This document shows, in pieces, positions 1-64,000 of a stretch of 64,000 nucleotides of DNA. Under the pieces are notes generated by a model. The model was not told the origin of the DNA, searched no databases, and saw nothing but the letters and a program-made list of their open reading frames with translations. Within the stretch, counting starts at the first letter, position 1. Every line of letters starts with the position of its first letter. Origin of the DNA: Candidatus Micrarchaeota archaeon (lineage in GTDB: Archaea; Micrarchaeota; Micrarchaeia; Micrarchaeales; Micrarchaeaceae). Location of the stretch: positions 5,823 through 69,822 of the forward strand of contig CAYSQH010000001.1 of the NCBI GenBank assembly GCA_964433165.1. The letters are read 5' to 3'. Made by a program: the position numbers and the translations under genes.

Positions 1-2105
1 ATCTCCTTTGTTATGGACAGTCCAAGCCCCGTCCCGGAGCCCTCCTGCTTTACGAGGCCCTTCTTCGGCGCCTCGTAGAACTTCCTGAAGAGCTTCCTCC
101 GGTCCTCGTCGCTTATCCCTATGCCGGTATCGGTGACCTCGCACTGCACGGTCTTCTTGCTCTTTGAGTATATCCTGACGCTGATGAAGCCCTTCTCGGT
201 GAACTTTATCGCGTTCCATATGAGGTTGACGAATACCTGTATCAGCTTGTTCGGATCTGCCATTATCCTAGGCACATCGGCCTCGACGTGCCAGTCGAAC
301 TCCAGGCGCTTGTTCTCCGCCGCCTCCCTCAACGACCTTATCGTCGGGTTGTTGCCCATCTCCGCAAGGTCGACCTCCCGCAGCTCAAGCTTCATCTTCT
401 GGGACTCGAGCTTCGCCGCGTCAAGGACCTGCTGTATTATCCCGAGCAGTCTGTTTGTCTCGTCCATTATGGTCGCCAGGTAGCTGAGCTGCTCCGGATT
501 CATCTCCCCGAATTCCCCTTTGTACATTAGCTTGGAGAATCCTATGATGTTCGTGAGGGGCGTCTTGAGCTCGTGGGATATGTTGTATATGAACTGCGAC
601 TTCAGGTTGCCTGTCGACGTGAGCTTGCTCACCTTGGCCTTCTCACTTGATAGTTCGTCCTCCAGGTTCTGGAGCATCCTCTTGGTCTCCAGCTCCTTGG
701 CGACTATGACGTAGTCCTTGGATTCCGTCCCGCTAAGGAGCCTTATCGAATGCGTCGTCTCGACCATCGTCCCCCCTTTCGTTATGAACGTCGCGTAGGA
801 ATTGTCGACCTTGCCCCCGTTCCTGACATACGCTATGTCCCTATCGAATATCGACGGGTCGCCGTACAGAGCCCTTACGTCCTTGCCTACAAGGTCGCTC
901 CTCTGGTAGCCCAGCATCTCCGCCGCAGGCAGGTTACAGTCGGAGACGTAGCCGGAAAGGCCCATGCGTATCACCATGTCAGAGGTGCTTGCCATGAAGT
1001 CCGTTAGGGCACTCTCAAGAGTCTTTGCGTAGCCCTCAGCTGTCGCATCGGAAAACAGCATCACGTAGCCGTTTTCCCATCCGGACATCGTGAAGCGGAG
1101 GTGCGCCGAGGTGCCCAATGAGGTGGAGAGGTCCAGCGAGCCGCGCACCATCCTCTGGCCCTTCTGCCTTTGCAGGAGCTCCGTCAGCTCCCCGCGCTGC
1201 CTGTCCGGGACGAGCGACAGCATCCCCTTGCCTATGAGCAGGTTCCTATCATACCCGGTCGCATGGACTATGCTCTCCGACGCGTCAGTTATCCTCAGGC
1301 TGTCGTCTAGGAACAATGCACCCGCATATGAACCAGCATCCATGAGGTTAAAGAGCGCCCTGAGCCGCGCCATGCCGGTGCGGTCGCGCAGGACCATGTG
1401 GAAGACCTTCTCGCTCGCCTGCCCAGCAGACAGTTCGTATGTCTTTATCGTGCTGCCGTCCTTTATCTGGACCTCCTGCGACTTGCCGGATTTGGAGAGC
1501 CCTGGAAGCTGCTCAGGCCTTATCCACATCATGTCCGATATACTCTTCCTTCCAGGGAACAGCCTGAGCGCCGCGTCGTTGGACTTTATTATGCGCCCGT
1601 CTATCGATACTAGCATTTGGGGATCCGCGCCGTTGAATGCGCTGCTGAAGTATCCGGCAAGCCTCATGCTCTTTTCGGTTTCCCTCCTGTAGTTAAGCGC
1701 AAGCACGCCCATGTATGCGCCGAAGAATATCCAGTCCAATGCCCCCTGGCTGAACTTGTTCTCCGATGTGGAGAGCATCTCGACTATTGACACTACCCTT
1801 CCGCCTATGACCACCGGGACCGCAGCGCAGCTCCTGAACCCCCTGCTCCTGAACTCTATGAGCTCAGGGAAGGAGGAGTACTCGCTGAGCTCGTTGTCTA
1901 TGAATGTCTTCTTGGTGTTGTACAGGTATTCGTATAGGCCGCTCCTCCCGTCGGCGTCATAGCTCCTTATCGCAACGCGCTCTATGCCAAAGGAATCCCC
2001 TATGACCCTGGAGATGCTCTGCTCGGCCTGGCCATCGGCGACGGCGTTGCCTACGGCAAAGACCAGTTCCTGAAGCATCTTCCCCATCTGGGGGCTCTCA
2101 TCCAT
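1..2105 (-). CDS. sensor histidine kinase (GAF-PAS-PAS-HisKA-HATPase_c), C-terminus cut by window edge
   Basis: The minus-strand frame is open from the ATG at 2105 to position 1. It is absent from the ORF track because there is no stop in the window. Manual translation gives the H-box ISHELKTPLTNIIGFSKLM, the N-box VNLIWNAIKFT, and the G-boxes DTGIGI and GTGLGLSITKE. The N-terminal region is GAF-like, followed by two PAS-like segments. No TM helix was seen. Confidence 0.85.
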   Translation of the reverse strand, partial: MDESPQMGKMLQELVFAVGNAVADGQAEQSISRVIGDSFGIERVAIRSYDADGRSGLYEYLYNTKKTFIDNELSEYSSFPELIEFRSRGFRSCAAVPVVIGGRVVSIVEMLSTSENKFSQGALDWIFFGAYMGVLALNYRRETEKSMRLAGYFSSAFNGADPQMLVSIDGRIIKSNDAALRLFPGRKSISDMMWIRPEQLPGLSKSGKSQEVQIKDGSTIKTYELSAGQASEKVFHMVLRDRTGMARLRALFNLMDAGSYAGALFLDDSLRITDASESIVHATGYDRNLLIGKGMLSLVPDRQRGELTELLQRQKGQRMVRGSLDLSTSLGTSAHLRFTMSGWENGYVMLFSDATAEGYAKTLESALTDFMASTSDMVIRMGLSGYVSDCNLPAAEMLGYQRSDLVGKDVRALYGDPSIFDRDIAYVRNGGKVDNSYATFITKGGTMVETTHSIRLLSGTESKDYVIVAKELETKRMLQNLEDELSSEKAKVSKLTSTGNLKSQFIYNISHELKTPLTNIIGFSKLMYKGEFGEMNPEQLSYLATIMDETNRLLGIIQQVLDAAKLESQKMKLELREVDLAEMGNNPTIRSLREAAENKRLEFDWHVEADVPRIMADPNKLIQVFVNLIWNAIKFTEKGFISVRIYSKSKKTVQCEVTDTGIGISDEDRRKLFRKFYEAPKKGLVKQEGSGTGLGLSITKE

Positions 2106-2220
2106 CAGATCACACCAAATCAGATACATATTGAACAAATCCATAGGGATGTACGTGCATACCGTATTTCCCATGTAAGATTATTAAAGATTCATCGAGA
2201 ATCTATTACTGGGTGGGATT

Positions 2221-2610
2221 ATGGATAGCTTTAGGGGTCTTGTGTCGGAGTCCGTGAGGAACTTCCGGAGTGCGAAAAGATACAGGGAGCTGAGGGAATA
2301 CGTTACCGCGGCATTCCTGTACGGCAAGTCTATAGAAATGGCACTGCGCGCCCTGTTCGTGAAGAGGGTCAGGAGGCAGCCGCCCAGGGAGGCATCCCTG
2401 GAGTACCTTGCAAGGGGCGCGGTGCTGCCCGAGGTGGTTTATGTGTACCTCAGGTCCCTGGACGGGGATGGCGATTCGACGGACGCGGAGATGGAGGCAT
2501 ACGGAATTCCTAGCATAGTGGGCGATGGCGGACGCGCGGATGCCGGGCGCACAACGTACCTCGACGGGCTTGCGAAGAGGCTGCTGGATTACATAACCGC
2601 ATACTCCTGA
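2221..2610 (+). CDS. HEPN-like small helical protein (no His, so no RxxxxH motif)
   Basis: 129-aa ORF preceded by GGGTGGG. The helix pattern AAFLYGKSIEMALRALFVKRV resembles the HEPN family core (..A.EkalKAll..). The protein contains no histidine at all. Confidence 0.4.
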   Translation: MDSFRGLVSESVRNFRSAKRYRELREYVTAAFLYGKSIEMALRALFVKRVRRQPPREASLEYLARGAVLPEVVYVYLRSLDGDGDSTDAEMEAYGIPSIVGDGGRADAGRTTYLDGLAKRLLDYITAYS

Positions 2611-2666
2611 CAGGGCTCGGACATGCTTAACATGCTTATTAAGCTTGCCGCAGGATAATTCCTCTT

Positions 2667-3329
2667 ATGGAGTTCAGGGAATTGTTCGAGGGCGTTTACA
2701 GGATAGACGGGAAACTGGCAACGGAGAGCATGGCAAAAGGCATCAGGGTATACAACGAGGATTCGATAGTCCATTCGGGAAGGGAGTACAGGACATGGAA
2801 CCCGTACAGGAGCAAGCTCTCCGCTGCGCTGCTGAACGGAATGAAAAACATGAACATATCCAAGAACGGAGATGTGCTTTACCTCGGGGCTGCTACGGGA
2901 ACCACGGTGAGCCACGTGAGCGACATAGTCGGCCATAAGGGCAGGGTGTACGCGATAGAGCTCTCCGAAAGGAACATGAGGAGCCTCATAGAGGTGTGCG
3001 CGCACAGGAAGAACGTGCTGCCGGTTCTTGCCGATGCCTCGGACAGCTCCGCATACTCGGAATACATAGATGGCGAATGCGACGCGATATACCAGGACGT
3101 ATCAGCCAAGAAGCAGGCGGGCATACTTCTGGAGAACAGCAGGTTCCTCAAGAGGGGAGGCTATGCCTACTTCGTGATAAAGTCGCAGAGCATAGACATA
3201 TCCGCGGATCCGAAGGACGTATACAAGTCGGAGCTCGGGAAGCTGGATGGCGCCTTCGAGGTGGTCGAGAGGCTCAGCCTCGAGCCGTATGACAGCATGC
3301 ACCTTTTTGCTGTGCTTAAAAAGGTTTAG
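2667..3329 (+). CDS. flpA: fibrillarin, rRNA/tRNA 2'-O-methyltransferase
   Basis: Contains YRTWNPYRSKLSAALL, VLYLGAATGTTVSHVSDIV and AIYQDVSAKKQA, which are typical fibrillarin SAM-MTase motifs. Length is 220 aa. Confidence 0.95.
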   Translation: MEFRELFEGVYRIDGKLATESMAKGIRVYNEDSIVHSGREYRTWNPYRSKLSAALLNGMKNMNISKNGDVLYLGAATGTTVSHVSDIVGHKGRVYAIELSERNMRSLIEVCAHRKNVLPVLADASDSSAYSEYIDGECDAIYQDVSAKKQAGILLENSRFLKRGGYAYFVIKSQSIDISADPKDVYKSELGKLDGAFEVVERLSLEPYDSMHLFAVLKKV

Positions 3330-3343
3330 GTGGAAATTAGATT

Positions 3344-4174
3344 ATGCCAATGAAGAACGGTTCGTATTACGTTTCGCTGCTGCATGGCTTCAAGGGCCAT
3401 AGGGTCATGTGCGAGTTCTGCGGCACGGAGACCGCATCCGAAGGGGACATCTGCATATGCTCCGGCTGCGAATGCCTCGCCGCGGCAAGCAGGGAGGGGC
3501 TTGAGGCGAAGGACCACGAGCTGCTGGGCGCACTTGACGGCATAAGAAAATCCACCGAATCCAAGAATTTCGCCGCGGCTGCAGCCGCGTATAATGCGCT
3601 GACGGAAAGCAAAAAGGAGGTGCAGCTTGACTACGCCGCAGCGGTCGCATACATACGCGCATCCAACAGCGAGCTCATGGAGATAAACTACATGAGAGAG
3701 GGATTCATGGAGGAAAACCCGAAGCACAGGGTTAGGTCGGAGAAGCTCATGCTCTCGGCCAAGAATCTCCTGGCTAGGGCGATAGCTACGGCCGAGGCGG
3801 AGGCGGCGGATGGGGAGGCATCCACCGGCTCCATGTACGGAAGGTTCCTTGCCATGCTGAAGATGGACATGGCAAGGGGAGCGGCGCAGGCGGCGAAGGA
3901 GCTCGAGAAGTCGGGCAATAAGTTCGTGTCCAGATATGCGAATATGCTTCTGCTATCGCACAGAGGCGACTACAAGGGCCTTCTTGCAAGCGCGGATGAG
4001 TTCACCGAGAAGGGCAATTTCTCCACGAATGCATTCTACTACGTGGCCTATGCGCTCTTCAGGCTCGGAAAGGCAAAGGAGGCGAAGGTCGTCATGGAGG
4101 CGCTAAAGGGGCTGATGTCCAACGTGAACTCAGAGGCACTGCTCTTCGAGATAAACGCATCGCTCTCTATCTAG
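3344..4174 (+). CDS. hypothetical protein with an N-terminal Cys cluster (CEFCG..CICSGCEC) and a helical repeat-like C-terminal part
   Basis: 276-aa ORF lying close downstream of flpA. No recognisable catalytic motif. Confidence 0.55.
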   Translation: MPMKNGSYYVSLLHGFKGHRVMCEFCGTETASEGDICICSGCECLAAASREGLEAKDHELLGALDGIRKSTESKNFAAAAAAYNALTESKKEVQLDYAAAVAYIRASNSELMEINYMREGFMEENPKHRVRSEKLMLSAKNLLARAIATAEAEAADGEASTGSMYGRFLAMLKMDMARGAAQAAKELEKSGNKFVSRYANMLLLSHRGDYKGLLASADEFTEKGNFSTNAFYYVAYALFRLGKAKEAKVVMEALKGLMSNVNSEALLFEINASLSI

Positions 4175-5876
4175 AAATGAAGATGAACCGCATCTCGTAC
4201 TTGTCATCCATTATGCAGAAGCCAAACCTTTCTAGCTGGACTATCTCCCCGTCCCGCAGGGAGGAGGCATAGGATTCTATGAGCCCCTCGCTCATAGTCA
4301 TGCTACTGTCCAGAAAGTTTCCCTCCGAGCCAACGACGTCGCCTGGGATCAGTATCCTGCAGCGCATCGAGTCCTTTTCTGTGACCCACTGCATGTTCCT
4401 CGCGCTTTCCTCCTTCGTCCTGGCTCCGGTTATCATCCCATCGGCCCGGTGCGCCATTACGTTGAACAGGCCCTTGAGGCCTATCACTTCCTCTCCGTTT
4501 ATCGAATGCGCGTCGGGGCCGCTTATGAACAGCCTGCCGTCCACATCGTACATCCTGGCGCCGAAGTCCTTCGATGGATGCATCCTGAGCATTATCTCCA
4601 TGGGCTCCATCGGTACATTAAGCCTTTCAGGGTTCTCGACATAGTACAGCCTCTTCGATATCGGGTCTATTATACTCTTGTTGTACGCGAGCAGCTTCGA
4701 GATGTCCGTGCTGCTCTCCACCATGCTCATGCCGAACCCTAGGACGAATCTACGTATCGCCTCGGGCATTATACCCCTGCGGCGAAGCGCCGCTATCGTC
4801 ACAAGCCGCGGATCGTCGTATCCGCCTATCAGCCTCTCGCTTATCAGCCTGCGTATCTCGCGCTTCTGCTTGGGCTGGCCCTTTATCGACAGCCTTGCAT
4901 GCAGGTGCACCCGAGGCTTCCTCATCCCAAGGTAGTCAAGCACCATGTCGTACAGGACGCCCCTCAGGTCATATTCCCTGGTCCTTATAGCATCTGTTAC
5001 CCCGTTGGCGGAGTCGTTTATCGGGGTATTGAAATCATATGTGGGCCACACGATGTATTTGCCACCCTGCCTGTAGTGGTGGTGCCTCTTCAGCCTCAGC
5101 ATCGTAGGGTCCCTGAGCGTGGTGTTATCCGAGCCCATGTCGCCCTTCAGTCTTATCGCTATCCTTTCCTCATCGTATTTCCCATCCAGCATCATCTGGA
5201 ACCTCTCGAGGTTCGTTTCAGGGGCATTGGACCTGTGCAGGCACTCCCTGCCGTCGAACCTGTTGCGCTTCGCCTCATCTCCAGTGCACTCGCACGCATA
5301 GGCCTTGCCCTCCTTGAGGAGCCTCCTCGCGCAGTCGTATATCATAGCCATGTTGTCGCTGGCGTAGTACTCCCTGTCGAAAGATATCCCAAGCCATTCA
5401 AGGTCCCTCTTGATTGAATCTACGAACTCCTGGGATTCCTTCTCGGGATTGGTGTCGTCGAAATAGAGGAAGGTCTTGCCTTCGTATATGCCTGCGAACT
5501 CCTTCGCCAGGAAGGCGGCGTTTGCATGGCCTATGTGTATGTATCCGCTCGGCTCCGGGGCGAACCTCGTGGCGAATGCCCCCCTCACCGCCCCGTAGAG
5601 CTCCATACGGGGCTTCGACGTGGCTGCAGCCTTAATCTCCTGCTGCTTCTCGAACTCCATCGAATAAGCCGAATACTCGCTCTCGAGGCCGTCCCTAGGT
5701 AGGGAGTTGACCTCGTCCACTATGGCACTCACCTCCGACTCCAGCTCCCTCATCGAGTCCTTTGGCACCAGCTTGGCTACCTTCGCCAGAACGTTTCCCG
5801 GTCTTGCACTCCCGTAGTCCATCGCGTTCTTGAGCGCATATTTGCGTATCTGCCCCTTCACCGTTTCTGGTATCAT
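4167..5876 (-). CDS. gltX: glutamyl-tRNA synthetase (archaeal/eukaryotic type)
   Basis: RFAPEPSGYIHIGHANAAF (HIGH motif) and class I GluRS/GlnRS architecture. Length is 569 aa. Confidence 0.93.
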   Translation of the reverse strand: MIPETVKGQIRKYALKNAMDYGSARPGNVLAKVAKLVPKDSMRELESEVSAIVDEVNSLPRDGLESEYSAYSMEFEKQQEIKAAATSKPRMELYGAVRGAFATRFAPEPSGYIHIGHANAAFLAKEFAGIYEGKTFLYFDDTNPEKESQEFVDSIKRDLEWLGISFDREYYASDNMAMIYDCARRLLKEGKAYACECTGDEAKRNRFDGRECLHRSNAPETNLERFQMMLDGKYDEERIAIRLKGDMGSDNTTLRDPTMLRLKRHHHYRQGGKYIVWPTYDFNTPINDSANGVTDAIRTREYDLRGVLYDMVLDYLGMRKPRVHLHARLSIKGQPKQKREIRRLISERLIGGYDDPRLVTIAALRRRGIMPEAIRRFVLGFGMSMVESSTDISKLLAYNKSIIDPISKRLYYVENPERLNVPMEPMEIMLRMHPSKDFGARMYDVDGRLFISGPDAHSINGEEVIGLKGLFNVMAHRADGMITGARTKEESARNMQWVTEKDSMRCRILIPGDVVGSEGNFLDSSMTMSEGLIESYASSLRDGEIVQLERFGFCIMDDKYEMRFIFISR

Positions 5877-5877
5877 T

Positions 5878-6480
5878 TCACGTACCTGGATACGACACCC
5901 TGAACTGGTTGTCGTATACGACGCCCGTACTGCCGACGAGCGCCGATACGGTCAGGTTTGCCTTGGCCCCAACCTTCGGGACATTGCCTATGAATACGGT
6001 CTGGTTCGTGCTCGGCACGACGACGGTGACCGGCTCCTTGGAGTAGTAGAGCGTCACGGTGCTTGGCAGGATCAGGTAGGTCGCCGCGCCTACGCTCACC
6101 GAGTTGCCCGCGGCCATAGCCACCTCCTGTCCAAGCGAGTAAGCGGATAGGTTGTAAAGGGCGACCTGGTAGCCGTATCCCGTGGATATGTAGCTGTCCA
6201 CGAGGCCGTTGGCCTCAAGGGACGACAGCACGTTCCCGGCAATGCCCTTCTGGGACGCATTGACCGTCAGGTTGGCCAGGCTGCCGTATCCGCTTACAGT
6301 CCCGTTGACCGAGCCGGTAACGAATACAGTCTGCACCGGCCTCACCGTGGTTGTCGTCGATCCTTGGGCGGAGGTGTTGTTGTTGCCAAATGCCAGGTAC
6401 GATGACAGGAATATCACAGCGACAAACAGGGAGCCTATGAAAAACACAATCTTTTTCGTCTTTTCTTCCATGCAAAGCAC
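5878..6480 (-). CDS. N-terminally anchored Ser/Thr/Val-rich extracellular protein with many N-x-S/T sequons
   Basis: Signal-anchor IVFFIGSLFVAVIFLSSYLAF followed by a TTTT linker. Sequons include NNTS, NGT, NLT, NAS, NLS and NQT. Its stop abuts the gltX start with a 1-nt gap. Confidence 0.6.
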   Translation of the reverse strand: MLCMEEKTKKIVFFIGSLFVAVIFLSSYLAFGNNNTSAQGSTTTTVRPVQTVFVTGSVNGTVSGYGSLANLTVNASQKGIAGNVLSSLEANGLVDSYISTGYGYQVALYNLSAYSLGQEVAMAAGNSVSVGAATYLILPSTVTLYYSKEPVTVVVPSTNQTVFIGNVPKVGAKANLTVSALVGSTGVVYDNQFRVSYPGT

Positions 6481-6568
6481 TGTTATTACGTCTGTTTCCT
6501 TTCAAAAGTATTTTATTAATTGGATTTATAATCATTCTGCTAAAAGCTACAAAACTGTGGGTAATGAC

Positions 6569-7297
6569 ATGACTTTCAAAGACGGAGACTTTCTGGAAAT
6601 AGAATACAGCGCATGGGCAGCCGCCGACGGCAGGCTGATATCTACGACTGACGAGAAGAGCGCCAAGGCTGCGGGAATACACAACGAGAAGGCCCATTAT
6701 GGACCGGTGCTTGTGATAATAGGATCGAACAGCGTGATCAGGGGGCTTGACAGGGAGCTCAGGGCAATGTCTGCTGGCGGAAGCAGGAAGATGACCTTCA
6801 AGCCGGAGGATGCGTTTGGGGACAGGCAGCAGGACCTGGTCAGGATAATGCCGTTATCGGAATTCAGGAAGCGCGACATGGAGCCGTACCTTGGGATGCA
6901 GGTAGACATAGACAACACGACCGCAACTGTAAAGAGCATAACCTCCGGGCGCGTAACCGTTGACATGAACCACCCGTATGCAGGGCAGGAAATAACATAC
7001 GAGGTAAAGGTAATCAAGGCGCTGGATTCCGAGAATGACAGGCTTGCTGCCCTTGGCAGGACCTATGGGGTCGAGCCGTCATCCTCCGAGACGAAGGGCG
7101 ATTCGATGTCCGTCAGGTATGCCAACAAGGTAAGGAAGAACGCCGACTACTTCATAGGCAAGGCGAACATGATAGCCTCGGTATTCACGTACTTCAAGGG
7201 CATCGAGAGGGTAGAGGTCACGGAGGAGTACCTCAGACCAAAGGAGAACCCCGAAAGCGAGAAGGAGAATGATGCGGAAAAGGCAGCCGAGGAATAA
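6569..7297 (+). CDS. FKBP-type peptidyl-prolyl cis-trans isomerase (long archaeal SlyD-like type)
   Basis: The true start is the internal ATG at 6569 (MTFKDGDFLEIEYSAW). The listed ORF from 6209 overlaps the opposite-strand gene. Motifs are VIRGLDRELRAMSAGG and VDMNHPYAGQEITYEVKV. Confidence 0.85.
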   Translation: MTFKDGDFLEIEYSAWAAADGRLISTTDEKSAKAAGIHNEKAHYGPVLVIIGSNSVIRGLDRELRAMSAGGSRKMTFKPEDAFGDRQQDLVRIMPLSEFRKRDMEPYLGMQVDIDNTTATVKSITSGRVTVDMNHPYAGQEITYEVKVIKALDSENDRLAALGRTYGVEPSSSETKGDSMSVRYANKVRKNADYFIGKANMIASVFTYFKGIERVEVTEEYLRPKENPESEKENDAEKAAEE

Positions 7298-7331
7298 TAA
7301 TCCTCGCGCGCCCCGCGAATGAGCATTGGGT

Positions 7332-7523
7332 TCAGCCGCGTATGTTTATAGCGTAGGTGCTGTTCATCTTTACGCCGAGCTGCTTTGCTATCGCGGACTT
7401 CTCAGAATTGAGTATTATCGCGTAGCTGCTCCACCTGTTGGTCAGCTCCTTGCCTCCGCAGTTGGGGCAGGCGTCCCCATGGCTTATGACCAGTTTGCAG
7501 TTCTTACATGCTTTTTCCTCCAT
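7332..7523 (-). CDS. spt4: transcription elongation factor Spt4 (RpoE2)
   Basis: 63 aa with the zinc ribbon CKNC..CPNCG. It lies immediately downstream of Rpo7, as in the conserved archaeal cluster. Confidence 0.9.
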   Translation of the reverse strand: MEEKACKNCKLVISHGDACPNCGGKELTNRWSSYAIILNSEKSAIAKQLGVKMNSTYAINIRG

Positions 7524-7532
7524 ATTACCACG

Positions 7533-8129
7533 TTATCTTCGCTTCCTGTTTTGCCTTCCGCCATTCTGCTGAGCCCTGGACTTCATGCGGTCCCCTTCGG
7601 TTATCCACTCAGGCTTGCCCAGTCCTTCCGGCTTCATCGTAAGCGCTATCTTCGAATCCTTGACGGAATTCTTCATGCTTACCGTGGATATCTTGGCAAG
7701 CACCGAGTCCCCCTTCTTCAGGCTCCTTCCGCTGCGCTTGGACACGAATGCAGGTATTTTCCTATCGAATGAGAGGAAGTCGTTTGTTATCTGGGATACG
7801 TGGACAAGTCCGTCTATCGGACCTATCCTTATGAATGCGCCGAATTCCGCCAGCTCCGTTACCTCCCCTGCCACAACCTCCTCGACGAAGGGAAGGTATG
7901 TGAGCATGTCGAATTCAACATCATGGTGTGTCGACGGGTCTCCAGGGTATATCGTGCCGTCGCTTATCCCGTGGACCTTGAACACGGAAACGATTACGCC
8001 AAGGCTCTTGTCTATAGTGCCCTCGTACTTCCTCTTCAGTATCTCCGAAGCCACATCCTCGATGTCCTTGTCGAAATACTCCGGTGGCATCTTGAATGTG
8101 TCCTTTACGCTGTGTATGTAGTACATCAT
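7533..8129 (-). CDS. rpoE: RNA polymerase subunit Rpo7 (RpoE1) with S1 domain
   Basis: Contains VVAGEVTELAEFGAFIRIGPIDGLVHVSQI, an S1 fold. The N-terminal part is Rpo7-like. Length is 198 aa. Confidence 0.9.
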   Translation of the reverse strand: MMYYIHSVKDTFKMPPEYFDKDIEDVASEILKRKYEGTIDKSLGVIVSVFKVHGISDGTIYPGDPSTHHDVEFDMLTYLPFVEEVVAGEVTELAEFGAFIRIGPIDGLVHVSQITNDFLSFDRKIPAFVSKRSGRSLKKGDSVLAKISTVSMKNSVKDSKIALTMKPEGLGKPEWITEGDRMKSRAQQNGGRQNRKRR

Positions 8130-8130
8130 A

Positions 8131-8517
8131 TCACTTGAGCGGCCTCATCGGCCTTATCTCTCCGCTGACGGACATCTTGAAAACGCCTACGCCCCTTGAG
8201 AGGAGCCTGCGCGCGAGGGCGGTATCGTTAGTTATGACCACCTTCCCGCGCCTGAGTGACGCATCTAGTATCCACTTATCAGCATATTCGGTTATATTAT
8301 CAACATCAATCTTTTTAGCCTTTATCTCAAGGAGGGCCAGCCTTGCCGTTGCCCCCCTCTTGCCCCTGTTTTCGGAAATCGCCCGGAGTTCAGCCAATAT
8401 GCCCTTGGAAACCAGCGGCTTTCTTGTCGGAAACTTCCTGTGCGCCGCCTCAAAAACGTTCCTGTTGTGAGAGAACCCGAACATCATGGAGCTCGTGTCC
8501 ACAATGACATGCGGCAC
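8131..8517 (-). CDS. PIN-domain protein (Fcf1-like, conserved neighbour of rpoE)
   Basis: VIVDTSSMMF at the N-terminus and VITNDTALARRL near the C-terminus. It occupies the conserved position upstream of Rpo7-Spt4. Confidence 0.7.
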   Translation of the reverse strand: MPHVIVDTSSMMFGFSHNRNVFEAAHRKFPTRKPLVSKGILAELRAISENRGKRGATARLALLEIKAKKIDVDNITEYADKWILDASLRRGKVVITNDTALARRLLSRGVGVFKMSVSGEIRPMRPLK

Positions 8518-8526
8518 CTATGCACC

Positions 8527-8967
8527 CTAGTTCCTGGCGCTCAATGCGAAGGTGCTGGAGTGCATCCGCGCATGGGCATGGGCCCTCACCTGTTCCCTCA
8601 TCGCCCTCGCCCTTGCGCTCCTGAGAAGCCTGTCAAGGTACCTATGTAGAACTAGGGCGCTACTGTGCTTGGTGTCGCTCGTTGAATATACCAGCGTTAC
8701 CGGATCCGTCGACAGAGCTATCCGCATCAGCTGCTCCACCGCCTTGCTCCCTTTAAGCTCATTCAGGTACCTCCTCTTGAATTCCGCCCACCGCTTGGGG
8801 TCGTGCATGTACCACTTGCGCAGCTCCTGCGTCGGGGCGACATTCTTAAGCCATATGTCGACGTTGGGGGTATTGCGCCGTATTCCCCTGGGCCACAGCC
8901 TTTCGACAAGCACCTTCATGCCGTCCGTAACATAGAACTTCTCGTAAACCCTCTTTATGAGTATCAT
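8527..8967 (-). CDS. DUF488-family protein
   Basis: VLVERLWPRGI, WLKNVAPTQELRKWY and FKRRYLNEL match the remembered DUF488 pattern. Confidence 0.65.
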   Translation of the reverse strand: MILIKRVYEKFYVTDGMKVLVERLWPRGIRRNTPNVDIWLKNVAPTQELRKWYMHDPKRWAEFKRRYLNELKGSKAVEQLMRIALSTDPVTLVYSTSDTKHSSALVLHRYLDRLLRSARARAMREQVRAHAHARMHSSTFALSARN

Positions 8968-9120
8968 CGGAACCAGTTATAATAAAAAGGCATTTTATTT
9001 AAATATTCTGCACAATATGCGGCAAAACGCCTATCGAAAACTGGCAGTATTCCAGAAATGTAGAAAGTTTTAAAAGCTAACTAGTCATATATAATAGGCG
9101 ACACACCGGATGGTGGAAAT

Positions 9121-9504
9121 ATGAGTATTTTTGAGAAACTTGGAAAATCTTTGGGCGTTTCATCGAAAGGTATCGATGTTGAGGACTACATGAATGCTGC
9201 CGAGATGGATGACGTAGACGTTATGCACGAGCCGGCTGACCACTACATAAAGCCGGTGGCGCTGCAGCAGCAGACAGATGTTGAGCTCATCAAGAAGGAG
9301 CTTGGCTCGTCCAACATCATACTCATGAACATATCGGAAATGGCGAAGAGGCCGAACACCCTCAAGGCGGTAATCGACGACCTGAAGGTGTACGTAGACA
9401 AGGTGAACGGGGACATAGCGAGGATAGACCAGGACAAGATACTGCTTACCCCTGGAAAGATAAAGATAATAAAGACGAAGAAGCCCGCAGGCCGCGACAA
9501 ATAA
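9121..9504 (+). CDS. sepF: SepF-like cell division protein (FtsZ membrane anchor)
   Basis: 127 aa with the DUF552/SepF core: IKPVALQQQTDVELIKKELGSSNIILMNISEM...DIARIDQDKILLTP. GGTGG lies 6 nt before the ATG, and an AT-rich TATA-like region lies upstream. Confidence 0.8.
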   Translation: MSIFEKLGKSLGVSSKGIDVEDYMNAAEMDDVDVMHEPADHYIKPVALQQQTDVELIKKELGSSNIILMNISEMAKRPNTLKAVIDDLKVYVDKVNGDIARIDQDKILLTPGKIKIIKTKKPAGRDK

Positions 9505-9528
9505 CGGATCGCAGGGCCTGCGCGCCCT

Positions 9529-10236
9529 TCATCTAGTTCTTTTTGATTTCCGTTTCCTTATTTTTGGCTCTCCGCTCCCAGCCATGGCTATCGAAATGGC
9601 GTTAACCTCCTTCTCGGTTGGCGATGCCCTCGACAACACATGCCTGAATGCCATCTTGACTGAGCGACGGTCCCTTATCCTCATGTTGGAATCCACCATC
9701 CGGCCGAATAACAGCAGTAAGCGGGCCTGAAGCTGCGCCGATGCAGACCTATCCTTCCTCCTTATGGAATTGACTATGGAGAACTCGTGCAGCAGTATGG
9801 CCAGCGCATGGGATATGTTGAGGACGGGGTATTCGGAGCTGGCCTCTATGAATACCGTGGCATCGCAGCCGCGCAGCTCCTCCTTTGAGAGCCCGGTGTC
9901 GTCCCTGCCAAGAAGTATGACCACGTCCTTTCCCGATGCGGTGGCCTGGGCTGCCATGCGGCTCGCTGCCCTTGCGCCATAAACGTTGTGGAAAGCCTCC
10001 TCCGCCTTGTGTGGTATGCTGGTAGTCCCGACAACAAAGGCATTGCCGCCTATCCTTGAGAGTCCATCAAGCACTGTTGCGCGGTCAAGCAGGTCCCTGG
10101 CATGCTTGGAGTACTTTATCGCCTGCTTGCCCTTACAGTCGCATCTTGGGGATATGATCACAAGCTTCTTTACCCCGAAGTTCTTCGATACCCTTGCTAT
10201 GTAGCCCAGGTTTATCTGGTACTTCGGACTCATCAC
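9529..10236 (-). CDS. SPOUT-family RNA 2'-O-methyltransferase (TrmJ/LasT-like)
   Basis: INLGYIARVSKNFGV, VILLGRDDTGLSKEEL and VLNISHALAILLHE match the SpoU/TrmH motif layout. Confidence 0.65.
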   Translation of the reverse strand: MMSPKYQINLGYIARVSKNFGVKKLVIISPRCDCKGKQAIKYSKHARDLLDRATVLDGLSRIGGNAFVVGTTSIPHKAEEAFHNVYGARAASRMAAQATASGKDVVILLGRDDTGLSKEELRGCDATVFIEASSEYPVLNISHALAILLHEFSIVNSIRRKDRSASAQLQARLLLLFGRMVDSNMRIRDRRSVKMAFRHVLSRASPTEKEVNAISIAMAGSGEPKIRKRKSKRTR

Positions 10237-10262
10237 AGCAACATGCAGTGCCGCGCAATCAC

Positions 10263-10958
10263 CTATATATGGATGAGCATGCCCCCTATGGAGAGGAAGG
10301 ACAGGATCGCAAGGAGATTGACAAGCATATGGCCCACTATGCTAGTGTATAGGGAACCGGTCCTCTTGAATGCATACCCGGCTATCAGCCCGAACATCAA
10401 TGCAGCGGCGAATTCGGATACGGAAAGGTAAGATGCGTGGAGCACCGCGAATATCAGGGCGCTGAACACTATGCCTATCCGCGGGACCATGAGCCCCCTG
10501 AACAGTATCTCCTCGTTTATCGGGGCTATGAGGAAAGTGAAGATGAGGAAGTAAAGCGGAAGCCCGTTTAGCACGGTCTGGACGTTGGTTGGTAGGAGTA
10601 TGCCTGTCGCATAGGAGAACAATGATATGGCAGCCCCGAAGGCGAGGACCACCAGGAACAGGGATACGCCATACGCGATGTTGCGCGGGTTGATCCCCTT
10701 CCTGGAAAGGCCGAGCTCAGGTATTATCTGACCAGGTCTCTTGCCCTTTATGAAAAGATATGATACGGCAAGCGCAGGAAATATGAAGGATAGGTCCATC
10801 GATGAGAGCGCCTCGGTAGTTGGCATGCCAATTGCTCCCAATACGTAAAGCGTAGGAATGAGGAATATCAGCGCGAAAAGTACTATTGTTATCGAGTAGC
10901 ACAAATACCTGGGCCATGACGCGGCATGAGATCTCCCGCCTCGCCTTCTTGGCCTCAT
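10263..10958 (-). CDS. CPBP-family intramembrane glutamic protease (CAAX protease-like)
   Basis: Motifs EEILFRG, FAVLHAS and VGHMLVN sit in a polytopic protein. I placed the start at the ATG at 10958, which overlaps the S27ae stop (ATGA), rather than at the listed 11054. Confidence 0.8.
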
Positions 10959-11104
10959 GTAGTTCCTTTCTTCTGCTTGAACTCGGTGTATCCGCACCTT
11001 CCGCACGAGAACCTGTCTTGGTGGTCGGCCATCCTCGACTGGCACTTCGGGCACTGCCTTCCCTGGGAATACGCCTTGCGGTCCTTTTTCTTTTTGTCGG
11101 CCAT
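10955..11104 (-). CDS. rps27ae: 30S ribosomal protein S27ae (eS31), not in ORF track
   Basis: Manual translation gives [49 protein letters not shown] (49 aa, C4 zinc ribbon). It lies directly downstream of S24e, as in the conserved operon. Confidence 0.88.
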
Positions 11105-11116
11105 TAGGTCACTCTC

Positions 11117-11458
11117 TTATGTGGCACCATCCTGCTGCGCTTCCTGCTCCTGCTTTGTGGCCTGCTCCCCGTTCTTCTTGGCCTTCTTAGCCCTCCTTGC
11201 CGCTATGTGACCAGGGATGCCGGACTTCATTCCCTCCTGTTTTGAATATGAATGGGCAAGGCCAGTGCTCTCCCTTGAGCCAAAGCCCTGGTCGACCTTG
11301 ATTATCTCCGTTGAGTCTGGGCTTATGCCAAGCTTCTTGCACAGCGCCTGCTTTATCTCGACTACGGAGGGGGTCCTGCCCTCGTTGCCCGCCCTGAACG
11401 TTATCTCCCTCCTTTCGAGCATCTTGTTTTCCTTGTCAGATATTATCTCAAGCTCCAC
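11117..11458 (-). CDS. rps24e: 30S ribosomal protein S24e
   Basis: The sequence MELEIISDKENKMLERREITFRAGNEGRTPS is typical of S24e. Confidence 0.9.
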   Translation of the reverse strand: MELEIISDKENKMLERREITFRAGNEGRTPSVVEIKQALCKKLGISPDSTEIIKVDQGFGSRESTGLAHSYSKQEGMKSGIPGHIAARRAKKAKKNGEQATKQEQEAQQDGAT

Positions 11459-11495
11459 TGAATCACTCGCCTCTCGTGTTTATCAATCGGTTAAT

Positions 11496-11897
11496 CTATG
11501 CACTCATTACCCTTGCGAGGGCCTTGCGCCCCATCGCCTCCATTACCTCCACCTCGGCGCCGGCGGCCACCTTGCCCTCCAGCTCCTCCGGTATCTTCAG
11601 CTCGTATACCTCGTAGGTATCGGAGTCCATAATCTGCGCGGTCTCGCCGCTCACTGACACGACCTGCGCCTTCCTTTTCTTTATGTTCGGCACCTCCACC
11701 TCCGCATGGCTCGGCTGCAGCAGGGTCTTCTTCTGCCCGTCGAATATGCCCATCGCTGTTATCCGCATTTTTGCGGAGCCGTGCTTCCCCGGCGAGCTTA
11801 TGTCTATGTCCACGACCTTGCAGGGAACCCCATCTATGAGTATGAACCTCCCCACCTTTATGTCCTTCGCGCTCTCAAAATATATGTCGCCTTCCAA
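11496..11897 (-). CDS. eif5a: translation initiation factor 5A (aIF5A)
   Basis: Hypusine loop SSPGKHGSAKMR. Length is 133 aa. Confidence 0.93.
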   Translation of the reverse strand: MEGDIYFESAKDIKVGRFILIDGVPCKVVDIDISSPGKHGSAKMRITAMGIFDGQKKTLLQPSHAEVEVPNIKKRKAQVVSVSGETAQIMDSDTYEVYELKIPEELEGKVAAGAEVEVMEAMGRKALARVMSA

Positions 11898-12037
11898 AAA
11901 ACCATCCGCTGATTCATTGAGATAGGATATTGAGAAGTGAAAGTATATAAGGCATTGTATCGGCCGCTGGACTCTCGGACCCGAGCGCGGCTACGCGCAA
12001 AGGAATAATCGCGGGAGAGGCGGCAGCACTTCCAGTA

Positions 12038-13066
12038 TTACAGGCTCTCCAGCCCTGCTATGTACGATGGGTCGGCATGGCTCTGGTCTAGCAGGGACGA
12101 TGCGGTGCCGAACTTGGGCTTCACTCCAGTAACTATGGACATCACCCTTATCTGGTCTTTGAATGTCGGCTCAAGCCTTGCACCAAATATGACGTTCGCG
12201 TTGTCGGATATCTGCTCCGTTACTCCAGCACCGACTGAGGTCGCCTCCTGGATCGTCAGACCGGTGCCTCCTGTCACGTGGACCAGAGCACTCTTAGCAC
12301 CCTCCATGTCGACATCGAGCAGCGGATGGGCTACCGTTGACCTTACCGCCTTGTCCACCTTGTCGGTTCCCGCGCCGTGGCCTATGTTTATCATCGCGGT
12401 CCCCGAATTCCCGAGTATTGACCTTACGTCGGCATAGTCTAGGTTTATCAGGCTCGGCATCGTGATCGTGTCCGCTATCCCCCTCACCGCATTGGATGCT
12501 ATGCTGTCTATCAGGTCGAAGGCCTTCTCTATTGGAAGGTTGGGCGCGTAGCTGAGCAGCCTGTCGTTCTCGATTATTACGGTGGTATCGGCGTACTTGC
12601 TGAGCTGCTCTATGCTCCAGTCGGCCTTCTTCTTTCTGCTTCTCTCAAGCGCGAACGGGTATGTTACGAATGCGACGGCCAGTGCTCCCTCCTCCTTTGC
12701 TATCTCTGCAATGACAGGCGCTGATCCGCCACCTGTTCCGCCGCCCATTCCTGCCGCTATGAACACTATATGGTAACCGCTTATCGCCTTCCTTATCTCG
12801 TCCCTGCTCGCATCGGCAGCCTTGGCCCCCATCTCCGGGAATCCTCCTGCGCCCTGGCCCCTTGTTATCTGCCCGCCGATGAGCATCCTCTTGTGGGCAT
12901 GGACTATGCTAAGGTGCTTGGCGTCAGTGTTTATTGCTATGGTGGTGGCACTCTTTATCCCATTGGTATACAACCGGTTTACAAGGTTGCTTCCCTGCCC
13001 GCCTGCACCAACAACTGCCAGCTTAACGGTAAAATCTTCTCCCTGATCGTACATCCAATCCACCAT
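12038..13066 (-). CDS. ftsZ: cell division GTPase FtsZ (paralog A)
   Basis: Contains GAGGQGSN, the tubulin signature GMGGGTGGGSAPVIA, and NLDYADV. Confidence 0.93.
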   Translation of the reverse strand: MVDWMYDQGEDFTVKLAVVGAGGQGSNLVNRLYTNGIKSATTIAINTDAKHLSIVHAHKRMLIGGQITRGQGAGGFPEMGAKAADASRDEIRKAISGYHIVFIAAGMGGGTGGGSAPVIAEIAKEEGALAVAFVTYPFALERSRKKKADWSIEQLSKYADTTVIIENDRLLSYAPNLPIEKAFDLIDSIASNAVRGIADTITMPSLINLDYADVRSILGNSGTAMINIGHGAGTDKVDKAVRSTVAHPLLDVDMEGAKSALVHVTGGTGLTIQEATSVGAGVTEQISDNANVIFGARLEPTFKDQIRVMSIVTGVKPKFGTASSLLDQSHADPSYIAGLESL

Positions 13067-13103
13067 TCGTTAAATATGAAAAAATAAAAAAGAGGTAGGC
13101 TCT

Positions 13104-14171
13104 TCAGCCTACCATTTCCAGACCATCGTATGAGGTCGACTTCCTGTCCTCGAGCTTCCCGGCTATGCTTGATCCGGTTATTCCCGTGACTATCGCGACT
13201 ATCTCTATCTGGTCCTCGTATCCAGGCATAAGGCGCGCGCCCCACTTGACGTTGCTGTTGGGGTCCATCTTGTCGGATATTATCTCCCCGGCCTTGATCG
13301 CATCGCCTATCGTCATTGATGCTCCTCCAGATATGTGTATGAGCGCTCCTGATGCACCCTCGAAGTCCACATCAAGCAGCTTGTTCTTCAGCACTCCATC
13401 GGATGCGGCATCGACCTTGTTGGTCCCCCTTCCCGAGCCCACGGCTATGAATCCCACTCCGCCGTTGCCCATGATTGACCTTACGTCCGCGAAGTCTATG
13501 TTTATAAGGCTCGGCTGCGTTATCGTCCATACCAGTCCGCCGACTGCCTTAGCAAGCACCTCGTCCGCAAGGGCGAATGCCTGGTCTATCGGCAGGTTTG
13601 GCACCAGCTTTACCAGACGGTTGTTGTCCAGTATTATGACGCTGTCGCAGTTCTTCCTCAGCCTCTGGATTCCCTCCTCGGCCTTTACCTTTCGCACCCT
13701 CTCAAGGTCGAACGGGTATGTCACGAACGCCACAACTATCGCGCCCTGCTCCTTGGCTATCTGCGCCGCGACGGATATGCTTCCGGAGCCCGTTCCACCT
13801 CCCATTCCGCAGCACAGGAATGCAAGCTGCGTATTGGCGAACACCTGCTCGAGCAGGTTCCTGTCGACCTCAGCAGCCTTGGCGCCTATCGTCGGATCTC
13901 CACCTGCACCCAGGCCCTTCGTCAGGGTCCTCCCAATCATAACCTTCTTGATTCGGTCGTCGATTATCTTGAAATGCTGCGCGTCGGTGTTGACTGCCAC
14001 GAAGTCGGTTCCCTTGACTCCTATCTTGAGCAGCCGGTTCACTATGTTGCAGCCTGCGCCTCCAAAACCTGCAGTGACTATCTTAATCTCAGATGAGCTG
14101 AATTCGTCACCCACGTTCCCACTCTGTCCTCCAGATCCTCCTCCAAATACGTCGTGTACCATATCGGTCAT
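13104..14171 (-). CDS. ftsZ: cell division GTPase FtsZ (paralog B)
   Basis: Contains GFGGAGCN, GMGGGTGSGSISVAA and NIDFADV. It lies 38 nt upstream of paralog A. Confidence 0.93.
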   Translation of the reverse strand: MTDMVHDVFGGGSGGQSGNVGDEFSSSEIKIVTAGFGGAGCNIVNRLLKIGVKGTDFVAVNTDAQHFKIIDDRIKKVMIGRTLTKGLGAGGDPTIGAKAAEVDRNLLEQVFANTQLAFLCCGMGGGTGSGSISVAAQIAKEQGAIVVAFVTYPFDLERVRKVKAEEGIQRLRKNCDSVIILDNNRLVKLVPNLPIDQAFALADEVLAKAVGGLVWTITQPSLINIDFADVRSIMGNGGVGFIAVGSGRGTNKVDAASDGVLKNKLLDVDFEGASGALIHISGGASMTIGDAIKAGEIISDKMDPNSNVKWGARLMPGYEDQIEIVAIVTGITGSSIAGKLEDRKSTSYDGLEMVG

Positions 14172-14337
14172 TTTGATCGCCTTGTCTAACTTAATCTGAT
14201 AAGCTTTAAAAACTTTTTGTTTTCCCTGTAAATAGGAGTAGTGCGGAAAACGGTGGGAAGCACTGCTGCTACCGGGATAAACCGTTATTTATCTAAATAT
14301 ATATACTTATACCAAGATAAACAGTTTGCCACTCCGG

Positions 14338-14973
14338 TCAGGTGATCGAAGCGGTGTAGTTGCCCGCGACAGAGCCAGAGGAGTTGAGCACCTCATACTC
14401 GGCATAGTTCGCCCCGGGGGCGGTGTAGTTTATCAACCAGACGTTGTAGAAGCCCCTGCCAAGCGGGGTGTCGTTCGCGCTGAGGTTAGCATAGAACCTC
14501 GCGTGCACCATTGTGTCATTGTAGCCGTACGCGTCGACATAATCCCTTATCGACGTTATGTTCTTGTTGTAGGACTGCGCTATCGCTATGTATGGCGAGC
14601 TTATGACGTATGACGGCGCGTCGGACAGGCCGTATATCACACACTTGCTAGTGTACATGTTGTCGATGCTGGGCACTAGCCCGGCCGCAGGATAGTCATA
14701 CGCCTCTATGAAAAGGGTCGGGCATGGCCTCGTGGCATTGTAGACTATGCTCAGCACGACGTTGTAGCTGTTCTTCTCTATGGTTGAGTTCGATATGCTG
14801 ACTATCGTTATGTTCGCGCCAGGATGGGTAGCCTTGAGGTCGTTAAGCACGAAGGCCTCCGCCTGCTGGGGCGTGGTCGGGTTCTGGCCGCTGTGCCTGG
14901 TTGCAAGATACAGCACGCTAAACGCAACTATCAGGAATACCCCTATTATCGCTACTTTCCCGATCAGGTCCAT
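14338..14973 (-). CDS. N-terminally anchored extracellular protein, N-glycosylation sequon rich
   Basis: Signal anchor VAIIGVFLIVAFSVLYL. Multiple N-x-S/T sites are present (NIT, NST, NAT, NIT, NDT, NLS, NYT, NSS). Confidence 0.55.
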   Translation of the reverse strand: MDLIGKVAIIGVFLIVAFSVLYLATRHSGQNPTTPQQAEAFVLNDLKATHPGANITIVSISNSTIEKNSYNVVLSIVYNATRPCPTLFIEAYDYPAAGLVPSIDNMYTSKCVIYGLSDAPSYVISSPYIAIAQSYNKNITSIRDYVDAYGYNDTMVHARFYANLSANDTPLGRGFYNVWLINYTAPGANYAEYEVLNSSGSVAGNYTASIT

Positions 14974-15012
14974 GGTTCATCTTCTCTGACAAGTAATTTA
15001 TACCGATGTTTT

Positions 15013-15924
15013 TCATTTCCTTTCTGAAAGGTACAGGAGCACCGCCTTTTCCAGCAGCAGCTTGTTCGCTGCCTGCTCCCAGACCGCGCTCCTCGGCCCG
15101 TCAATCACATCCGCAGATATCTCCTCGCCCCGGTGGGCGGGCAGCGGGTGCATGACGATGGAATCCCTCTTGGAAAGCGAGAGCGCATCTGCATCGAGAA
15201 TGTAATGGGAGAATCTCTCCTTGCGCTGAGCGGCCTCAGACTCGTCGCCCATGCTGACGAACGTATCGGTATAAACAACGTCTGCACCGCTAAGCCCCTC
15301 CTCTATGGAATCGTATACGCGGACATCCCCGTAGCCGCGCGCCTTGTTGTAGTACAGTGGATTCGGCGCCGTCCCCTTAGGACCGAGGAGGGCGACAGAA
15401 GCGCCCAACTGAACCGCGGTCATCATGAGCGAATTGGCAGTATTCTGCGCTATGTCCCCCATGAAGGCTATCCTTATTCCCTTGAGGCTACGGCCCTTAT
15501 GGGACCTTATGGTGTAGCAGTCGGCAAGCGCCTGGGTCGGGTGTTCAAGAAGCGTCAGTGCGTTTATCACGGGTACCGTAGAGTTGCGCGCTATTATGGA
15601 AAGCTCCTCGTCGCTCTTCATCCTTACCGCTATGAAGTCGCAATATGAGCTCAACACCTTGGCGGTGTCCGCAAGGGCCTCGCCCCTGGATATCTGCGAT
15701 GTGCCGACATCAATGTATATAGGCGTGCATCCGAGCTGCGCGGCTGCGACCTCAAACGATACCCTGGTGCGTGTCGACGGCTCCTCGAAAAGCAGCGCTA
15801 TCGTTGAACGCGACTGGAGGGCGAGCTCCTCCTTACCCGCGGACAGCTCATCGGCTATCCCGAATATTTCCTCTATCGAGTCCCTGGAGAGATCCATAGA
15901 GCTTAGCAGGTTCATGCAGCTCAA
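15013..15924 (-). CDS. argF: ornithine carbamoyltransferase
   Basis: Contains STRTRVSFE, HPTQALAD, DVVYTDTFVSMGDE and HPLPAHRGEEISADVIDGPRSAVWEQAANK. The SMG and HxLPAxRGxE motifs favour OTC over ATCase. Confidence 0.8.
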   Translation of the reverse strand: MSCMNLLSSMDLSRDSIEEIFGIADELSAGKEELALQSRSTIALLFEEPSTRTRVSFEVAAAQLGCTPIYIDVGTSQISRGEALADTAKVLSSYCDFIAVRMKSDEELSIIARNSTVPVINALTLLEHPTQALADCYTIRSHKGRSLKGIRIAFMGDIAQNTANSLMMTAVQLGASVALLGPKGTAPNPLYYNKARGYGDVRVYDSIEEGLSGADVVYTDTFVSMGDESEAAQRKERFSHYILDADALSLSKRDSIVMHPLPAHRGEEISADVIDGPRSAVWEQAANKLLLEKAVLLYLSERK

Positions 15925-16379
15925 CCGCCGAATATGGACCCGAACCCCGCATTGGCCTTCTCCTCCTCGTCCCTGATTATCCCGATTACCTTGTTCTCAT
16001 CGGGCTTCTGGGCCCTCTTTATCGTCTTGAATTCCGTGCCGAAGCGCTCCTCCGCCCCCTTCAGGAAATCGTCCGGAGCGCTTAGGAAAAGGTACATAAC
16101 ATCCTTGTTCAAGCCCATGGATGCCCCATCCCTAAGACTGTACTCCTGCCTTGCAAATATTATCCTGCCCTTTGGGCTTGTCTCGAGTTTCCTCAGTTCC
16201 TCAGCCACCTGCTTTTCCCTGGCTTCCATCGCGGCCTTTTCCTCCGGGGTGGGATTCTCCGGGTCCGCGGGCTTTATCTGCGGGGGCAGGGTATTGTTGT
16301 CCAGGTACGGATCGTATGATAGCACCTTCTTGAGCTCCTCTGATTCCGCCTTGCTGCACTCGTATACCCTTTCAGGCAT
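15921..16379 (-). CDS. hypothetical protein with acidic C-terminus ending in a ribosomal P-stalk-like tail (EEEKANAGFGSIFGG)
   Basis: 152-aa ORF that overlaps argF by 4 nt and follows S8e. No recognised family. Confidence 0.55.
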   Translation of the reverse strand: MPERVYECSKAESEELKKVLSYDPYLDNNTLPPQIKPADPENPTPEEKAAMEAREKQVAEELRKLETSPKGRIIFARQEYSLRDGASMGLNKDVMYLFLSAPDDFLKGAEERFGTEFKTIKRAQKPDENKVIGIIRDEEEKANAGFGSIFGG

Positions 16380-16388
16380 TCAATTACC

Positions 16389-16772
16389 TCAGATAAGCCT
16401 TGCGTTTATGCTCCCTTCCCTTCCGGGCCTGTTGAGCACCACCGCATTGCCGAGCTCGGTAGATATTACCGTCCCCTTGGTGATTATGTTCTGCCTTGCG
16501 AAGTTCCTGTTGTCCTTTGATTCGACCACGCCAGTTATCTTCGCCTTCCTGTATCCGTCCTTGGTGAGTAGGTTGGTGAATGCGGCCTTCTTAAACCTCA
16601 CGCCGGCATGGCCGCCCCTCCTCCTTACTGTGGTGTTCATCGTGACGTCAGACAGTTTGGTCGCGGAGAAATAGTTCCCTACCTCGCTCCTTCTCTTGTC
16701 CCTGAATTTTATGTTCCTCTTGCCGTTGCCCGAGGCCTTGGTTTTCGATCTCCTATGTATCTGTATGCCCAT
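16389..16772 (-). CDS. rps8e: 30S ribosomal protein S8e
   Basis: MGIQIHRRSKTKASGNGKR and the basic N-terminal region are typical of S8e. The start is placed at the internal ATG at 16772; the listed ORF starts at 16790. Confidence 0.85.
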   Translation of the reverse strand: MGIQIHRRSKTKASGNGKRNIKFRDKRRSEVGNYFSATKLSDVTMNTTVRRRGGHAGVRFKKAAFTNLLTKDGYRKAKITGVVESKDNRNFARQNIITKGTVISTELGNAVVLNRPGREGSINARLI

Positions 16773-16981
16773 TTGGCTCATCGTAATCACGCTGGAATAT
16801 TTTTTGCATTATCAATCTGATATGAATCTTATTAATTCTATCGAAAAAACGTCTGCGTTGCGGGAGTGCTGCCGCATGCCGTTCCGGTAAAGCATACGGC
16901 AGAATACTTTATATATTATGCTTCATAAAAGCTACCGCGACACAGTTTTTACGCCCTAAATGAGGGCAATGAGGTGCAGCC

Positions 16982-17431
16982 ATGGAAGTAGCCATTGATA
17001 GCAGGATAGCATCCAATTGCATGGGGATACAGGCCCACCACGCCATAAGGCGGATGGGCAACGAGGAGGAAAGGGCAGCGATAGCAACGGAGACCAAGGA
17101 TCAGAAAAGGCTGCTCCTTCTTGCGCTTGACACTAATCCCGCGGTCCTGAAAGGGGTTGCCGGCAACAGTAACAGCAGCGAGTTGGTGCTCAACGTCGCC
17201 GCTACAACAATACTGAAATGCGGCAAATGGCCATCGTACCGCGACGCGGCGATGCGCATAGCGACGAATCGCGATGGAGGCCGCGCGCTGGGAACCATCG
17301 CGGCATGCAACAGGAGGGAGATACTCAAGGCGATAGCCTCGAATTCGGGGGCGCCGGAGGAGCTCAGGACTAGCATTAACGAAAGGTTGAACTCGGGCAT
17401 AGCAGGCCTCTTCAGGAGGCACAGCAACTGA
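16982..17431 (+). CDS. hypothetical protein, possibly HEAT/PBS-lyase-like repeats
   Basis: 149-aa ORF with repeated ...N...L..IA.N... segments. It is followed after 11 nt by the tRNA-binding domain gene. The competing antisense ORFs look like shadows. Confidence 0.4.
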   Translation: MEVAIDSRIASNCMGIQAHHAIRRMGNEEERAAIATETKDQKRLLLLALDTNPAVLKGVAGNSNSSELVLNVAATTILKCGKWPSYRDAAMRIATNRDGGRALGTIAACNRREILKAIASNSGAPEELRTSINERLNSGIAGLFRRHSN

Positions 17432-17442
17432 ATCGCGATACA

Positions 17443-17769
17443 ATGTCCACGATAACCGATTTCTCCGCGCTCGGGCTCATGGTCGGAAGGATAACCGAGG
17501 TGGCGGATCTGGAGGGCGCGAGGAAGCCGATTTACAGACTGAAAGTAGACCTCGGGGAGGCAGGCATAAGGGATATAGCCGCGGGGCTGAAGGACCATTA
17601 TTCTCCGGAGCAGCTTCTCGGTACCGATGTAATAGTCGTGACCGGCCTTGAGCCGAGGAACATAGCGGGGTTCGTCTCGCAGGGAATGCTCCTTGCGGCG
17701 GAGGACGAAACGGGCGTCGCGCTGCTCAGGCCGGAAAGAACGCTAAAGCCGGGCAGCCCGGTGCGCTAG
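17443..17769 (+). CDS. stand-alone tRNA-binding domain protein (Trbp111/CsaA/MetRS C-terminal domain type)
   Basis: LMVGRITEVADLEGARKPIYRLKVDLGE...VIVVTGLEPRNIAGFVSQGMLLAAED is the OB-fold tRNA-binding domain. Confidence 0.85.
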   Translation: MSTITDFSALGLMVGRITEVADLEGARKPIYRLKVDLGEAGIRDIAAGLKDHYSPEQLLGTDVIVVTGLEPRNIAGFVSQGMLLAAEDETGVALLRPERTLKPGSPVR

Positions 17770-19233
17770 CTAATCGAATTTCCTGAACAGCAATTCGCCC
17801 TTCGATATCTTCTCATCGAAGCTGCCCCTGAACCTGCAATCGGAGATCCTAAGCGAATCCCCGCCCATGCCCACCTTAACGGCGAGCTTCTCGGACGATG
17901 AAGGCATGAACGGATACATCAGTATAGATATCACCCTTAGCGACTCAAGCAGGTTGTAGAGCGTGCGCTCCAGCTCCTTGCCCTGCTGCTGCCATGGCCT
18001 GTTGTCGTTTACGTACTTGTTGCAGCGCCTCACGAACCCCATTATCTCCTCCAGCGCAGCATAGAGCTCTATGCCGCCCATCCTGCCCTTTATCGAATCT
18101 AGATTCAACTCCCTCTCAAGATCGTTCTCCCCCGAAAACCTTTCCATCTTCGAATTCTCTGCCAGTGTGAGCACCCTGTTCGCAAGGTTGCCGAGGTCCG
18201 CAACGAGCTCCGAATTTATCTTTTCCCTTAGCGACGCCTCGGAGAAATCGCCATCGTAGCCGAATGGCATCTCCCGCATCAGGAAGTACCTGACCGCATC
18301 GACGGGGTACTTCTTTATAAGTTCCACAGGGTCGACGAAGTTCCCTAAGGACTTGCTCATCTTCTTGCCCTCGACCGTCCACCATCCGGTCGCGAATACC
18401 TTCCTTGGAAGCTCTATGTTCGCGGACATCAGCATCGCAGGCCATATTACGGAGTGGAACCAATTTATTTCCTTCCCGACTATATGTACATCCGCAGGCC
18501 AGAATTCCCTGAAGTTGTCCCCGCCGGGCCATCCGAGCGCGCTTATGTAATTGAGTAGCGCGTCTATCCACACGTATACGGTATACGAATCATCAAACTG
18601 CACCCCCCATTTCACCGTTGCCCTGGTTATGCTTATGTCCTTGAGGCCGTCCCTCACCCTGTTCATTATCTCCTCGGACCTCAGTTTAGGGGAGAGGAAT
18701 TCGGGATTGTCCTTGTAGTGACCGAGCAGCCTTTCCTGATATTTACTGAGCCTGAAGAAGTGGGTTGGCTCCTTTATCCTCTCGACGGCCCTGCCGCACT
18801 CTGGGCACCTGCCGTCCTTGAGCTGCAGCTCCGTGAAGAACGTCTCATCCGGCACGCAGTACCAGCCCTCGTATTCCCCCTCGTATATGTCCCCGTTGTC
18901 CTGCAGCGTCTTGAGGAACCTCGACACCGCATCGGTGTGCGCCTTGTCAGTGGTCCTTATGAAATAGTCATATGATATGTCCAGCGCCTTCCACGCGCTC
19001 CTGTACTGATCTACGATCTCGTCAACGAACCGCTGCGGGCTCTTCCCCGATGCCGCGGCTGCCTTCTCTATCTTCTCCCCGTGTTCGTCCGTTCCGGTTA
19101 GGAAGAATACCTCCTCGCCGCACATCCTGTGCCATCTTGCGATTATGTCTGCGGCTATCGTCGAATAGGCATGGCCCATGTGGGGCCTGTCGTTCACGTA
19201 GTATATCGGGGTTGTGATGTAGAATCCTTTCAT
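17770..19233 (-). CDS. metG: methionyl-tRNA synthetase (core enzyme without the C-terminal tRNA-binding domain)
   Basis: MKGFYITTPIYYVNDRPHMGHAYS (HIGH-type motif), KKMSKSLGN (KMSKS) and the zinc knuckle CPECG. The start is placed at the internal ATG at 19233. Confidence 0.92.
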   Translation of the reverse strand: MKGFYITTPIYYVNDRPHMGHAYSTIAADIIARWHRMCGEEVFFLTGTDEHGEKIEKAAAASGKSPQRFVDEIVDQYRSAWKALDISYDYFIRTTDKAHTDAVSRFLKTLQDNGDIYEGEYEGWYCVPDETFFTELQLKDGRCPECGRAVERIKEPTHFFRLSKYQERLLGHYKDNPEFLSPKLRSEEIMNRVRDGLKDISITRATVKWGVQFDDSYTVYVWIDALLNYISALGWPGGDNFREFWPADVHIVGKEINWFHSVIWPAMLMSANIELPRKVFATGWWTVEGKKMSKSLGNFVDPVELIKKYPVDAVRYFLMREMPFGYDGDFSEASLREKINSELVADLGNLANRVLTLAENSKMERFSGENDLERELNLDSIKGRMGGIELYAALEEIMGFVRRCNKYVNDNRPWQQQGKELERTLYNLLESLRVISILMYPFMPSSSEKLAVKVGMGGDSLRISDCRFRGSFDEKISKGELLFRKFD

Positions 19234-19389
19234 TCGATCAACGTGAATCCATTGGGAATCCGGATTTTCAATGGCCGATCCGCCCAAAACAGCTGGTTTC
19301 GCTGCGCATCAAAAGCCCTAAATAGTTCCGGTAATAATTATTGCTTGAGGTATTTATATTATTTCTCAATAGATGAGATTGGGGGTTCT

Positions 19390-21453
19390 ATGGCAGACGC
19401 TGCGCTGGGTGCGCTCAAGGGGAAATTCGACGATTTCTACGATGCGTTCTGCAGGGATGGAATAGCGGACATGGTAACGTCGTTCCCTGACAAGCGCAGC
19501 ATGCAGATAGACGTGAAGCTGCTGAGCAGGTTCGATCCGGAGCTGGCAAGCGAGCTCATGGAAAACCCCGACATAGTCCTGGAAGCGGCAATCGAGTCGC
19601 TTAAGGAGGAGCTTGAGGACATAGACACGAAGGATAAGGAACCGCACCCTAGGTTCTTCGGGCAGAGTGTCAATACCCCGCTGGTGCAGGACGTCGGCTC
19701 CGCATACATAGGCAAGATGATAATGCTCGATAGCCTCGTCGTTAAGAGGTCTGAGATAAATCCTAAGGTCAAGGTAGGCGTGTACAAGTGCACGTACTGC
19801 GGATACGCCCAGAAATTCAGGGTGGACCGCGACGACCTCCCGGAGCTATGCCCGCAGTGCAAGAGGAGATCCCTGAAGACGGACGCCAAGGAATCGCAGT
19901 TCATAAACATGCAGAAGCTCGCAATACAGGATCCCCTGGAGAAGCTGAGGGGGAACACCCCGACGTGGCAACTGGAGGTCTGGATAGAGGACGACCTCGT
20001 GAATACCGTAGTGCCTGGGGACAGGATAGAGCTCACAGGGATACTTAGGATAAGACCGCGCAAGAACTCTCGCGGGAAGGTTGACCCCAACCTGTACACG
20101 ATGTTCCTCGACACCGTATCGATACTGCCAAAACAGAAGGAGTTCACTGACATACCCATAACGGAGGAGCAGGAGCGGCAGATACTGGAGCTCTCGAAGA
20201 ACCCCGACATATTCAAGAAGATAGCGAAGTCTATAGTCCCATCGATATACGGGTACGACGAGATAAAGGAGGCGGTGGCGCTACAGCTCTTCGGGGGCAC
20301 GACGGGGAAGAGCCTGGTAGACGGCGGGGCGATAAGGAGCGACATGCACATATTGCTCATAGGAGATCCAGGAAGCGCAAAGACGAGGATACTGCAGGCG
20401 GTATCAAAGCTCGTGCCGAAGGGAATTTACGTAAGCGGAAAATCCATAACAGGAGGAGGGATGACCGCGGTTGCCGAAAGGGACGAGTTCTCCGAGGGCG
20501 GATGGACATTGAAGGCAGGGGCACTAGTACTGGCGAGCGGGGGCATATGCACCATCGACGAATTCGACAAGGTAGGGGACGAGGACAGGGCGGCACTCCA
20601 CGAGGCCCTGGAATCCCAGACGGTAAGCGTTGCAAAGGCTGGGATAATCGCCACGTTCACGGCAAGGGCGGCGGTGCTGGCCGCCGCAAACCCGAAATAC
20701 GGGAGATTCGACCCGAACCAATACCCCGCGGAGCAGTTCGACATACCGACAACGCTTCTCTCCAGGTTCGACCTGATATTCCCGATAAAGGACAACATGG
20801 ACGTGGAGCAGGACAAGAACATAGCTAGGCACATACTCATGCAGCACCAGGCTGCCGGGGCGCAGATAGCCGAGATTCAGGGATACGAACAGGTGGAGCT
20901 GGCACCGATAAACAGCGAGCTCCTGAGGACGTACATAGCATATGCGAGGAAGGGGATACACCCGAGGCTCAGCGAGGAGGCGTCGAACAGGATACAGGAG
21001 TACTACATAGACCTCCGCAGGATAGGGTCCAAGCAGGGAGCGGTCGCGATAACGCCGAGGCAGATAGAGGGGCTTGTCAGGCTCTCGGAGGCGAGCGCGA
21101 AGGCGAGGCTCTCAAAGATAGTGGAGGTATCAGATGCGGAGATGGCGATAAACCTGAGCGAGCACATGCTCAAGACGTTGGCGGTGGACAGGGGGGGAAG
21201 GCGCGACATAGACACGATACTCACTGGAATGCCAAGGGAGAAGATAGACAGGATGAATGCGATAACAACGATAATAAGGAGGCTTGAGGACACCGAGGGC
21301 GTGGCGAAGCTGCAGCGCGTCATGGAGGAAGCGAACAAGGAGGGGATAGACGATATGCAGGCAGGGAAATACATAAGCGAGCTGGAGCGCATAGGGGACC
21401 TCTTCAGGCCCAGGACCGGGATAGTAAGGTTGGTAAAGCACGAAAACGAATAG
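19390..21453 (+). CDS. mcm: MCM replicative helicase
   Basis: The start is the ATG at 19390 (MADAALGAL). Zinc finger CTYCG...CPQCK, Walker A GDPGSAKTR, Walker B CTIDEFDK and arginine finger SRFDLIF. Confidence 0.95.
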   Translation: MADAALGALKGKFDDFYDAFCRDGIADMVTSFPDKRSMQIDVKLLSRFDPELASELMENPDIVLEAAIESLKEELEDIDTKDKEPHPRFFGQSVNTPLVQDVGSAYIGKMIMLDSLVVKRSEINPKVKVGVYKCTYCGYAQKFRVDRDDLPELCPQCKRRSLKTDAKESQFINMQKLAIQDPLEKLRGNTPTWQLEVWIEDDLVNTVVPGDRIELTGILRIRPRKNSRGKVDPNLYTMFLDTVSILPKQKEFTDIPITEEQERQILELSKNPDIFKKIAKSIVPSIYGYDEIKEAVALQLFGGTTGKSLVDGGAIRSDMHILLIGDPGSAKTRILQAVSKLVPKGIYVSGKSITGGGMTAVAERDEFSEGGWTLKAGALVLASGGICTIDEFDKVGDEDRAALHEALESQTVSVAKAGIIATFTARAAVLAAANPKYGRFDPNQYPAEQFDIPTTLLSRFDLIFPIKDNMDVEQDKNIARHILMQHQAAGAQIAEIQGYEQVELAPINSELLRTYIAYARKGIHPRLSEEASNRIQEYYIDLRRIGSKQGAVAITPRQIEGLVRLSEASAKARLSKIVEVSDAEMAINLSEHMLKTLAVDRGGRRDIDTILTGMPREKIDRMNAITTIIRRLEDTEGVAKLQRVMEEANKEGIDDMQAGKYISELERIGDLFRPRTGIVRLVKHENE

Positions 21454-21456
21454 GTA

Positions 21457-22002
21457 GTGTGTATAATGCCGAAAGTGATACTTGTAGACGAGAATGACAG
21501 GCAGACGGGCCTTGAGGAGAAGCTCGAGGCGCACAGGAAGGGCGTTCTCCACAGGGCGGTATCCGTATACATATTCAATTCAAAGGGCGAACTGATGATG
21601 CAGCGCAGGGCGATGGGTGTCTACCATTCGGAGGGGCTGTGGTCCAACACCTGCTGCACCAACTGCTACGAGGGCGAGGGCACCGAGTGGGCCGCCCACA
21701 GGAGCCTCAGAAACGAGATGGGATTCGACTGCGAATTGGCCGAAACATTCTCCACGAGGTACAATACGCCTGTCGGTGGGGGCCTCATCGAGAACGAATA
21801 CCTGCACGTGTTTTTCGGGAGGTATGATGGCGAGCCGCGGCCTGACAGCGCTGATGTCATGGGCTGGAAGTGGATGAGCATGCCCAGCCTGATCGATGAC
21901 GCTCACAGGAACAGCGGCTCGTACACCGCATGGCTAAAGATACTCCTTGGCGGGGAGCTGCCACATCATGTTGAGAAATTCATGAAAAACCGAAATAGGT
22001 GA
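21457..22002 (+). CDS. idi: isopentenyl-diphosphate delta-isomerase, type 1 (Nudix-type)
   Basis: Collinear with E. coli Idi as remembered: VILVDENDRQTG, EAH, LHRAVSVYIFN, MQRRA, WSNTCCTNC and IENEY. Confidence 0.8.
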   Translation: MCIMPKVILVDENDRQTGLEEKLEAHRKGVLHRAVSVYIFNSKGELMMQRRAMGVYHSEGLWSNTCCTNCYEGEGTEWAAHRSLRNEMGFDCELAETFSTRYNTPVGGGLIENEYLHVFFGRYDGEPRPDSADVMGWKWMSMPSLIDDAHRNSGSYTAWLKILLGGELPHHVEKFMKNRNR

Positions 22003-22006
22003 TTGC

Positions 22007-22672
22007 ATAAAAGCGACCATAAACAGATTCATAACGTTTGAGGGGATAGACGGATGCGGCAAGACCACGCAGAGTGGCATGCTTGCCGGTCTCATAAGGA
22101 AGCATGGCATCGATGTGGTCGAGACCAAGGAGCCTATGCCAAATACTGATGTAGAGAAAAGGATCAGGAAGGAGCTCAGGGATGGCATTCCAGACCCGTT
22201 TAGGTTCCAAATGCTGAACACAGATGCCAGGAGGGCTCATGTCAATGAGGTAATAGCGCCCGCGCTTGGGAGTGGCAAGTACGTCATAACGGACAGATAC
22301 ATGATGTCTACGTTCGCTTACGGCAGGGCCCAGGGCCTTGATAATGTGAGGCTAGATGCGCTTAGGAAGGCCAATGAGGAATTTCCAAGACCGATGCTCA
22401 CGTTCCTTCTCGACATCGACCCTCTTAAATCCATGAGTAGGACAGCTGAAAGGGCCAGGAGCCTCAACACCGAACAGGACCATTTCGAGAACAAGCTGGG
22501 CTTTGTAAGGAGGGTCAGGGCGTCGTACCTCATTGAGGCGGAGCATCCCTTTGATAACGGATCCGTCCACATCATAGATGCCGACAAGAGCGTTGACGAG
22601 GTTCACAAGAACATAACGGATATTCTCAGCCTTGGGATTGGTGTTTCCAATGCGCCTGGACGAAATAGATGA
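22007..22672 (+). CDS. tmk: thymidylate kinase (start codon non-canonical or uncertain)
   Basis: The P-loop FEGIDGCGKTTQ (22037-22072) is in frame upstream of the first ATG (22079). The frame opens after the TGA at 21983-21985 and has no ATG, GTG or TTG before the P-loop. The start is provisionally placed at ATA 22007, after GGTGA (21998-22002). Confidence 0.75.
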   Translation: MKATINRFITFEGIDGCGKTTQSGMLAGLIRKHGIDVVETKEPMPNTDVEKRIRKELRDGIPDPFRFQMLNTDARRAHVNEVIAPALGSGKYVITDRYMMSTFAYGRAQGLDNVRLDALRKANEEFPRPMLTFLLDIDPLKSMSRTAERARSLNTEQDHFENKLGFVRRVRASYLIEAEHPFDNGSVHIIDADKSVDEVHKNITDILSLGIGVSNAPGRNR

Positions 22673-23003
22673 TGTTCAGATCTCAGATGATGCGGAGGGA
22701 ACTAGGGTGAAGTTCATACTCGCAGGCATCGTGGACCATCATGGCTCCAAGACCATATTCGCCGCAGCCGCCGCGGAGTACCACAAGGACATCCTTGACG
22801 GCCTGATCCACATGCACAGCGGAGTGGACATAATCCCAAAGGGCGGTGGCAGGATGCTGATCGATGAGAAAAGCAGAAAAATATTCCTGTGGGGGAGGAG
22901 CAATGCATTCGGCCAATTCAACAGGAATGCGGCTGAGAGGCTCCTGAAACGCAGGTACCCTAGCTTCAGGATACTGCTGCAGGAGCCAGAGGCAGATGCG
23001 TGA
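22650..23003 (+). CDS. PHPT1/Janus-family protein (14-kDa phosphohistidine phosphatase-like)
   Basis: The 117-aa protein is collinear with human PHPT1 as remembered. IDDVQISDDAEG matches IPDVDIDSDG, AEYHKDILD matches AEYHADIYD (catalytic His), GGGRMLIDEKSRKIFLWGRSNAFG matches [24 protein letters not shown], and RRYPSF matches AKYPDY. Confidence 0.7.
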   Translation: MRLDEIDDVQISDDAEGTRVKFILAGIVDHHGSKTIFAAAAAEYHKDILDGLIHMHSGVDIIPKGGGRMLIDEKSRKIFLWGRSNAFGQFNRNAAERLLKRRYPSFRILLQEPEADA

Positions 23004-23020
23004 CGCACCTACCGCCCTTG

Positions 23021-24286
23021 TCAGTACCAGCCCCTGTATTTCATCGCGCTAGACACCCTGTCCAGTGCTATGGTATATGCAGCCAATCTAGTGTTTATCC
23101 TCTGGCCCTTCTTCGCGTATTCCTCCTGGCATGCTATGACGTCCTTGAACGACCTTGTCATTATCGCGTCGAGGCGCTTGTAGACCTCGTCCTCAGTCCA
23201 GTAGTACCCGCTCTGGTTCTGAAGCCATTCGAAATAGGAGACTATTACGCCGCCTGAATTCACCAGAAAGTCCGGAAGCCCGAAGACCTTCCTGTCGAGC
23301 AGTATCCTGTCGGCCTCGGGAGTCACCGGCCCGTTGGCCATCTCCAGCAGTATCTTCGGCTTGACCTTGTCTGCGTTCTTCGCGGTAACCTGGTTCTCCA
23401 TTGCCGCGGGTATCAGCACGTCCACGTTCAGCTGGAGGAGCTGGTCATTGGATATCCTCTCGGCGCCGCCGTACGACTGCACCTTCCCGAACCTGTTCTT
23501 AGCCTCAAGGACCTTCGCATAGTCGAGGCCGTTCTTGTTGTATATCGCGCCATAGGAGTCGCTTATCGCAACGACCTTCGAGCCGAACATCTTCCTGGCA
23601 AGCCTAAATGCATTGCCACCAACGTTGCCGAATCCCTGTATCGCTATCGTCGTCTTCTTCAGGTTAAGCTTCTTGTACTTCGCGGCTTCTCTGAGGACAT
23701 ACATGCCGCCTGCACCAGTAGCGTCGGCCCTCCCCTTTGAGCCCCATGTCTCAAGCGGCTTGCCGGTCACGGCGCCGAACTCATTGTGTCCTGCTATCTT
23801 GCTGTACTCGTCCATTATCCATGCCATCATCTGCGGCGTAGTGTACACGTCCGGGGCAAGTATGTCTATCGAAGGGCCCATGAACCTCCATATCGCCCTG
23901 GTATATGCCCTCACTATGTTCTCAAGCTCATAGTCATTCAGCTTCTTCGGGTCGCATATGACCCCACCCTTCCCTCCTCCAAGAGGTATATCAGCTAGGG
24001 CGCACTTCCATGTCATCCATGCGGAGAGCGCCTTTACGGTATCTATGTTCTCCTCTGGGTGGAACCTTATGCCGCCCTTGCACGGGCCCCTAGCGTTGTT
24101 GTAGTGAGACCTGAACCCCCTGAATATCTGCATCTTGCCGTCACGCATCCTCGCGGGAAAAGTTACAGTGAGCACCTCCATCGGCTCCCTCAGCAATGAA
24201 TGCGCCTGCTCGTCGAGCTTCATGAGTTTTGCGGCCTCATCAAGCTGCTTCTGGGCTATCTTGAAAGGATCCAATTCTTCAGCCAT
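23021..24286 (-). CDS. gdhA: glutamate dehydrogenase
   Basis: Contains RGPCKGGIRFHPEE, GGGKGG, and GFGNVG (dinucleotide fold). The start is placed at the internal ATG at 24286 (MAEELDPFK). Confidence 0.93.
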   Translation of the reverse strand: MAEELDPFKIAQKQLDEAAKLMKLDEQAHSLLREPMEVLTVTFPARMRDGKMQIFRGFRSHYNNARGPCKGGIRFHPEENIDTVKALSAWMTWKCALADIPLGGGKGGVICDPKKLNDYELENIVRAYTRAIWRFMGPSIDILAPDVYTTPQMMAWIMDEYSKIAGHNEFGAVTGKPLETWGSKGRADATGAGGMYVLREAAKYKKLNLKKTTIAIQGFGNVGGNAFRLARKMFGSKVVAISDSYGAIYNKNGLDYAKVLEAKNRFGKVQSYGGAERISNDQLLQLNVDVLIPAAMENQVTAKNADKVKPKILLEMANGPVTPEADRILLDRKVFGLPDFLVNSGGVIVSYFEWLQNQSGYYWTEDEVYKRLDAIMTRSFKDVIACQEEYAKKGQRINTRLAAYTIALDRVSSAMKYRGWY

Positions 24287-24469
24287 GACACTACCTCGTA
24301 TTTTACACCGCACATACATCACTGGATAAAAATAATAATCATTCACATTTCCCATTTTTGTGATTTGATTGGCGGACTGCTGCGACGCTTATGCGTGCAG
24401 ATGCATTCAGCAGAATTTTAGATAAGGCTTTTAAATCTATCTTTTGAATACTACACAGAGGTGTAAGAT

Positions 24470-25057
24470 ATGTTAATTAAACCTTCCAGGAGGCAGAAAG
24501 CCCAGAGCGCAATGGAGTACCTGATGACTTACGGCTGGGCGATATTGATAATTGCGGTAGTGCTGGGAGCGTTGTTCTCCCTAGGAGTTTTCAACGGCAA
24601 GAACCTGCTCGGAAGCGCATGCGTAGCTGAGTCTGGATTCTACTGCCAGAATGCAGTGTACCACCATGGGACTGTAGGAACGACGCCGGGGGCCGGCAAC
24701 GTCCTAGTACAGATAGGCCAGAATACAGGTACATCATGGACCTCTGCAATGGTAGTATTTATACCACAGGGGACGCCAACAGGTTCTAGCGGAGTGCCAG
24801 GAACGGCGAATACGTTTGCCTCGTTCGGTAGCGAACCGGGAGCTTGGGCCAACAATACATTGATGACCTCAGGGTTGGGAAGCGGGCAACAGATCAACAT
24901 ACTGCTTCCAGTCAATGGTACTGGTCCTACGGTTTCACTTGGCTCGTCCACAGCAGCAGGTACAATATGGGCAGAGTACTGCACACAGGGAACTCTCAGT
25001 GGCGGCTGCACAGCCCAATACGCCTCGGTAGCAACATTGAACCAGAAGGCTTCGTAA
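24470..25057 (+). CDS. archaeal type IV pilin-like protein with class III signal peptide
   Basis: The N-terminus is RRQKAQSAMEYLMTYGWAILIIAVVL (QxSxEY motif plus a hydrophobic helix). The rest is Gly/Thr/Ser rich. Confidence 0.8.
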   Translation: MLIKPSRRQKAQSAMEYLMTYGWAILIIAVVLGALFSLGVFNGKNLLGSACVAESGFYCQNAVYHHGTVGTTPGAGNVLVQIGQNTGTSWTSAMVVFIPQGTPTGSSGVPGTANTFASFGSEPGAWANNTLMTSGLGSGQQINILLPVNGTGPTVSLGSSTAAGTIWAEYCTQGTLSGGCTAQYASVATLNQKAS

Positions 25058-25164
25058 TCAGAAGCCTTTCTTTTTCTTTTTTTAATTTTTGTATTCCATG
25101 GATAGCAGGCGTGCTGTATACGTAAAAGTTTATAAATGCATCGTGCATATACCTAGTGGTTTGA

Positions 25165-25695
25165 ATGGCGACCATCAAGGCTCAAAGCGCAATGGAGTAC
25201 CTGATGACTTACGGCTGGGCGATACTGCTCATTGCAGTGGTTTTGTCTATCCTTTTCGGTCTCGGATTGTTCAATAGCAGCAGCAACACCATAAACAATT
25301 GCATTGCCTCGCCGGGCTTTATCTGCTCAGGCGCCATTTACAGCCATTCTGATGCGAATATCATAGTAACGCTAGGACAGGAAACAGGCAATTCCTGGGT
25401 GTCGGCCAACTTTGTATTTGCCCCGGAAGGTACGCAAATGAATAGCAATGGAGTGCCTGCAGTATTCCAGACCCAATCCGCGGTCAACACCGTATTAGAG
25501 AATACCGGGATGCAGAGCGGAGGTGAGCAGAACTTCTACCTGCCAGTAAATAGCATGGTCATCCCAGTAGCTATAGGAACCCCTATTCTTGGGAGTATAT
25601 GGGCAGAATATACATACTCATACAGCTCTAGCGGTGTATACCACACAGGGACATCGTATGCGCAGATTGCTACCCTCAGCTTGAAGGCCTCCTGA
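25165..25695 (+). CDS. archaeal type IV pilin-like protein with class III signal peptide (paralog)
   Basis: The N-terminus is MATIKAQSAMEYLMTYGWAILLIAVVL. A 39-nt run is identical to the first pilin gene (24506-24544 versus 25186-25224). Confidence 0.8.
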   Translation: MATIKAQSAMEYLMTYGWAILLIAVVLSILFGLGLFNSSSNTINNCIASPGFICSGAIYSHSDANIIVTLGQETGNSWVSANFVFAPEGTQMNSNGVPAVFQTQSAVNTVLENTGMQSGGEQNFYLPVNSMVIPVAIGTPILGSIWAEYTYSYSSSGVYHTGTSYAQIATLSLKAS

Positions 25696-25701
25696 TCTCA
25701 T

Positions 25702-26652
25702 TCACGGTCCGGGTCGGCCGGATGCCGCCCTCATCGTCCTGAGCTCCTCCTTCATCCTCAGTACTTCATTGAGCTCGTTCGCACTAAGCAATGGCTTGGG
25801 CAGCCTTCCGGTATCATCGACCGCTATCCTAGGGCATGCGGTATTCACAAAGGCGTCGAACTCCAACATGTTGGATATGGATTCAAAATCGAATGTATTG
25901 GCAACGAGCACCTGGGCCCTCAGCCCCGAATTCTCTATTCGCCTATTTAGGAGCTTCCCAAGCTCCAGGTTGTGCTGGCCGTTCTTCGTGCTGACGAGTA
26001 TCCCGAACCTCTCCGCATCAAGAGATGCCAGAATCCTGCCCCTGCTCTTCCTGGCATGCTCCACCCTCATGTGGTCTATGAACCCCACGGTTCCCGCAAA
26101 TGGCTCGATGGCCAGGAACGGTTTCTTCGTAGCAAGGAGCGCACCCAGCGGATGGAATATCCCGCCGCCGAAATAGACGTGTGCATCTACGACGCGGTCG
26201 ACAGTCGCGGCGCTACCCACGTCGCAGCCCAGTATCTGCCCGGGGAGCTTTGCGAAGCCGTACGGCTTCCCTATCACGACCTCCTTGCCATTGCCCTCGT
26301 AGAACCTCCTTATGTCATCCAGCTGGTGCGCGTGCTGTATCGTAGTCACTATCCCTATCCTGTTGAAATCCTTCAGGTATTCCAATGACTCCCCTAGAAG
26401 CGGAAGCGGGGCGTCGATCCTGTATTCGACATACTGTATCTCGAATTCAGCACTTGCCTTGTGGAACTCCCCGTGGCCGAAGTGTACCAACTTGTCCACA
26501 TGTAGGGACCTTGCCTCATCTAGGGCGAGGTCGCACGCGCCGAAAGTAGGGGACGCCGATATGAAGACCTCGTGGCCTTCCCTCTCCAATGAGGTTGCGT
26601 GCTCAACGGCCTTTTGTTTCAGCCCTTCGGGGAATTGCAGTAGTATCCTCAT
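25702..26652 (-). CDS. dph2: diphthamide biosynthesis protein Dph2 (2-(3-amino-3-carboxypropyl)histidine synthase)
   Basis: MRILLQFPEGLK, FISASPTFGACD, GCDVGSA and the overall Dph2 layout. The start is placed at the ATG at 26652, just after the upstream stop. Confidence 0.85.
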   Translation of the reverse strand: MRILLQFPEGLKQKAVEHATSLEREGHEVFISASPTFGACDLALDEARSLHVDKLVHFGHGEFHKASAEFEIQYVEYRIDAPLPLLGESLEYLKDFNRIGIVTTIQHAHQLDDIRRFYEGNGKEVVIGKPYGFAKLPGQILGCDVGSAATVDRVVDAHVYFGGGIFHPLGALLATKKPFLAIEPFAGTVGFIDHMRVEHARKSRGRILASLDAERFGILVSTKNGQHNLELGKLLNRRIENSGLRAQVLVANTFDFESISNMLEFDAFVNTACPRIAVDDTGRLPKPLLSANELNEVLRMKEELRTMRAASGRPGP

Positions 26653-26656
26653 GCCA

Positions 26657-27367
26657 TTACATCTCGTACATCCTGCGGAGCTGCGACACCTTGTCTTGTT
26701 TGCCACCTGACATTGCCGCATTTACCCTTTCCTCCCATACCGAATGCTCTATCTCATTGCCATTATGCCGTATTTTGCTTGCGGTCTTCTCATCCCCTAT
26801 GTCTAGGTAGACCTTTTCAGTGTCCCTAGATGCGTCAAGTATCGCGGGTCCCGACAGGAAGGACAGGGCGATGCTTTTTGCCTCGTCATAATTGGACCGC
26901 ACAAGCTGCATGCAGAATTCACCCTTGGAATTGGACTTCACGATTTCATTGTACTCTTCCAGACCCTGTTTTGGCTTGGCATCTTCTAGTCCCGCAATGC
27001 CGTCATAAGACAGGTAATACCTGTTCATCTCCGCCAGAGCCTTCTCGGCGTCATCGCGTTCATTTACGTTTCCCTTCACGAATTCCAGCATCTTTACCGT
27101 TTCCCTGCATATGTCCTTTGCCACATCCCTGTTGCCTAGGGCCGCATAGGCGCGGCTGGCATCCTTTCCCGCTTCCAGAAGATCTCCAGCTGACAGAAGG
27201 TAATCGGTCATGCGCACATTGCACATCGCGTCCGCATATTGGCCCCTCATGAGCTGCATGCATAATTCGCCCCTGGCAAACTGTCTTATCGCGTTGTTGT
27301 GCTCCAGCGGGCGCACGCTGGACCTTTGGACATTATCCTTTTCCTTTTGCATTGTACCACCGATCAT
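26657..27367 (-). CDS. hypothetical protein with an internal duplication (G-E-x-CMQL-x-R-x-x-Y repeat)
   Basis: ARGELCMQLMRGQYADA is repeated as SKGEFCMQLVRSNYDEA. There is an ATGA overlap with the L10e stop. Confidence 0.55.
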   Translation of the reverse strand: MIGGTMQKEKDNVQRSSVRPLEHNNAIRQFARGELCMQLMRGQYADAMCNVRMTDYLLSAGDLLEAGKDASRAYAALGNRDVAKDICRETVKMLEFVKGNVNERDDAEKALAEMNRYYLSYDGIAGLEDAKPKQGLEEYNEIVKSNSKGEFCMQLVRSNYDEAKSIALSFLSGPAILDASRDTEKVYLDIGDEKTASKIRHNGNEIEHSVWEERVNAAMSGGKQDKVSQLRRMYEM

Positions 27368-27891
27368 GAAGCAAGTGTCGTGACTACCTTGTACTTCCCT
27401 GACATCTTAGTAGTCGCCCGCCTGAATGCGGCCACGACCTTGGCCTTGTTCTGCTGCATTGTCCTTACCATGAATACCGACTGCCCTTTCCTCACCCTTG
27501 CGGCTACGAAGGTAGGCCTTCCGAAGGCCTGGCTCATTCCCCTTGATATTCTGTCCGCCCCAGCTCCCGTTGCCATCTTGTGTTCCCTTATGACGCTGTG
27601 CGGGTACACGAGAACCCTGAAATAGTACTGCCCGGGTATCTCGGTCTCGAGAAACTTGTTTATCGCCTGGCGCGCGGATTCGAGAGAATTGGACCTAAGC
27701 TGTATGAATGTCTCGGATGAGAGCTTCATCTCCATGTCGTATTGGCCTTTCGAGTCGCCCATGTTGAACACAAGGAGGCTGGTGTGGGGCAGCGCCCTGA
27801 CGTAGTTCTTGCGCGGTTTCTTCAGGGAATAGCGCGCCCACGGCTGCGAATGCAGATCGCGCATCGTCCTTGCAGGTCTAAGCCTTGCCAT
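27364..27891 (-). CDS. rpl10e: 50S ribosomal protein L10e (uL16)
   Basis: MARLRPARTMRDL...YVRALPHT...FGRPTFVAARV is typical of L10e. Confidence 0.92.
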   Translation of the reverse strand: MARLRPARTMRDLHSQPWARYSLKKPRKNYVRALPHTSLLVFNMGDSKGQYDMEMKLSSETFIQLRSNSLESARQAINKFLETEIPGQYYFRVLVYPHSVIREHKMATGAGADRISRGMSQAFGRPTFVAARVRKGQSVFMVRTMQQNKAKVVAAFRRATTKMSGKYKVVTTLAS

Positions 27892-27975
27892 TTCAATCAC
27901 TAAGCATGAGTTCTACCTTAGGATAAGGCAACTATATATTGGTCGGAAAGATATATATTTGTTGGGAGGAGCTGG

Positions 27976-30282
27976 TCATGACTCCACGACCGAGGTGTAT
28001 TCATCCGCGTCCTTGTTCCTCTCGAGGGAGTATACCCTCGCAGAGGCTATGTTCTTGAGCGCCCCGTCGTGCGTTATGATGAATATCTGCTCCACAACTT
28101 TCGGCAGGGAGTTCCCGAGCACGTCTATGAACTTCCCTATCCCGTTCTCGTCTATGTTGTGGGTTGGCTCATCGAGTATCAGCCATTTCAGGTTAGGCAC
28201 TATCACCATCGACAATGCTATTCGCATCGCCAGGCAGGCCATGCTCCGCTCCCCGCCGCTTGCTATCCCGTTTATCTCCACCCATCCGTTGCCGTTACCC
28301 CCGTTGACGTGGGCCTCGAGCATGTAGTCGTCCTTCCTGGAATCCAGCCTTATAGTCCTGTAATCGGCATAGGGGTACAATTCCGTCCATACGTCATTCA
28401 TTATGGCGTTTATCGACCTTACCAGGCTGGCCCTTAGCTCCGTACCCGTTTCGACCAGCGCAGATCTGAACCTGTTCATGCTCGCTATCTGAGACCTTCT
28501 CTGCTCTATGCGCACGCGCATGGACTCGTACATGGCAATTATCTTTGTCTTCTCCGATATCTGCGAGTCCAGGCTCCTTAGGTACCTCTCGTTGCTGGAT
28601 GCCTTCTCTCTCATCTCGCTAAGGGCAGCGCTCTCCTTGGTTAGGGATTCCTGTGTGGAATACATCTCCTTCTCGTCGAACTTCATTGATGCGGCCTCTG
28701 ATCTCTTCGCCTCTGCCTCCTTGGAGACCTTCCCGTGCTCCAGCATGTGCTTCTCCAGCCTCGATGCGGCATCAAGTTTCATCGCAATCTTTGAGATGGA
28801 CTCCGCCACAGAGTCGCGACGCTTGGAGATGGAATCGTATTCCGCTGACGCCCTTGCATGCTCCTCCGATAGTTTCCCGTGCTCCAGCGTGAACTTCTCG
28901 ATGAGGGAGTCTACATCCCTGAATTCCGACATCCGCCCCGATGCCTTACTCAACTCCTCGTGCTTCTTCTTCAGCTGCTCAAGCGATGCCCTTGCGCTCT
29001 TTATCGCGGATTCCGCTGCGGTTATGGACTCGTCGTATTCCCTTATCGAATCCCGCCTCTGCGCGATAAGGCCCTTCCGCATCTCCTCAGGCAGATCCCT
29101 CTCGCATACCGGGCACTTTGCCAGGTGAGATTCGAGCTCCCTCGCCCATTTCGCCGCATCGGCGCGCGAAGTCTCAAGCGAGGATATGTTCCTGACCATC
29201 CCCTGTATAGAGAATTCCAATGATGAAATGTCCTTTGTCATTGACGTGACGTCTATGCCCTTCAGGGATTCAGCAATGCGATCGCGCTGGACCGCCCTTT
29301 CCCTGTTCTGCTTAAGATATGCCTCGGCGGCGGACATGCGCTTCGCCGATTCGGTCTCCATAAACTTGAGCTTCGTCCTTCGCTCCTCCATGCCGGACAT
29401 CTCCCCCTTCAGTTCCGAGAGCTCCCGCTCCAGTTGACCCTTTTCGGATGCATCCCTGGACAGCCTTCCGATCTCCTTCTCAAGCATCGACTTCCTTCCG
29501 GAGAGCTCCGCAATCTCCCGCTCCAATAGCTTGCTCCTCTGCTGAAGCTGCCGCATCGAGGATATCGACCTGTCAAGCCCTTTGACCCTGGATTCTAGTT
29601 CGCCAATTCCCTCGGTTATGGACTTTTGCGCCGCAAGTATCAAGCTGCGCTCCGACGCCAGCTTCTCCAATTGCGACTTGGCCCCAGCGGCGTCCTGCTG
29701 TGCCATCATCTGCTCCTCATCAGATATCATTGAGCGCAGGCTGTTTATCAATGACGTGGAGTTCTCCTCGGCCCTGGCGAAGGAGTCAAGGCCCAGCATC
29801 TGGTCCATCTGGCGCTTGCGCTCCCCCTTGGTCAATTCAAGCAGGTAGTCTATGCGGTTCTGCTCCGCATACACCGCCCTCGAGAATGTATCGTAGTCCA
29901 CCTTTATGAGTGACTCTATCTCCTCGTTCACCCTCGCGGGCTGGGTCTGTAGGTAGCTCCCATTGCGCTCGAGCCTTGCGGAGGATGGCTCCTTCCTGCT
30001 TATTTTCCTTGTTACCGTATACTCGTTGCCGTCTATCGTGAATGCGAGCCGCACCTCAGCGTTGTCTTCCACACTGGGCCTGCTCGATATTATGTCCTCT
30101 GTGGAGACCCTCTTGTGGACAAGCGAAGGGAACGTGCCGAACAGCGCGAAGGATATTGCGTCCATTATGGAGCTCTTGCCAGCGCCCATGACCCCAACAA
30201 GGACGTTGACGCCCTTCTGGAAGTTCATCGCCGTGTGCCTGTGCGTCTTCCAGTTCCTCAGCTCTATTGACTTAAGCATCAA
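27976..30282 (-). CDS. rad50: Rad50-type SMC-like ATPase with zinc hook
   Basis: Walker A GVMGAGKSS, a long coiled coil with the central hook KCPVCERDL, signature SGGERSMACLAMRIAL, and Walker B LILDEPTHNID. Confidence 0.85.
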   Translation of the reverse strand: MMLKSIELRNWKTHRHTAMNFQKGVNVLVGVMGAGKSSIMDAISFALFGTFPSLVHKRVSTEDIISSRPSVEDNAEVRLAFTIDGNEYTVTRKISRKEPSSARLERNGSYLQTQPARVNEEIESLIKVDYDTFSRAVYAEQNRIDYLLELTKGERKRQMDQMLGLDSFARAEENSTSLINSLRSMISDEEQMMAQQDAAGAKSQLEKLASERSLILAAQKSITEGIGELESRVKGLDRSISSMRQLQQRSKLLEREIAELSGRKSMLEKEIGRLSRDASEKGQLERELSELKGEMSGMEERRTKLKFMETESAKRMSAAEAYLKQNRERAVQRDRIAESLKGIDVTSMTKDISSLEFSIQGMVRNISSLETSRADAAKWARELESHLAKCPVCERDLPEEMRKGLIAQRRDSIREYDESITAAESAIKSARASLEQLKKKHEELSKASGRMSEFRDVDSLIEKFTLEHGKLSEEHARASAEYDSISKRRDSVAESISKIAMKLDAASRLEKHMLEHGKVSKEAEAKRSEAASMKFDEKEMYSTQESLTKESAALSEMREKASSNERYLRSLDSQISEKTKIIAMYESMRVRIEQRRSQIASMNRFRSALVETGTELRASLVRSINAIMNDVWTELYPYADYRTIRLDSRKDDYMLEAHVNGGNGNGWVEINGIASGGERSMACLAMRIALSMVIVPNLKWLILDEPTHNIDENGIGKFIDVLGNSLPKVVEQIFIITHDGALKNIASARVYSLERNKDADEYTSVVES

Positions 30283-30391
30283 TGCACCCGCAAAAAGGAA
30301 TCGCTATTATTTGGATGACCGCTTACTTATTGCTTGCGGAGGTCATGTGGCAGGTTGTGGATGTGCGGCCGAAGGCCGCCTTGAACCCGCC

Positions 30392-30640
30392 TTACAGCAG
30401 GCCCTCCTCTGCCACTTCCAGCTCCCCGACCCCCTCAACGTTCCTAAGGGAATCCTCTATCTTCGATGAGCTGGTCTCGGCATCGTCGAACTTGAACATG
30501 ACCTTTATCACCTTTATACCGAAGGCTACCTCCTCGGTCTGGAGCGCTGTTGGATTGAGCTTCTCCTTTATGTTGGATACTGCCAAATCAAGCATGCCCT
30601 CTTTAGGATACACATTGAACAGCACTGCTACCTTTGACAT
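30392..30640 (-). CDS. translation elongation factor aEF-1 beta
   Basis: MSKVAVLFNVYPKEG...AFGIKVIKVMF...VEGVGELEV. The start is placed at the internal ATG at 30640. Confidence 0.88.
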   Translation of the reverse strand: MSKVAVLFNVYPKEGMLDLAVSNIKEKLNPTALQTEEVAFGIKVIKVMFKFDDAETSSSKIEDSLRNVEGVGELEVAEEGLL

Positions 30641-30813
30641 CACGGTCCCTCGAATCCACAAACATCGCACTTGTACGTGTTTGATATCTCCCTGCACTGC
30701 CTGTCCCTTATTATGCGGCCCTTTCCGCACTGCGGGCAGTCGAACTCGGTATATTCATGCGAAAGATGGCCGCATGAAACGCATTTCTTGCCTGGTAGTA
30801 CTCTTTCGTCCAT
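30640..30813 (-). CDS. Zn-ribbon protein conserved next to aEF-1beta (not in ORF track)
   Basis: Manual translation gives MDERVLPGKKCVSCGHLSHEYTEFDCPQCGKGRIIRDRQCREISNTYKCDVCGFEGP (57 aa, three CxxC pairs). The TGATG junction overlaps the aEF-1beta start. Confidence 0.8.
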   Translation of the reverse strand: MDERVLPGKKCVSCGHLSHEYTEFDCPQCGKGRIIRDRQCREISNTYKCDVCGFEGP

Positions 30814-30817
30814 TTGA

Positions 30818-32632
30818 TTACCTTCTTTTCTTTGTGTGGTACCTTCTTCTAGGCCTCTTATCGGACTTTATTATGAGCAGTGAAAGTATTATGCTTATCG
30901 CAAGGAGCACCGCAATAGCGGTAGTCTCCGCGTATATGAACTCGTAGGCGTTCCTGAGCTTCTTTGCCAGCTGGGCGTTGCTCTCCGCAAGCATGGGATT
31001 AGACACGGGGACCAGGCTGCCGCTTATCAGGCGCGTGTCGTTGCTGAGCGCATTGGCCAGCTGCGCGGTCGTGTATGCCGATACCGCGTAGGATCTCGAA
31101 AGAGTGGAGTTGGCCGTTGCCCCGGACTCGTAGATGTAGAACTGGGATTCCCTAGCAAACTCCGTTGCCCACACGCCGTACGTTGAGTTGGCGGCTGTAG
31201 CCTGGGCGGCGGCGTTTATCTCCTGCACCGTCATGTTCTGCGGCACGGTATTGAATAGCACGTACGCGTAATCGGCATCCAGTATCGCAAGCGGATAGTT
31301 CTGCTCCTTGTACGCCTGCTGCGCTGTGCTCAGGTACAGGTTGCTGCCGGATGATGGCAGCGCCCTCTCGATCCTTGAATGGGCAACCTGCTGCAGGGAC
31401 TGGGAAACAGTGACGTAGTTGCCCGTCTGGTCCGATTCGTTGTATATGAGCCCGGCTGCCTTGCACCATGCGTTGGCCTGCGCCGCGAGGTACATGTCAT
31501 CGAGTATCTGGTCAGACTCTATCTGCGATGCGTTATACGCGCTTATGGAGCTGTTTATCGTATATGTGCCCCACGCCTGCCTCAGCTCCGCGCTTATGAC
31601 ATAGTTGTAGTTCTGCTTTGTGAGCGGCGGAGGGGTGAGTGAGGCGCAGGAGTTCTGCACCGCGGTCATGGTGCCTAGGGCGCTGCTCCTGGTGCTCGGA
31701 TAGCTGTTGAAGTAAAATGCGTTCAGGTAATCTAGGAAGGCGAAGTCCGCCGCGGTGTATATGTACCCTCGTGCGGCGATAGTTGAGCTCTGGTTGAGCA
31801 CCATGCCGAGCTGGGCTGCGACCGCGGAGAAGTTCTTGTTGGACTGCAGGTTGTCTATCTCGGACCTCGTAAGCACGAACGTCGCGTTGAGCAGCGTGTT
31901 GAAGGTACTGTAATTGCATTCGCTGCTGCAGTTTATCGTGGACTCCGGAAGCGACTGCACGCTGTAGTTGGTGTAGAAATCATAAGTGGTCATGTTTTCC
32001 AGGCCGCTTATGCTCCCATAGAACGCAAAGTGCGCTGCCTGCGATATGTTTGCAACCTGTACCAGAGGTATGCCGAATGTCGTCTGCACCAGAAGGTACA
32101 GCTCGTCCTCGGTGCTGGAGCTTGGGACCTTGGGGACAAGCACCAACCGCATGCCGCTTGCCTTCGCAGCGGCGACCTTGTTGTATACTCCTCCAATCTC
32201 CCCTATGCTTCCATCAGAGGATATGGTGCCAGTCATCGTGAAATTCGACCTGAGGGGCTTCCCGTCGAATGCGGAGATTGCGAGCATCGTCATAGCCGCG
32301 CCTGCGCTGGGCCCTGAGACGTTATCCCCTGCATCCTCGATCGAGTATGTGAAGTTGTACAGGCTCTCGTTGTGGTGGGTGTAGATTGATGCATACATAG
32401 CCGCGACCTTCGCGGACTGTATGGTGGATTGGCCCACTACCACGGGCCCTATCACATTTACGGCGCCGTTGCCGCTGGTTATCGTGATGCTTATGTTTGT
32501 GAGGCTACCGGTGTTGTTGAAAAGTATGACCGCAGGCGCGTGTATGGACGACATGCCCGCGACTGCCGCGCCGCACATGGCTGACGCCATGAATATCCCG
32601 ATTATGGACGCAAGAATTGCAAGTGCCTTCAT
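30818..32632 (-). CDS. membrane-anchored extracytoplasmic Lon-type (S16) serine peptidase domain protein without an AAA+ module
   Basis: GPSAGAAMTMLAISAF (catalytic Ser) and IGGVYNKVAAAKASGMRLVLVPK (catalytic Lys). It has an N-terminal signal anchor, a C-terminal TM helix plus a basic tail, and many N-x-S/T sequons. The start is placed at the ATG at 32632, about 35 nt downstream of TTTATATA. Confidence 0.7.
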   Translation of the reverse strand: MKALAILASIIGIFMASAMCGAAVAGMSSIHAPAVILFNNTGSLTNISITITSGNGAVNVIGPVVVGQSTIQSAKVAAMYASIYTHHNESLYNFTYSIEDAGDNVSGPSAGAAMTMLAISAFDGKPLRSNFTMTGTISSDGSIGEIGGVYNKVAAAKASGMRLVLVPKVPSSSTEDELYLLVQTTFGIPLVQVANISQAAHFAFYGSISGLENMTTYDFYTNYSVQSLPESTINCSSECNYSTFNTLLNATFVLTRSEIDNLQSNKNFSAVAAQLGMVLNQSSTIAARGYIYTAADFAFLDYLNAFYFNSYPSTRSSALGTMTAVQNSCASLTPPPLTKQNYNYVISAELRQAWGTYTINSSISAYNASQIESDQILDDMYLAAQANAWCKAAGLIYNESDQTGNYVTVSQSLQQVAHSRIERALPSSGSNLYLSTAQQAYKEQNYPLAILDADYAYVLFNTVPQNMTVQEINAAAQATAANSTYGVWATEFARESQFYIYESGATANSTLSRSYAVSAYTTAQLANALSNDTRLISGSLVPVSNPMLAESNAQLAKKLRNAYEFIYAETTAIAVLLAISIILSLLIIKSDKRPRRRYHTKKRR

Positions 32633-32666
32633 GTAATCAGCAATATCATAAAGCTTGTTATTAAGG

Positions 32667-32674
32667 TATATAAA
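32667..32674 (-). promoter_or_regulatory. TATA box (TTTATATA) for the S16 peptidase operon
   Basis: The plus-strand tatataaa reads TTTATATA on the minus strand, about 35 nt upstream of the ATG at 32632. Confidence 0.55.
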
Positions 32675-32816
32675 TCTATTGAGCGATTGAATTGCATGGG
32701 GACTTGACATTTACATATTTATCGCCGATGCCGTTATAACTCTCATTTTACCCCCAAGTCTGTCATAATGAACTTTTGAGGGCTAAAGCCTTCAGTATCA
32801 TGTAACGCAGCACAGG

Positions 32817-32969
32817 TCAGTTAAGGAATCTTTCAGACATATCCTGCCTTTTTATATATGCCTCTACGACTTCTTGATCTTGTGGCTCTACGCTTCTACT
32901 TCCATAATGTTTTCCCCAGAAGTGCCCCCCCCCCCCAGAAAAAATCCTTTCGGAGTCTGTACAATCTTT
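32817..32969 (-). pseudogene. possible relic of an IS200/IS605-type TnpA C-terminus
   Basis: A 50-codon open stretch reads KDCTDSERIFSGGGGHFWGKHYGSRSVEPQDQEVVEAYIKRQDMSERFLN. The pattern W-x3-Y-x-S-x-S/V...VV..YI..Q resembles the TnpA C-terminal motif (LW...F.STVG....V.QYIENQ). There is no start codon, and the G4 run corresponds to the C12 tract. Confidence 0.3.
32925..32936. repeat. C12 homopolymer tract
   Basis: Read directly from agtg cccccccccccc agaaaaaa. Confidence 0.95.
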
Positions 32970-33124
32970 TTAGAATTTTGTATTTGTATCTTGAATGAAG
33001 TACTGCATTTATCAGATCGCAGAGCATTTGAGGATCAGAACGTTCCCTGACTTTTGAAAATATTGATGGATTTGGCCTATGATCATATATCCTATCTCTT
33101 TTTCAATAGCATCTGTCGAAAGAT

Positions 33125-33207
33125 ATTCTATCAATTTTAATCAGTAAAACACTGTAATTGTTTTATTCTATCAATTTTAATCAGTAAAACACTGTAATTG
33201 TTTTATT
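33125..33207. repeat. perfect 40-bp tandem duplication (2 copies plus 3 nt)
   Basis: The unit attctatcaattttaatcagtaaaacactgtaattgtttt occurs at 33125-33164 and again at 33165-33204, followed by att. Confidence 0.95.
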
Positions 33208-33423
33208 GCAGATGCAAGAAGATGCTTTGCAAATTTTACTGTATGCCCGTAGTCCTGCACAATAACACGTGCATGTGCCTTAACCTCATGTACTTTATAC
33301 TTTAGGCGTGTTGATATTCATACAATCGCCTTGACGCAGGGGATTTACAGTCGAAGAGAAAAGAGAACCTGCGTTCAAGATCGTATAGAATCAGAAGATA
33401 TAGAATTTGTCAATTCCTAATAC

Positions 33424-34404
33424 CTACTGCTTTGCGGTCTGAACTGGCCTGGGGGATGCGCCATCGAACTTGCTCGCCTCGGCCCACAGCCTTGTGAACC
33501 TCGCTTCGGCCTCCACATGCCTTATGCCGACTATGTGCTCGCTCTTCCTATTGATTATGTTCAGCGGGGGTATCTTGTATGCAGTTGCGCCGTCGAGTAT
33601 CATGCGCTCGTGCTGCATGGCGGCATCCTTTGGGTTGAGCAGCCGCAGCTCAAACGGTATGCCCATCCCGTCGAGCTCGCTCTTGAAATCCCTGTACCGC
33701 CTCATGAATCCCTGGCCTAGCCGCTCCCCCTTCGCGAGCACCATTATCCTCGAATAGCCGCCGCTGCCCCGCTTTATCAGGTGTAGGAGAGTCTCCATCC
33801 CGGATTCGTCGAAATGCATATCCAGAATCATGACGTCCCCGTGCAGCTTTCGCATCAGTCTGCTCGAGAGCAGGGCCATATTCGAGTACGGAGTGTCCGG
33901 GTTTATGGATATGGGCTGCGCCCTCCTGGATTCCTTCCTGCGCATCCCGAACAGCTGGTACGCGCCACATGCGAATGCGGTTATGCCGCTGGAGTATGCC
34001 GCGGCGTAGGGAAGCAGGAAATGCCCTATGTTGAAGTTGGACTCGAGCACCGCAACGAGTATTACGAATATCACAGAGGACATTACCGACATTATACCGG
34101 CGGTTTTCCAGTACTGCCTGTAAAACAGCCAGATGGCGCCTATCGCGAACATTATCGCGGCAAAGGGGAGCAGGAAGTATGAGAGGTCAAGCGCCAGGGA
34201 GAGCGTTATGGACTGCGTTGCGGAGTTGAGGAGCCCCTGAGCGGCGATGCCCGTGAGGTTGTATGCCTTTATCGCAGTGGTTATCCCGTCGTACACCCCT
34301 ATAGAGTACGACAGGCGCTGCATGTAGTAGAACGTATACAGCGTGGCCACGGCTCCACTTGCAAGCACGAGTACCGCAGCATAGTTCATCCCTTCCTTGG
34401 CCAT
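33424..34404 (-). CDS. polytopic membrane protein with a cytoplasmic PLD-fold-like (MIT_C-like, H-E-R variant) C-terminal domain
   Basis: About 5 predicted TM helices come first. Then VMILDMHFDESG...RIMVLAKG...GIPFELRLL...MQHERMILDGATAYKIPPLNII is collinear with the MIT_C/PLD-like layout (..I.DPY.., ..HDR.I...G..I..GRGLD). This is a weak, motif-level call. Confidence 0.45.
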   Translation of the reverse strand: MAKEGMNYAAVLVLASGAVATLYTFYYMQRLSYSIGVYDGITTAIKAYNLTGIAAQGLLNSATQSITLSLALDLSYFLLPFAAIMFAIGAIWLFYRQYWKTAGIMSVMSSVIFVILVAVLESNFNIGHFLLPYAAAYSSGITAFACGAYQLFGMRRKESRRAQPISINPDTPYSNMALLSSRLMRKLHGDVMILDMHFDESGMETLLHLIKRGSGGYSRIMVLAKGERLGQGFMRRYRDFKSELDGMGIPFELRLLNPKDAAMQHERMILDGATAYKIPPLNIINRKSEHIVGIRHVEAEARFTRLWAEASKFDGASPRPVQTAKQ

Positions 34405-34468
34405 CGAATCCCAATGACAATGATATACTTATCCCATGCTTGGAATATATTTGCTCTGTTCGGATTGC

Positions 34469-35452
34469 TCATAAATGCACAAGGTAGATGATCCCGTAAT
34501 ATGAGGCGAGCGCAACCAATATGCCGAACAGCAGGGGAGGTATCGCAGGGAGGGCTCGGCGATATTTCCTCAATATCAGCAGTGTGAGTATCAATCCGAA
34601 TATCGCGCCTATTATGACCACGAAGCTCAGCACGAAGCTGAACTGGACCTTGAATGCCGCTATGGCCAGCATCAATGGCATGGCAAGATCCCCTGTGCCA
34701 AGCGCGGTCCTTGCGGACATCGGGACCATGTCCTTGCCCAGACCCTTGGGGAGGTGCTGCGGAGCCTTCCGCTTCGCTATCCTGTACTCCTTCAGCTGGC
34801 TGCTGCTGAGCGATGATGAGGGAAAGGCCTCAACCTCGTTGACCATTACCAGGAACGAGAGGTTCTTCGCTATAGCCATGTCCCCGAGCGCTATCATGTG
34901 CTTGGTCACGAACACCGCAATGTAATCGTAGACAGCGAGCAGCACCATGAATATCATCGCTGCGAGGAAGCTGAAGCTTATCCCTAGTACTAGACCCACG
35001 CCTATGCTCGCTATTATCGCCGTGAGGTTCCTCAGGGAAGGCCTCTTGTACTTCGCTATTATTAGGCCAAGGGCGCAAGCTATCGCAAGTATGTTCGCCA
35101 ACATGTTGCCACTGCCGAACAGGGCTGCGAATGCGGATCCCGTCAGGGAGGCTATCGCGACGAGGAAGAATATGAAGGATGCTATGACAACGACAGCGCC
35201 CTCAAGCAACAGGAACAGCTTGTCGCCCTTGTACAGCTTGAATATGAGTAGGAGCACCACGGACAGCACGATTATGTACCCTATGTAGAACAGGGCATTG
35301 AATGACGACGACACTGTCTGAGCCGCTGTCGCCTGCTGCCCGGACACCCCTGTGAACACCTGCGTTGCAAGAAGCAGGCCGGTGAACTGCACTATCATGA
35401 AAATGACAAGAATGTGGAGGAGCTGCCTGTACTCTATTACCCTCAGCGCCAA
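34469..35452 (-). CDS. presenilin/signal-peptide-peptidase homolog (A22 intramembrane aspartyl protease)
   Basis: Polytopic protein with LLAVYDYIAVF (YD), LGTGDLAMP (GxGD) and ALPAIPPLL (PAL-like). Confidence 0.8.
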   Translation of the reverse strand: MALRVIEYRQLLHILVIFMIVQFTGLLLATQVFTGVSGQQATAAQTVSSSFNALFYIGYIIVLSVVLLLIFKLYKGDKLFLLLEGAVVVIASFIFFLVAIASLTGSAFAALFGSGNMLANILAIACALGLIIAKYKRPSLRNLTAIIASIGVGLVLGISFSFLAAMIFMVLLAVYDYIAVFVTKHMIALGDMAIAKNLSFLVMVNEVEAFPSSSLSSSQLKEYRIAKRKAPQHLPKGLGKDMVPMSARTALGTGDLAMPLMLAIAAFKVQFSFVLSFVVIIGAIFGLILTLLILRKYRRALPAIPPLLFGILVALASYYGIIYLVHL

Positions 35453-35559
35453 GAAATCACCTTACTATTCCCCAATTAAGGATTTTATAGCCATACCATG
35501 CGTTCGCACATCGCTGCAAAAAAGGCAAAAAACGAAGAAATAGAATAAAAGCAGGGCAA

Positions 35560-35715
35560 TCAGTTGTTCTTCTCCAGTTCCTTTATCCGCTCAGCGACCC
35601 CCTTTGCCTCCTGCTCCAGGGACTCCTTGTACTGCTTCAGTATTTCCAGCCTTTCCTCTTTCGTGAGGAAGTTCCTTATCTCGTGCCCGTACCCGCAACC
35701 ACATCTTCCATTCAT
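35560..35715 (-). CDS. small coiled-coil protein, DUF5320-like (not in ORF track)
   Basis: Manual translation gives MNGRCGCGYGHEIRNFLTKEERLEILKQYKESLEQEAKGVAERIKELEKNN (51 aa). AGGTG lies 6 nt before the ATG, and TTATATA lies upstream. Confidence 0.5.
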   Translation of the reverse strand: MNGRCGCGYGHEIRNFLTKEERLEILKQYKESLEQEAKGVAERIKELEKNN

Positions 35716-35759
35716 TTATACACCTAATATCGTATGTCCTATATAATTAGGCATGCATA

Positions 35760-35767
35760 TTTAAATA
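35760..35767 (+). promoter_or_regulatory. TATA box (TTTAAATA) for the PadR-like gene, in a divergent promoter region
   Basis: TTTAAATA ends 33 nt upstream of the ATG at 35800. The minus-strand gene has its own TTATATA element in the same 85-bp spacer. Confidence 0.5.
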
Positions 35768-35799
35768 TATATGATGTCCTATATTTAGTCAGTGGGACA

Positions 35800-36099
35800 A
35801 TGCGCAACAAGTACGGATGCGACATGCGTGGGCTTCTCTCATTTCAGATACTGTTCCTGCTTTCCAAAAGGCACATGAGCGGAGAGGAGCTTGCGCAGGA
35901 GATAAAGGCCCGAAGGGGCGAAAAGCCGAAGGCTGGGACCATCTACCCGGCGCTCAAGGAACTAAGCGCAATGGGCCTCATAAGGGGGAGCAGGAGCGGC
36001 AAGACGATAACGTACGAGCTAACCCCTTCGGGAAGGAAATCGCTGGTATCCGCTACACGCTACTTCGTAAGGTGCTTCGGGGACATAATGTCCGGCTGA
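35800..36099 (+). CDS. PadR-family winged-helix transcriptional regulator
   Basis: LLSFQILFLLSKRHMSGEELAQEI...GTIYPALKELSAMGLI....YELTPSGR matches the PadR pattern. Confidence 0.8.
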   Translation: MRNKYGCDMRGLLSFQILFLLSKRHMSGEELAQEIKARRGEKPKAGTIYPALKELSAMGLIRGSRSGKTITYELTPSGRKSLVSATRYFVRCFGDIMSG

Positions 36100-36103
36100 C
36101 CGG

Positions 36104-37156
36104 TCAGACGTTGTTCGGTACGTACACCGTGCCGTTCCCGTTGACGAATATCGTATAGGAGGAGCCGATGAACCCCTGGCTCTGACCGGTCTGGTTCAGC
36201 CAGGCAGATACAGTGTATTCGCCTGCACCGTTGCCTTCGATCAACTTCGACATGTTGAATGCCACGAAGAAGTCGCTGCCCTTCGTGTAGTAGCTGTCCG
36301 CCACTATCGTCTGCACGGACTGATAATGATAAAGGGGGCTTCTTGCAATTCCCGCTATCGCCGGTCCGTAACTGTAGTCCGAAGTTCCGTCAAGCTGGGA
36401 TACCGTCATGTTCTGCACAGGGGCATCGTAGTTTATCTCTATTGTTGATAGATTGTACCCGCTTGCTATCCTGCCCTCCAGGTACACCTCATCAGACTTT
36501 GTAATGCCTGGAGTGTCGTTGAGCCACGTTATGTAGTTGTTGACGAAATCCTCAACCAGGTATACCGTGGTGCTATTGTATGCTATCCCTACGGATACCT
36601 GATTGTGGTTCGAGTCTAGTATGTTGTCCCTGTGGCCGTTGTTGCAGCATATGGAGTCGTTGTACATCATGCTGTACTCCATGCTGGCTATCGCATTCGA
36701 CACGTTGACGTTGCCATAGGTCTTGCACAGGGACCCAAGACATGCGCTGACGCCCGATTGGGTATACGCAATGTTCTCCTGCATTGCGCCGAGGCCGCCG
36801 ACCAGGGTGTACCTCATGTATGGCTTCATCCCGTAGATGTCCCAGTGGCTGAAGTAGCCGTTCTGCAGCATGCTATCAGCGTGCTGCTGCGCCGATTCCG
36901 TTGGCGACAGCGTGACGTTCCCAAGACCGTAAGCGTTCCTGTCCTTGTTTATCAGGGATAGGGTATAGTTGACCAGCGGACCAGCCTTCGGCCGCGGATG
37001 CGCGGGAGTCGAATTCGGGAAGTTGAAGTTGCCACCTATGTTGTAGTTGGACAGCATATCCCTTGCTAATTGGAGGAGTGATATTATCTTTGGATAGAAA
37101 ACAATAACCACGATTACCAGCAGCGCCAGCAACAGCAAATCCGAGACTACGCCCAT
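36104..37156 (-). CDS. secreted CAP/SCP/PR1-like (YkwD-type) domain protein with a C-terminal extension
   Basis: Signal anchor LLLLALLVIVVIVF, then AQQHADSMLQNGYFSHWD and GHRDNILDSNHNQVSVGIAY. Confidence 0.7.
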   Translation of the reverse strand: MGVVSDLLLLALLVIVVIVFYPKIISLLQLARDMLSNYNIGGNFNFPNSTPAHPRPKAGPLVNYTLSLINKDRNAYGLGNVTLSPTESAQQHADSMLQNGYFSHWDIYGMKPYMRYTLVGGLGAMQENIAYTQSGVSACLGSLCKTYGNVNVSNAIASMEYSMMYNDSICCNNGHRDNILDSNHNQVSVGIAYNSTTVYLVEDFVNNYITWLNDTPGITKSDEVYLEGRIASGYNLSTIEINYDAPVQNMTVSQLDGTSDYSYGPAIAGIARSPLYHYQSVQTIVADSYYTKGSDFFVAFNMSKLIEGNGAGEYTVSAWLNQTGQSQGFIGSSYTIFVNGNGTVYVPNNV

Positions 37157-37226
37157 GAGAACACACGATACAATCTCTCAGCAAAGGTATTTTATGTTTC
37201 CATATGTTTAGGTTTCGGAATGGAGG

Positions 37227-37309
37227 CGCCGAAGGGGGGATTTGAACCCCCAAGTCCTTTCGGACACGGATTAGCAATCCGTTGCCCTGCCGGGTTAGGC
37301 GACTTCGGC
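37227..37309 (-). tRNA. tRNA-Ser (anticodon GCU) with a long variable arm
   Basis: Minus strand reads GCCGAAG TC GCC..GGC A ACGGA TTGCTAA TCCGT GTCCGAAAGGACTTG GGGGG TTCAAAT CCCCC CTTCGGC G. CCA is not encoded. Confidence 0.9.
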
Positions 37310-37350
37310 ATGTTTTGCATTTAGCATTTCATTCCAACATATATAAAAGT

Positions 37351-37611
37351 GGCAGAAAGCCGGAATTGCATCATGCGCCTCCGTGCGGGTTTGCTGTGCC
37401 TTGTCTCAGCCCTGTATCTTGAGAGCGCAGCCAAAATATGTTTAAGGTTGCTCCTTCCGGCCTGGCCTGGTTCACATATCAGGCTACCACCCAAGGCAAG
37501 ACCTCACTGCCTAAGCGCAGGCCCGTACGGCGCCCACAATACTCAACCGGCATTGGCCCGCCGAAAAGGGATTTGCGGATGGGAAACCCTTAGCTTCCCG
37601 CCTATTCTGCC
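37351..37611 (-). ncRNA. SRP RNA (7S RNA)
   Basis: The minus strand contains CCAGGCCAGGCCGGAAGGAGCAACC, close to the universally conserved helix-8 sequence CCAGGUCAGGUCCGGAAGGAAGCAGCC. The 5' GGCAGAA pairs with the 3' UUUCUGCC. An AT-rich TATA-like element lies upstream and a TTTT run downstream. Confidence 0.88.
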
Positions 37612-37805
37612 GTTATGTTTGCTGTTTTAAACAAATAAAACACTATGCTCGGCATTGTAGGGCATGGCGGCCCGCGCGCCTTGCACTGGAAGGAGCCCGT
37701 TCAGGAACAGGCGATAAAACCTGGGTTTTAGTTTCCTGGCGTGGCGCTAACTTAGATAGGCTTAAAAGGGTTTGCAGAGATTAAGTAGCAGTATAGGGGT
37801 ATTTT

Positions 37806-38195
37806 ATGCCGAGAAAAAGGACTGTAAAAGACCTTCATGACTCCAAATCAGCGAAGGACTGCTCGTGCGGATGCTGCAAGTGGCACAGCTCGAAGGCGGT
37901 AAGCATAGTTCTCAGCGTGATGTTCATACTGATAGTCGTGGCGTTTGCCGCCTCGCTGGTGTTCACGCCGGGAACCTACTACAGCAACAGCATACTAGCC
38001 TTCATGGGAGTGGTATTCCTGATAGTATTCATAGGCTGGGGCTTCGGGTTCTTCTGCTCATGCAGGGGGCTGCACTGGCACAGGCACGGATTCGGGATAG
38101 CCGAATCCACAGACGCGGTGCTGAAGAGAAGATACACAAAAGGCGAGATAACCAAGAAGGAATATGACAGGATGAGAAAGGACGTTTCATCATAA
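37806..38195 (+). CDS. membrane protein with a C-terminal SHOCT domain and an N-terminal Cys cluster
   Basis: CSCGCCKWH, two TM helices, and a C-terminus AVLKRRYTKGEITKKEYDRMRKDV that matches SHOCT. Confidence 0.65.
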   Translation: MPRKRTVKDLHDSKSAKDCSCGCCKWHSSKAVSIVLSVMFILIVVAFAASLVFTPGTYYSNSILAFMGVVFLIVFIGWGFGFFCSCRGLHWHRHGFGIAESTDAVLKRRYTKGEITKKEYDRMRKDVSS

Positions 38196-38252
38196 GGAGC
38201 GGAATTTTTGTTCCAGGCGCGCCTGCGGTTTTGTTTGACTAGACGGCGGATT

Positions 38253-38570
38253 CTACAGATGCTCCAGCAGGCCGCGGTCCCTGAGTTTCGATATGTCAAG
38301 CATGCTGTACCTCCACCTTATGTCGCCGCGCTCGTCGGACTGCACGACCCAGGGCCTGACGATTACCACATCGCCAGTCTTTATCCAGAATGCCCTCCTC
38401 AGCCTTCCCGGTATGGTGCAGAGCCTTTCCTTGCCGTCGGCGCACTTAACAAGGAACTTCGTGGCCCCCGCTATGCGCGCGACCTTGCCAAGCTGCTCCC
38501 CGTTCTTGGGCAGCGCGAGGACGCTTTCCGTGGGGGTGCCCCTTCTCCTGTCATAGCTAGGTTTCCTCAT
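38253..38570 (-). CDS. eif1a: translation initiation factor aIF1A
   Basis: LGKVARIAGATKFLVKCADGKERLCTIPGRLRRAFWIKTGDVVIV is the S1-like OB fold. Confidence 0.92.
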   Translation of the reverse strand: MRKPSYDRRRGTPTESVLALPKNGEQLGKVARIAGATKFLVKCADGKERLCTIPGRLRRAFWIKTGDVVIVRPWVVQSDERGDIRWRYSMLDISKLRDRGLLEHL

Positions 38571-38577
38571 CGCATCA

Positions 38578-38997
38578 TCAGTAGTTCTTTACCCAGTACC
38601 TGGCTCCGCATGCCTCGCAGACAAGGTACATCCCCTTCTCCGCGTTCTCCAGATGCGTGTCTGGCTTCTTGCATTCCCTGCATATGACATACATCTCGAA
38701 GTACTTGTTTATGCGCTTCGCTATCTCTTCCGGCAGGAACCTACCGCTTATTATCAGGCGCTGCTCCTCCATAGAGACGGGAACGGAGAACTCCTTGCTC
38801 AGGTACCGCGCTATATCGCCTGTGCCCCTTCTCGCCATGTCCGCTATCGCGGATATGTTCCTTATTATCGTCTTGCTTCCCTCCACCAGCACATCGGCCA
38901 CAGGGACAACGAAGTCGGACTTGTTGGCTGACAGCGTCGGCAGTTTGGAGAATGCCCTGTCAAGTAATTTTTCGTATTCGTTTTCGCTCAATATCAC
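38578..38997 (-). CDS. eif2b: translation initiation factor aIF2 beta subunit
   Basis: IIRNISAIADMARR, YVICRECKKPDTHL and VCEACGA (C4 zinc ribbon). Confidence 0.92.
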   Translation of the reverse strand: MILSENEYEKLLDRAFSKLPTLSANKSDFVVPVADVLVEGSKTIIRNISAIADMARRGTGDIARYLSKEFSVPVSMEEQRLIISGRFLPEEIAKRINKYFEMYVICRECKKPDTHLENAEKGMYLVCEACGARYWVKNY

Positions 38998-39068
38998 ACC
39001 TTAACATCCAGGGCGGCGCGGGAACCACTAGGTTTAGTGCCAGCAAAAGTATAATAGCATTGCCAAGG

Positions 39069-39215
39069 TTACTGCTTCCCGCGCAGAAGACCCTTCATCT
39101 CGGATGCTGCGATGTATGCTGAGGTGCCTGCCACGGCTGTGGCTGCCGCCGCGGTTTCCGCCTTCCTTAGGAAATACTTCAGGGCTGCCCCCTTCGCGAT
39201 TCCGAGAATCAACAT
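39069..39215 (-). CDS. possible 48-aa Ala-rich small protein (not in ORF track)
   Basis: Manual translation gives MLILGIAKGAALKYFLRKAETAAAATAVAGTSAYIAASEMKGLLRGKQ. There is no homology cue, and the ORF could be spurious. Confidence 0.25.
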   Translation of the reverse strand: MLILGIAKGAALKYFLRKAETAAAATAVAGTSAYIAASEMKGLLRGKQ

Positions 39216-39356
39216 CGTACCACTAATATTATGAGTTTCCCAGTATAAATATCTTTCTTACGACGCTGCATGACATGCTTGTGAGCGTGCGAAAAGACGA
39301 AGAAAGAGCTTTTAAACTAACATACCGAATATAATTGGCCATTCAAGGGGGGTTTC

Positions 39357-40562
39357 TTGCGGTCTCTAAATGAAATGCTTTCTGAGTCAAAGATATTCTC
39401 GAACAGGGAGGTCCTGTCGCCGCACTACGTCCCGAAGAAGCTGATTTCCAGGACAAAGGAGATAAACGGGATAGAAAAGGCGATAGCCCCGGCCCTAAAG
39501 GGGGAACGGGGCAGAAACCTGTTCATATACGGAAAGACTGGTACGGGAAAGACATCGTGCACCAAGTACGTCCTCGAGGAGATAAGGAGCATACACAACT
39601 CCAAGGCGGAGATAAGCTACATAAACTGCAAGATATACAATTCGAGATACAGGGTGCTGAACAAGATAGTCAGCGACCATCTCCCGACATATGCGAAGAG
39701 GGGCTACGGCACCGTGGACCTTTACGAGAAGCTCACAAACTGGGTAGAGGAGGACAACAAGATACTCGTGATTATACTGGATGAGATAGACGTAGTTAAG
39801 GACCTCGACGACCTGATATACACCCTTACTAGGATAAACAGCGACATAAAGGCGGGAGGGGTGACGATGTTGGGCATATCCAACAGAGTTTCCTTCAAGG
39901 AGACGCTTGACCCAAGAAGCTTGTCGACCTTGTACGAAACGGAGCTCGTCTTCCCGCCATACTATGCCACGGAGCTGTACGAGATAATAAGGGACAGGGC
40001 ATCTGCAGGCTTCAAGAACAACGCGATAAACGACGACGTGCTCCATTTCATAGCCGCGGCGGCGGCAAGAGACGGCGGGGACGCAAGACTGTCGCTGAAG
40101 ATACTCTCGAAGGCTGGGGAGCTTGCCGAAGACAAGAGCTCAGACAGGATACTCATGAAGGACGCGGAGGAGGCGTCGAAGCTCTCGGACAACGAGATCG
40201 TCTACGAGCTCATAGGCACGCTGCCGGAGCACCACAAGCTTGTGCTTTATTCAATAGCGATACTTACGCAGAGCGGCGGCTCCTACAAGAAGCTGACCGA
40301 CGGGATCGACACGTACCTCTTCAGCGGGGAGGTGTACAGCAGGTACAAGAGCATAGCGGAAAGCATGCACAAGGAGCCGAAGAGCGAGAGGTGGTACAGG
40401 AAGTACCTCTCGGAGCTCGAGATGCAGGGGCTCATCATGTCATTCGAGTCCGGAAAAGGGATCCGCGGCCACACCAAGCTTATAAAGCTCATGTACCCTC
40501 CGCAGAAAACCAAGGACGTCATAGAGGCAGAGCTATTCAGCGCCGCCGCGGCAGAGGCATGA
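39357..40562 (+). CDS. cdc6: Orc1/Cdc6 replication initiator
   Basis: Walker A GKTGTGKTS, Walker B LVIILDEID and a C-terminal winged helix. The listed start is TTG at 39357; an ATG at 39372 is an alternative. Confidence 0.93.
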   Translation: MRSLNEMLSESKIFSNREVLSPHYVPKKLISRTKEINGIEKAIAPALKGERGRNLFIYGKTGTGKTSCTKYVLEEIRSIHNSKAEISYINCKIYNSRYRVLNKIVSDHLPTYAKRGYGTVDLYEKLTNWVEEDNKILVIILDEIDVVKDLDDLIYTLTRINSDIKAGGVTMLGISNRVSFKETLDPRSLSTLYETELVFPPYYATELYEIIRDRASAGFKNNAINDDVLHFIAAAAARDGGDARLSLKILSKAGELAEDKSSDRILMKDAEEASKLSDNEIVYELIGTLPEHHKLVLYSIAILTQSGGSYKKLTDGIDTYLFSGEVYSRYKSIAESMHKEPKSERWYRKYLSELEMQGLIMSFESGKGIRGHTKLIKLMYPPQKTKDVIEAELFSAAAAEA

Positions 40563-40575
40563 TGGGGTTTTAGCA

Positions 40576-41085
40576 TTGGACTTCTACGACATCGTATACG
40601 CTTTCAGTATGCCGGACGGATCGCCGGGGTCCCTCGGGTACAGGATGATATTCACCATAGGCAAGGACCTGAAGGCGTCGGAGAGCCTGAAGGGCCTGGA
40701 GAACGGGATATTCATGGCGAAGGAGAACTCGAACGTGATAGCTGCGATAGGCCTTAGACCGCGGGCAATCGTCTTCGAGGACATGAGGATAAACAAGAAG
40801 GCGCTGGAGATGATGGAGGACAGGGGCATAGCCCTATGCATCCCCCTATCAGGGATAACCTCCCTGTACGGGCTCAGGAGATCCAGAGCGCTTTACATGA
40901 CAGCAAAGCTATTGAGGCATTCGATGAAGATGGGCGTCGATGTGTCGATCGCATCGCTTGCGAGGTCAAGGGAATACATGTGCTCGCCGATACAGATGGT
41001 GGCAATAGCCAAGGCCCTGGGGGCCGACGAGGAATACGCAAGGCATTGCATAAGCGAAACCAACAGGCATGTGGCGATGAAATGA
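40576..41085 (+). CDS. rnp3: RNase P protein component 3 (Rpp30-like), short form
   Basis: It lies upstream of Pop5 in the conserved superoperon. MDFYDI... and the alternating beta/alpha pattern fit. The start codon is TTG. At 169 aa it is shorter than typical Rpp30. Confidence 0.55.
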   Translation: MDFYDIVYAFSMPDGSPGSLGYRMIFTIGKDLKASESLKGLENGIFMAKENSNVIAAIGLRPRAIVFEDMRINKKALEMMEDRGIALCIPLSGITSLYGLRRSRALYMTAKLLRHSMKMGVDVSIASLARSREYMCSPIQMVAIAKALGADEEYARHCISETNRHVAMK

Positions 41086-41417
41086 TGAGGGAAAAGCACA
41101 GGTACATACTCGTCGAATCCGCCGTTGAGGTGCCCGAGGAGGCAAGGAAGGGGTTCGAGGTCGAGCTTTCCAGGGAGCTGATGCACAACATAGGGGAGGT
41201 GCACTACTTCAGAGCCAACATGCGCATAGTGAAGCATTTAGGGCGGCGCAGGTTTGTCATAAGGTGCAGCCTGGAGAGGCACGACGACGTCATAGTCGCG
41301 CTGTCATTCATCAAGAGAATAGGGGGAACGGACACCGGATTCTACACGCTCAAGAGCTCCGGGACAATAAGGGCACTGCTCAAGGATGACGCCGCAGAGG
41401 AGCCGGGAAAAGGTTAA
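41082..41417 (+). CDS. rnp2: RNase P protein component 2 (Pop5-like)
   Basis: MMREKHRYILVES...FVIRCSLE...TLKSSGTIRAL. There is an ATGA overlap with the preceding gene. Confidence 0.75.
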   Translation: MMREKHRYILVESAVEVPEEARKGFEVELSRELMHNIGEVHYFRANMRIVKHLGRRRFVIRCSLERHDDVIVALSFIKRIGGTDTGFYTLKSSGTIRALLKDDAAEEPGKG

Positions 41418-41498
41418 TAAGCTTATATTCCAATTAATATGTTCCTATTTTGTAGCCCGTAAAGAGGTAGGGCTATGCCTTACGTTTAGAATGGTGAA

Positions 41499-42197
41499 AT
41501 GATGTATCCGAACGTGCAAGCTTACGATAGAGGTGTGATGTTCAGCCCTGACGGCAGGCTGTTCCAGGTAGAATACGCCAAGGAGGCAGTCAGGAGGGGG
41601 GCCACATCCGTAGGGTTGGTCGCGGAGGACAGTGTAGTCCTCATAGCGCACAAAAACGTAATGGAGCCGCTTGCGGTTCCAAGCACCATACAGAAGATAT
41701 TCAGGGTTGACTCTTACATAGGCGCCACTTACAGCGGCCTGGTCTCCGACGGGCTCCACGTGATAAACCTCATGAGGGGCAAGACGCAGACGCACAGAAT
41801 GATATACAGCGAGACGGAATCCGTGGAAACAATTGCAAGGGAGATATCTGAGGAGATGCAAATGGCCACGCAGTACGGAGGCATAAGGCCGTACGCGATA
41901 TCGCTTCTTATAGGCGGGATAGACAAGACGCCCAAGCTGTTCGAGATAGAGCCGGGGGCCTCGTACCTGGGCTACAAGGCCGATGCGATAGGCTCGGGGA
42001 AGAAGGTTGCAGAGGACATGCTCGTGAAGAACTGGAAGGAGGACATGAGCGTAGACGAGTGCATAAACCTTGGGACGAGCATAATAAAGAAGCTGCACGA
42101 GGGTAAGCTCACCGAGAGCAACATGGACATCTCGACAATAAGGAAGGACGTCGGATTTGAGATATTCAATGCCGAGAAGGTAGCCAAGTATCTCTGA
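41499..42197 (+). CDS. psmA: proteasome alpha subunit
   Basis: YDRGVMFSPDGRLFQVEYAKEAVRRGATSVGL is the signature alpha-subunit N-terminus. Confidence 0.95.
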   Translation: MMYPNVQAYDRGVMFSPDGRLFQVEYAKEAVRRGATSVGLVAEDSVVLIAHKNVMEPLAVPSTIQKIFRVDSYIGATYSGLVSDGLHVINLMRGKTQTHRMIYSETESVETIAREISEEMQMATQYGGIRPYAISLLIGGIDKTPKLFEIEPGASYLGYKADAIGSGKKVAEDMLVKNWKEDMSVDECINLGTSIIKKLHEGKLTESNMDISTIRKDVGFEIFNAEKVAKYL

Positions 42198-42220
42198 CGT
42201 GCCTCTCCTTCAGTGATAGC

Positions 42221-42904
42221 ATGTCATCGAAGACAATAATAGTGAAGTTCAAGAAAGAAGGAAGCGAGTTCGAGATATTCGCGAATTCCGACCTGGCCTA
42301 CGAATACATAAACGGCAAGAGGAGCGATCCGCTTGCCGTGCTCGAGGCTGAGGAGGTGTTCAAGGATGCAAGGAAAGGGGAGCGCCAAAGCGAGGAGAAG
42401 ATAAGGAAGGCATTCGGAACCACGGACATCGCGAAGGTCGCGGAGATAATGCTGAAGAACGGCGAGGTTCCGCTAACAACGAAGCAGCGCAACAAAATGA
42501 CAGAGGAGAAGAGGAAGCAGGTCGTAGAGATAATAGCGAGGAACTCGATAGACCCGCGCACCAATGCGCCGAACCCACCGCTCAGGATAGAGAACGCGAT
42601 GAAGGAGGCTAAGGTATCGATAGACCCGTTCAAGGGCGCGAATGACCAGCTCGAGGACATAGTCAAGAAGATAAACATGATAATGCCGATAAAGTTCACC
42701 ACTATCAAGATGGATGTGGTGGTGCCGGCCGAGTACGCGAACCGGTCGTACGGCACGCTCAAGAAATATGGCATGAAGTCGGAGCAATGGCTTTCCAACG
42801 GGAGCCTGCAGGTCACGCTTGAGTTCCCTGCCGGCCTACAGAACGAGTTCTTCGACAGGATAAACGGGGCCACGCAGGGAAAGGCGGTGGTCAAGGTACT
42901 GTAA
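42221..42904 (+). CDS. SBDS/Sdo1 ribosome maturation protein
   Basis: Three-domain SBDS layout with FEIFANSDLAYEY and VFKDARKGE. It occupies the conserved superoperon position. Confidence 0.85.
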   Translation: MSSKTIIVKFKKEGSEFEIFANSDLAYEYINGKRSDPLAVLEAEEVFKDARKGERQSEEKIRKAFGTTDIAKVAEIMLKNGEVPLTTKQRNKMTEEKRKQVVEIIARNSIDPRTNAPNPPLRIENAMKEAKVSIDPFKGANDQLEDIVKKINMIMPIKFTTIKMDVVVPAEYANRSYGTLKKYGMKSEQWLSNGSLQVTLEFPAGLQNEFFDRINGATQGKAVVKVL

Positions 42905-42912
42905 TGTGATAT

Positions 42913-43518
42913 TTGATGAGAAGCATAGTTTTGCCAGGGGACCAAATAGGCAGCGGCGCGGGGAGATCAAGGAACACTTACCGCTCAGGGGATGCCAGCT
43001 TCTCGAAGGTCCTCGGGATATACGATGAATTGAGGGGCGACGTGGTCCCGCTGGAAGGCCCCTGGATGCCTACGGCCAATGATTCCGTTGTCGGAACTAT
43101 ATCCGACATCAAGAGCAAGCTGTACATAGTGGACCTACAGTATTTCGGCAGGGCGCTGCTCATACCGGGAAAATACGATACTTACGAGTTCGCAGCAGGG
43201 GATGTGCTCAGCGCAATGGTGAAGGACGTCGAGGGGAGGAGCACCGTGATACTCTCGGATCCGCAGCTGCTCAGCGGCGGCGTCCTTGTGGAGGTAAAGC
43301 CGAAGAAGATACCGCGCATAATAGGGAAGAAGAGCACGATGGTCAGCCAGATAGCCGAGGCCACCGAGACCAGGATAGTAGTGGGCATGAACGGGCTCAT
43401 ATGGGTATCCGGCAGGAATGTGGCGCTGGCGATTGAAGCGATAATGAAGGTGCAGAACGAGGCACACACCTCCGGGCTCACCAACAGCATAAGGGATTTT
43501 CTGATTAGCAGAAAGTGA
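42913..43518 (+). CDS. rrp4: exosome RNA-binding subunit Rrp4 (S1 + KH)
   Basis: IVLPGDQIG, an S1 region (NDSVVGTISDI...YIVDL) and a KH region (IIGKKSTMVSQIAEATETRIVVGMNGLIWV). Confidence 0.85.
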   Translation: MMRSIVLPGDQIGSGAGRSRNTYRSGDASFSKVLGIYDELRGDVVPLEGPWMPTANDSVVGTISDIKSKLYIVDLQYFGRALLIPGKYDTYEFAAGDVLSAMVKDVEGRSTVILSDPQLLSGGVLVEVKPKKIPRIIGKKSTMVSQIAEATETRIVVGMNGLIWVSGRNVALAIEAIMKVQNEAHTSGLTNSIRDFLISRK

Positions 43519-43523
43519 TTTGA

Positions 43524-44267
43524 ATGGCATCTAGCTTAAACAAGCCAAAGCTCATAGTCGATGGAAAAAGGATAGACGGAAGGGACTTCAACGAAATGAG
43601 GAAGGTGAAGATCGTTGCGTCGCCGCTGAAGAATGCGGACGGATCCGCATACATAGAATGGGGCAACAACAAGATACTCGCCGCAGTCTACGGGCCGAGG
43701 GAGACCAACCCTAGGCACTTCGCGGACCCAACAAAGGCTATTATAAAGTGCAGGTACCAGATGGCGCCGTTTTCGAGCCTTTCGGATCACGGAAGGACCG
43801 GACCGAACAGGAGGGCCACAGAGATATCCAAGGTGATAAAGGAGGTATTCGAGAATGTAGTTGTGCTCAGCGACTTCCCGGGAAGCCAGATAGACATATA
43901 CATGGAGATACTCCAAGGGGACGGGGGAACAAGGGCCGCGGCGCTGACCGCCGCCTCCGTTGCGCTCGCCGCGGCAGGGATACACATGAGGGACCTGGTC
44001 TATGCAGTCTCCGTAGGCAGGATAGATGACAAGATGGCAATAGACTTCAACATGATAGAAGACAACTACTCGGACAGCGACATGCCCCTCGCGATATCCC
44101 CACGCAGCAACGAGATACTGCTGCTACAGATGGACGGAGGGCTCACAAAGGAGCAGCTCTCGGAAGGCATAAAAATGGCCATCGATGCGGGCAAGACAAT
44201 AAGCAAGCTGCAGAAGGATGCGCTGATGGAGGTGTACGGCCAGGCGCAACAGCAAGGAGGTAATTGA
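43524..44267 (+). CDS. rrp41: exosome subunit Rrp41 (RNase PH domain)
   Basis: DGRDFNEMRKV, ADGSAYIEWGNNKILAAVYGPRE and LQGDGGTRAAALTAASVALAAAG. Confidence 0.93.
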   Translation: MASSLNKPKLIVDGKRIDGRDFNEMRKVKIVASPLKNADGSAYIEWGNNKILAAVYGPRETNPRHFADPTKAIIKCRYQMAPFSSLSDHGRTGPNRRATEISKVIKEVFENVVVLSDFPGSQIDIYMEILQGDGGTRAAALTAASVALAAAGIHMRDLVYAVSVGRIDDKMAIDFNMIEDNYSDSDMPLAISPRSNEILLLQMDGGLTKEQLSEGIKMAIDAGKTISKLQKDALMEVYGQAQQQGGN

Positions 44268-45056
44268 ATGAACGCGATTGAAACAGTAAGATCAGAGTAC
44301 ATAAGGGAGCTGCTCAGCAAGGGCATTAGGGAGGACAAGAGAGGCCCCAACGACTACAGGGAGATGAGCGTTTCCACTGGAGTGATGGGCAATGCGGAGG
44401 GATCCGCGCAGGTTGACCTCGGCTCCACAAGGGTCCTTGCAGGTGTCAAGCTGGTGCTTGGCGACCCCATGGAGGATACCCCGAATCAGGGCAACCTGGT
44501 GGTATCGGCGGAGCTGCTTCCGCTCGCTAACCCTGAATACGAGACGGGCCCGCCAAGCCCGGATGCAATAGAGCTTGCGAGAGTTACCGACAGGGGGATA
44601 AGGGCAGGCAACTGCGTAAACCTTGAGAGCCTCTTCGTGGAAGAAGGCAAGGTGTGGTCCGTTTACGTGGACGTATACGTCCTGAACTACGACGGAAACC
44701 TGTTCGACGCGTGCGAGATTGCGGCGATGGCCGCGCTCAGGAGCACCACGGTGCCCAAGTACGAGGATGGCAACATCGACAGGGATGACAGAAACACAAG
44801 GCTGAAGGTAGACAATACAGTCACGTCATGCACCTTCGCGAAGATAGGCAAGAACATAATCCTGGACCCAAACGGCAGCGAATCCAGCGCAGCGGATGCG
44901 AGGATAAGCATAGCGGTCGACAAGGACAGCATAAGAGCCATGCAGAAGGGCGGCAGCGGAGGATTCACCGCAAATGATGTGGAAAGCCTTGTTGCCGTAG
45001 CATTTAATAAACACAAGGAACTAAAGGATATGATAGAGAAGGATAGCGGCAAGTGA
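44268..45056 (+). CDS. rrp42: exosome subunit Rrp42 (RNase PH domain)
   Basis: REDKRGPNDYREMSV, AEGSAQVDLGSTRVLAGVK and NYDGNLFDACEIAAMAAL. Confidence 0.92.
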   Translation: MNAIETVRSEYIRELLSKGIREDKRGPNDYREMSVSTGVMGNAEGSAQVDLGSTRVLAGVKLVLGDPMEDTPNQGNLVVSAELLPLANPEYETGPPSPDAIELARVTDRGIRAGNCVNLESLFVEEGKVWSVYVDVYVLNYDGNLFDACEIAAMAALRSTTVPKYEDGNIDRDDRNTRLKVDNTVTSCTFAKIGKNIILDPNGSESSAADARISIAVDKDSIRAMQKGGSGGFTANDVESLVAVAFNKHKELKDMIEKDSGK

Positions 45057-45066
45057 GGTAGGTCCC

Positions 45067-45303
45067 ATGGCAAATTTCAGCATAAGATACGGAGCGAGCA
45101 TAAGGAAGCGCTACAACAAGATAAGGGCGGAGAAGAGCGCCAGATATGAATGCGAGATGTGCGGCAAGCAGGCCGTAAAGAGGGTAGGGACAGGCATATG
45201 GAGGTGCAGGCACTGCGGAACCACTTTCGCAGGCGGTGCCTATTCGCTTACCACGCCGGCAGGCCTTGCTGCAAGAAGGATGATACAAGGCATCGGCAGG
45301 TGA
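45067..45303 (+). CDS. rpl37ae: 50S ribosomal protein L37ae
   Basis: RYGASIRKRYNKI and the zinc ribbon CEMCG...CRHCG. Confidence 0.93.
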   Translation: MANFSIRYGASIRKRYNKIRAEKSARYECEMCGKQAVKRVGTGIWRCRHCGTTFAGGAYSLTTPAGLAARRMIQGIGR

Positions 45304-45340
45304 TGTTACGAAGATAACATATTCCCCGATAAAGGAGCTT

Positions 45341-45655
45341 GTGGTGCACGAGGTAGTCAATGTCGCATACGAGGACCTCTTCAGGGGGAGGATCACCCCG
45401 GCGGGCAACATGCCGCTATACTGGTGTGACGGGATACTTTTCAGCTTCAGCTCGACCAAGGACCTTGTCAAGGATTATCTTCAAGGGACCATACACTGGA
45501 TGGAAGTGCACTACTGCAAGATGGACAACTATTCGGAGGTATTGGAGCTCAACGACGACCAGTACAAAGCAACGATGAAGCTGAGGGTGCTTGACACGAG
45601 CAAGTCATCGCTGCATTCTGATTTCGTCAAGTGGCTCAAGACCACAAACAAGTGA
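45341..45655 (+). CDS. hypothetical protein inserted between L37ae and RpoP
   Basis: 104-aa ORF with a GTG start, preceded by AGGAG. No recognisable family. Confidence 0.5.
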   Translation: MVHEVVNVAYEDLFRGRITPAGNMPLYWCDGILFSFSSTKDLVKDYLQGTIHWMEVHYCKMDNYSEVLELNDDQYKATMKLRVLDTSKSSLHSDFVKWLKTTNK

Positions 45656-45659
45656 TACT

Positions 45660-45791
45660 ATGGCATACGTTTGCATAAAATGCGGGAAGAAGATAAAGCA
45701 GCTGGAGCGCAACGTAAGGTGCAGCTACTGCGGCTCAAGGATACTCCTGAAGAGCAGGCCGAACCTGTCCAATGAGGTCTCAACGGACTGA
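45660..45791 (+). CDS. rpoP: RNA polymerase subunit Rpo12 (RpoP)
   Basis: MAYVCIKCGKKIKQLERNVRCSYCGSRILLKSRP is a C4 zinc ribbon of 43 aa. The start is the internal ATG of the listed ORF. Confidence 0.88.
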   Translation: MAYVCIKCGKKIKQLERNVRCSYCGSRILLKSRPNLSNEVSTD

Positions 45792-45843
45792 TCCGGTTTC
45801 TTTTTCTTTCTTCCTTTTTCTTAAGGCGGACTTTACGCATTCC

Positions 45844-46104
45844 CTACTTCTGGGGCTGGCCAGGGTCGTTGGCGACTATTATTGTCTGGTCGACGTTCCT
45901 TACCCTGTCATAACGGATGCTGTTCTTCGCGAACTCCCTAGATGTCCTGTCGCTCCTTATCAGTTCCTCTGACCTGACGAGCAGCATGCTTGCTATCCTG
46001 CCCTCCTCGAAATCCACCACAATGTCAGCAACCGAGCCTATCTTCCTCCCGGTGTTGCTTATAATCTCCTTGCCATAAAGCTCTGAAAGAAGCATGTTGT
46101 CCAT
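45844..46104 (-). CDS. PRC-barrel domain protein
   Basis: LSELYGKEIISNTGRKIGSVADIVVDFEEGRIASMLL is a typical PRC barrel. Confidence 0.75.
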   Translation of the reverse strand: MDNMLLSELYGKEIISNTGRKIGSVADIVVDFEEGRIASMLLVRSEELIRSDRTSREFAKNSIRYDRVRNVDQTIIVANDPGQPQK

Positions 46105-46117
46105 CCGATCATCCGCG

Positions 46118-46660
46118 CTATATTATGCACACCAACTTTTTGGATGCAAAGATTCTTATTATGTTCTCCCTCAATTCCGACATGAATGCCCTCCTGTTGC
46201 CACCCATCGATGCGGATTCCTGCGCATTGAACAATTGCCGGTTGCGCTCGACCAGATTCTCCAGGTATTTCTCCGTGAGCATGTAGCACCGCGAGCCGCA
46301 TGCGCTGCAGTAATGCAATGGTATTATCGGCACGTTTCCAGATGCGCGGCCGTCCAGGCACCTGCGCAGTGGATACCTGCCGCAGTTGGGACATCCCCTC
46401 TTCAGCACTATCTCGCTGAATCCGCGACCTTCAACCGGCAAGGTGCCCGATGAGGAAAGTATTCCGGCGATGCGGTCTTCGATAGGTGAGTCCACGCGAA
46501 GCTGGTCCATTACGGCTCCGTCCAGATCGAAAGAGGTCTCTAGGAAACTGTCGAGGACAGGCTCCCAGAGAAATACGGTGCCGTCCTGCATCTCTAGCTT
46601 CGCGCATCCCCCGGCATCGTCCTTGAATAAGCGTGCACGAGACGCCTGCACTTCAATCAC
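46118..46660 (-). CDS. hypothetical protein with a CxxC...CxxC zinc-ribbon-like element
   Basis: 180 aa with GCPNCG and YCSACGS. It overlaps the upstream histone-fold gene by 8 nt. Confidence 0.5.
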   Translation of the reverse strand: MIEVQASRARLFKDDAGGCAKLEMQDGTVFLWEPVLDSFLETSFDLDGAVMDQLRVDSPIEDRIAGILSSSGTLPVEGRGFSEIVLKRGCPNCGRYPLRRCLDGRASGNVPIIPLHYCSACGSRCYMLTEKYLENLVERNRQLFNAQESASMGGNRRAFMSELRENIIRIFASKKLVCII

Positions 46661-46895
46661 CGAATTTAAGCCTGTAGGTGTCTATGTCCTCCTCCGTTAT
46701 GGTGCCCCTATTCCTGCTCTTTGCCCTCTTTACCGCATACTCCGCTATAAGCTTCGCCTTGCGCTCTAGCATCGCCGCTATCGCGCCGGCGGCCTTGTCG
46801 CTCACGATCACGTCGCGCCTGGAGCCATTCTTCACCATTTTCTTTATCGAAGACTTGGAAATCCTGTACATCTCAGCACTCAAGATCCTCCTCAT
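46653..46895 (-). CDS. archaeal histone-fold protein
   Basis: ISKSSIKKMVKNGS...VSDKAAGAIAAMLERKAKLIAEYAVKRAKSRNRGTITEEDID is collinear with HMfB (IAPIGRIIKDAGAERVSDDA...ARHAGRKTIKAEDIE). Confidence 0.7.
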   Translation of the reverse strand: MRRILSAEMYRISKSSIKKMVKNGSRRDVIVSDKAAGAIAAMLERKAKLIAEYAVKRAKSRNRGTITEEDIDTYRLKFGD

Positions 46896-47043
46896 AGCAC
46901 ATAGGCTCGGTCTTCAGGATCATCACATGCCTCATTCTCTTTTAATCAATAAATAACCATACCATGGGCGCCGCCCTGCGGGATTCACGATGCCCACTGT
47001 TGAATTTATAGTTATTTCCAACCAGAATTATACTGGTGTGAAA

Positions 47044-47364
47044 ATGGCAGTCGAAGACGTGAGTGATGCTGATTTCGAGGATAAGGTAATAAAATCAAAA
47101 GAGCCTGTCGTCGTCGACCTGTGGGCGGCCTGGTGTGGACCGTGCAGGCTGTACGGGCCCGTGGTCGAGGAGGTCTCAAAGGAATATGAGGGGAGGGTGA
47201 AGTTCGTCAAGCTGAACGTTGACGAGAACGAGAAGACCGCGATGCGCTTCAACGTCAGCAGCATACCCACTACCCTACTCATAAAGGGGGGCCAGCTCAA
47301 GGCGATGAACATAGGTGCGATACCGAAGGAGTCTCTGAAGAAGTGGATATCAGGGAACATGTGA
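47044..47364 (+). CDS. trxA: thioredoxin
   Basis: VVVDLWAAWCGPCR contains the active site. Length is 106 aa from the internal ATG at 47044. Confidence 0.9.
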   Translation: MAVEDVSDADFEDKVIKSKEPVVVDLWAAWCGPCRLYGPVVEEVSKEYEGRVKFVKLNVDENEKTAMRFNVSSIPTTLLIKGGQLKAMNIGAIPKESLKKWISGNM

Positions 47365-47379
47365 ACATGGTAATGCAAG

Positions 47380-48660
47380 ATGTCTGATATACCGTTTCCA
47401 AGGGGCGCCAGGGACCTCCTACCTAACGAGGCGCTTTTCAGGAACGAGCTCCTGGAAAGGATGGAAGATGTTTTCAGGCTTTTCGGATTCCTTTCTATCG
47501 ACACTCCGTCATTCGAGCACATAGACGTGCTCAAGGCGAAGAACGCCATAGGGGCGGAGAACAAGCTGATATACGAGATGAAGGACGAGAGGCTGGGGCT
47601 GAGATACGACAATACGGTCTCGCTCGCAAGGTACATGGCGATGCACCAGGGGCTCCCGCTGCCGTTCAAGAGGTACTACGTAGGTAAGGTATGGCGCAGG
47701 GACGAGCCGCAGAGGCTAAGGTACAGGGAATTGCTTCAAGCGGATGCGGACATAGTGGGCAGCAAGAGCCCTGCGGCGGATGCGGAGGTTATGGCCGCCG
47801 CAGCGACGATACTTGACGGCATAGGGGTCGAATACTCCATACGCATAAACGACAGGAGGATAATGGATGCTGTCCTCTCGAAGATCGGCATACAAGAGGA
47901 CCTGCTCCCGAATGCGATGAGGGCCATAGACAAGCTTGACAAGATAGGCGAGACGGAGGTAGCCTCGATGCTTAGGGCCCTAGGGGTCGAGAGCGGCACC
48001 GCGGACCAGGCGATGGTATTCATCATGCTCGACGGGGCGAACGATGCGAAGCTCGATTACGTGGACAAGATAGCCGGGGAGGGAACCTCGAAGGATCTGC
48101 GAGCCACGCTGAAGCTGCTCGGCGCATACAACATAAGGGGCGAGCCGACCATAGACTTCTCCGTGGTCAGGGGACTTGATTACTACACGGGGATAGTGTT
48201 CGAGTACAAGCTCTCGGACGAGAAGCTGTCCGTTGCAGGAGGCGGAAGATACGACAACCTCATAGGCGTTTACGGAAACAAGGGAATGCCGGCTGTCGGC
48301 GTATCCCTAGGGGTCGACAGGCTCCTGGAGGCGCTTGATTTCTCCTCGTCCACGGAATACACGTACGCGAATGCGTTCGTGGCGACAGTCAACGACAACA
48401 ATTACTGGTATGCGCTCCACGTCGCCGGGAACCTTAGGGCCAACGGCATACCGACGGAGATAAACCTGGCGCAAAGGAACCTGACTAACCAGTTCTCCTA
48501 CGCCAGCGCGATAAAAACCAAGTATGTCATAATAATAGGAGACGCGGAGGAGAAGGCCGGAAAGGTTAAGATAAGGAACCTCATCAGCGGGGATGAAAGC
48601 ACCGTATCGATGGACGAGGCCATAAGCATAATAAAGGGTAACGTGAATGCCAAAATCTGA
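47380..48660 (+). CDS. hisS: histidyl-tRNA synthetase
   Basis: Class II motifs: RGARDLLP, YYVGKVWRRDEPQRLRYRELLQADADIVG and GGGRYDNL, plus an anticodon-binding C-terminal domain. Confidence 0.93.
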   Translation: MSDIPFPRGARDLLPNEALFRNELLERMEDVFRLFGFLSIDTPSFEHIDVLKAKNAIGAENKLIYEMKDERLGLRYDNTVSLARYMAMHQGLPLPFKRYYVGKVWRRDEPQRLRYRELLQADADIVGSKSPAADAEVMAAAATILDGIGVEYSIRINDRRIMDAVLSKIGIQEDLLPNAMRAIDKLDKIGETEVASMLRALGVESGTADQAMVFIMLDGANDAKLDYVDKIAGEGTSKDLRATLKLLGAYNIRGEPTIDFSVVRGLDYYTGIVFEYKLSDEKLSVAGGGRYDNLIGVYGNKGMPAVGVSLGVDRLLEALDFSSSTEYTYANAFVATVNDNNYWYALHVAGNLRANGIPTEINLAQRNLTNQFSYASAIKTKYVIIIGDAEEKAGKVKIRNLISGDESTVSMDEAISIIKGNVNAKI

Positions 48661-49165
48661 TGTAGACAGGGTAACTGAGGAGAAACTAGCAAAGGGAGGG
48701 GTTCTGGTCAAGCTGTACTTTGACATGCAAAACAGCGAGAAGGACAAGCTGCAACCGCTGCTTGTCGACTTGGTCAACGAGCGCCTCCTGAAGGAGAAGG
48801 GAGTCGTGTACTGCTTCGGCTCGGTGGAGGAGCCGCTTGAGAAGGATGGAATCTACATAACCAGCGCGATAGTGACGGCGCTGTTCGACAGCTTCATACC
48901 GCTAATAGGCGTCGCGTTCAGATATTCCCCAGCTGGAATAGAGATTCTCAAGCCAACGGGCAGCATGACATTCAAGACATTCGAGCTGCAGTCGATCCTC
49001 ATGGACCTGTCCCAGATCTCCATGGATTATTCGAAGTACATACTCGAGAAGGTGCTTAAGCCTGAGGACGTCGAGAAGATAAAGGGGCAGATAGAGAACA
49101 GAATTGAGATAGGCAAGAAGATGATGGACAGCGGAGAAAAGGACACAGGAGATAACGACAAGTAA
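48647..49165 (+). CDS. hypothetical protein
   Basis: 172-aa ORF overlapping the hisS end by 14 nt. No recognisable motif. Confidence 0.5.
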   Translation: MPKSDVDRVTEEKLAKGGVLVKLYFDMQNSEKDKLQPLLVDLVNERLLKEKGVVYCFGSVEEPLEKDGIYITSAIVTALFDSFIPLIGVAFRYSPAGIEILKPTGSMTFKTFELQSILMDLSQISMDYSKYILEKVLKPEDVEKIKGQIENRIEIGKKMMDSGEKDTGDNDK

Positions 49166-49177
49166 GCCCGCGCCGCC

Positions 49178-50617
49178 TTACGCATGCCATACGGGGCCGG
49201 AAGGCGTGTCCTCTATATCTATCCCGTAATCTTCCTTGAGCCTTTTCCTGACCGAGTCCGCCTCCTTGAATTTCCTTCCCTTCCTGAGGCGCTCCCTTTC
49301 CTCTACAAGCCGCATCGCTTCCTTTGGTATAGATGCGCCCCCTGAATGCGACAATATCCCAAGGCCCAGGGTGCCGTCGATACCAGAAAGCACAGATATC
49401 AGCTCTGACGAATCGTGCTTTGATATTCCTCCCTCCAGCGCCTTGTTGGCCTCTCCTATTATCATGTGCAGCGCCGAGAGCGCCATAGGGGTATTCAAGT
49501 CCTTCTCAAGGTCCGAAAAGAACTTGCCCTCCAGTTCCTTTACCCGTTTCGTGAGCGCGGTGTCATCTTTGCCTCCTGCCCCTACTGCATGGAGCCGCCC
49601 CATGCACGAGTATATCGCCCTGAGCGTGTTCCTGGCGTTGTCCAGCGCCTCAAAGGTGAAGTTCAGCTGGCTCCTATAGTATCCAGAGAGTATGAAGTAC
49701 CTGAAATCCATCGGAGAGTATCCCTTGCCTATGAGGTCCTGCAGCGTGTATACGTTGTTTAGCGACTTCGACATCTTCCTGCCGTCCACTTGGAGGAATT
49801 CCACATGGAGCCAGTAGTCCACGAACCTCTTCCCTGTCGCTGCCTCGCTCTGCGCTATCTCATTCGTATGGTGTATCGGCAAATGGTCTATTCCGCCAGT
49901 ATGTATGTCGAAATGCTCTCCCAGGTACCTCATGCTCATCGCGCTGCACTCTATGTGCCATCCGGGGAATCCCCTGCCGTACTCGGAGTCCCATATCATC
50001 TCCTTCTCTTCGTCCGGTGCAAACCTCCAGACGGCAAAGTCCGTAGTGTTCCTTATTCCGGCGGCGCGCTCCACCCTTGCGCCAGCTATAAGGTAATCAT
50101 TCAGATGCTTGAATGTCATACCCATCAGCTGCCCGTAGTCCTTGAACTTGGATGTGTCGTAGTACATCCCGGTCCTGACTCTGTATATGTACCCCTTTTT
50201 ATCCAGGGCATCTACAAGGGAGAGCATATCCTTCACGTGGTCCGTGGCCTTTGGCATAACGTCAGGCATCAGTATGTTCAGGAGCCCAAGGTCCTTGACG
50301 AACTCCTTCGCATAGAACTCCGCGACCTCGTGCGTGCTCCTGTGCTCCTGCTTGGCCTTGAGCCTTATCTTGTCCTCCCCAAGGTTGGCATCGCTTACAA
50401 GATGCCCCACGTCCGTTATGTTCATCACGTGCATTACAGAGTACCCGTTCCTGGAGAGCAGCCTCTTGAGCAGGTCCGTGATTATGTATGGTCTCATGTT
50501 CCCTATGTGGGCGTAGTTGTAGACCGTGGGCCCGCAGCTGTAAATCCCTACATGGCCTTTCCTGAGGCTCCTGAATTCCTGCCTTTTGTGCGCGAGCGTG
50601 TTGTATATCTGCAACAT
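49178..50617 (-). CDS. cysS: cysteinyl-tRNA synthetase
   Basis: YSCGPTVYNYAHIGN (HIGH-type motif), GWHIEC and KMSKSLNN. Confidence 0.93.
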   Translation of the reverse strand: MLQIYNTLAHKRQEFRSLRKGHVGIYSCGPTVYNYAHIGNMRPYIITDLLKRLLSRNGYSVMHVMNITDVGHLVSDANLGEDKIRLKAKQEHRSTHEVAEFYAKEFVKDLGLLNILMPDVMPKATDHVKDMLSLVDALDKKGYIYRVRTGMYYDTSKFKDYGQLMGMTFKHLNDYLIAGARVERAAGIRNTTDFAVWRFAPDEEKEMIWDSEYGRGFPGWHIECSAMSMRYLGEHFDIHTGGIDHLPIHHTNEIAQSEAATGKRFVDYWLHVEFLQVDGRKMSKSLNNVYTLQDLIGKGYSPMDFRYFILSGYYRSQLNFTFEALDNARNTLRAIYSCMGRLHAVGAGGKDDTALTKRVKELEGKFFSDLEKDLNTPMALSALHMIIGEANKALEGGISKHDSSELISVLSGIDGTLGLGILSHSGGASIPKEAMRLVEERERLRKGRKFKEADSVRKRLKEDYGIDIEDTPSGPVWHA

Positions 50618-50618
50618 A

Positions 50619-51698
50619 TCAGCCGACGGAGGTTATATTCGATATCACGCCGCGGGCCTGGTTCGGTCTATCGGACAGCACGAAGTCCCCTGCAGCCATG
50701 TAGTTGCTGCTGCCCGTGGAGGTCAGATTGGAAACCAGCCTTATCTGCAGCGCCTGGTTCACGTACTGCGTGAGCGTTACGGTCACGTTTTGGAAGTTGG
50801 ATGTGGAGTTTGGATTCGTTGTGAGGTTGTATGTGTTGAAATATGCTATCTCCACCGGGGTGCTGCTCACGTAGGAGTCCGAGCCGTTCAATATCCTGTA
50901 GTTCGCCCTCAGCAGCTCAATGTAGAGGTTGTTGTTCTGCGGACTTATGAGCCTGAAGTTCAGGAATGGCTCCTTAGGGCTCACCAGGAATGGCGATGAC
51001 GTCAGGTTGCCCGGCGCCACGGCGGTGCCGCAGTTGTATGTGGTAGCGAAGTACGTGCCGTTGTAGTTCGACCATCTGTTCCCTGAGTAGCACAGCTTGG
51101 AGTTGGCGTATGTTATGTTGAGGGGCGCCTTGCCGAACCCGGGCCCGAAGGCGGTCCATCCGGTGTACTCCCCGTTGCTGAACCTGCTGTTGTACACGTA
51201 GTCGTACACCTCCAGCGGAGGGGAGGTTGTGGTGTTCAGTTTCATGAGAGGGGTTCCGCATGTGCCACCCCCGGTACCGGTGATGAATGTTATAGTGTAT
51301 ACTTGGCTTGGGCCGGTAAAGTTCTGGAAGAATGTGGTGCAGTTGTAGCTGGAGGTCTGATTCACGTATGTCCTTCCGTTCGCGCCGGCTATCATTACCC
51401 GCTCGGTCTTTGACATTCCTGCGGCGACCCAGAGCCCCAAGGTGCCTCCGGTCCAGTCGCACCTCGCGGTAAAGGTGTCGTTAATCAAGGGGCCGGATAG
51501 GCTGAATCCGTTGCACGGGACTATTGGAGTCGTATAATTAGCAGTGGTGGGCTCTACCGTCGTTGTTATGGATGTTGTCGGGATTACCGTCGTGGTCGTG
51601 GTGTGCATGCCAAGGAACCTGAAGCCAGTAAACCCGTATACCGCGAGTATCATCACTATGAGCGCAATTATGTAAACGACCACTATTTTTCCCGCCAT
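50619..51698 (-). CDS. N-terminally anchored extracellular glycoprotein candidate
   Basis: Signal anchor IVVVYIIALIVMILAVYGF, a Thr-rich linker, more than 15 N-x-S/T sequons and several Cys. Its stop abuts the cysS start with a 1-nt gap. Confidence 0.6.
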   Translation of the reverse strand: MAGKIVVVYIIALIVMILAVYGFTGFRFLGMHTTTTTVIPTTSITTTVEPTTANYTTPIVPCNGFSLSGPLINDTFTARCDWTGGTLGLWVAAGMSKTERVMIAGANGRTYVNQTSSYNCTTFFQNFTGPSQVYTITFITGTGGGTCGTPLMKLNTTTSPPLEVYDYVYNSRFSNGEYTGWTAFGPGFGKAPLNITYANSKLCYSGNRWSNYNGTYFATTYNCGTAVAPGNLTSSPFLVSPKEPFLNFRLISPQNNNLYIELLRANYRILNGSDSYVSSTPVEIAYFNTYNLTTNPNSTSNFQNVTVTLTQYVNQALQIRLVSNLTSTGSSNYMAAGDFVLSDRPNQARGVISNITSVG

Positions 51699-51834
51699 TT
51701 TTACAGCACCACTATCTATTTATTCATAGAGGTTAAATAATTAACTACTATTCTGAGTCAGCTGTTATTCTGAATCAGTAACATATGGTGCTACTCTGGG
51801 AAGCATACCTAGGAAATGGAAGAAGAAGGGCAGA

Positions 51835-51909
51835 ATGCGCTGGAAATGGCTTAAGAAGCGCAGAAAGCGCCTTAGGAGATCGCAGAAGCATAGGGTAGGT
51901 AAGCTATAG
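51835..51909 (+). CDS. rpl41e: ribosomal protein L41e-like (start uncertain, may extend upstream to about 51796-51805)
   Basis: From the ATG at 51835 it reads [24 protein letters not shown]. In frame upstream it reads [12 protein letters not shown], so the whole segment is [24 protein letters not shown], matching the remembered archaeal L41e pattern. Confidence 0.65.
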
Positions 51910-51925
51910 TTTAGCCCCTGCCCGG

Positions 51926-52492
51926 CTACTTGAATCTTAATATTGCTATATCGCCAAGCAGAGGGTAGTGCTTTTTTGCGGCGACCTCCGCATGAAGACG
52001 TTTCACATCGTTCTCATAGTGGTTCCAGTAGCTCTCGGACATCAGGACATCATGATCCTTGGCCACATACTTCTTATACGAACCAAGGAAACGGTCTATC
52101 AGCTCCCTTCCGCCTATGCCGCCATCCGTATTCGGCTCCGTCGTTCCCGAATCTATTGAATCGGAGGCAAGGTATGGTATGTTGAACGTTATGAGATTGT
52201 ATTTCCCCCTTATCTTTGAGAATATGTCCGATACGACGAACCTGCCATCCAATCCTAGGGCATTAGCATTAGCGCGTGCGCACTCCACGGCCTCAGGCTT
52301 TATATCAGAGAAGGTCACATCGCAGCCCTTCATTGCTGCTATTATCCCCTGGATTCCCGTTCCGGTGCCGAGATCCAGCACCCTCCCGCGGGCATACCTC
52401 TCGACGAGCCCGGACATCATCTTTGCCTCCAGTAATGGCTTGTAGACCCCCTTGTGCACCTTAAGCTTGGGCCTGATCTCGTCGAAAAGCAT
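51926..52492 (-). CDS. HemK/PrmC-related (Mtq2-like) SAM-dependent methyltransferase
   Basis: VLDLGTGTGIQGI is the SAM motif I. ITFNIPYL is a variant of the NPPY motif. Confidence 0.65.
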   Translation of the reverse strand: MLFDEIRPKLKVHKGVYKPLLEAKMMSGLVERYARGRVLDLGTGTGIQGIIAAMKGCDVTFSDIKPEAVECARANANALGLDGRFVVSDIFSKIRGKYNLITFNIPYLASDSIDSGTTEPNTDGGIGGRELIDRFLGSYKKYVAKDHDVLMSESYWNHYENDVKRLHAEVAAKKHYPLLGDIAILRFK

Positions 52493-52501
52493 CTCGTATC
52501 C

Positions 52502-54007
52502 CTATTTCGCTATCTTCTCCAGGAACGGGTACGTTTCGTAGAGCCTTTCCTGCTCCAGCTGCTGGTATAGCATGTATATGATCCCTACGGTAAGCAGAAT
52601 CCCCATGCCCGTCCCTATGGCGCCCGTCAGGGTCGCCAGGGCGGCTAGCAGACCTACGAATACGCTACCAAGTACTGTAAGCGTAGGTATGTACTTGTTA
52701 AGCACGTTCTCCACTATCCTAGGATCCCTCCTGAACCCGGGTATCTGCCACCCCATCCCGCCGAGCTGCTCTGCTAGGTTCTTGGGGCTCTGCCCTGTCA
52801 GTTCTACCCAGAACTTCCCGAATACCACACAGAGGAGGACTAGCACTACGGTATAGATTATCATGTGTATCCATTCGGGCACCTGCACCACCCCTCCCCA
52901 CGGAAGGAACAGCGAGGTTGTGTGGCTCACCAGGTAAGTGAAATAAGGGCCGTATCCGCCTATGCCCCCGTAGTTTGCCGAATACGGCAGCGGGAAGCTC
53001 GGCGATATAAGGTATACTAGTCCGCCCGTAAGCTGCTGTGATGTTGCGCCGTTCACGGTAATCGGCGAATAGTATGCTATGAAATGCGCGAGGTTGGCGA
53101 ATGAACCCTTCACGTTGTCTATGAGCCTGAACCAGACGGACAGGCTCAGTGTAAGCGAGGACGCGAGTATGACAGGCAATACGCTGACATAGAGGAATGG
53201 TATGGGCAGCCTTCCGCCTACGCCCCTGAACTGCTCGAAAGTGAGCGGAAGCTCGACCTTCATCTCGTATGCGTATATGCTTGCCAGAAAAACGACTATG
53301 GCGAAGAAGAGCGGGCCGAATGCTATTATCGCATTTGATATGGCTGCGGCACCGCCGGCTTTCACTGCAGCTATCGCCTCCGGAAGCAGTATGCTGAGTG
53401 TTCCCGCAACTATTGAGTATGATACCCCTGCGGCGATGAACATATTTATCCCGGAGGTTATGCCCCATTTGGTCATCATCTCGTCAAGGTAGACTATGAC
53501 TATGGCCCCTATGGCAAGCTGCGCGATGACAAGTCCCATCAGCGACGGAGACGAAACCGGAACGTATCCAGTATAGGCGAATATGAACGATTCCACCACC
53601 GCTATGCCTATCGCGGCAACCTTCTGGAGCGTTTGCATCCTTGCCTTGTTCTTCATGTCGTTCATGTCTATATTCATGAGCCCGGAGCCCGTGACCAGCT
53701 GCAGGACTATGCTCGATAGGACTATCGGGCCTATTCCCACGGTTATAAGGCTGCCTATCTTAGCGGCGAATATTATGCTTATCAGCTGCAGGAACGGCTG
53801 GTTCACCGCGCTGCTGTTGACCCCTATCGCGTATATGTTGTAAAGCAGGAAGTACACTACGATTATAAGACCGGTCCAGAACATCTTCTCCCTGAGGGCG
53901 AGAGCCCTGGTGGGATCCTTTATGCTGGGTACGAACCTCTCAATCTTGTCTACGAATTCAAGAGCCAATTGCAAGCACCAATAGGGTTTATGCGGAACCC
54001 ATGCCAA
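52502..54007 (-). CDS. secY: preprotein translocase subunit SecY
   Basis: About 10 TM helices, with FWTGLIIVVYFLL, GIGPIVLSSIVLQL and GWQIPGFR. The exact start is uncertain. Confidence 0.92.
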   Translation of the reverse strand: MAWVPHKPYWCLQLALEFVDKIERFVPSIKDPTRALALREKMFWTGLIIVVYFLLYNIYAIGVNSSAVNQPFLQLISIIFAAKIGSLITVGIGPIVLSSIVLQLVTGSGLMNIDMNDMKNKARMQTLQKVAAIGIAVVESFIFAYTGYVPVSSPSLMGLVIAQLAIGAIVIVYLDEMMTKWGITSGINMFIAAGVSYSIVAGTLSILLPEAIAAVKAGGAAAISNAIIAFGPLFFAIVVFLASIYAYEMKVELPLTFEQFRGVGGRLPIPFLYVSVLPVILASSLTLSLSVWFRLIDNVKGSFANLAHFIAYYSPITVNGATSQQLTGGLVYLISPSFPLPYSANYGGIGGYGPYFTYLVSHTTSLFLPWGGVVQVPEWIHMIIYTVVLVLLCVVFGKFWVELTGQSPKNLAEQLGGMGWQIPGFRRDPRIVENVLNKYIPTLTVLGSVFVGLLAALATLTGAIGTGMGILLTVGIIYMLYQQLEQERLYETYPFLEKIAK

Positions 54008-55036
54008 CTATGCAGAGATGTCCGCTATGTACGAATTTCCGTTTCTCCTCCCCGAGGCGGTCACGCCGGCGCTCTTCCCCGATATGCCGCCGACCATACC
54101 GCCTATGAAGGCGATAGATATATCAACAAACTCCTTTTTAGCCCTTAGCCTGTCGAACCTTACCTCGATTTTAGGCGGCCTGGAAGACCTTACCGACAGG
54201 TTACCGAGCCCCAGCATTTCGGATATGCGCCCAATGCTCCGCATGCCTTTCCCGTTCTCCCTTAGCCGTGCACCTATCGCATTGCCCGCGTATTCCGCTA
54301 TCCTGCACATGTGCTGCGCATACTCCTTCTCCACCATGACCGAAGAGGAGAGAACGGAATACTCCTCGAGGAATGCCGGGGAGGTCTTCGGAATGCCCGA
54401 TGATGCACTGCGGTTCACCGATTCGACAAACCTGTCGAGCACCGAATGCCCGTCGCTTTCCAGATAAAGCGGTAGGGCGGATGTGGTTATAAATTTGCAC
54501 GATGATGCGCCATTCCCGGAACACTGGATCTCCTCCACTTTCATGTGCTGCCTCTTTGCAGCGGAAAGAAATCCACATATTATCCCGGATTCGAATACAT
54601 GGAGCGCGGTGCCGAGGCGCGGGGGCCTTATCCCATGAAACTCTATCTGTATGAGGTCGCTAAACACGTTGTAGGTCACTTGCTTAAACCCCGCCCTCTC
54701 CAGGAACGAGACAAGGTCTGAGACGCTCTCCTCGTACCACGCGTACCTTTTCCTAGAATCCATCACCTTGTAGAGTGCCTTGCCGGATGAGACACCTGAG
54801 CGGTAGTAAAGGTTGCGCATCCCAGGGGTAAGGGAGGACATCACATAATCGAAGGTAAGCGACAGTTCAGGAACCTTGAACTTTGATTTGCCGTCAATTA
54901 TCTGCATTATCAGCGCCTCGGAGTAGCTTTCGGGGGCGGAGAGCACCGCTGCCATTATACCGCGCCGACCCGGCGCATTTGACCAGGCACCGGCCCGCGC
55001 CTTATTGGGCCTTTGCCTTTTTCTTGTTTTTGCCAT
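54008..55036 (-). CDS. V4R-domain protein (two V4R-like halves)
   Basis: HVFESGIICGFLSAAKRQHMKVEEIQCSGNGASSCKFI matches V4R (C....G...G.....E..C...G...C.F). The second half is degenerate. The start could be 55036 or 54955. Its stop abuts the secY start. Confidence 0.55.
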   Translation of the reverse strand: MAKTRKRQRPNKARAGAWSNAPGRRGIMAAVLSAPESYSEALIMQIIDGKSKFKVPELSLTFDYVMSSLTPGMRNLYYRSGVSSGKALYKVMDSRKRYAWYEESVSDLVSFLERAGFKQVTYNVFSDLIQIEFHGIRPPRLGTALHVFESGIICGFLSAAKRQHMKVEEIQCSGNGASSCKFITTSALPLYLESDGHSVLDRFVESVNRSASSGIPKTSPAFLEEYSVLSSSVMVEKEYAQHMCRIAEYAGNAIGARLRENGKGMRSIGRISEMLGLGNLSVRSSRPPKIEVRFDRLRAKKEFVDISIAFIGGMVGGISGKSAGVTASGRRNGNSYIADISA

Positions 55037-55532
55037 CGATATCCCATTTTCCCCTTTTAGGCTTGCATGCTGGGGCTGAAGACCTGTTAAGATAGTATAT
55101 GCCAAGCACAATGTTCATGATAATAAGAGCAGAAAAGATTAAAGAGGCGTTCTCTGACACGACAGTGCTTAGCAGCGTAGCCTCCCCGGCCCCTGCCAGC
55201 GGGGCTATGATGCTAGACAGTATCGCCGCCTGGCATCCGCATCCGGAGACTATGCCGCCGACCACGGCGGTCGCCGCGGTGGCGCCCGCTGAGGGGACGT
55301 TCGAGGCGTTCCTCACGGACCTGAATATGTAGAATATTGACACGGTGAAGGCGAATGACGACGAGAGCGACAGCGCGTATATCATCGATATAGACACGGA
55401 GCTTATCGGTATCCCGTGCTGCTGCGCCGAGAGGACATACTCAAGCACATAGTAGAAGACAGCGAACGATGCCGCATTGAGTAGCGCGTACCTCGACGTG
55501 TATATGTTCCTGGCGTTTTCCAATGCCCTCAT
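55002..55532 (-). CDS. 4-TM membrane protein with an intramembrane Cys-Gly-Cys motif
   Basis: The start is the ATG at 55532 (ATGA overlap with the upstream stop). VVGGIVSGCGCQAAILSSIIAPLAG lies in the predicted third TM helix. The tail is Lys-rich. Confidence 0.6.
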   Translation of the reverse strand: MRALENARNIYTSRYALLNAASFAVFYYVLEYVLSAQQHGIPISSVSISMIYALSLSSSFAFTVSIFYIFRSVRNASNVPSAGATAATAVVGGIVSGCGCQAAILSSIIAPLAGAGEATLLSTVVSENASLIFSALIIMNIVLGIYYLNRSSAPACKPKRGKWDIDGKNKKKAKAQ

Positions 55533-56554
55533 GCCAGCCCCATCTTTGACTCTATCCGCATTATCGCTGGCATGGAGCAAACTGACGGCCTGCTTCCCCG
55601 GAGCGCGGCGCAAGTCTCAGCTATGTATATGTCCGCGGCGGCGTACTCCTCGTATGCGAAAGTCGTGTTGAAGCTCCTCAGCTGGCTGAATACCTGCTGG
55701 TGCGAGAGATATGTGAGCGGGAGCTTGTTCTGCGACGACGTATATGAGGTCCCGTTGCCGAATACGACGGCGTCCGCGCCTATGTTGAGGGAGCTGCCCC
55801 AGAATGTGAACGGGGTTCCCTGGAAGCTCCCGGTAGAGTTCATGAAATCCATTGCGGCCCTGTATCCCTGGTCCGGCGCATTTGCCGCAAAGAATTTTAT
55901 AGGATTGGTTGATTGGGGAAACTGGAAACCCGATGTTATCGGAGAGTCGTATTCAGCCGTGAATAGGTTTATGTAGTTGCTCGAGTATTCGTTCCCGAAA
56001 CCTGCCGATGATGGTGTGGTGTAGTTCTGCGGCGCCCAGTAGAGCGTCGGCACATCCCCGTCGCCCAGGGAGCTGTATCCGGTATACAAGTTATTGAATG
56101 TCCCGAACCTCGATAGCGCGAGCGCCATTGCCCACCTATTCTCCCCGCAGTATATGCATGATATCGCGCCGACGTATATAACGCTGGGCTTCCCGTTTAT
56201 GACAAGGGCGTTGTACTGCATCGGGTGCCCCAGCGATGCCTCAAACAGCGGGCCGGCATACGCGTCGTTGTATGCCTGCTCCCCGTTAAGGGATACATTC
56301 AGCATCATCTCCCCTGCGGCCTCGAAATTGCTGTCCGGCGCATTGTTTATCACAGATAGTTCCTGCTGCGGAAGCGGGGCGTTTATCCCTGTCAATCTGG
56401 TGCCGAAGGGCTGCCCGCGAATGGCCAGCGACACGTAGGGGTATATTATATACAGCGCCATGGCTGCAATAGCAACGGCAAGAAGCGCGACCGTTATCTT
56501 CAGCACCTTTATCTGCGACCCATATCTTGATTTTCTCGACATCTGAATACCCAA
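55529..56554 (-). CDS. exported DUF929-like thioredoxin-fold protein with a CxxC motif
   Basis: Signal anchor ITVALLAVAIAAMALYIIY. PSVIYVGAISCIYCGENRWAMALALSRFG (CIYC) matches the remembered DUF929 pattern. Confidence 0.6.
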   Translation of the reverse strand: MGIQMSRKSRYGSQIKVLKITVALLAVAIAAMALYIIYPYVSLAIRGQPFGTRLTGINAPLPQQELSVINNAPDSNFEAAGEMMLNVSLNGEQAYNDAYAGPLFEASLGHPMQYNALVINGKPSVIYVGAISCIYCGENRWAMALALSRFGTFNNLYTGYSSLGDGDVPTLYWAPQNYTTPSSAGFGNEYSSNYINLFTAEYDSPITSGFQFPQSTNPIKFFAANAPDQGYRAAMDFMNSTGSFQGTPFTFWGSSLNIGADAVVFGNGTSYTSSQNKLPLTYLSHQQVFSQLRSFNTTFAYEEYAAADIYIAETCAALRGSRPSVCSMPAIMRIESKMGLA

Positions 56555-56709
56555 AATGCAAAACTGTTAATAATTGTTTCAACAGCAATCTATAAAGGTT
56601 TGGCGCTGACCATGGGGTAAGCGCTAGAACTCCTTACAATTTGCCCAATGATCAAATGAGGACTGCACAGGTTTTTGCGGACAAGTCGATGAGCGCGCAG
56701 CTCACGGAG

Positions 56710-57462
56710 ATGGCTGACGTCCACTGCCATCTGGACCTGATCCACGAGCAGAGGCAGGTGTCGGATGCTATCTCCCTAGGGGTAAGGACGATCATAACTA
56801 ACGGCGTGAATCTAGACTCATGTACACGCGCGCTGGAGATTTCCGACGGGAAGCACATCTTCCCGATGCTCGGGGTGGATCCAGAGCACGCTGGTGCACC
56901 CAATTCCGAGATCGACAGGGTAATCGAGCTTGCAAGGAAGAACAGAGGCAGCATAGTGGGCATAGGAGAGGTCGGGCTCGATTACGGAGTTGTGAAGGAT
57001 ACCGTATCCGTAGAACGGCAGAAGGAGGTCTTCGGAAGGTTCATGGATTTGGCGCAGGAGCTCAGGCTGCCGGTCAGCATACATTCCAGGGGTGCTCTCG
57101 ACGACATAATAGAGATGATAGGCGAGAGGGACGCCGCTAATTCCCACATACACTTCTTCGAGGGCAACGTGCAGCAGGCGAAGGCGATAGAGAGGCTTGG
57201 CTGCATGATTTCCATACCACCACTGCAGACCAGCAGGAGGAGCAAGGTTATAAGGGAGATCCCCATAGATAGTATAATGGCAGAGAGCGATTCCCCGGTC
57301 GTGGGCGCATCCCCCAAGGCGGTCGAGACCTCGATAAGGATAATAGCTGACGTGAAGGGCCTTGAATTCACCAAGGTTGCGGATGCGACGACGAGGAACG
57401 CAAAAAGGTTCTTCAAGCCAAACTCTGGAATGAAACTCATGCGGTACGATATGGGCCTGTAG
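56710..57462 (+). CDS. TatD-family metal-dependent hydrolase
   Basis: MADVHCHLD, GEVGLDY, SIHSR and ESDSP. The start is placed at the internal ATG at 56710. The last 10 nt overlap the tRNA-Arg 5' end. Confidence 0.8.
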   Translation: MADVHCHLDLIHEQRQVSDAISLGVRTIITNGVNLDSCTRALEISDGKHIFPMLGVDPEHAGAPNSEIDRVIELARKNRGSIVGIGEVGLDYGVVKDTVSVERQKEVFGRFMDLAQELRLPVSIHSRGALDDIIEMIGERDAANSHIHFFEGNVQQAKAIERLGCMISIPPLQTSRRSKVIREIPIDSIMAESDSPVVGASPKAVETSIRIIADVKGLEFTKVADATTRNAKRFFKPNSGMKLMRYDMGL

Positions 57463-57539
57463 CTCAGCTTGGATAGAGCGGCAGCCTTCTAACAAAAGAA
57501 GAAAGCTGAAGGTCGTGGGTTCAAATCCCACCAGGCCCG
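57453..57539 (+). tRNA. tRNA-Arg (anticodon UCU) with a 12-nt intron at the canonical 37/38 position
   Basis: GGGCCTG TA GCTC..GAGC G GCAGC CTTCTA[acaaaagaagaa]A GCTGA AGGTC GTGGG TTCAAAT CCCAC CAGGCCC G. The intron AGAAG can pair with the anticodon-loop CUUCU, as in a BHB-type substrate. The intron is at about 57492-57503. Confidence 0.85.
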
Positions 57540-57575
57540 GGAGCGTTTGCCGCAGACCGGATGCGGATCATTCGG

Positions 57576-57942
57576 TTATCTTCTGGAGAACTTTTTTATG
57601 GTGGAATATGTCAGCTGTTTTATCTGCCATTCCGTAAACCCTTCATCAGATCGCCCTTGCAGGAACTCCGTGCAATTCCCCAAACTCCTTATACCGGACT
57701 TGAAGAAATCTGATGGTCTGCTGCGATCGTATTCCTTTTCCACTCCCAGGTGCGGCACATAGTCGATATATATTCGGTCTATCGTCCCCCTCCATGAGAA
57801 GCTGCCTTAGCCGCATCATAATACCATTTCCCCTTATCGTTGCCTTGTTGTATTCCTTCCAGTCCCTGCAGTGTACATGCGGGTCTATATGCTTGGTCGC
57901 ATGTCTTCTTGGGGCATCGCTCCACCAATAATTATTCCCCAA
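57576..57942 (-). pseudogene. possible degenerate amidohydrolase fragment (HxH motif) split over two frames
   Basis: The ORF 57646-57942 reads ...KHIDPHVHCRDWKE..., like the IDPHVH.R metal motif of dihydroorotase-type amidohydrolases, and stops after 98 aa. The overlapping ORF 57576-57758 lies in another frame. Confidence 0.3.
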
Positions 57943-58007
57943 AATGAACCATAAACAAGTCCCATTTATATGAAACTGATTGCGCTGATGGTCATGGGCA
58001 ATCTTGC

Positions 58008-58892
58008 TCAGCTACCTGGGGTCAAGGGGGCGGGAAGAGTCTCGATCTGGCTCAGGGACACCGGCCTGCCTATCGATGTCTCGTTCAGGAGGAGCAGCGT
58101 GTCTATTGTATATGTCTGGTTTGCGGCAAAGGATGGCAGGTGGATATTAGTCTGTGCGGATAGGTTGAGAGGCACGCGGTACTGGTCGGATATGCACGAA
58201 TTGAATCCGCCATTTATCTGCATTCCGCTGAGCAGCGAATCTGCGAGCGCGGCTGTGGAGATATTAGAACTGCCGGATGAAAGGTCCGACAATGCAGTGG
58301 AGTTAAGCCTCAGGCTCTCGGTGCCGTTGACGAATGTGCACGGTAGCCCGTTATGGGAGGTCTGCCTTACGAAATTCACAGAGGTCGAGCTCAATGAGAG
58401 CAGCCTGTGCGCATTTGAGAGCAGCGTTCCCGATGAGTTGTACTGGTAGGACAGCCTGTTGCATGCGGACTGATTCCCGTATGGGGATATGGAAAAAGCG
58501 CAGCTGTAGGTGCCGTTCCCTGGCCGGTTTATGAACACCACGGCGAATTTCTCCCCTATCGTCTCGTTCACCAAGAAGGCTATCCCTATCCTGCTTGCGT
58601 TTCCTATGGATTCGTAATTGATTAGCACCGGGAACGTCTTTGAAGACGAAGATGTGGCGTAGGACGAATTGGGCGCAGATATGGTAATGGCTCCCGTATA
58701 TGAGACGTTTGTCTGGCTGGGCCCGGTGGATAAAAGGTACTGCATCAGGGACCCTATCCCCTCGTGCCCGGATATCGACAGGGAATCGATCTTGCCTCCT
58801 GCAAGAGGCTTGTAGCTATGGAGCGCAAACGCGGCTACTGCAACGGCTATGACAACAACTGCAATGGCATAGATTATCGCCCGCATGCTCAT
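58008..58892 (-). CDS. N-terminally anchored extracellular glycoprotein candidate
   Basis: Signal anchor AIIYAIAVVVIAVAVAAFAL. The protein is Ser/Asn rich with many N-x-S/T sequons. Confidence 0.55.
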   Translation of the reverse strand: MSMRAIIYAIAVVVIAVAVAAFALHSYKPLAGGKIDSLSISGHEGIGSLMQYLLSTGPSQTNVSYTGAITISAPNSSYATSSSSKTFPVLINYESIGNASRIGIAFLVNETIGEKFAVVFINRPGNGTYSCAFSISPYGNQSACNRLSYQYNSSGTLLSNAHRLLSLSSTSVNFVRQTSHNGLPCTFVNGTESLRLNSTALSDLSSGSSNISTAALADSLLSGMQINGGFNSCISDQYRVPLNLSAQTNIHLPSFAANQTYTIDTLLLLNETSIGRPVSLSQIETLPAPLTPGS

Positions 58893-58910
58893 GACACCTC
58901 CTGTATTAGA

Positions 58911-59342
58911 TTACACCCTCGGGAGCTGTTCCTGCTGGGCCTGTACCCCGCCGCGCTTGCCTTGTTTTTCCATCCTAGCTCCGGAGAACTGCAGCTGCAC
59001 ATCCTCGTCCATCTCAAGGTCCATCCATGCCTTTATGTAGGTCGCCATGTTCTTGAACGGCTTGGAGAACCTGTCGGTAAGTATGTAGGTATTATTTTCA
59101 TGCTTAAGCAGCCCTATCTCCACTCCGAAGTCCAGATAGCGTTTTGCGGTCGCCACGGGTATGTGTTTTGGAACGTTCTTGAGCCTCAGACCCTTTCCGA
59201 TCTTTACAGAATGTATCAGAGTAGCGAACCTGTATGCTTCAGTCTCGTTATCGAAGAATATCTTTGCAACGTCCTTGACTTTTACGTCCTTGAGCTTCTC
59301 CTTGAGCGGTGCATCCTCAAATTCCCAGTATTTTATCGCCAT
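58911..59342 (-). CDS. hypothetical protein, possible winged-helix DNA-binding domain
   Basis: IPVATAKRYLDFGVEIGLLKHENNTYILTDR is a wHTH-like segment. Length is 143 aa. Confidence 0.45.
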   Translation of the reverse strand: MAIKYWEFEDAPLKEKLKDVKVKDVAKIFFDNETEAYRFATLIHSVKIGKGLRLKNVPKHIPVATAKRYLDFGVEIGLLKHENNTYILTDRFSKPFKNMATYIKAWMDLEMDEDVQLQFSGARMEKQGKRGGVQAQQEQLPRV

Positions 59343-59366
59343 CCCGTCACAGCTATAAAGAGGGAC

Positions 59367-60467
59367 TTAATGCTTAATAAATGTTATTATGTCACCGCTT
59401 TTGAGCACGTGCTCAGACCCAACCCTCTGCCTGCTGAACTTTGCGCTGGGGCCGGATATGTAGGCGCACTTCAGGTTGTCGAGTATTTCAGTATGTATCT
59501 TAGACGCTGCAGATCCGACAGTTGAGCCGTCCCTCAGTATCATGGGCTTGGTGACCGACTCCTCCTTCGGCTTCAGGTATACCGTTATTATCCCGAGATT
59601 ATCGTATATCGACTTCTTGAGCCGCTCTATGTTCGTCCCGGAGGTTGCGCTTATCGGCACCACCTGTATCTGGTGTCTTTCCCTCATGCGCTCCGCGATG
59701 CCTGCATAGTCTTCCGACAGGTCTATCTTGTTCAGTGCGACTATCGCGCGCATGTATCTTGTCCTTCCGGACACCACATCTATCAGGTCATCTGCAGACA
59801 TCTGCTCCTCTATCCTTATCCGCGCGTTGTGCACCCCGAACCCGGAGACTATCTCTGATATCTCCTTCTCGTCTAGTTCTGACCTGTTAACCTCTATCAC
59901 CAACCCTATGTTGCTCGGGGATTCCCTGACGAAAGCCCGGGGCCTTGGCTTGTTTATCGTCACATGAAGCGACTTGAGTTCGCTTAGGAGTATTCCGAGG
60001 TGCTCCGGTTTCTTCGAATCTATCACGAATACGACCAGGTCCGCGACTTTCATGGAAGACACTACAGACCTGCCGCCTCCGGCGCCTATGTGGGCGTTTT
60101 CTATTATTCCAGGCATGTCGAAAATCTGCACGTGCGCATCGTTGTATATCATCATTCCGGGAACCACGGTTGTTGTGGTGAATTCATACATCGCCGTCTT
60201 GGAGCGCGTGTTTGTAAGCCTGTTTATTATCGATGATTTTCCGGCGCTGGGAAATCCCATCAATGCCACCGTCGCGTCGCCAGTCTTCTTCACGGAGAAT
60301 CCGATGCCGCGCTGCCCCTTTCCGGCGGCGATTATGTCCTTTTTTATTTCCGCGATTTTCCTTCGCAGTATTCCGAGATGTTTGTTGGTCGCCTTGTTGT
60401 ACTTGGTCTTCGAGTATTCGCCCTTGAGTTCCTCAAGCTTTTCTTCAAGCGTGGATTTGTCGGCCAT
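59367..60467 (-). CDS. DRG/Obg-family GTPase with a TGS domain
   Basis: G1 GFPSAGKSS, G3 DMPG, G4 NKID and a C-terminal TGS-like domain (RDGSTVGSAASKIH). Confidence 0.9.
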   Translation of the reverse strand: MADKSTLEEKLEELKGEYSKTKYNKATNKHLGILRRKIAEIKKDIIAAGKGQRGIGFSVKKTGDATVALMGFPSAGKSSIINRLTNTRSKTAMYEFTTTTVVPGMMIYNDAHVQIFDMPGIIENAHIGAGGGRSVVSSMKVADLVVFVIDSKKPEHLGILLSELKSLHVTINKPRPRAFVRESPSNIGLVIEVNRSELDEKEISEIVSGFGVHNARIRIEEQMSADDLIDVVSGRTRYMRAIVALNKIDLSEDYAGIAERMRERHQIQVVPISATSGTNIERLKKSIYDNLGIITVYLKPKEESVTKPMILRDGSTVGSAASKIHTEILDNLKCAYISGPSAKFSRQRVGSEHVLKSGDIITFIKH

Positions 60468-60617
60468 TTGATCATTTTCTCGAAGTCAAAAACTTATGAC
60501 GTGCATAAATGAATCTTTATCAAGATAAACAAACGTTTATGCCGCAGATTTTAATTATACATCACTCTTAAATACTTAACTAGTGTTGGTTAAACTGCTA
60601 TTAGCAAAGTGACACAA

Positions 60618-60674
60618 ATGGCAAAGAAAACAAAGAAAACAACAAAGAAGAAGGTATCAAAGAAGAAAAGGTAA
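60618..60674 (+). CDS. possible 18-aa Lys-rich micro-ORF (MAKKTKKTTKKKVSKKKR)
   Basis: ATG-to-TAA ORF with AT-rich TATA-like sequences upstream and a perfect hairpin 14 nt downstream. It could instead be the complement of a T-rich terminator tract for SRP54. Confidence 0.25.
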   Translation: MAKKTKKTTKKKVSKKKR

Positions 60675-60687
60675 TGACCAAATTGTT

Positions 60688-60709
60688 GGGAACGATCGTT
60701 ATCGTTCCC
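60688..60709. terminator. perfect 9-bp stem / 4-nt loop hairpin flanked by T-rich (plus strand) and A-rich tracts, between convergent units
   Basis: GGGAACGAT cgtt ATCGTTCCC is followed by attttcttctttttcttttta. Confidence 0.55.
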
Positions 60710-60730
60710 ATTTTCTTCTTTTTCTTTTTA

Positions 60731-62032
60731 TCAAAACTTTGAGAACCTTCTCCTCAGGCTCCTGTCATTCTTCATCGTGTCGAATATTTTCCTCATCTTG
60801 TTGAATTCCGATATTAACCCGTTCACCTCCTTTTCCGTTGCCCCGCTCCCAGATGCTATCCTTGATATCCTGGAGTGGTTGTGGAGAAGGCGCTCGTTCT
60901 TCCGTTCCTCTTTCGTCATCGACGATATTATGATCTTGTATCTCTTGAGCTTCTCCTCGCCCTGTTCAAGCATGTCCTTGGGCACGTCAGGCGCGCCGGC
61001 CATCCCGAGTATGTTCTTCAAAGGACCCATGCTTCCCATCGCCTTGAGCTGCGAATAGAAGGTCTCGAAGTTCAGCTCGTCCGATTCGAGCTCCTCAAGC
61101 CTCATGCCGGATTCCTTTATCGCGGTCTGGACGTGCTCCACTAGGGATTTTATGTCAGGCACGCCGAGGAGCCCGCCGATGAATTTGTCGGAATCGAACG
61201 GCTCTATGCTGCCCAGTTTCTCCCCTGTGCCTATGAACATCACCTGCGCATGCGCCGCGGCCGCGGCGGAAAGGGCGCCGCCGCCCTTGCCGGAGCCATC
61301 CATCTTTGTTATTATAACTCCGGAGATTTTCACGCTCCTGTCGAATTCCCTTGCCTGCCTTCCGGCTATCTGCCCCGCATCAGCACTGACCACGAGTATC
61401 TTCTCGTCAGGAGCGGAGCTCGCCGCTACCGCTTTCAGTTCCGTTGTCAGCTGGTCGTCAAGGGCGTTCCTGCCGCTAGTGTCGAATATCACTACCTGCT
61501 TGTCCTTGAACTTCTCCGACGCCTTTTTCGCAATGTCAGCCGCATCCGTGCTGTTCTCTATCCCGAAGAATGCCACATTGGCCTGGCTGGCTAGGGTCTC
61601 AAGCTGCCTGTATGCTGCTGGTCTCGTGACGTCGCAGCATACGACCGCCGCGCTCAGACCCCTGTCCTGGTAGAACTTCGCCAGCTTCGCGGCCATGGTT
61701 GTCTTTCCAGATCCGTACAGGCCCATGAGGAGTATCCGGTGCACAGCGAGCTTCGGCACGTATTTCGGGCCGACCATCCTGAGAAGCCCATCGTAAACAA
61801 GGTTCGTTATGTAATCCTTATGGCTCAGGCCCTTCGGCGGCTTGCTTCTGAGCGCTGCATCCTCTATCCCTTTCGTGAACTCTAGCACTAGCTTTACCTC
61901 AACGTCGGAGCTAAGGAGTATCTTCTGCAGCTCCTTATTGAATTCCTTTATGGTTGCGGCATCGATTATCGTGGCGCGCGTAAGCTTCGCTATGGCCTTT
62001 CTGAGACCTTCCCCTAGGTCCATTACTATCAT
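60731..62032 (-). CDS. srp54: signal recognition particle protein SRP54
   Basis: GLYGSGKTTMAAKLA, DTSGR and TKMDG, plus a Met-rich M domain. Confidence 0.95.
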   Translation of the reverse strand: MIVMDLGEGLRKAIAKLTRATIIDAATIKEFNKELQKILLSSDVEVKLVLEFTKGIEDAALRSKPPKGLSHKDYITNLVYDGLLRMVGPKYVPKLAVHRILLMGLYGSGKTTMAAKLAKFYQDRGLSAAVVCCDVTRPAAYRQLETLASQANVAFFGIENSTDAADIAKKASEKFKDKQVVIFDTSGRNALDDQLTTELKAVAASSAPDEKILVVSADAGQIAGRQAREFDRSVKISGVIITKMDGSGKGGGALSAAAAAHAQVMFIGTGEKLGSIEPFDSDKFIGGLLGVPDIKSLVEHVQTAIKESGMRLEELESDELNFETFYSQLKAMGSMGPLKNILGMAGAPDVPKDMLEQGEEKLKRYKIIISSMTKEERKNERLLHNHSRISRIASGSGATEKEVNGLISEFNKMRKIFDTMKNDRSLRRRFSKF

Positions 62033-62074
62033 TTAAATATAGGATGCGCATCTATATATTCTTGCGGTGGTTCC

Positions 62075-63202
62075 TTGAAGCTTGTAATAGCGCAGTCGAA
62101 TCTGACGCTAAAGGGCGGCGCGGAGCGCGTTCTGCTCAAGATCGCGGAGCGCTACAAGGCAAAGATATACACCGCGGAATACGACCCAACAAATACCTTC
62201 GAGGGCTTCAAGGACCTGGAGGTGGAGGTAATAGGCAAGAAATATGGGATATTGCCATATGGCCGGGCGGCACAGGGCCTCAACTACGGCTTATCCTTCT
62301 ACAATCTAACGCTGAAGGATGATTACGACGTGATAAACCCTCACATGGCGCCAAGCCACTGGATACGCAACCATAACGAAAGGGTACTGTGGTACTGCCA
62401 TACGCCCCTAAGGGACATATACGACCTTTACCATTACAGACTGTCATTGAAGAAGCTGCACCAGAAGCCGGTCCACATAATAGGCGCAAGGGTCGTGCGC
62501 GGCATGGACCAGAAGGTAACCAAAAGGATAGAGACGATAGTGGCGAACAGCTACAACACGCGCTCGAGAGTCGTTAAATACTACAACAGGCCCGACGCGA
62601 CGGTGCTTGGGGGCGGCGTCGAGTACGAGAAGTTCAGGCACGGCAGCGACGATAAGTATTTCCTTTATCCGTCGAGGATAAGCCCGAACAAGAGGCAGGA
62701 CTACGCGATACGCGCATTCAGCATCTTCAAGAGGCAGGTGAAGGGATACAGGCTGGTGCTTGTCGGCGCGGTATCAAAGGACAGGTTCTACCATAATTAC
62801 TACAAGAATGTAGCCGCGCTGGCCAAGGCTGTTGGGGACGTTGATATTATAACCGATGCCGATGAGAAAAGGCTTAGGGGGCTGTACGCCAACTGCACAG
62901 CAGTGCTCTACACGCCCATGAACGAGGATTATGGTCTGGTCCCCCTTGAGGGCATGTCCAGCGGCAAGCCGATAATAGGGGTAAGGGAAGGCGGCATAAA
63001 GGAAACCGTGGAGGACGGAGAAACCGGGATGCTTGTAGACAGCATAGATGGTATGGGGAACGCAATGGCGGAGATCGCGGGGAACCCAAAGATTGCAGAG
63101 GCGATGGGGAGGAAAGGCAGGAAAAGGGTCGTTAAGCACTACTCCTGGGCTAGGTTTTTCAAGGAGTTCGACAAGATCCTCAGAAGCGTGAAGAGAGGCT
63201 GA
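62075..63202 (+). CDS. glycosyltransferase, GT4 (group 1) family
   Basis: GGAERVLL at the N-terminus and EDYGLVPLEGMSSGKPIIGVREGGIKETVEDGETGMLV (the E-x7-E region). The start codon is TTG. Confidence 0.85.
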   Translation: MKLVIAQSNLTLKGGAERVLLKIAERYKAKIYTAEYDPTNTFEGFKDLEVEVIGKKYGILPYGRAAQGLNYGLSFYNLTLKDDYDVINPHMAPSHWIRNHNERVLWYCHTPLRDIYDLYHYRLSLKKLHQKPVHIIGARVVRGMDQKVTKRIETIVANSYNTRSRVVKYYNRPDATVLGGGVEYEKFRHGSDDKYFLYPSRISPNKRQDYAIRAFSIFKRQVKGYRLVLVGAVSKDRFYHNYYKNVAALAKAVGDVDIITDADEKRLRGLYANCTAVLYTPMNEDYGLVPLEGMSSGKPIIGVREGGIKETVEDGETGMLVDSIDGMGNAMAEIAGNPKIAEAMGRKGRKRVVKHYSWARFFKEFDKILRSVKRG

Positions 63203-63218
63203 GCCAGCTGTTAGCGGA

Positions 63219-63551
63219 TTACTTCGGCTTGTCAGAGTTCAGGGATATGACGTATTTTGATATTACCTTCGAGGCGTAGTCAAGCACTTTCTTTATGTTC
63301 GCCTCAGTGCTGGTCCCGGTGCATATCATCTTCCCGTTCTTGAAGAGTATTATTACGGCTTTTGGCTCCTGTATCCTGAATATAGCGCCAGGGAATTGCT
63401 CAGGCTCATAATCGACCGCCTTTACCTCCTTCGAGAGGGCGTACAGGTCTATAGTAGCATGAAGGTCCGCACTAACCACGATGTTCTGTATCTTTATCGG
63501 CGGCGATTTTATCGGCCCGCCGAGGCCGCCTTTCTTTGCCGTCAGCAACAC
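63219..63551 (-). CDS. single-repeat TATA-binding-protein (TBP) domain protein
   Basis: The 110-aa protein reads [71 protein letters not shown]. This is collinear with one TBP repeat (remembered P. woesei repeat 2: [55 protein letters not shown]). The start is GTG at 63551. Confidence 0.8.
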   Translation of the reverse strand: [110 protein letters not shown]

Positions 63552-63577
63552 CTTACGTTATTATTGTACCAGAAAGC

Positions 63578-63585
63578 TTTATATA
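63578..63585 (-). promoter_or_regulatory. TATA box (TATATAAA) of the single-repeat TBP gene
   Basis: The plus-strand tttatata lies 27 nt upstream of the GTG start, which implies a leaderless or near-leaderless transcript. Confidence 0.55.
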
Positions 63586-63659
63586 GGGATGTTAGCGGGC
63601 GCAGAACAGGCATCATGGCATGGTTTTATAAGATTTCGACGGCATTCCTATGCATATAT

Positions 63660-64000
63660 ATGAACGGCAGGGTTTCGATAATTGGCGCGGGCCTGGTCGG
63701 CCTATGCCTCGCAAAAGACCTCGCAGAGCGCGGGATAGAGGTCGACGTCTTCGATTCTAAGAGTGATGTGTCCGAGGGGGCGGCCAGAGCCTCCGGGATC
63801 TTCTCAGCAAGCGGCATGGAAAGGGTAGGGATAGAACCAGGGGAATCAATGCTCAATACGCTGGATGGCGCCTTCGTTCATGCCGGCGGGGAAAGGCTCA
63901 GGGTCAAGTCCGGAAGAACCATGGCCTACGTTGCCGACAGAGGCATGCTCGCGAAGATATGCAAGAGAAATGCGGAGGATGCAGGGGCCAGGATTAACCT
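63660..64000 (+). CDS. FAD-dependent oxidoreductase (geranylgeranyl reductase-like), 3' end outside the window
   Basis: Manual translation gives MNGRVSIIGAGLVGLCLAKDLAERGIEVDVFDSK (the GxGxxG-...-D dinucleotide fold). The frame is open to the window edge. Confidence 0.65.
   Translation, partial: MNGRVSIIGAGLVGLCLAKDLAERGIEVDVFDSKSDVSEGAARASGIFSASGMERVGIEPGESMLNTLDGAFVHAGGERLRVKSGRTMAYVADRGMLAKICKRNAEDAGARIN

Follow-up and report, generated by a model that had tools for sequence, protein, structure and literature searches.

A PHPT1 homolog with intact core catalytic residues encoded behind dTMP kinase in a Micrarchaeota sub-group

PHPT1 is among the very few dedicated phosphohistidine phosphatases, and a gene for an apparent homolog in an archaeon raises the questions of whether the resemblance is genuine, whether the protein is likely to be an active enzyme and on what substrate it would act. 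The gene lies in a stretch of 64,000 nucleotides of a Candidatus Micrarchaeota contig, which is referred to here as the window. It is housekeeping DNA of archaeal type, and its gene content includes fibrillarin, Rpo7, two FtsZ, ATCase, MetRS, MCM, Dph2, Rad50, Cdc6, proteasome alpha, SBDS, exosome subunits, SecY and SRP54. The features of the window that matter for the argument are collected in Table 1.

Table 1. Positions of the genes and catalytic-site codons discussed in the text (position 1 is the first letter of the window)
Feature	Position	Strand	Remark
GAF-PAS-PAS-HisKA-HATPase_c histidine kinase	1..2105	-	C-terminus cut by the window edge
MCM replicative helicase	19390..21453	+	Head of the gene string; start approximate, set by ortholog length
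Type-1 isopentenyl-diphosphate isomerase (idi, NUDIX fold)	21457..22002	+	NF002995 133.5 bits vs 127; Pfam NUDIX; first gene of the variable slot
tmk (dTMP kinase)	22007..22672	+	221 aa from ATA 22007; TIGR00041 124 bits vs 83; Pfam Thymidylate_kin
tmk/Ocnus overlap	22650..22672	+	23 nt; Ocnus in the +1 frame relative to tmk; tmk stop 22670-22672
Ocnus/PHPT1-family gene	22650..23003	+	117 aa plus stop; ATG 22650, stop 23001-23003
K21 codon	22710-22712	+	Equivalent of human Lys21
H45 codon	22782-22784	+	Catalytic His, equivalent of human H53, in AEYHKDI
G65-G67 and R68 codons	22842-22853	+	GGG loop and equivalent of human Arg78
S84 codon	22899-22901	+	Equivalent of human Ser94
Glutamate dehydrogenase (GDH)	23021..24355	-	Convergent, 17 nt from the Ocnus stop; far edge of the MCM/GDH slot

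The reading frame, its fold and its active site

The initial annotation, made from the DNA letters, had proposed that a 117-aa reading frame of the window encodes a homolog of human PHPT1. The frame exists as described, and since the orthologs all begin with MRLDEIDD, its start was placed at the ATG at 22650 and not at the in-frame TTG at 22632 upstream of it. The predicted protein scored 54.5 bits (E 1.4e-14; gathering cutoff 23) with the Pfam family PF05005 (Janus/Ocnus) and spanned positions 2-107 of the 108 positions of the profile, which is near full length. No Pfam family besides Ocnus matched at E<=1, and the His_Phos_1 domain with the RHG motif that marks SixA and the histidine-phosphatase superfamily was absent in the same search. 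When 177,635 distinct PDB sequences were searched, three human PHPT1 sequences were the sole matches (E 1.6e-5), and each of the motif pairings with PHPT1 quoted in the initial annotation was recovered by both MAFFT and HMMER. Since no NCBIfam model matched the protein and no functional name was attached to any Micrarchaeota-type protein for which a source name was available, the gene, which we call Ocnus, is effectively unannotated in public genomes.

The structure of the window protein was modelled with AlphaFold2 on the 65-sequence family alignment. The model has a mean pLDDT of 89.6 and a pTM of 0.79, and its seven strands and two helices agree with the alpha/beta fold of PHPT1, defined by six strands and two helices. 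A Foldseek search of the PDB with this model returned human PHPT1 entries as the sole significant matches, with E values from 7e-10 to 5e-8, TM scores of 0.77-0.87 and rmsd of 1.5-3.2 A, and the next match outside PHPT1 followed at E ~1e-2. The best entries, 2nmm and 2hw4, superimposed with TM scores of 0.84-0.87 and an rmsd of 1.5 A at ~29% identity. A search for viral folds gave nothing at E<=0.001, its best match having an E value of 2e-3, a TM score of 0.42 and an rmsd of 8.9 A.

In human PHPT1, Lys21, His53, Ala54, Arg78, Ser94 and Ala96 are catalytic-site residues with experimental support, and Glu51, Tyr52, Tyr93 and Met95 bind the substrate (PMC4817053). His53 serves as the general base that activates water, and no phospho-enzyme intermediate is formed (PMC11277029). 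The window protein shares its fold with human PHPT1, a 14-kDa protein (PDB 2hw4, 2nmm, 2ai6), and is collinear with it over the whole domain. Lys21 maps to K21, Glu51/Tyr52/His53 to E43/Y44/H45, Arg78 to R68, Ser94 to S84 and Ala96 to A86. Both proteins have the A-E-Y-H-x-D-I motif with the catalytic His, the GGGR loop, the S-x-A-[FY]-G phosphate loop and Lys21. Residue columns were counted over 93 domain sequences of the family, including 22 members of the Micrarchaeota clade that is described below. The His (H45) and Ser (S84) columns are invariant in all 93 sequences; near-invariance holds for Lys21, the GGG loop and Gly98. Within the Micrarchaeota clade, the Lys21 equivalent is Lys in 22/22 members, and the position of Arg78 (R68 in the window) is occupied by R/K in 16/22 and by Trp or Leu in the other 6. 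The profile match to Janus/Ocnus, the superposition on PHPT1 and the conservation of the AEYH histidine in all orthologs, which the initial annotation had named as tests of its proposal, all bear it out, and the window protein is confirmed as a PHPT1 (Janus/Ocnus family) homolog in which the core catalytic residues His, Ser, Lys and Arg are intact.

By homology to the human enzyme, His45 would act as the general base and activate water for direct attack on the phosphoryl group of the substrate, and hydrolysis would proceed with no phospho-enzyme intermediate. The phosphate would be held in a cradle made of the backbone NH groups of His45, Lys46 and Ala86, the hydroxyl of Ser84 and the side chains of Lys21 and Arg68.

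Several features of human PHPT1 are not shared. His102, which is reported to be important for the activity of the human enzyme (PMC11277029), is replaced by Arg in the window protein and by Tyr/Phe in the Micrarchaeota clade. Since this residue is His in 24/24 eukaryote-like sequences but Tyr, Phe or Arg in the clade, we regard it as a feature of the eukaryotic sub-family that does not extend to PF05005 as a whole. For PHPT1 activity, Arg45 and the C-terminal W-x-N-D-G-Y tail also matter. Arg45 is replaced by Ala (position 38) in the window protein and its two closest orthologs, and this column holds R/K in 16/22 members of the Micrarchaeota clade; the tail, present in animal PHPT1, is absent from the window protein and from all prokaryote-type clades. 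The loop formed by human residues 29-39 is missing in the window protein, and the Micrarchaeota clade carries a 3-residue insertion in the N-terminal hairpin. In the compact prokaryotic versions of the domain, a minimal catalytic set (Lys, His, GGG[R/K] and Ser) can be told apart from the eukaryote-specific His102 and C-terminal tail.

Distribution of the family beyond eukaryotes

The family had been taken to be essentially eukaryotic when the gene was first noted. This agrees with the literature that we searched, which treats PHPT1 as a eukaryotic, mainly animal, enzyme and leaves archaeal and bacterial members unmentioned, but it does not hold for the family itself, in which Micrarchaeota and bacterial or CPR-type clades exist. 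An exhaustive phmmer search of 1.84 billion representatives gave 88 matches at E<=1e-3, one of which (P0054) was discarded as an RCC1-repeat false positive. Similarity clustering yielded a Micrarchaeota clade of ~22 representatives, several prokaryote-type groups and a eukaryote-like group containing human PHPT1. Bacterial genomic context was verified for two of the prokaryote-type clades, c5 and c8. The c5 member P0010 adjoins Lnt, KsgA, UvrD and a LysM-M23 peptidase in a bacterial MAG, and the c8 member L039 adjoins LemA, a TPM-domain protein, a TrmB-like regulator and a GlpQ-like protein in a Saccharibacteria-labelled MAG. The PF05005 family is not purely eukaryotic and has archaeal and bacterial branches.

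Members of c5 and c8 are single-domain proteins of ~100-120 aa that have the same domain as the window protein, with invariant His, Ser and GGG. They differ from the Micrarchaeota clade in lacking its N-terminal insertion, its FG-x-PDY motif and any tmk or idi neighbourhood. The Micrarchaeota clade shares 24-29% identity with every other group, c5 and c8 included; the CPR type is nearest by a narrow margin, and the eukaryotes are no closer. Because it is this distant from every group, we consider the clade an independent deep branch and not a recent import from eukaryotes. The DPANN clade, together with the separate bacterial and CPR-type clades, changes the evolutionary picture of the family. 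Its founding members, insect Janus A/B and Ocnus, belong to the same Pfam family as the window protein and are small single-domain proteins of about 110-130 aa; they are encoded by sex-regulated genes of animals, and their enzymatic role is unclear. SixA, which has an RHG motif and forms a phospho-His enzyme intermediate, is unrelated to the window protein in fold and mechanism. SixA is reported to remove phosphate from protein phosphohistidine in prokaryotes, which is the activity class proposed for the window protein (PMC7948535, PMC6282199).

The clade was found to be confined to one sub-group of Micrarchaeota. Three of the Ocnus-bearing loci in GTDB come from Candidatus Micrarchaeota or Micrarchaeaceae, as do the relatives of the window's MCM in NCBI, which places the host of the window in the Micrarchaeota (DPANN). 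The yield depended on the method of search. A word-indexed homology search returned two 75%-identical orthologs only and its profile version added few, and an automatic genome scan with a single-protein query returned no matches. A degenerate DNA pattern designed by hand (K-F-I ... GGG ... I-x-x-W-G) and checked against loci already known placed the family in at least 4 GTDB genomes and at least 8 JGI contigs, which are lower bounds since the pattern misses members without W-G or K-F-I. Chance matches made up 28/32 of its matches in GTDB and 48/56 in metagenomes, and those with an identical 203-nt span were rejected because they represent a conserved membrane-transporter motif and not Ocnus.

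The slot between MCM and GDH

The Ocnus gene of the window closes a tightly packed gene string, with gaps of 3 nt between MCM and idi and of 4 nt between idi and tmk. For tmk, the first canonical start (22079) comes only after the codons of the P-loop FEGIDGCGKTT, and the position of the ATA start aligns with an ATG in L001 and a GTG in L004. The overlap of 23 nt between tmk and Ocnus had been described correctly from the start and is kept in the close orthologs L001-L005. A Shine-Dalgarno-like GGTG motif is found 9-12 nt 5' of the Ocnus ATG. The co-transcription with tmk that the overlap had suggested is plausible, since the overlap is conserved and the two genes are fused in one relative, and Ocnus would be co-translated with Tmk. 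A scan for sigma-70 promoters and terminators, which is ill-suited to archaea, stayed at background. We also considered a programmed +1 frameshift that would give a Tmk-Ocnus fusion in the window, and rejected it because there was no slippery motif and no other support.

The neighbourhood was compared over 13 independent loci (the window, L001/L002, L004, L008, L009, L010, L012, L013, L035, L043, L053, L059 and L104). The order MCM > Idi > [Tmk] > Ocnus followed by convergent GDH is present in 13/13. In ten of them tmk directly precedes Ocnus, on the same strand save for L059, counted in the ten, where a tmk-like ORF lies on the opposite strand; the two genes overlap by 23 nt or 4 nt in several loci. 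In one locus (P0004/L009), seen on a single 3-kb contig, Tmk and Ocnus are fused in frame and both Pfam domains score above cutoff. In L008 and L053, Ocnus accompanies Idi and tmk is missing from the slot. Six long orthologs, which form part of a sub-branch, have ankyrin-like C-terminal tails, in three of which Ank_2 scores above cutoff. The window protein is a lineage-restricted archaeal member of PF05005 whose relatives display new architectures, namely the Tmk fusion and the ankyrin tails; it differs from human PHPT1 in these respects and in the placement of its gene in an archaeal operon after tmk.

More distant relatives showed that the content of the slot varies. L105, whose MCM is 76% identical to that of the window, has MCM-NUDIX-GDH only, and in L102 (MCM 75%, 940-kb contig) and L103 (MCM 70%, 1.2-Mb contig) MCM abuts GDH and the slot is empty. 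Because the flanks are otherwise identical in all three, we regard the MCM/GDH slot as a variable site. Ocnus is restricted to the sub-lineage with an MCM that shares ~78% identity or more with that of the window, and among the loci compared tmk was never seen at this site without Ocnus. The idea of a strict three-gene Idi-Tmk-Ocnus cassette had to be softened, given Idi alone in L105 and Idi-Ocnus without tmk in L008 and L053. Adjacency by itself says little about function here, because the gene order of the region is conserved generally among Micrarchaeota. The best solved-structure matches of the window's Tmk and Idi are bacterial (for Idi, a bacterial Idi), a hint that the genes inserted in the slot may be of bacterial origin.

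The genes of the locus diverge at different rates. Identity to the window across loci is ~80% for MCM, ~75% for GDH and ~60% for Idi, whereas Tmk (31-44%) and Ocnus (30-45%) are both fast-diverging. Given these values for MCM and Ocnus, the many Ocnus clusters indicate that the gene evolves rapidly within a rather restricted part of the Micrarchaeota. Against close orthologs, where dS is unsaturated, the dN/dS of Ocnus is 0.20-0.31 and that of tmk 0.13-0.19, and the Ocnus gene is under purifying selection. The conserved overlap, the one fusion and the similar divergence of the two proteins suggest that Ocnus is co-expressed with dTMP kinase and may be its physical partner.

Candidate function and substrate

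The window protein is best supported as a catalytically competent PHPT1-type P-N hydrolase. We consider it likely that it is a functional phosphoramidate hydrolase of this type, acting on phosphohistidine and possibly phospholysine, co-translated with Tmk and directed at a protein substrate, in keeping with the protein partners that the ankyrin tails suggest. The natural substrate is poorly defined even for human PHPT1, and the placement behind tmk, the Tmk fusion and the ankyrin tails offer leads to it. The substrate of Ocnus would more likely be a phosphohistidine protein tied to nucleotide phosphorylation, such as an NDK-type P-His intermediate or a protein phosphorylated by an enzyme of that kind, than the sensor kinase far off in the window. 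This ranking follows from contextual evidence, namely the overlap, the fusion, the matching divergence rates and the ankyrin tails. Counting against it are the two loci that lack tmk, the general conservation of gene order in the region and the functional mixture of the operon, which holds replication, isoprenoid and nucleotide genes. The link to nucleotide metabolism is the best lead to the substrate of Ocnus.

The sensor kinase entered the discussion because the initial annotation had noted a cytoplasmic histidine kinase and no response regulator in the window, and had suggested that the phosphatase could reset the kinase, NDK or other phosphohistidine signalling. The kinase is real, runs on the minus strand from 2105 to 1 and is of the cytoplasmic HisKA type, and no receiver domain was found in the ORFs of the window in a CheY phmmer search at E<=10. 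In vitro, PHPT1 dephosphorylates the bacterial kinase CheA (PMC11277029), which makes such a reaction biochemically plausible. The proposed pairing has no support beyond this, since the kinase lies ~20.5 kb from Ocnus on the opposite strand with about 20 unrelated housekeeping genes between them, and since the conserved neighbours of Ocnus across the 13 loci are Idi and Tmk; within the flanks examined of these loci no histidine kinase was found beside Ocnus. That Ocnus is a dedicated reset phosphatase of two-component signalling, acting on the GAF-PAS-PAS kinase of the window, is in our judgement quite improbable. Closer to the neighbourhood is the idea that Ocnus serves as an accessory of Tmk, either binding and regulating dTMP kinase or hydrolysing a small P-N compound or nucleotide derivative in dTTP supply, instead of being a general protein phosphatase, and this would suit the position of Ocnus directly after tmk in 10/13 loci (with the strand exception in L059) and its fusion in 1/13, the constant company of Ocnus wherever tmk occurs at the locus and the matching divergence of the two proteins. 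PHPT1 also hydrolyses free phosphoramidate. We still hold this role to be unlikely, given that Ocnus lacks an adjacent tmk in two loci, that the fusion is a single observation and that the ankyrin tails point to protein partners; in addition, Tmk is not known to form a phospho-enzyme intermediate. A bolder version would make Ocnus the phosphatase half of an ancient nucleotide-phosphorylation module, working in physical contact with dTMP kinase, which the fusion and the overlap suggest, and discharging NDK-type phosphohistidine or phospholysine in the dTMP->dTDP->dTTP line. We rate it as decidedly unlikely; if it were true, the antagonism of NDPK and PHPT1 in animal signalling would trace back to a housekeeping partnership in prokaryotes, and PHPT1 itself would have arisen in prokaryotes, among the ultra-small symbionts of the DPANN archaea and CPR bacteria.

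Two further explanations would do without a phosphatase native to the archaeon. The protein might be a non-catalytic binding or scaffold protein of the Janus type that has kept the fold, as may hold for the insect Janus/Ocnus paralogs, and the missing His102, Arg45 (in the window) and C-terminal tail, together with a divergence to 30-45% identity where MCMs retain ~80%, would fit a loss of activity. Against this, every clade retains the catalytic His, the Ser, the GGG loop and Lys21 with little or no variation, which would be unexpected for a pseudo-enzyme, and dN/dS stays at 0.2-0.3; because the catalytic columns are invariant, we regard a pseudo-enzyme as very improbable and retain the active P-N hydrolase as the preferred reading. 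Because what is known of the family comes mostly from eukaryotes, an artefact also had to be weighed, whether through contamination with eukaryotic DNA, an assembly error or a gene acquired very recently from a eukaryote, and its chance is negligible. Contamination is excluded by the conserved synteny, as Ocnus overlaps a tmk in archaeal context and 13 independent contigs of different samples, some of them 238-624 kb long, show the same arrangement; the eukaryote-like and the bacterial-type groups, moreover, stand at the same distance (24-29% identity) from the clade.

Gene content of the MCM/GDH slot

One site that varies in Micrarchaeota is the interval between the MCM helicase gene and the convergent GDH gene, as seen when window 21453-23021 is compared with the loci L102 and L103 (empty slot), L105 (NUDIX gene only), L008 and L053 (without tmk) and L009 (Tmk::Ocnus fusion). 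Five states of this slot were observed: empty, NUDIX only, NUDIX-Ocnus, NUDIX-Tmk-Ocnus and NUDIX-Tmk::Ocnus fusion. For the type-1 IPP isomerase and dTMP kinase encoded in the window (21457-22672), the best-scoring solved structures are bacterial; the window Tmk matched the Thermus, Pseudomonas and E. coli enzymes at E values of about 1e-20, versus 2e-9 for the Sulfolobus enzyme. These scores hint that the inserted slot genes idi and tmk may be of bacterial origin.

ATA occupies the tmk start position in the window; the codon there is ATG in L001 and GTG in L004, the two closest orthologs. The stretch from this position to the first canonical start, at 22079, includes the P-loop FEGIDGCGKTT, which leaves three options: the window tmk has either a non-canonical initiation codon, a mutated start codon or a sequencing error.

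Contig quality and chance pattern matches

In the ENA contig L001 (4740-6804), MCM is broken into two overlapping ORFs of 442 aa and 259 aa. Since MCM is unbroken (687 aa) in the NCBI contig L002, which encodes an identical Ocnus protein, the split in L001 is likely an assembly frameshift. Among the close Micrarchaeota MCM relatives (P0168, P0180, P0186, P0144 and P0166), some are about 1055 aa long and carry intein domains (PF14528, PF14890), and others bear the names of bacterial MAGs (Baltobacteraceae, Acidoferrum). These names indicate that bacterial bins contain mis-binned Micrarchaeota contigs, and for this reason the "Saccharibacteria" label of L039, an Ocnus-carrying locus, calls for care, even though the genes surrounding Ocnus there look bacterial.

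The degenerate DNA pattern designed by hand to find Ocnus genes also gave 13 bacterial matches with an identical 203-nt span (L014, L015, L017, L019, L022, L023, L033, L045 and others). They were rejected as Ocnus: the encoded product is a conserved segment of a membrane transporter, KFI...SAALFGVGYILGPRI...MVGGGLLS...IIPAI..W, which fits the pattern by coincidence and has no relation to Ocnus.

Other genes and RNAs in the window

Features located in the window
Feature	Position	Strand	Remark
FtsZ paralog 1	12038-13066	-	Tubulin and FtsZ_C domains
FtsZ paralog 2	13104-14171	-	Tubulin and FtsZ_C domains
tmk start region	22007-22081		ATA at start position
Gene with archaeal class-III (type IV pilin-like) signal sequence	24470-25057	+	
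Gene with archaeal class-III (type IV pilin-like) signal sequence	25165-25695	+	
tRNA	37227-37309	-	Adjoins SRP RNA call
"Bacterial small SRP RNA"	37406-37503	-	Rfam, 43 bits (gathering score 40)

The SRP RNA call, made in an archaeal window, probably reflects a longer archaeal SRP RNA whose conserved S-domain fits the short bacterial model. The two FtsZ paralogs stand in tandem. The tandem genes with the class-III signal sequence (QSAMEYLMTYGWAIL) gave no Pfam match, and every related locus has also conserved them downstream of GDH.

Follow-up and report, generated by a model that had tools for sequence, protein, structure and literature searches.

To our knowledge, every known TATA-binding protein (TBP) has two repeats, and the question raised by the present locus is what a gene for only one such repeat, with neighbours and a promoter of its own, may be doing in an archaeal genome. 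One TBP repeat makes up five of the ten strands of the saddle, and a half-TBP must therefore pair to act as a TBP, a dimeric saddle being the only reasonable way in which it would do so. Accordingly, the architecture of the gene, its spread among relatives, the possible partner of its product and the fate of the ordinary TBP gene in the same genomes are considered below.

The half-TBP gene and its promoter

The window, i.e., the whole stretch of 64,000 nucleotides that was analysed, contains on the minus strand, at 63219..63551, an ORF with a GTG start and a stop codon at 63219-63221 that encodes a protein of 110 aa; a TTG one codon later is also possible as the start, as in a 97%-identical homologue of 109 aa (P0001). 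The single TBP repeat occupies residues 19-100 (63252..63497, minus strand) with the succession of elements S1-H1-S2-S3-S4-S5-H2, as delimited by PF00352, the AF2 model and Foldseek. It is preceded by a basic tail of residues 1-18 (63498..63551, minus strand), which the family alignment sets apart and which is Gly/Lys-rich, as described before, and followed by a C-terminal tail of residues 101-110 (63222..63251, minus strand), which opens with the conserved V-I of a K-Y-V-I motif and is then variable.

The protein belongs to the TBP domain family PF00352: the Pfam search gave one TBP domain, with residues 19-100 aligned to profile positions 2-85 of 85 at an E-value of 3.5e-25 and 88.1 bits against a cut-off of 22.9. 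All ten NCBIfam models of full-length TBP were matched by the half-TBP in their C-terminal half alone (about positions 91-183), with scores of 67-88 bits that lie far below the cut-offs of 181-347, and both repeats of the solved TBPs 1mp9, 2z8u and 1pcz align onto one identical stretch of the half-TBP. The predicted fold is that of one TBP repeat. An AF2 model from a shallow alignment of the closest relatives only was uninformative (pLDDT 53) and was replaced by one from a deeper alignment that includes a second group of half-TBPs (below) and two-repeat TBPs, with a pLDDT of 85.4; in the Foldseek search of this model against the PDB, the top 44 matches were all TBPs, and the model superposes on one repeat of solved TBPs with an rmsd of 0.7-1.2 A over about 81 residues and a query-normalised TM of about 0.7. 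Neither a second repeat nor a frameshifted remnant was found in the whole 64-kb window by tblastn with the half-TBP, the next match having an E-value of 0.82. Thus, the preliminary description, which had called the gene a stand-alone single-repeat TBP of 110 aa with a single TBP domain and no trace of another repeat, is borne out by the Pfam match, the fold model and the window search alike.

The half-TBP is nevertheless not a canonical TBP, because the tandem two-repeat architecture that defines the latter was checked and is absent. The canonical archaeal TBP (two PF00352 repeats, about 180-200 aa; NCBIfam PRK00394 models, arCOG01764; 1mp9, 1pcz/1ais, 2z8u) belongs to the same family, shares the predicted fold and is about 40-50% identical to the half-TBP as judged by eye in local alignments, or 29-40% in the Foldseek structural alignments; it has the same DNA-contact residues, the same stirrup motif and likewise a TATA-box promoter of its own. 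In contrast to it, the half-TBP has one repeat per chain, could form a saddle only as a dimer, falls far below the NCBIfam cut-offs and is encoded at a locus different from that of the ancestral TBP gene. The DNA-contact residues of the half-TBP presumably correspond to F190/F207, N159 and T215 of yeast TBP, a mapping that we take from the alignment and from TBP-DNA structures.

The promoter noted previously was located as the TATA box TATATAAA at 63578..63585 on the minus strand (read 63585..63578), whose last base lies 27 nt before the G of GTG; the half-TBP mRNA is therefore probably leaderless or has a very short leader. A divergent FAD-dependent oxidoreductase gene starts with an ATG at 63660 on the plus strand and is cut by the end of the window (63660..64000); its TATA box, TTTTATAA, lies at 63624..63631 on the plus strand, 28 nt before the ATG, and the FAD/NAD Rossmann N-terminus of its product matches DAO, FAD_binding_3 and NAD_binding_8 in Pfam. 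On the other side, a convergent GT4 glycosyltransferase gene (62075..63202, plus strand; Pfam Glycos_transf_1 and Glyco_transf_4) has its stop 16 nt from that of the half-TBP, and is followed by the SRP54 gene (60731..62032, minus strand; Pfam), which served as a yardstick of divergence. Both flanking genes had been named correctly, and all three are conserved neighbours. Strict TATA matches stand ahead of 6 of the 66 ORFs in the window, all of them 24-35 nt from the start codon, where about 0.1 would be expected per 6-nt bin. Ordinary TATA promoters are in use in the organism, and this spacing is indirect evidence that TATA DNA may be bound by the half-TBP and TFB/RNAP recruited.

Two families of half-TBPs, apparently in place of the two-repeat TBP

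The half-TBP of the window is referred to below as type A, and a second single-repeat protein as type B. Relatives of the window protein were sought among 5.8 billion proteins, which gave 350 matches (clusters at 90% identity), the best 120 of which were listed; these best 120 of 350 are all of 90-174 aa with one TBP domain each and a core 73-97% identical to that of the window protein, and their named sources are Micrarchaeota, Micrarchaeia or Micrarchaeaceae, besides a few contigs whose labels are probably wrong. The A family has a near-invariant core of about 85 residues, with basic N- and C-terminal tails that differ in length and sequence. The gene order FAD oxidoreductase divergent from the half-TBP, with a convergent GT4 gene and usually SRP54 thereafter, is common to 11 of 11 other A loci, some of them on contigs of 0.94 and 1.2 Mb; DAO was seen in 10 of the 11, the remaining sequence (L038) ending just upstream of the A gene. 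A TATA-like element followed by CTTTC occupies the matching place in most A-orthologue loci that have enough upstream sequence. Over the 11 loci, the half-TBP is 80-92% identical to its counterpart in the window, SRP54 65-74%, GT4 55-70% and the start of the oxidoreductase 43-63%, and the half-TBP is the most conserved gene of the neighbourhood. The A family is therefore large and strongly conserved, and a product of chance in one assembly is excluded; the orthologues that the preliminary description proposed to look for are numerous, and its proviso that a second repeat might have been lost by misassembly is removed by the same architecture and the kept synteny in independent assemblies.

The first protein of type B, P0268, which is 51% identical to A, came to light when 1.84 billion cluster representatives were searched exhaustively with HMMER; it is from a MAG (locus tags KGH98_) that also encodes an A-type protein. 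The B-type half-TBPs (P0268, P0512 and others) have a single Pfam TBP domain each, and the members of the B clusters are of 106-125 aa, one call of 150 aa apart. B resembles A in its single repeat, in the same stirrup and in the same motif FKNGKxICTG; it is about 51-56% identical to A, without conversion tracts between the two, and differs from A in its conserved N-terminal motif PPHKHVVLKPTY, in less conserved helices, in a more conserved sheet and in its place beside the gene for ribosomal protein L21e. The residues N23, V25, F53, F70 and T78, which by alignment match DNA contacts of solved TBPs, among them the pair of intercalating Phe and the Asn and Thr at the centre of the saddle, are invariant in 43 members of the A family and are the same in A and B, and the stirrup motif Y48-I57 (Y-E-P-E-Q-F-P-G) is 100% conserved in both. 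In other archaea, the E, E and Q of the stirrup are found in 84/81/65% of C-terminal repeats vs. 27/56/35% of N-terminal ones, so that E-P-E-x-F-P-G reads as the signature of a C repeat that contacts TFB; since both halves carry this C-repeat-type stirrup, TFB binding looks possible for A and B alike. In relatives, both genes come with TATTTAWA or TATATAAA boxes.

The place of B is of particular weight for the fate of the ordinary TBP gene. P0268 is closest to ordinary TBPs with two repeats (182-203 aa), which come from MAGs under the names Micrarchaeota, Anstonellales, Anstonellaceae and Iainarchaeum; none of the contigs of its best 120 relatives carries A. In a genome of Anstonellales, the sister order, a divergent two-repeat TBP of 193 aa adjoins L21e, and in the KGH98 genome B stands at exactly this L21e place, with no remnant of a second repeat in the 225 nt downstream. 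The L21e/DUF655 context was found at 14 of the 14 B loci examined. Thus, B appears from gene order to hold the ancestral TBP locus, and A to stand at a different one. Neither a B gene nor the L21e cluster lies within the 64-kb window, and B is absent beside L21e in the A-bearing CAVXKI01 (locus L007) and JAGWGP01 (locus L099), where it may have been moved or lost.

Both types were found together in six cases: KGH98/JAGWHI01; M1360/JAKBSM01, with A and B about 290 kb apart on one contig of 940,636 bp; KGI06, whose A ranks second among the matches to the window protein (89% identical); ACREBH, named Micrarchaeaceae; JASHUQ01; and the 483,663-bp contig JAJZAB010000001.1, where the match of A to the contig is putative. 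As these relatives show, A is usually accompanied by a paralogous half-TBP from another place in the genome. For a further scan, which covered one genome per GTDB species, an A+B fusion alignment served as the query, the matches being ranked by score, with two-repeat TBPs in 60 of 80 places; among the matches listed, 19 genomes have A and/or B, 60 have a two-repeat TBP, and the overlap is 0, a supportive figure that rests on the matches listed, the known B of JAGWHI010000008.1 having been missed by them. The closed genome of Ca. Mancarchaeum acidiphilum Mia14 encodes just two members of arCOG01764 (TBP) and a single TFB (PMC5498576, Supplementary Data 4), vs. one member of arCOG01764 in 13 other DPANN genomes (PMC5498576), and the TBP-family pair of Mia14 is presumably A and B. 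In the relatives of the window genome, two half-size genes thus seem to have replaced the full-size TBP gene. The earlier suggestion that the half-TBP might pair or compete with a canonical TBP loses its ground here, as the L21e locus of relatives holds B and none of the 19 genomes with half-TBPs has a two-repeat TBP among the matches listed.

In one study of single-domain TBP cases, these were found in Euryarchaea only (PMC3597702). The halobacterial TbpA has one repeat and clusters with true TBPs (Brindefalk et al. 2013, PMC3597702), but it closely resembles the full-length TBPs that occur alongside it in the same species, and it is non-essential (PMC3597702), whereas no full-length TBP was found, among the matches listed, in the genomes that encode the half-TBP, whose family is old and strongly conserved. 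The monopartite TBP-domain proteins of Thermococcales (e.g., NP_578195), of about 90-100 aa and with a TBP-like fold (PMC3597702, Table 3), are distantly TBP-like, form a cluster of their own and co-exist with a normal TBP (PMC3597702), unlike the half-TBP, which is a close relative of true TBP repeats; in both cases the comparison was made by description. The N-terminal TBP-like domain of RNase HIII is also present in a single copy and belongs to the same fold superfamily, but it sits in a bacterial enzyme of several domains and is not meaningfully similar in sequence to the half-TBP, whose matches to 3asm (RNase HIII) and DUF3378 are weak (E-values of 0.24 and 0.032, respectively).

Probable origin of A and B from a tandem TBP

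TBP is the textbook pseudo-symmetric protein, thought to stem from the duplication and fusion of a homodimeric ancestor, and the preliminary description took a symmetric half-TBP dimer for that ancestor. This goes too far: from the distribution of the half-TBPs and the tree of repeats, the tandem form appears to have been lost secondarily within Micrarchaeia. In the tree of 205 single repeats (83 columns, neighbour-joining on simple distances, 200 bootstraps), A is monophyletic in 196 of 200 bootstraps, B in 199, and the two are sister groups in 157. HMMs of N and C repeats separate them weakly, most members of A scoring 3-6 bits, and most of B 1-3 bits, higher with the C-repeat model (range for B -1.3 to +4.2); strand S1 has Q in A, typical of C repeats, and mostly E in B, typical of N repeats in other archaea. 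A and B are therefore not clearly the two halves of a split gene, since they are sisters and the N-vs-C signal amounts to a few bits, and a clean N/C fission of one TBP gene was not adopted.

The two-repeat TBPs of Micrarchaeota have N and C repeats that are 55-83% identical, vs. 35-55% in other archaea, and within a single gene the two repeats can be identical at the nucleotide level over runs of up to 93, 89 and 80 nt, with third-codon positions that match at up to 88% of the identical residues. Such long runs, together with the third-position matches, indicate gene conversion between the repeats, to judge from these sequences, and the long direct repeats would be a ready substrate for the deletion of exactly one TBP unit. 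Thus, a near-symmetric two-repeat TBP may have collapsed to one repeat in the ancestor of the clade, after which the single-repeat gene would have been duplicated and A and B would have diverged; duplication followed by the loss of one repeat per copy fits equally well. Under either origin, the half-TBPs would be derived proteins, not relics. The position of A and B as sisters implies a single-repeat ancestor, and their common ancestor may thus have been a single-repeat protein, which must have worked as a homodimer. Repeat conversion in the TBPs of Micrarchaeota offers a hint of how a tandem TBP can turn into a single-repeat one and perhaps back.

Possible action of the half-TBPs and its meaning

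The window gene may encode the 'A' chain of a TBP built from two separate half-size proteins, an A·B heterodimer; this is a serious, if tentative, proposal, favoured over an A2 homodimer with the sequences themselves undecided between the two. In a clade of the class Micrarchaeia (order Micrarchaeales, including the family Micrarchaeaceae), the gene for the two-repeat TBP would have gone, the single-repeat B would have taken its place beside L21e, and the paralogue A would have become fixed between the FAD oxidoreductase and GT4. A non-covalent A·B heterodimer would then restore a saddle of ten strands that binds and bends the TATA box by means of its conserved Phe, Asn and Thr residues, and TFB would be recruited by the Y-E-P-E-Q-F-P-G stirrup, A being probably the more constrained half, faintly like a C-terminal repeat. 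The single-repeat architecture, the fold, the conservation, the gene order and the joint presence of A and B in six genomes are observations, whereas it is inferred that the half-TBP dimerises, which partner it takes, and that it binds DNA and TFB.

The pairing of A with B is favoured because both genes have been kept in genomes of about 1 Mb, and because there are 14 fixed differences between A and B in three matched genomes, a complementary pattern of conservation and the faint C-like signature of A. In the helices, A varies in these three genomes at 2 and 5 of 21 sites vs. 10 and 11 in B, whereas in the sheet B varies at 1 of 21 sites vs. 5 in A, and this complementarity may be read as signs of specialisation of the chains. 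Given the paralogous partner in relatives, the A·B heterodimer is at least as likely as the symmetric homodimer that was proposed initially.

The symmetric saddle A2, in the role of the general TBP or of one among two alternative ones, with B as a homodimer of its own or as a dispensable protein and with promoter direction set by TFB and BRE alone, is a possible reading to which we give less credence than to A·B. It is chemically plausible because both chains carry the full TFB-contact motif: each keeps every DNA-contact residue together with E-P-E-Q, found mainly in C repeats elsewhere. The sister clades A and B, with the single-repeat, homodimeric ancestor that they imply, speak for it as well, as do the near-symmetric two-repeat TBPs with their runs of up to 93 nt, which show that a symmetric saddle is tolerated in the phylum, the B slot that is empty in two A-bearing genomes, and the rank of A as the most conserved gene of its neighbourhood. 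However, the retention of both paralogues in six small genomes argues against simple redundancy, and so do the 14 fixed differences in the three matched genomes and the complementary conservation. Paralogues derived from a homodimer often keep both homo- and hetero-association, and a mixture of A/B dimers would therefore be possible along with the favoured A·B form.

It is improbable that A is a regulator that caps B or TFB or takes half of a TATA site and in this way tunes or represses initiation, the working TBP being B2. The ancestral TBP locus would, on this account, be held by the working protein B, A shows an unusual degree of conservation in the helices of its convex surface, as is expected of a protein-protein interface, and single-domain, non-essential TBP paralogues are known in Halobacteria (TbpA; PMC3597702); but the DNA-contact residues are all invariant in A, and A is more conserved than B and SRP54, more so than one would usually find for an accessory regulator in a genome of about 1 Mb. 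A still smaller chance is left to A as an accessory of a two-repeat TBP encoded elsewhere in the same genome: two-repeat TBPs are indeed known from Anstonellales, in the same class, and from further MAGs that carry the label Micrarchaeota, yet the genome scan gave no overlap between the 19 genomes with A or B and the 60 with a two-repeat TBP among the matches listed, the syntenic TBP locus is occupied by B, there are only two TBP-family genes in Mia14, and no contig of the best 120 relatives of B also encodes A. Finally, an assembly artefact or a decaying pseudogene, i.e., a truncated TBP without function, is refuted, as the short length of the protein and its label 'hypothetical protein' at NCBI are all that speaks for it, and the same architecture recurs in the best 120 of 350 homologues from independent assemblies, with contigs of 0.94 and 1.2 Mb among them, with conserved synteny and promoter and under strong purifying selection.

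The NCBI pipeline labels the half-TBPs 'hypothetical protein', and KO-based surveys count them as ordinary TBP; neither label shows the odd single-repeat architecture. A survey of DPANN simply counted TBP as present (PMC8407392). No published description of single-repeat TBPs in Micrarchaeota or DPANN was found in the full-text literature searched, which covers few of the subscription journals, and no TBP entries were found in the supplementary text searched for the Ca. Micrarchaeum harzensis paper.

We know of no organism that runs its basal transcription on single-repeat TBP chains. In the bolder form of the A2 reading, Micrarchaeales would be the first known cellular lineage without a two-repeat TBP, with a symmetric A2, polarity set by TFB/BRE only and a B that is specialised or dispensable; this is conceivable but doubtful, and, if true, the A2 homodimer would be a living equivalent of the state assumed before the duplication of TBP. 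The pair of half-TBPs is, in addition, a natural system for testing how TBP arose by duplication. If transcription in Micrarchaeales does depend on a saddle of separate chains, such as the favoured A·B, it would become testable whether a symmetric or two-chain saddle binds and bends TATA DNA, how the direction of a promoter is set when both stirrups can bind TFB, and what the covalent fusion of two TBP repeats adds.

Promoters of the A-type genes and other genes of the window

The region upstream of the A-type gene, which encodes the single-repeat TATA-binding protein (TBP) of the window (63566-63590, minus strand), was compared with the matching upstream regions of the loci L028, L041, L058, L064, L078, L087 and L088. 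A C/G-CTTTC motif is conserved directly 3' of the TATA box in the A-type promoters and could be a regulatory site, and a GGTGAT-like element, found at the start codon or just ahead of it, could serve as a short Shine-Dalgarno sequence. Elsewhere in the window, two neighbouring genes of the same orientation (12038-13066 and 13104-14171, both minus) encode FtsZ paralogues, each with the Tubulin and FtsZ_C domains. The genes for a CAP/cysteine-rich secretory family protein (36104-37156, minus) and a presenilin-type signal-peptide peptidase (34469-35452, minus) are located close together in this small archaeal genome.

Probable exchange between TBP repeats, and a mosaic-like half-TBP

The repeat-versus-repeat comparison of the two-repeat TBP genes from Micrarchaeota MAGs (L017, 4037-4582, and likewise L012, L077, L020 and L033) revealed identical nucleotide runs of 79-93 nt between both repeats of one gene, and the protein identity between the repeats of a single Micrarchaeota TBP reaches 83%, against 35-55% in other archaea. 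Judged from these sequences, the genes look like subjects of ongoing gene conversion between the repeats. The single-repeat TBP P0130 (127 aa), encoded on a 2,054-bp ENA contig, resembles in its sequence a mosaic of the A-type and the B-type, the second half-TBP of the relatives: the initial 31 residues of its core are 97% A-like, and the final 42 residues are 71% B-like versus 50% A-like. This pattern could stem from natural recombination or from a chimeric assembly.

The slot adjoining the L21e gene

The B-type gene occupies the slot adjacent to the ribosomal protein L21e gene in 14 other loci and is absent from this slot in L007 and L099, both from genomes with the A-type gene, where the place is taken by a thermopsin and an AAA_18 protein (L007, CAVXKI010000003.1, 7753-9635) and by an AHSA1-like protein (L099, JAGWGP010000027.1, 3518-3931), respectively. 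In these two genomes, B has either moved elsewhere or been lost.

Database names of the half-TBPs

Micrarchaeota-type synteny together with an A- or B-type half-TBP was also found on contigs deposited under other taxon names, namely Baltobacteraceae bacterium, Acidiferrales bacterium and Marsarchaeota (P0021 on L023, DATLRT010000019.1; P0050; P0053; L032), which are probably mis-binned or mislabelled. The NCBI pipeline names A and B alike 'hypothetical protein' (P0002, P0019, P0045, P0268, P0512 and others), because the half-TBPs score under the NCBIfam TBP cut-offs, and the JGI label is 'TFIID TATA-box-binding protein'. The half-size of both A and B is hidden by the NCBI and JGI labels alike.
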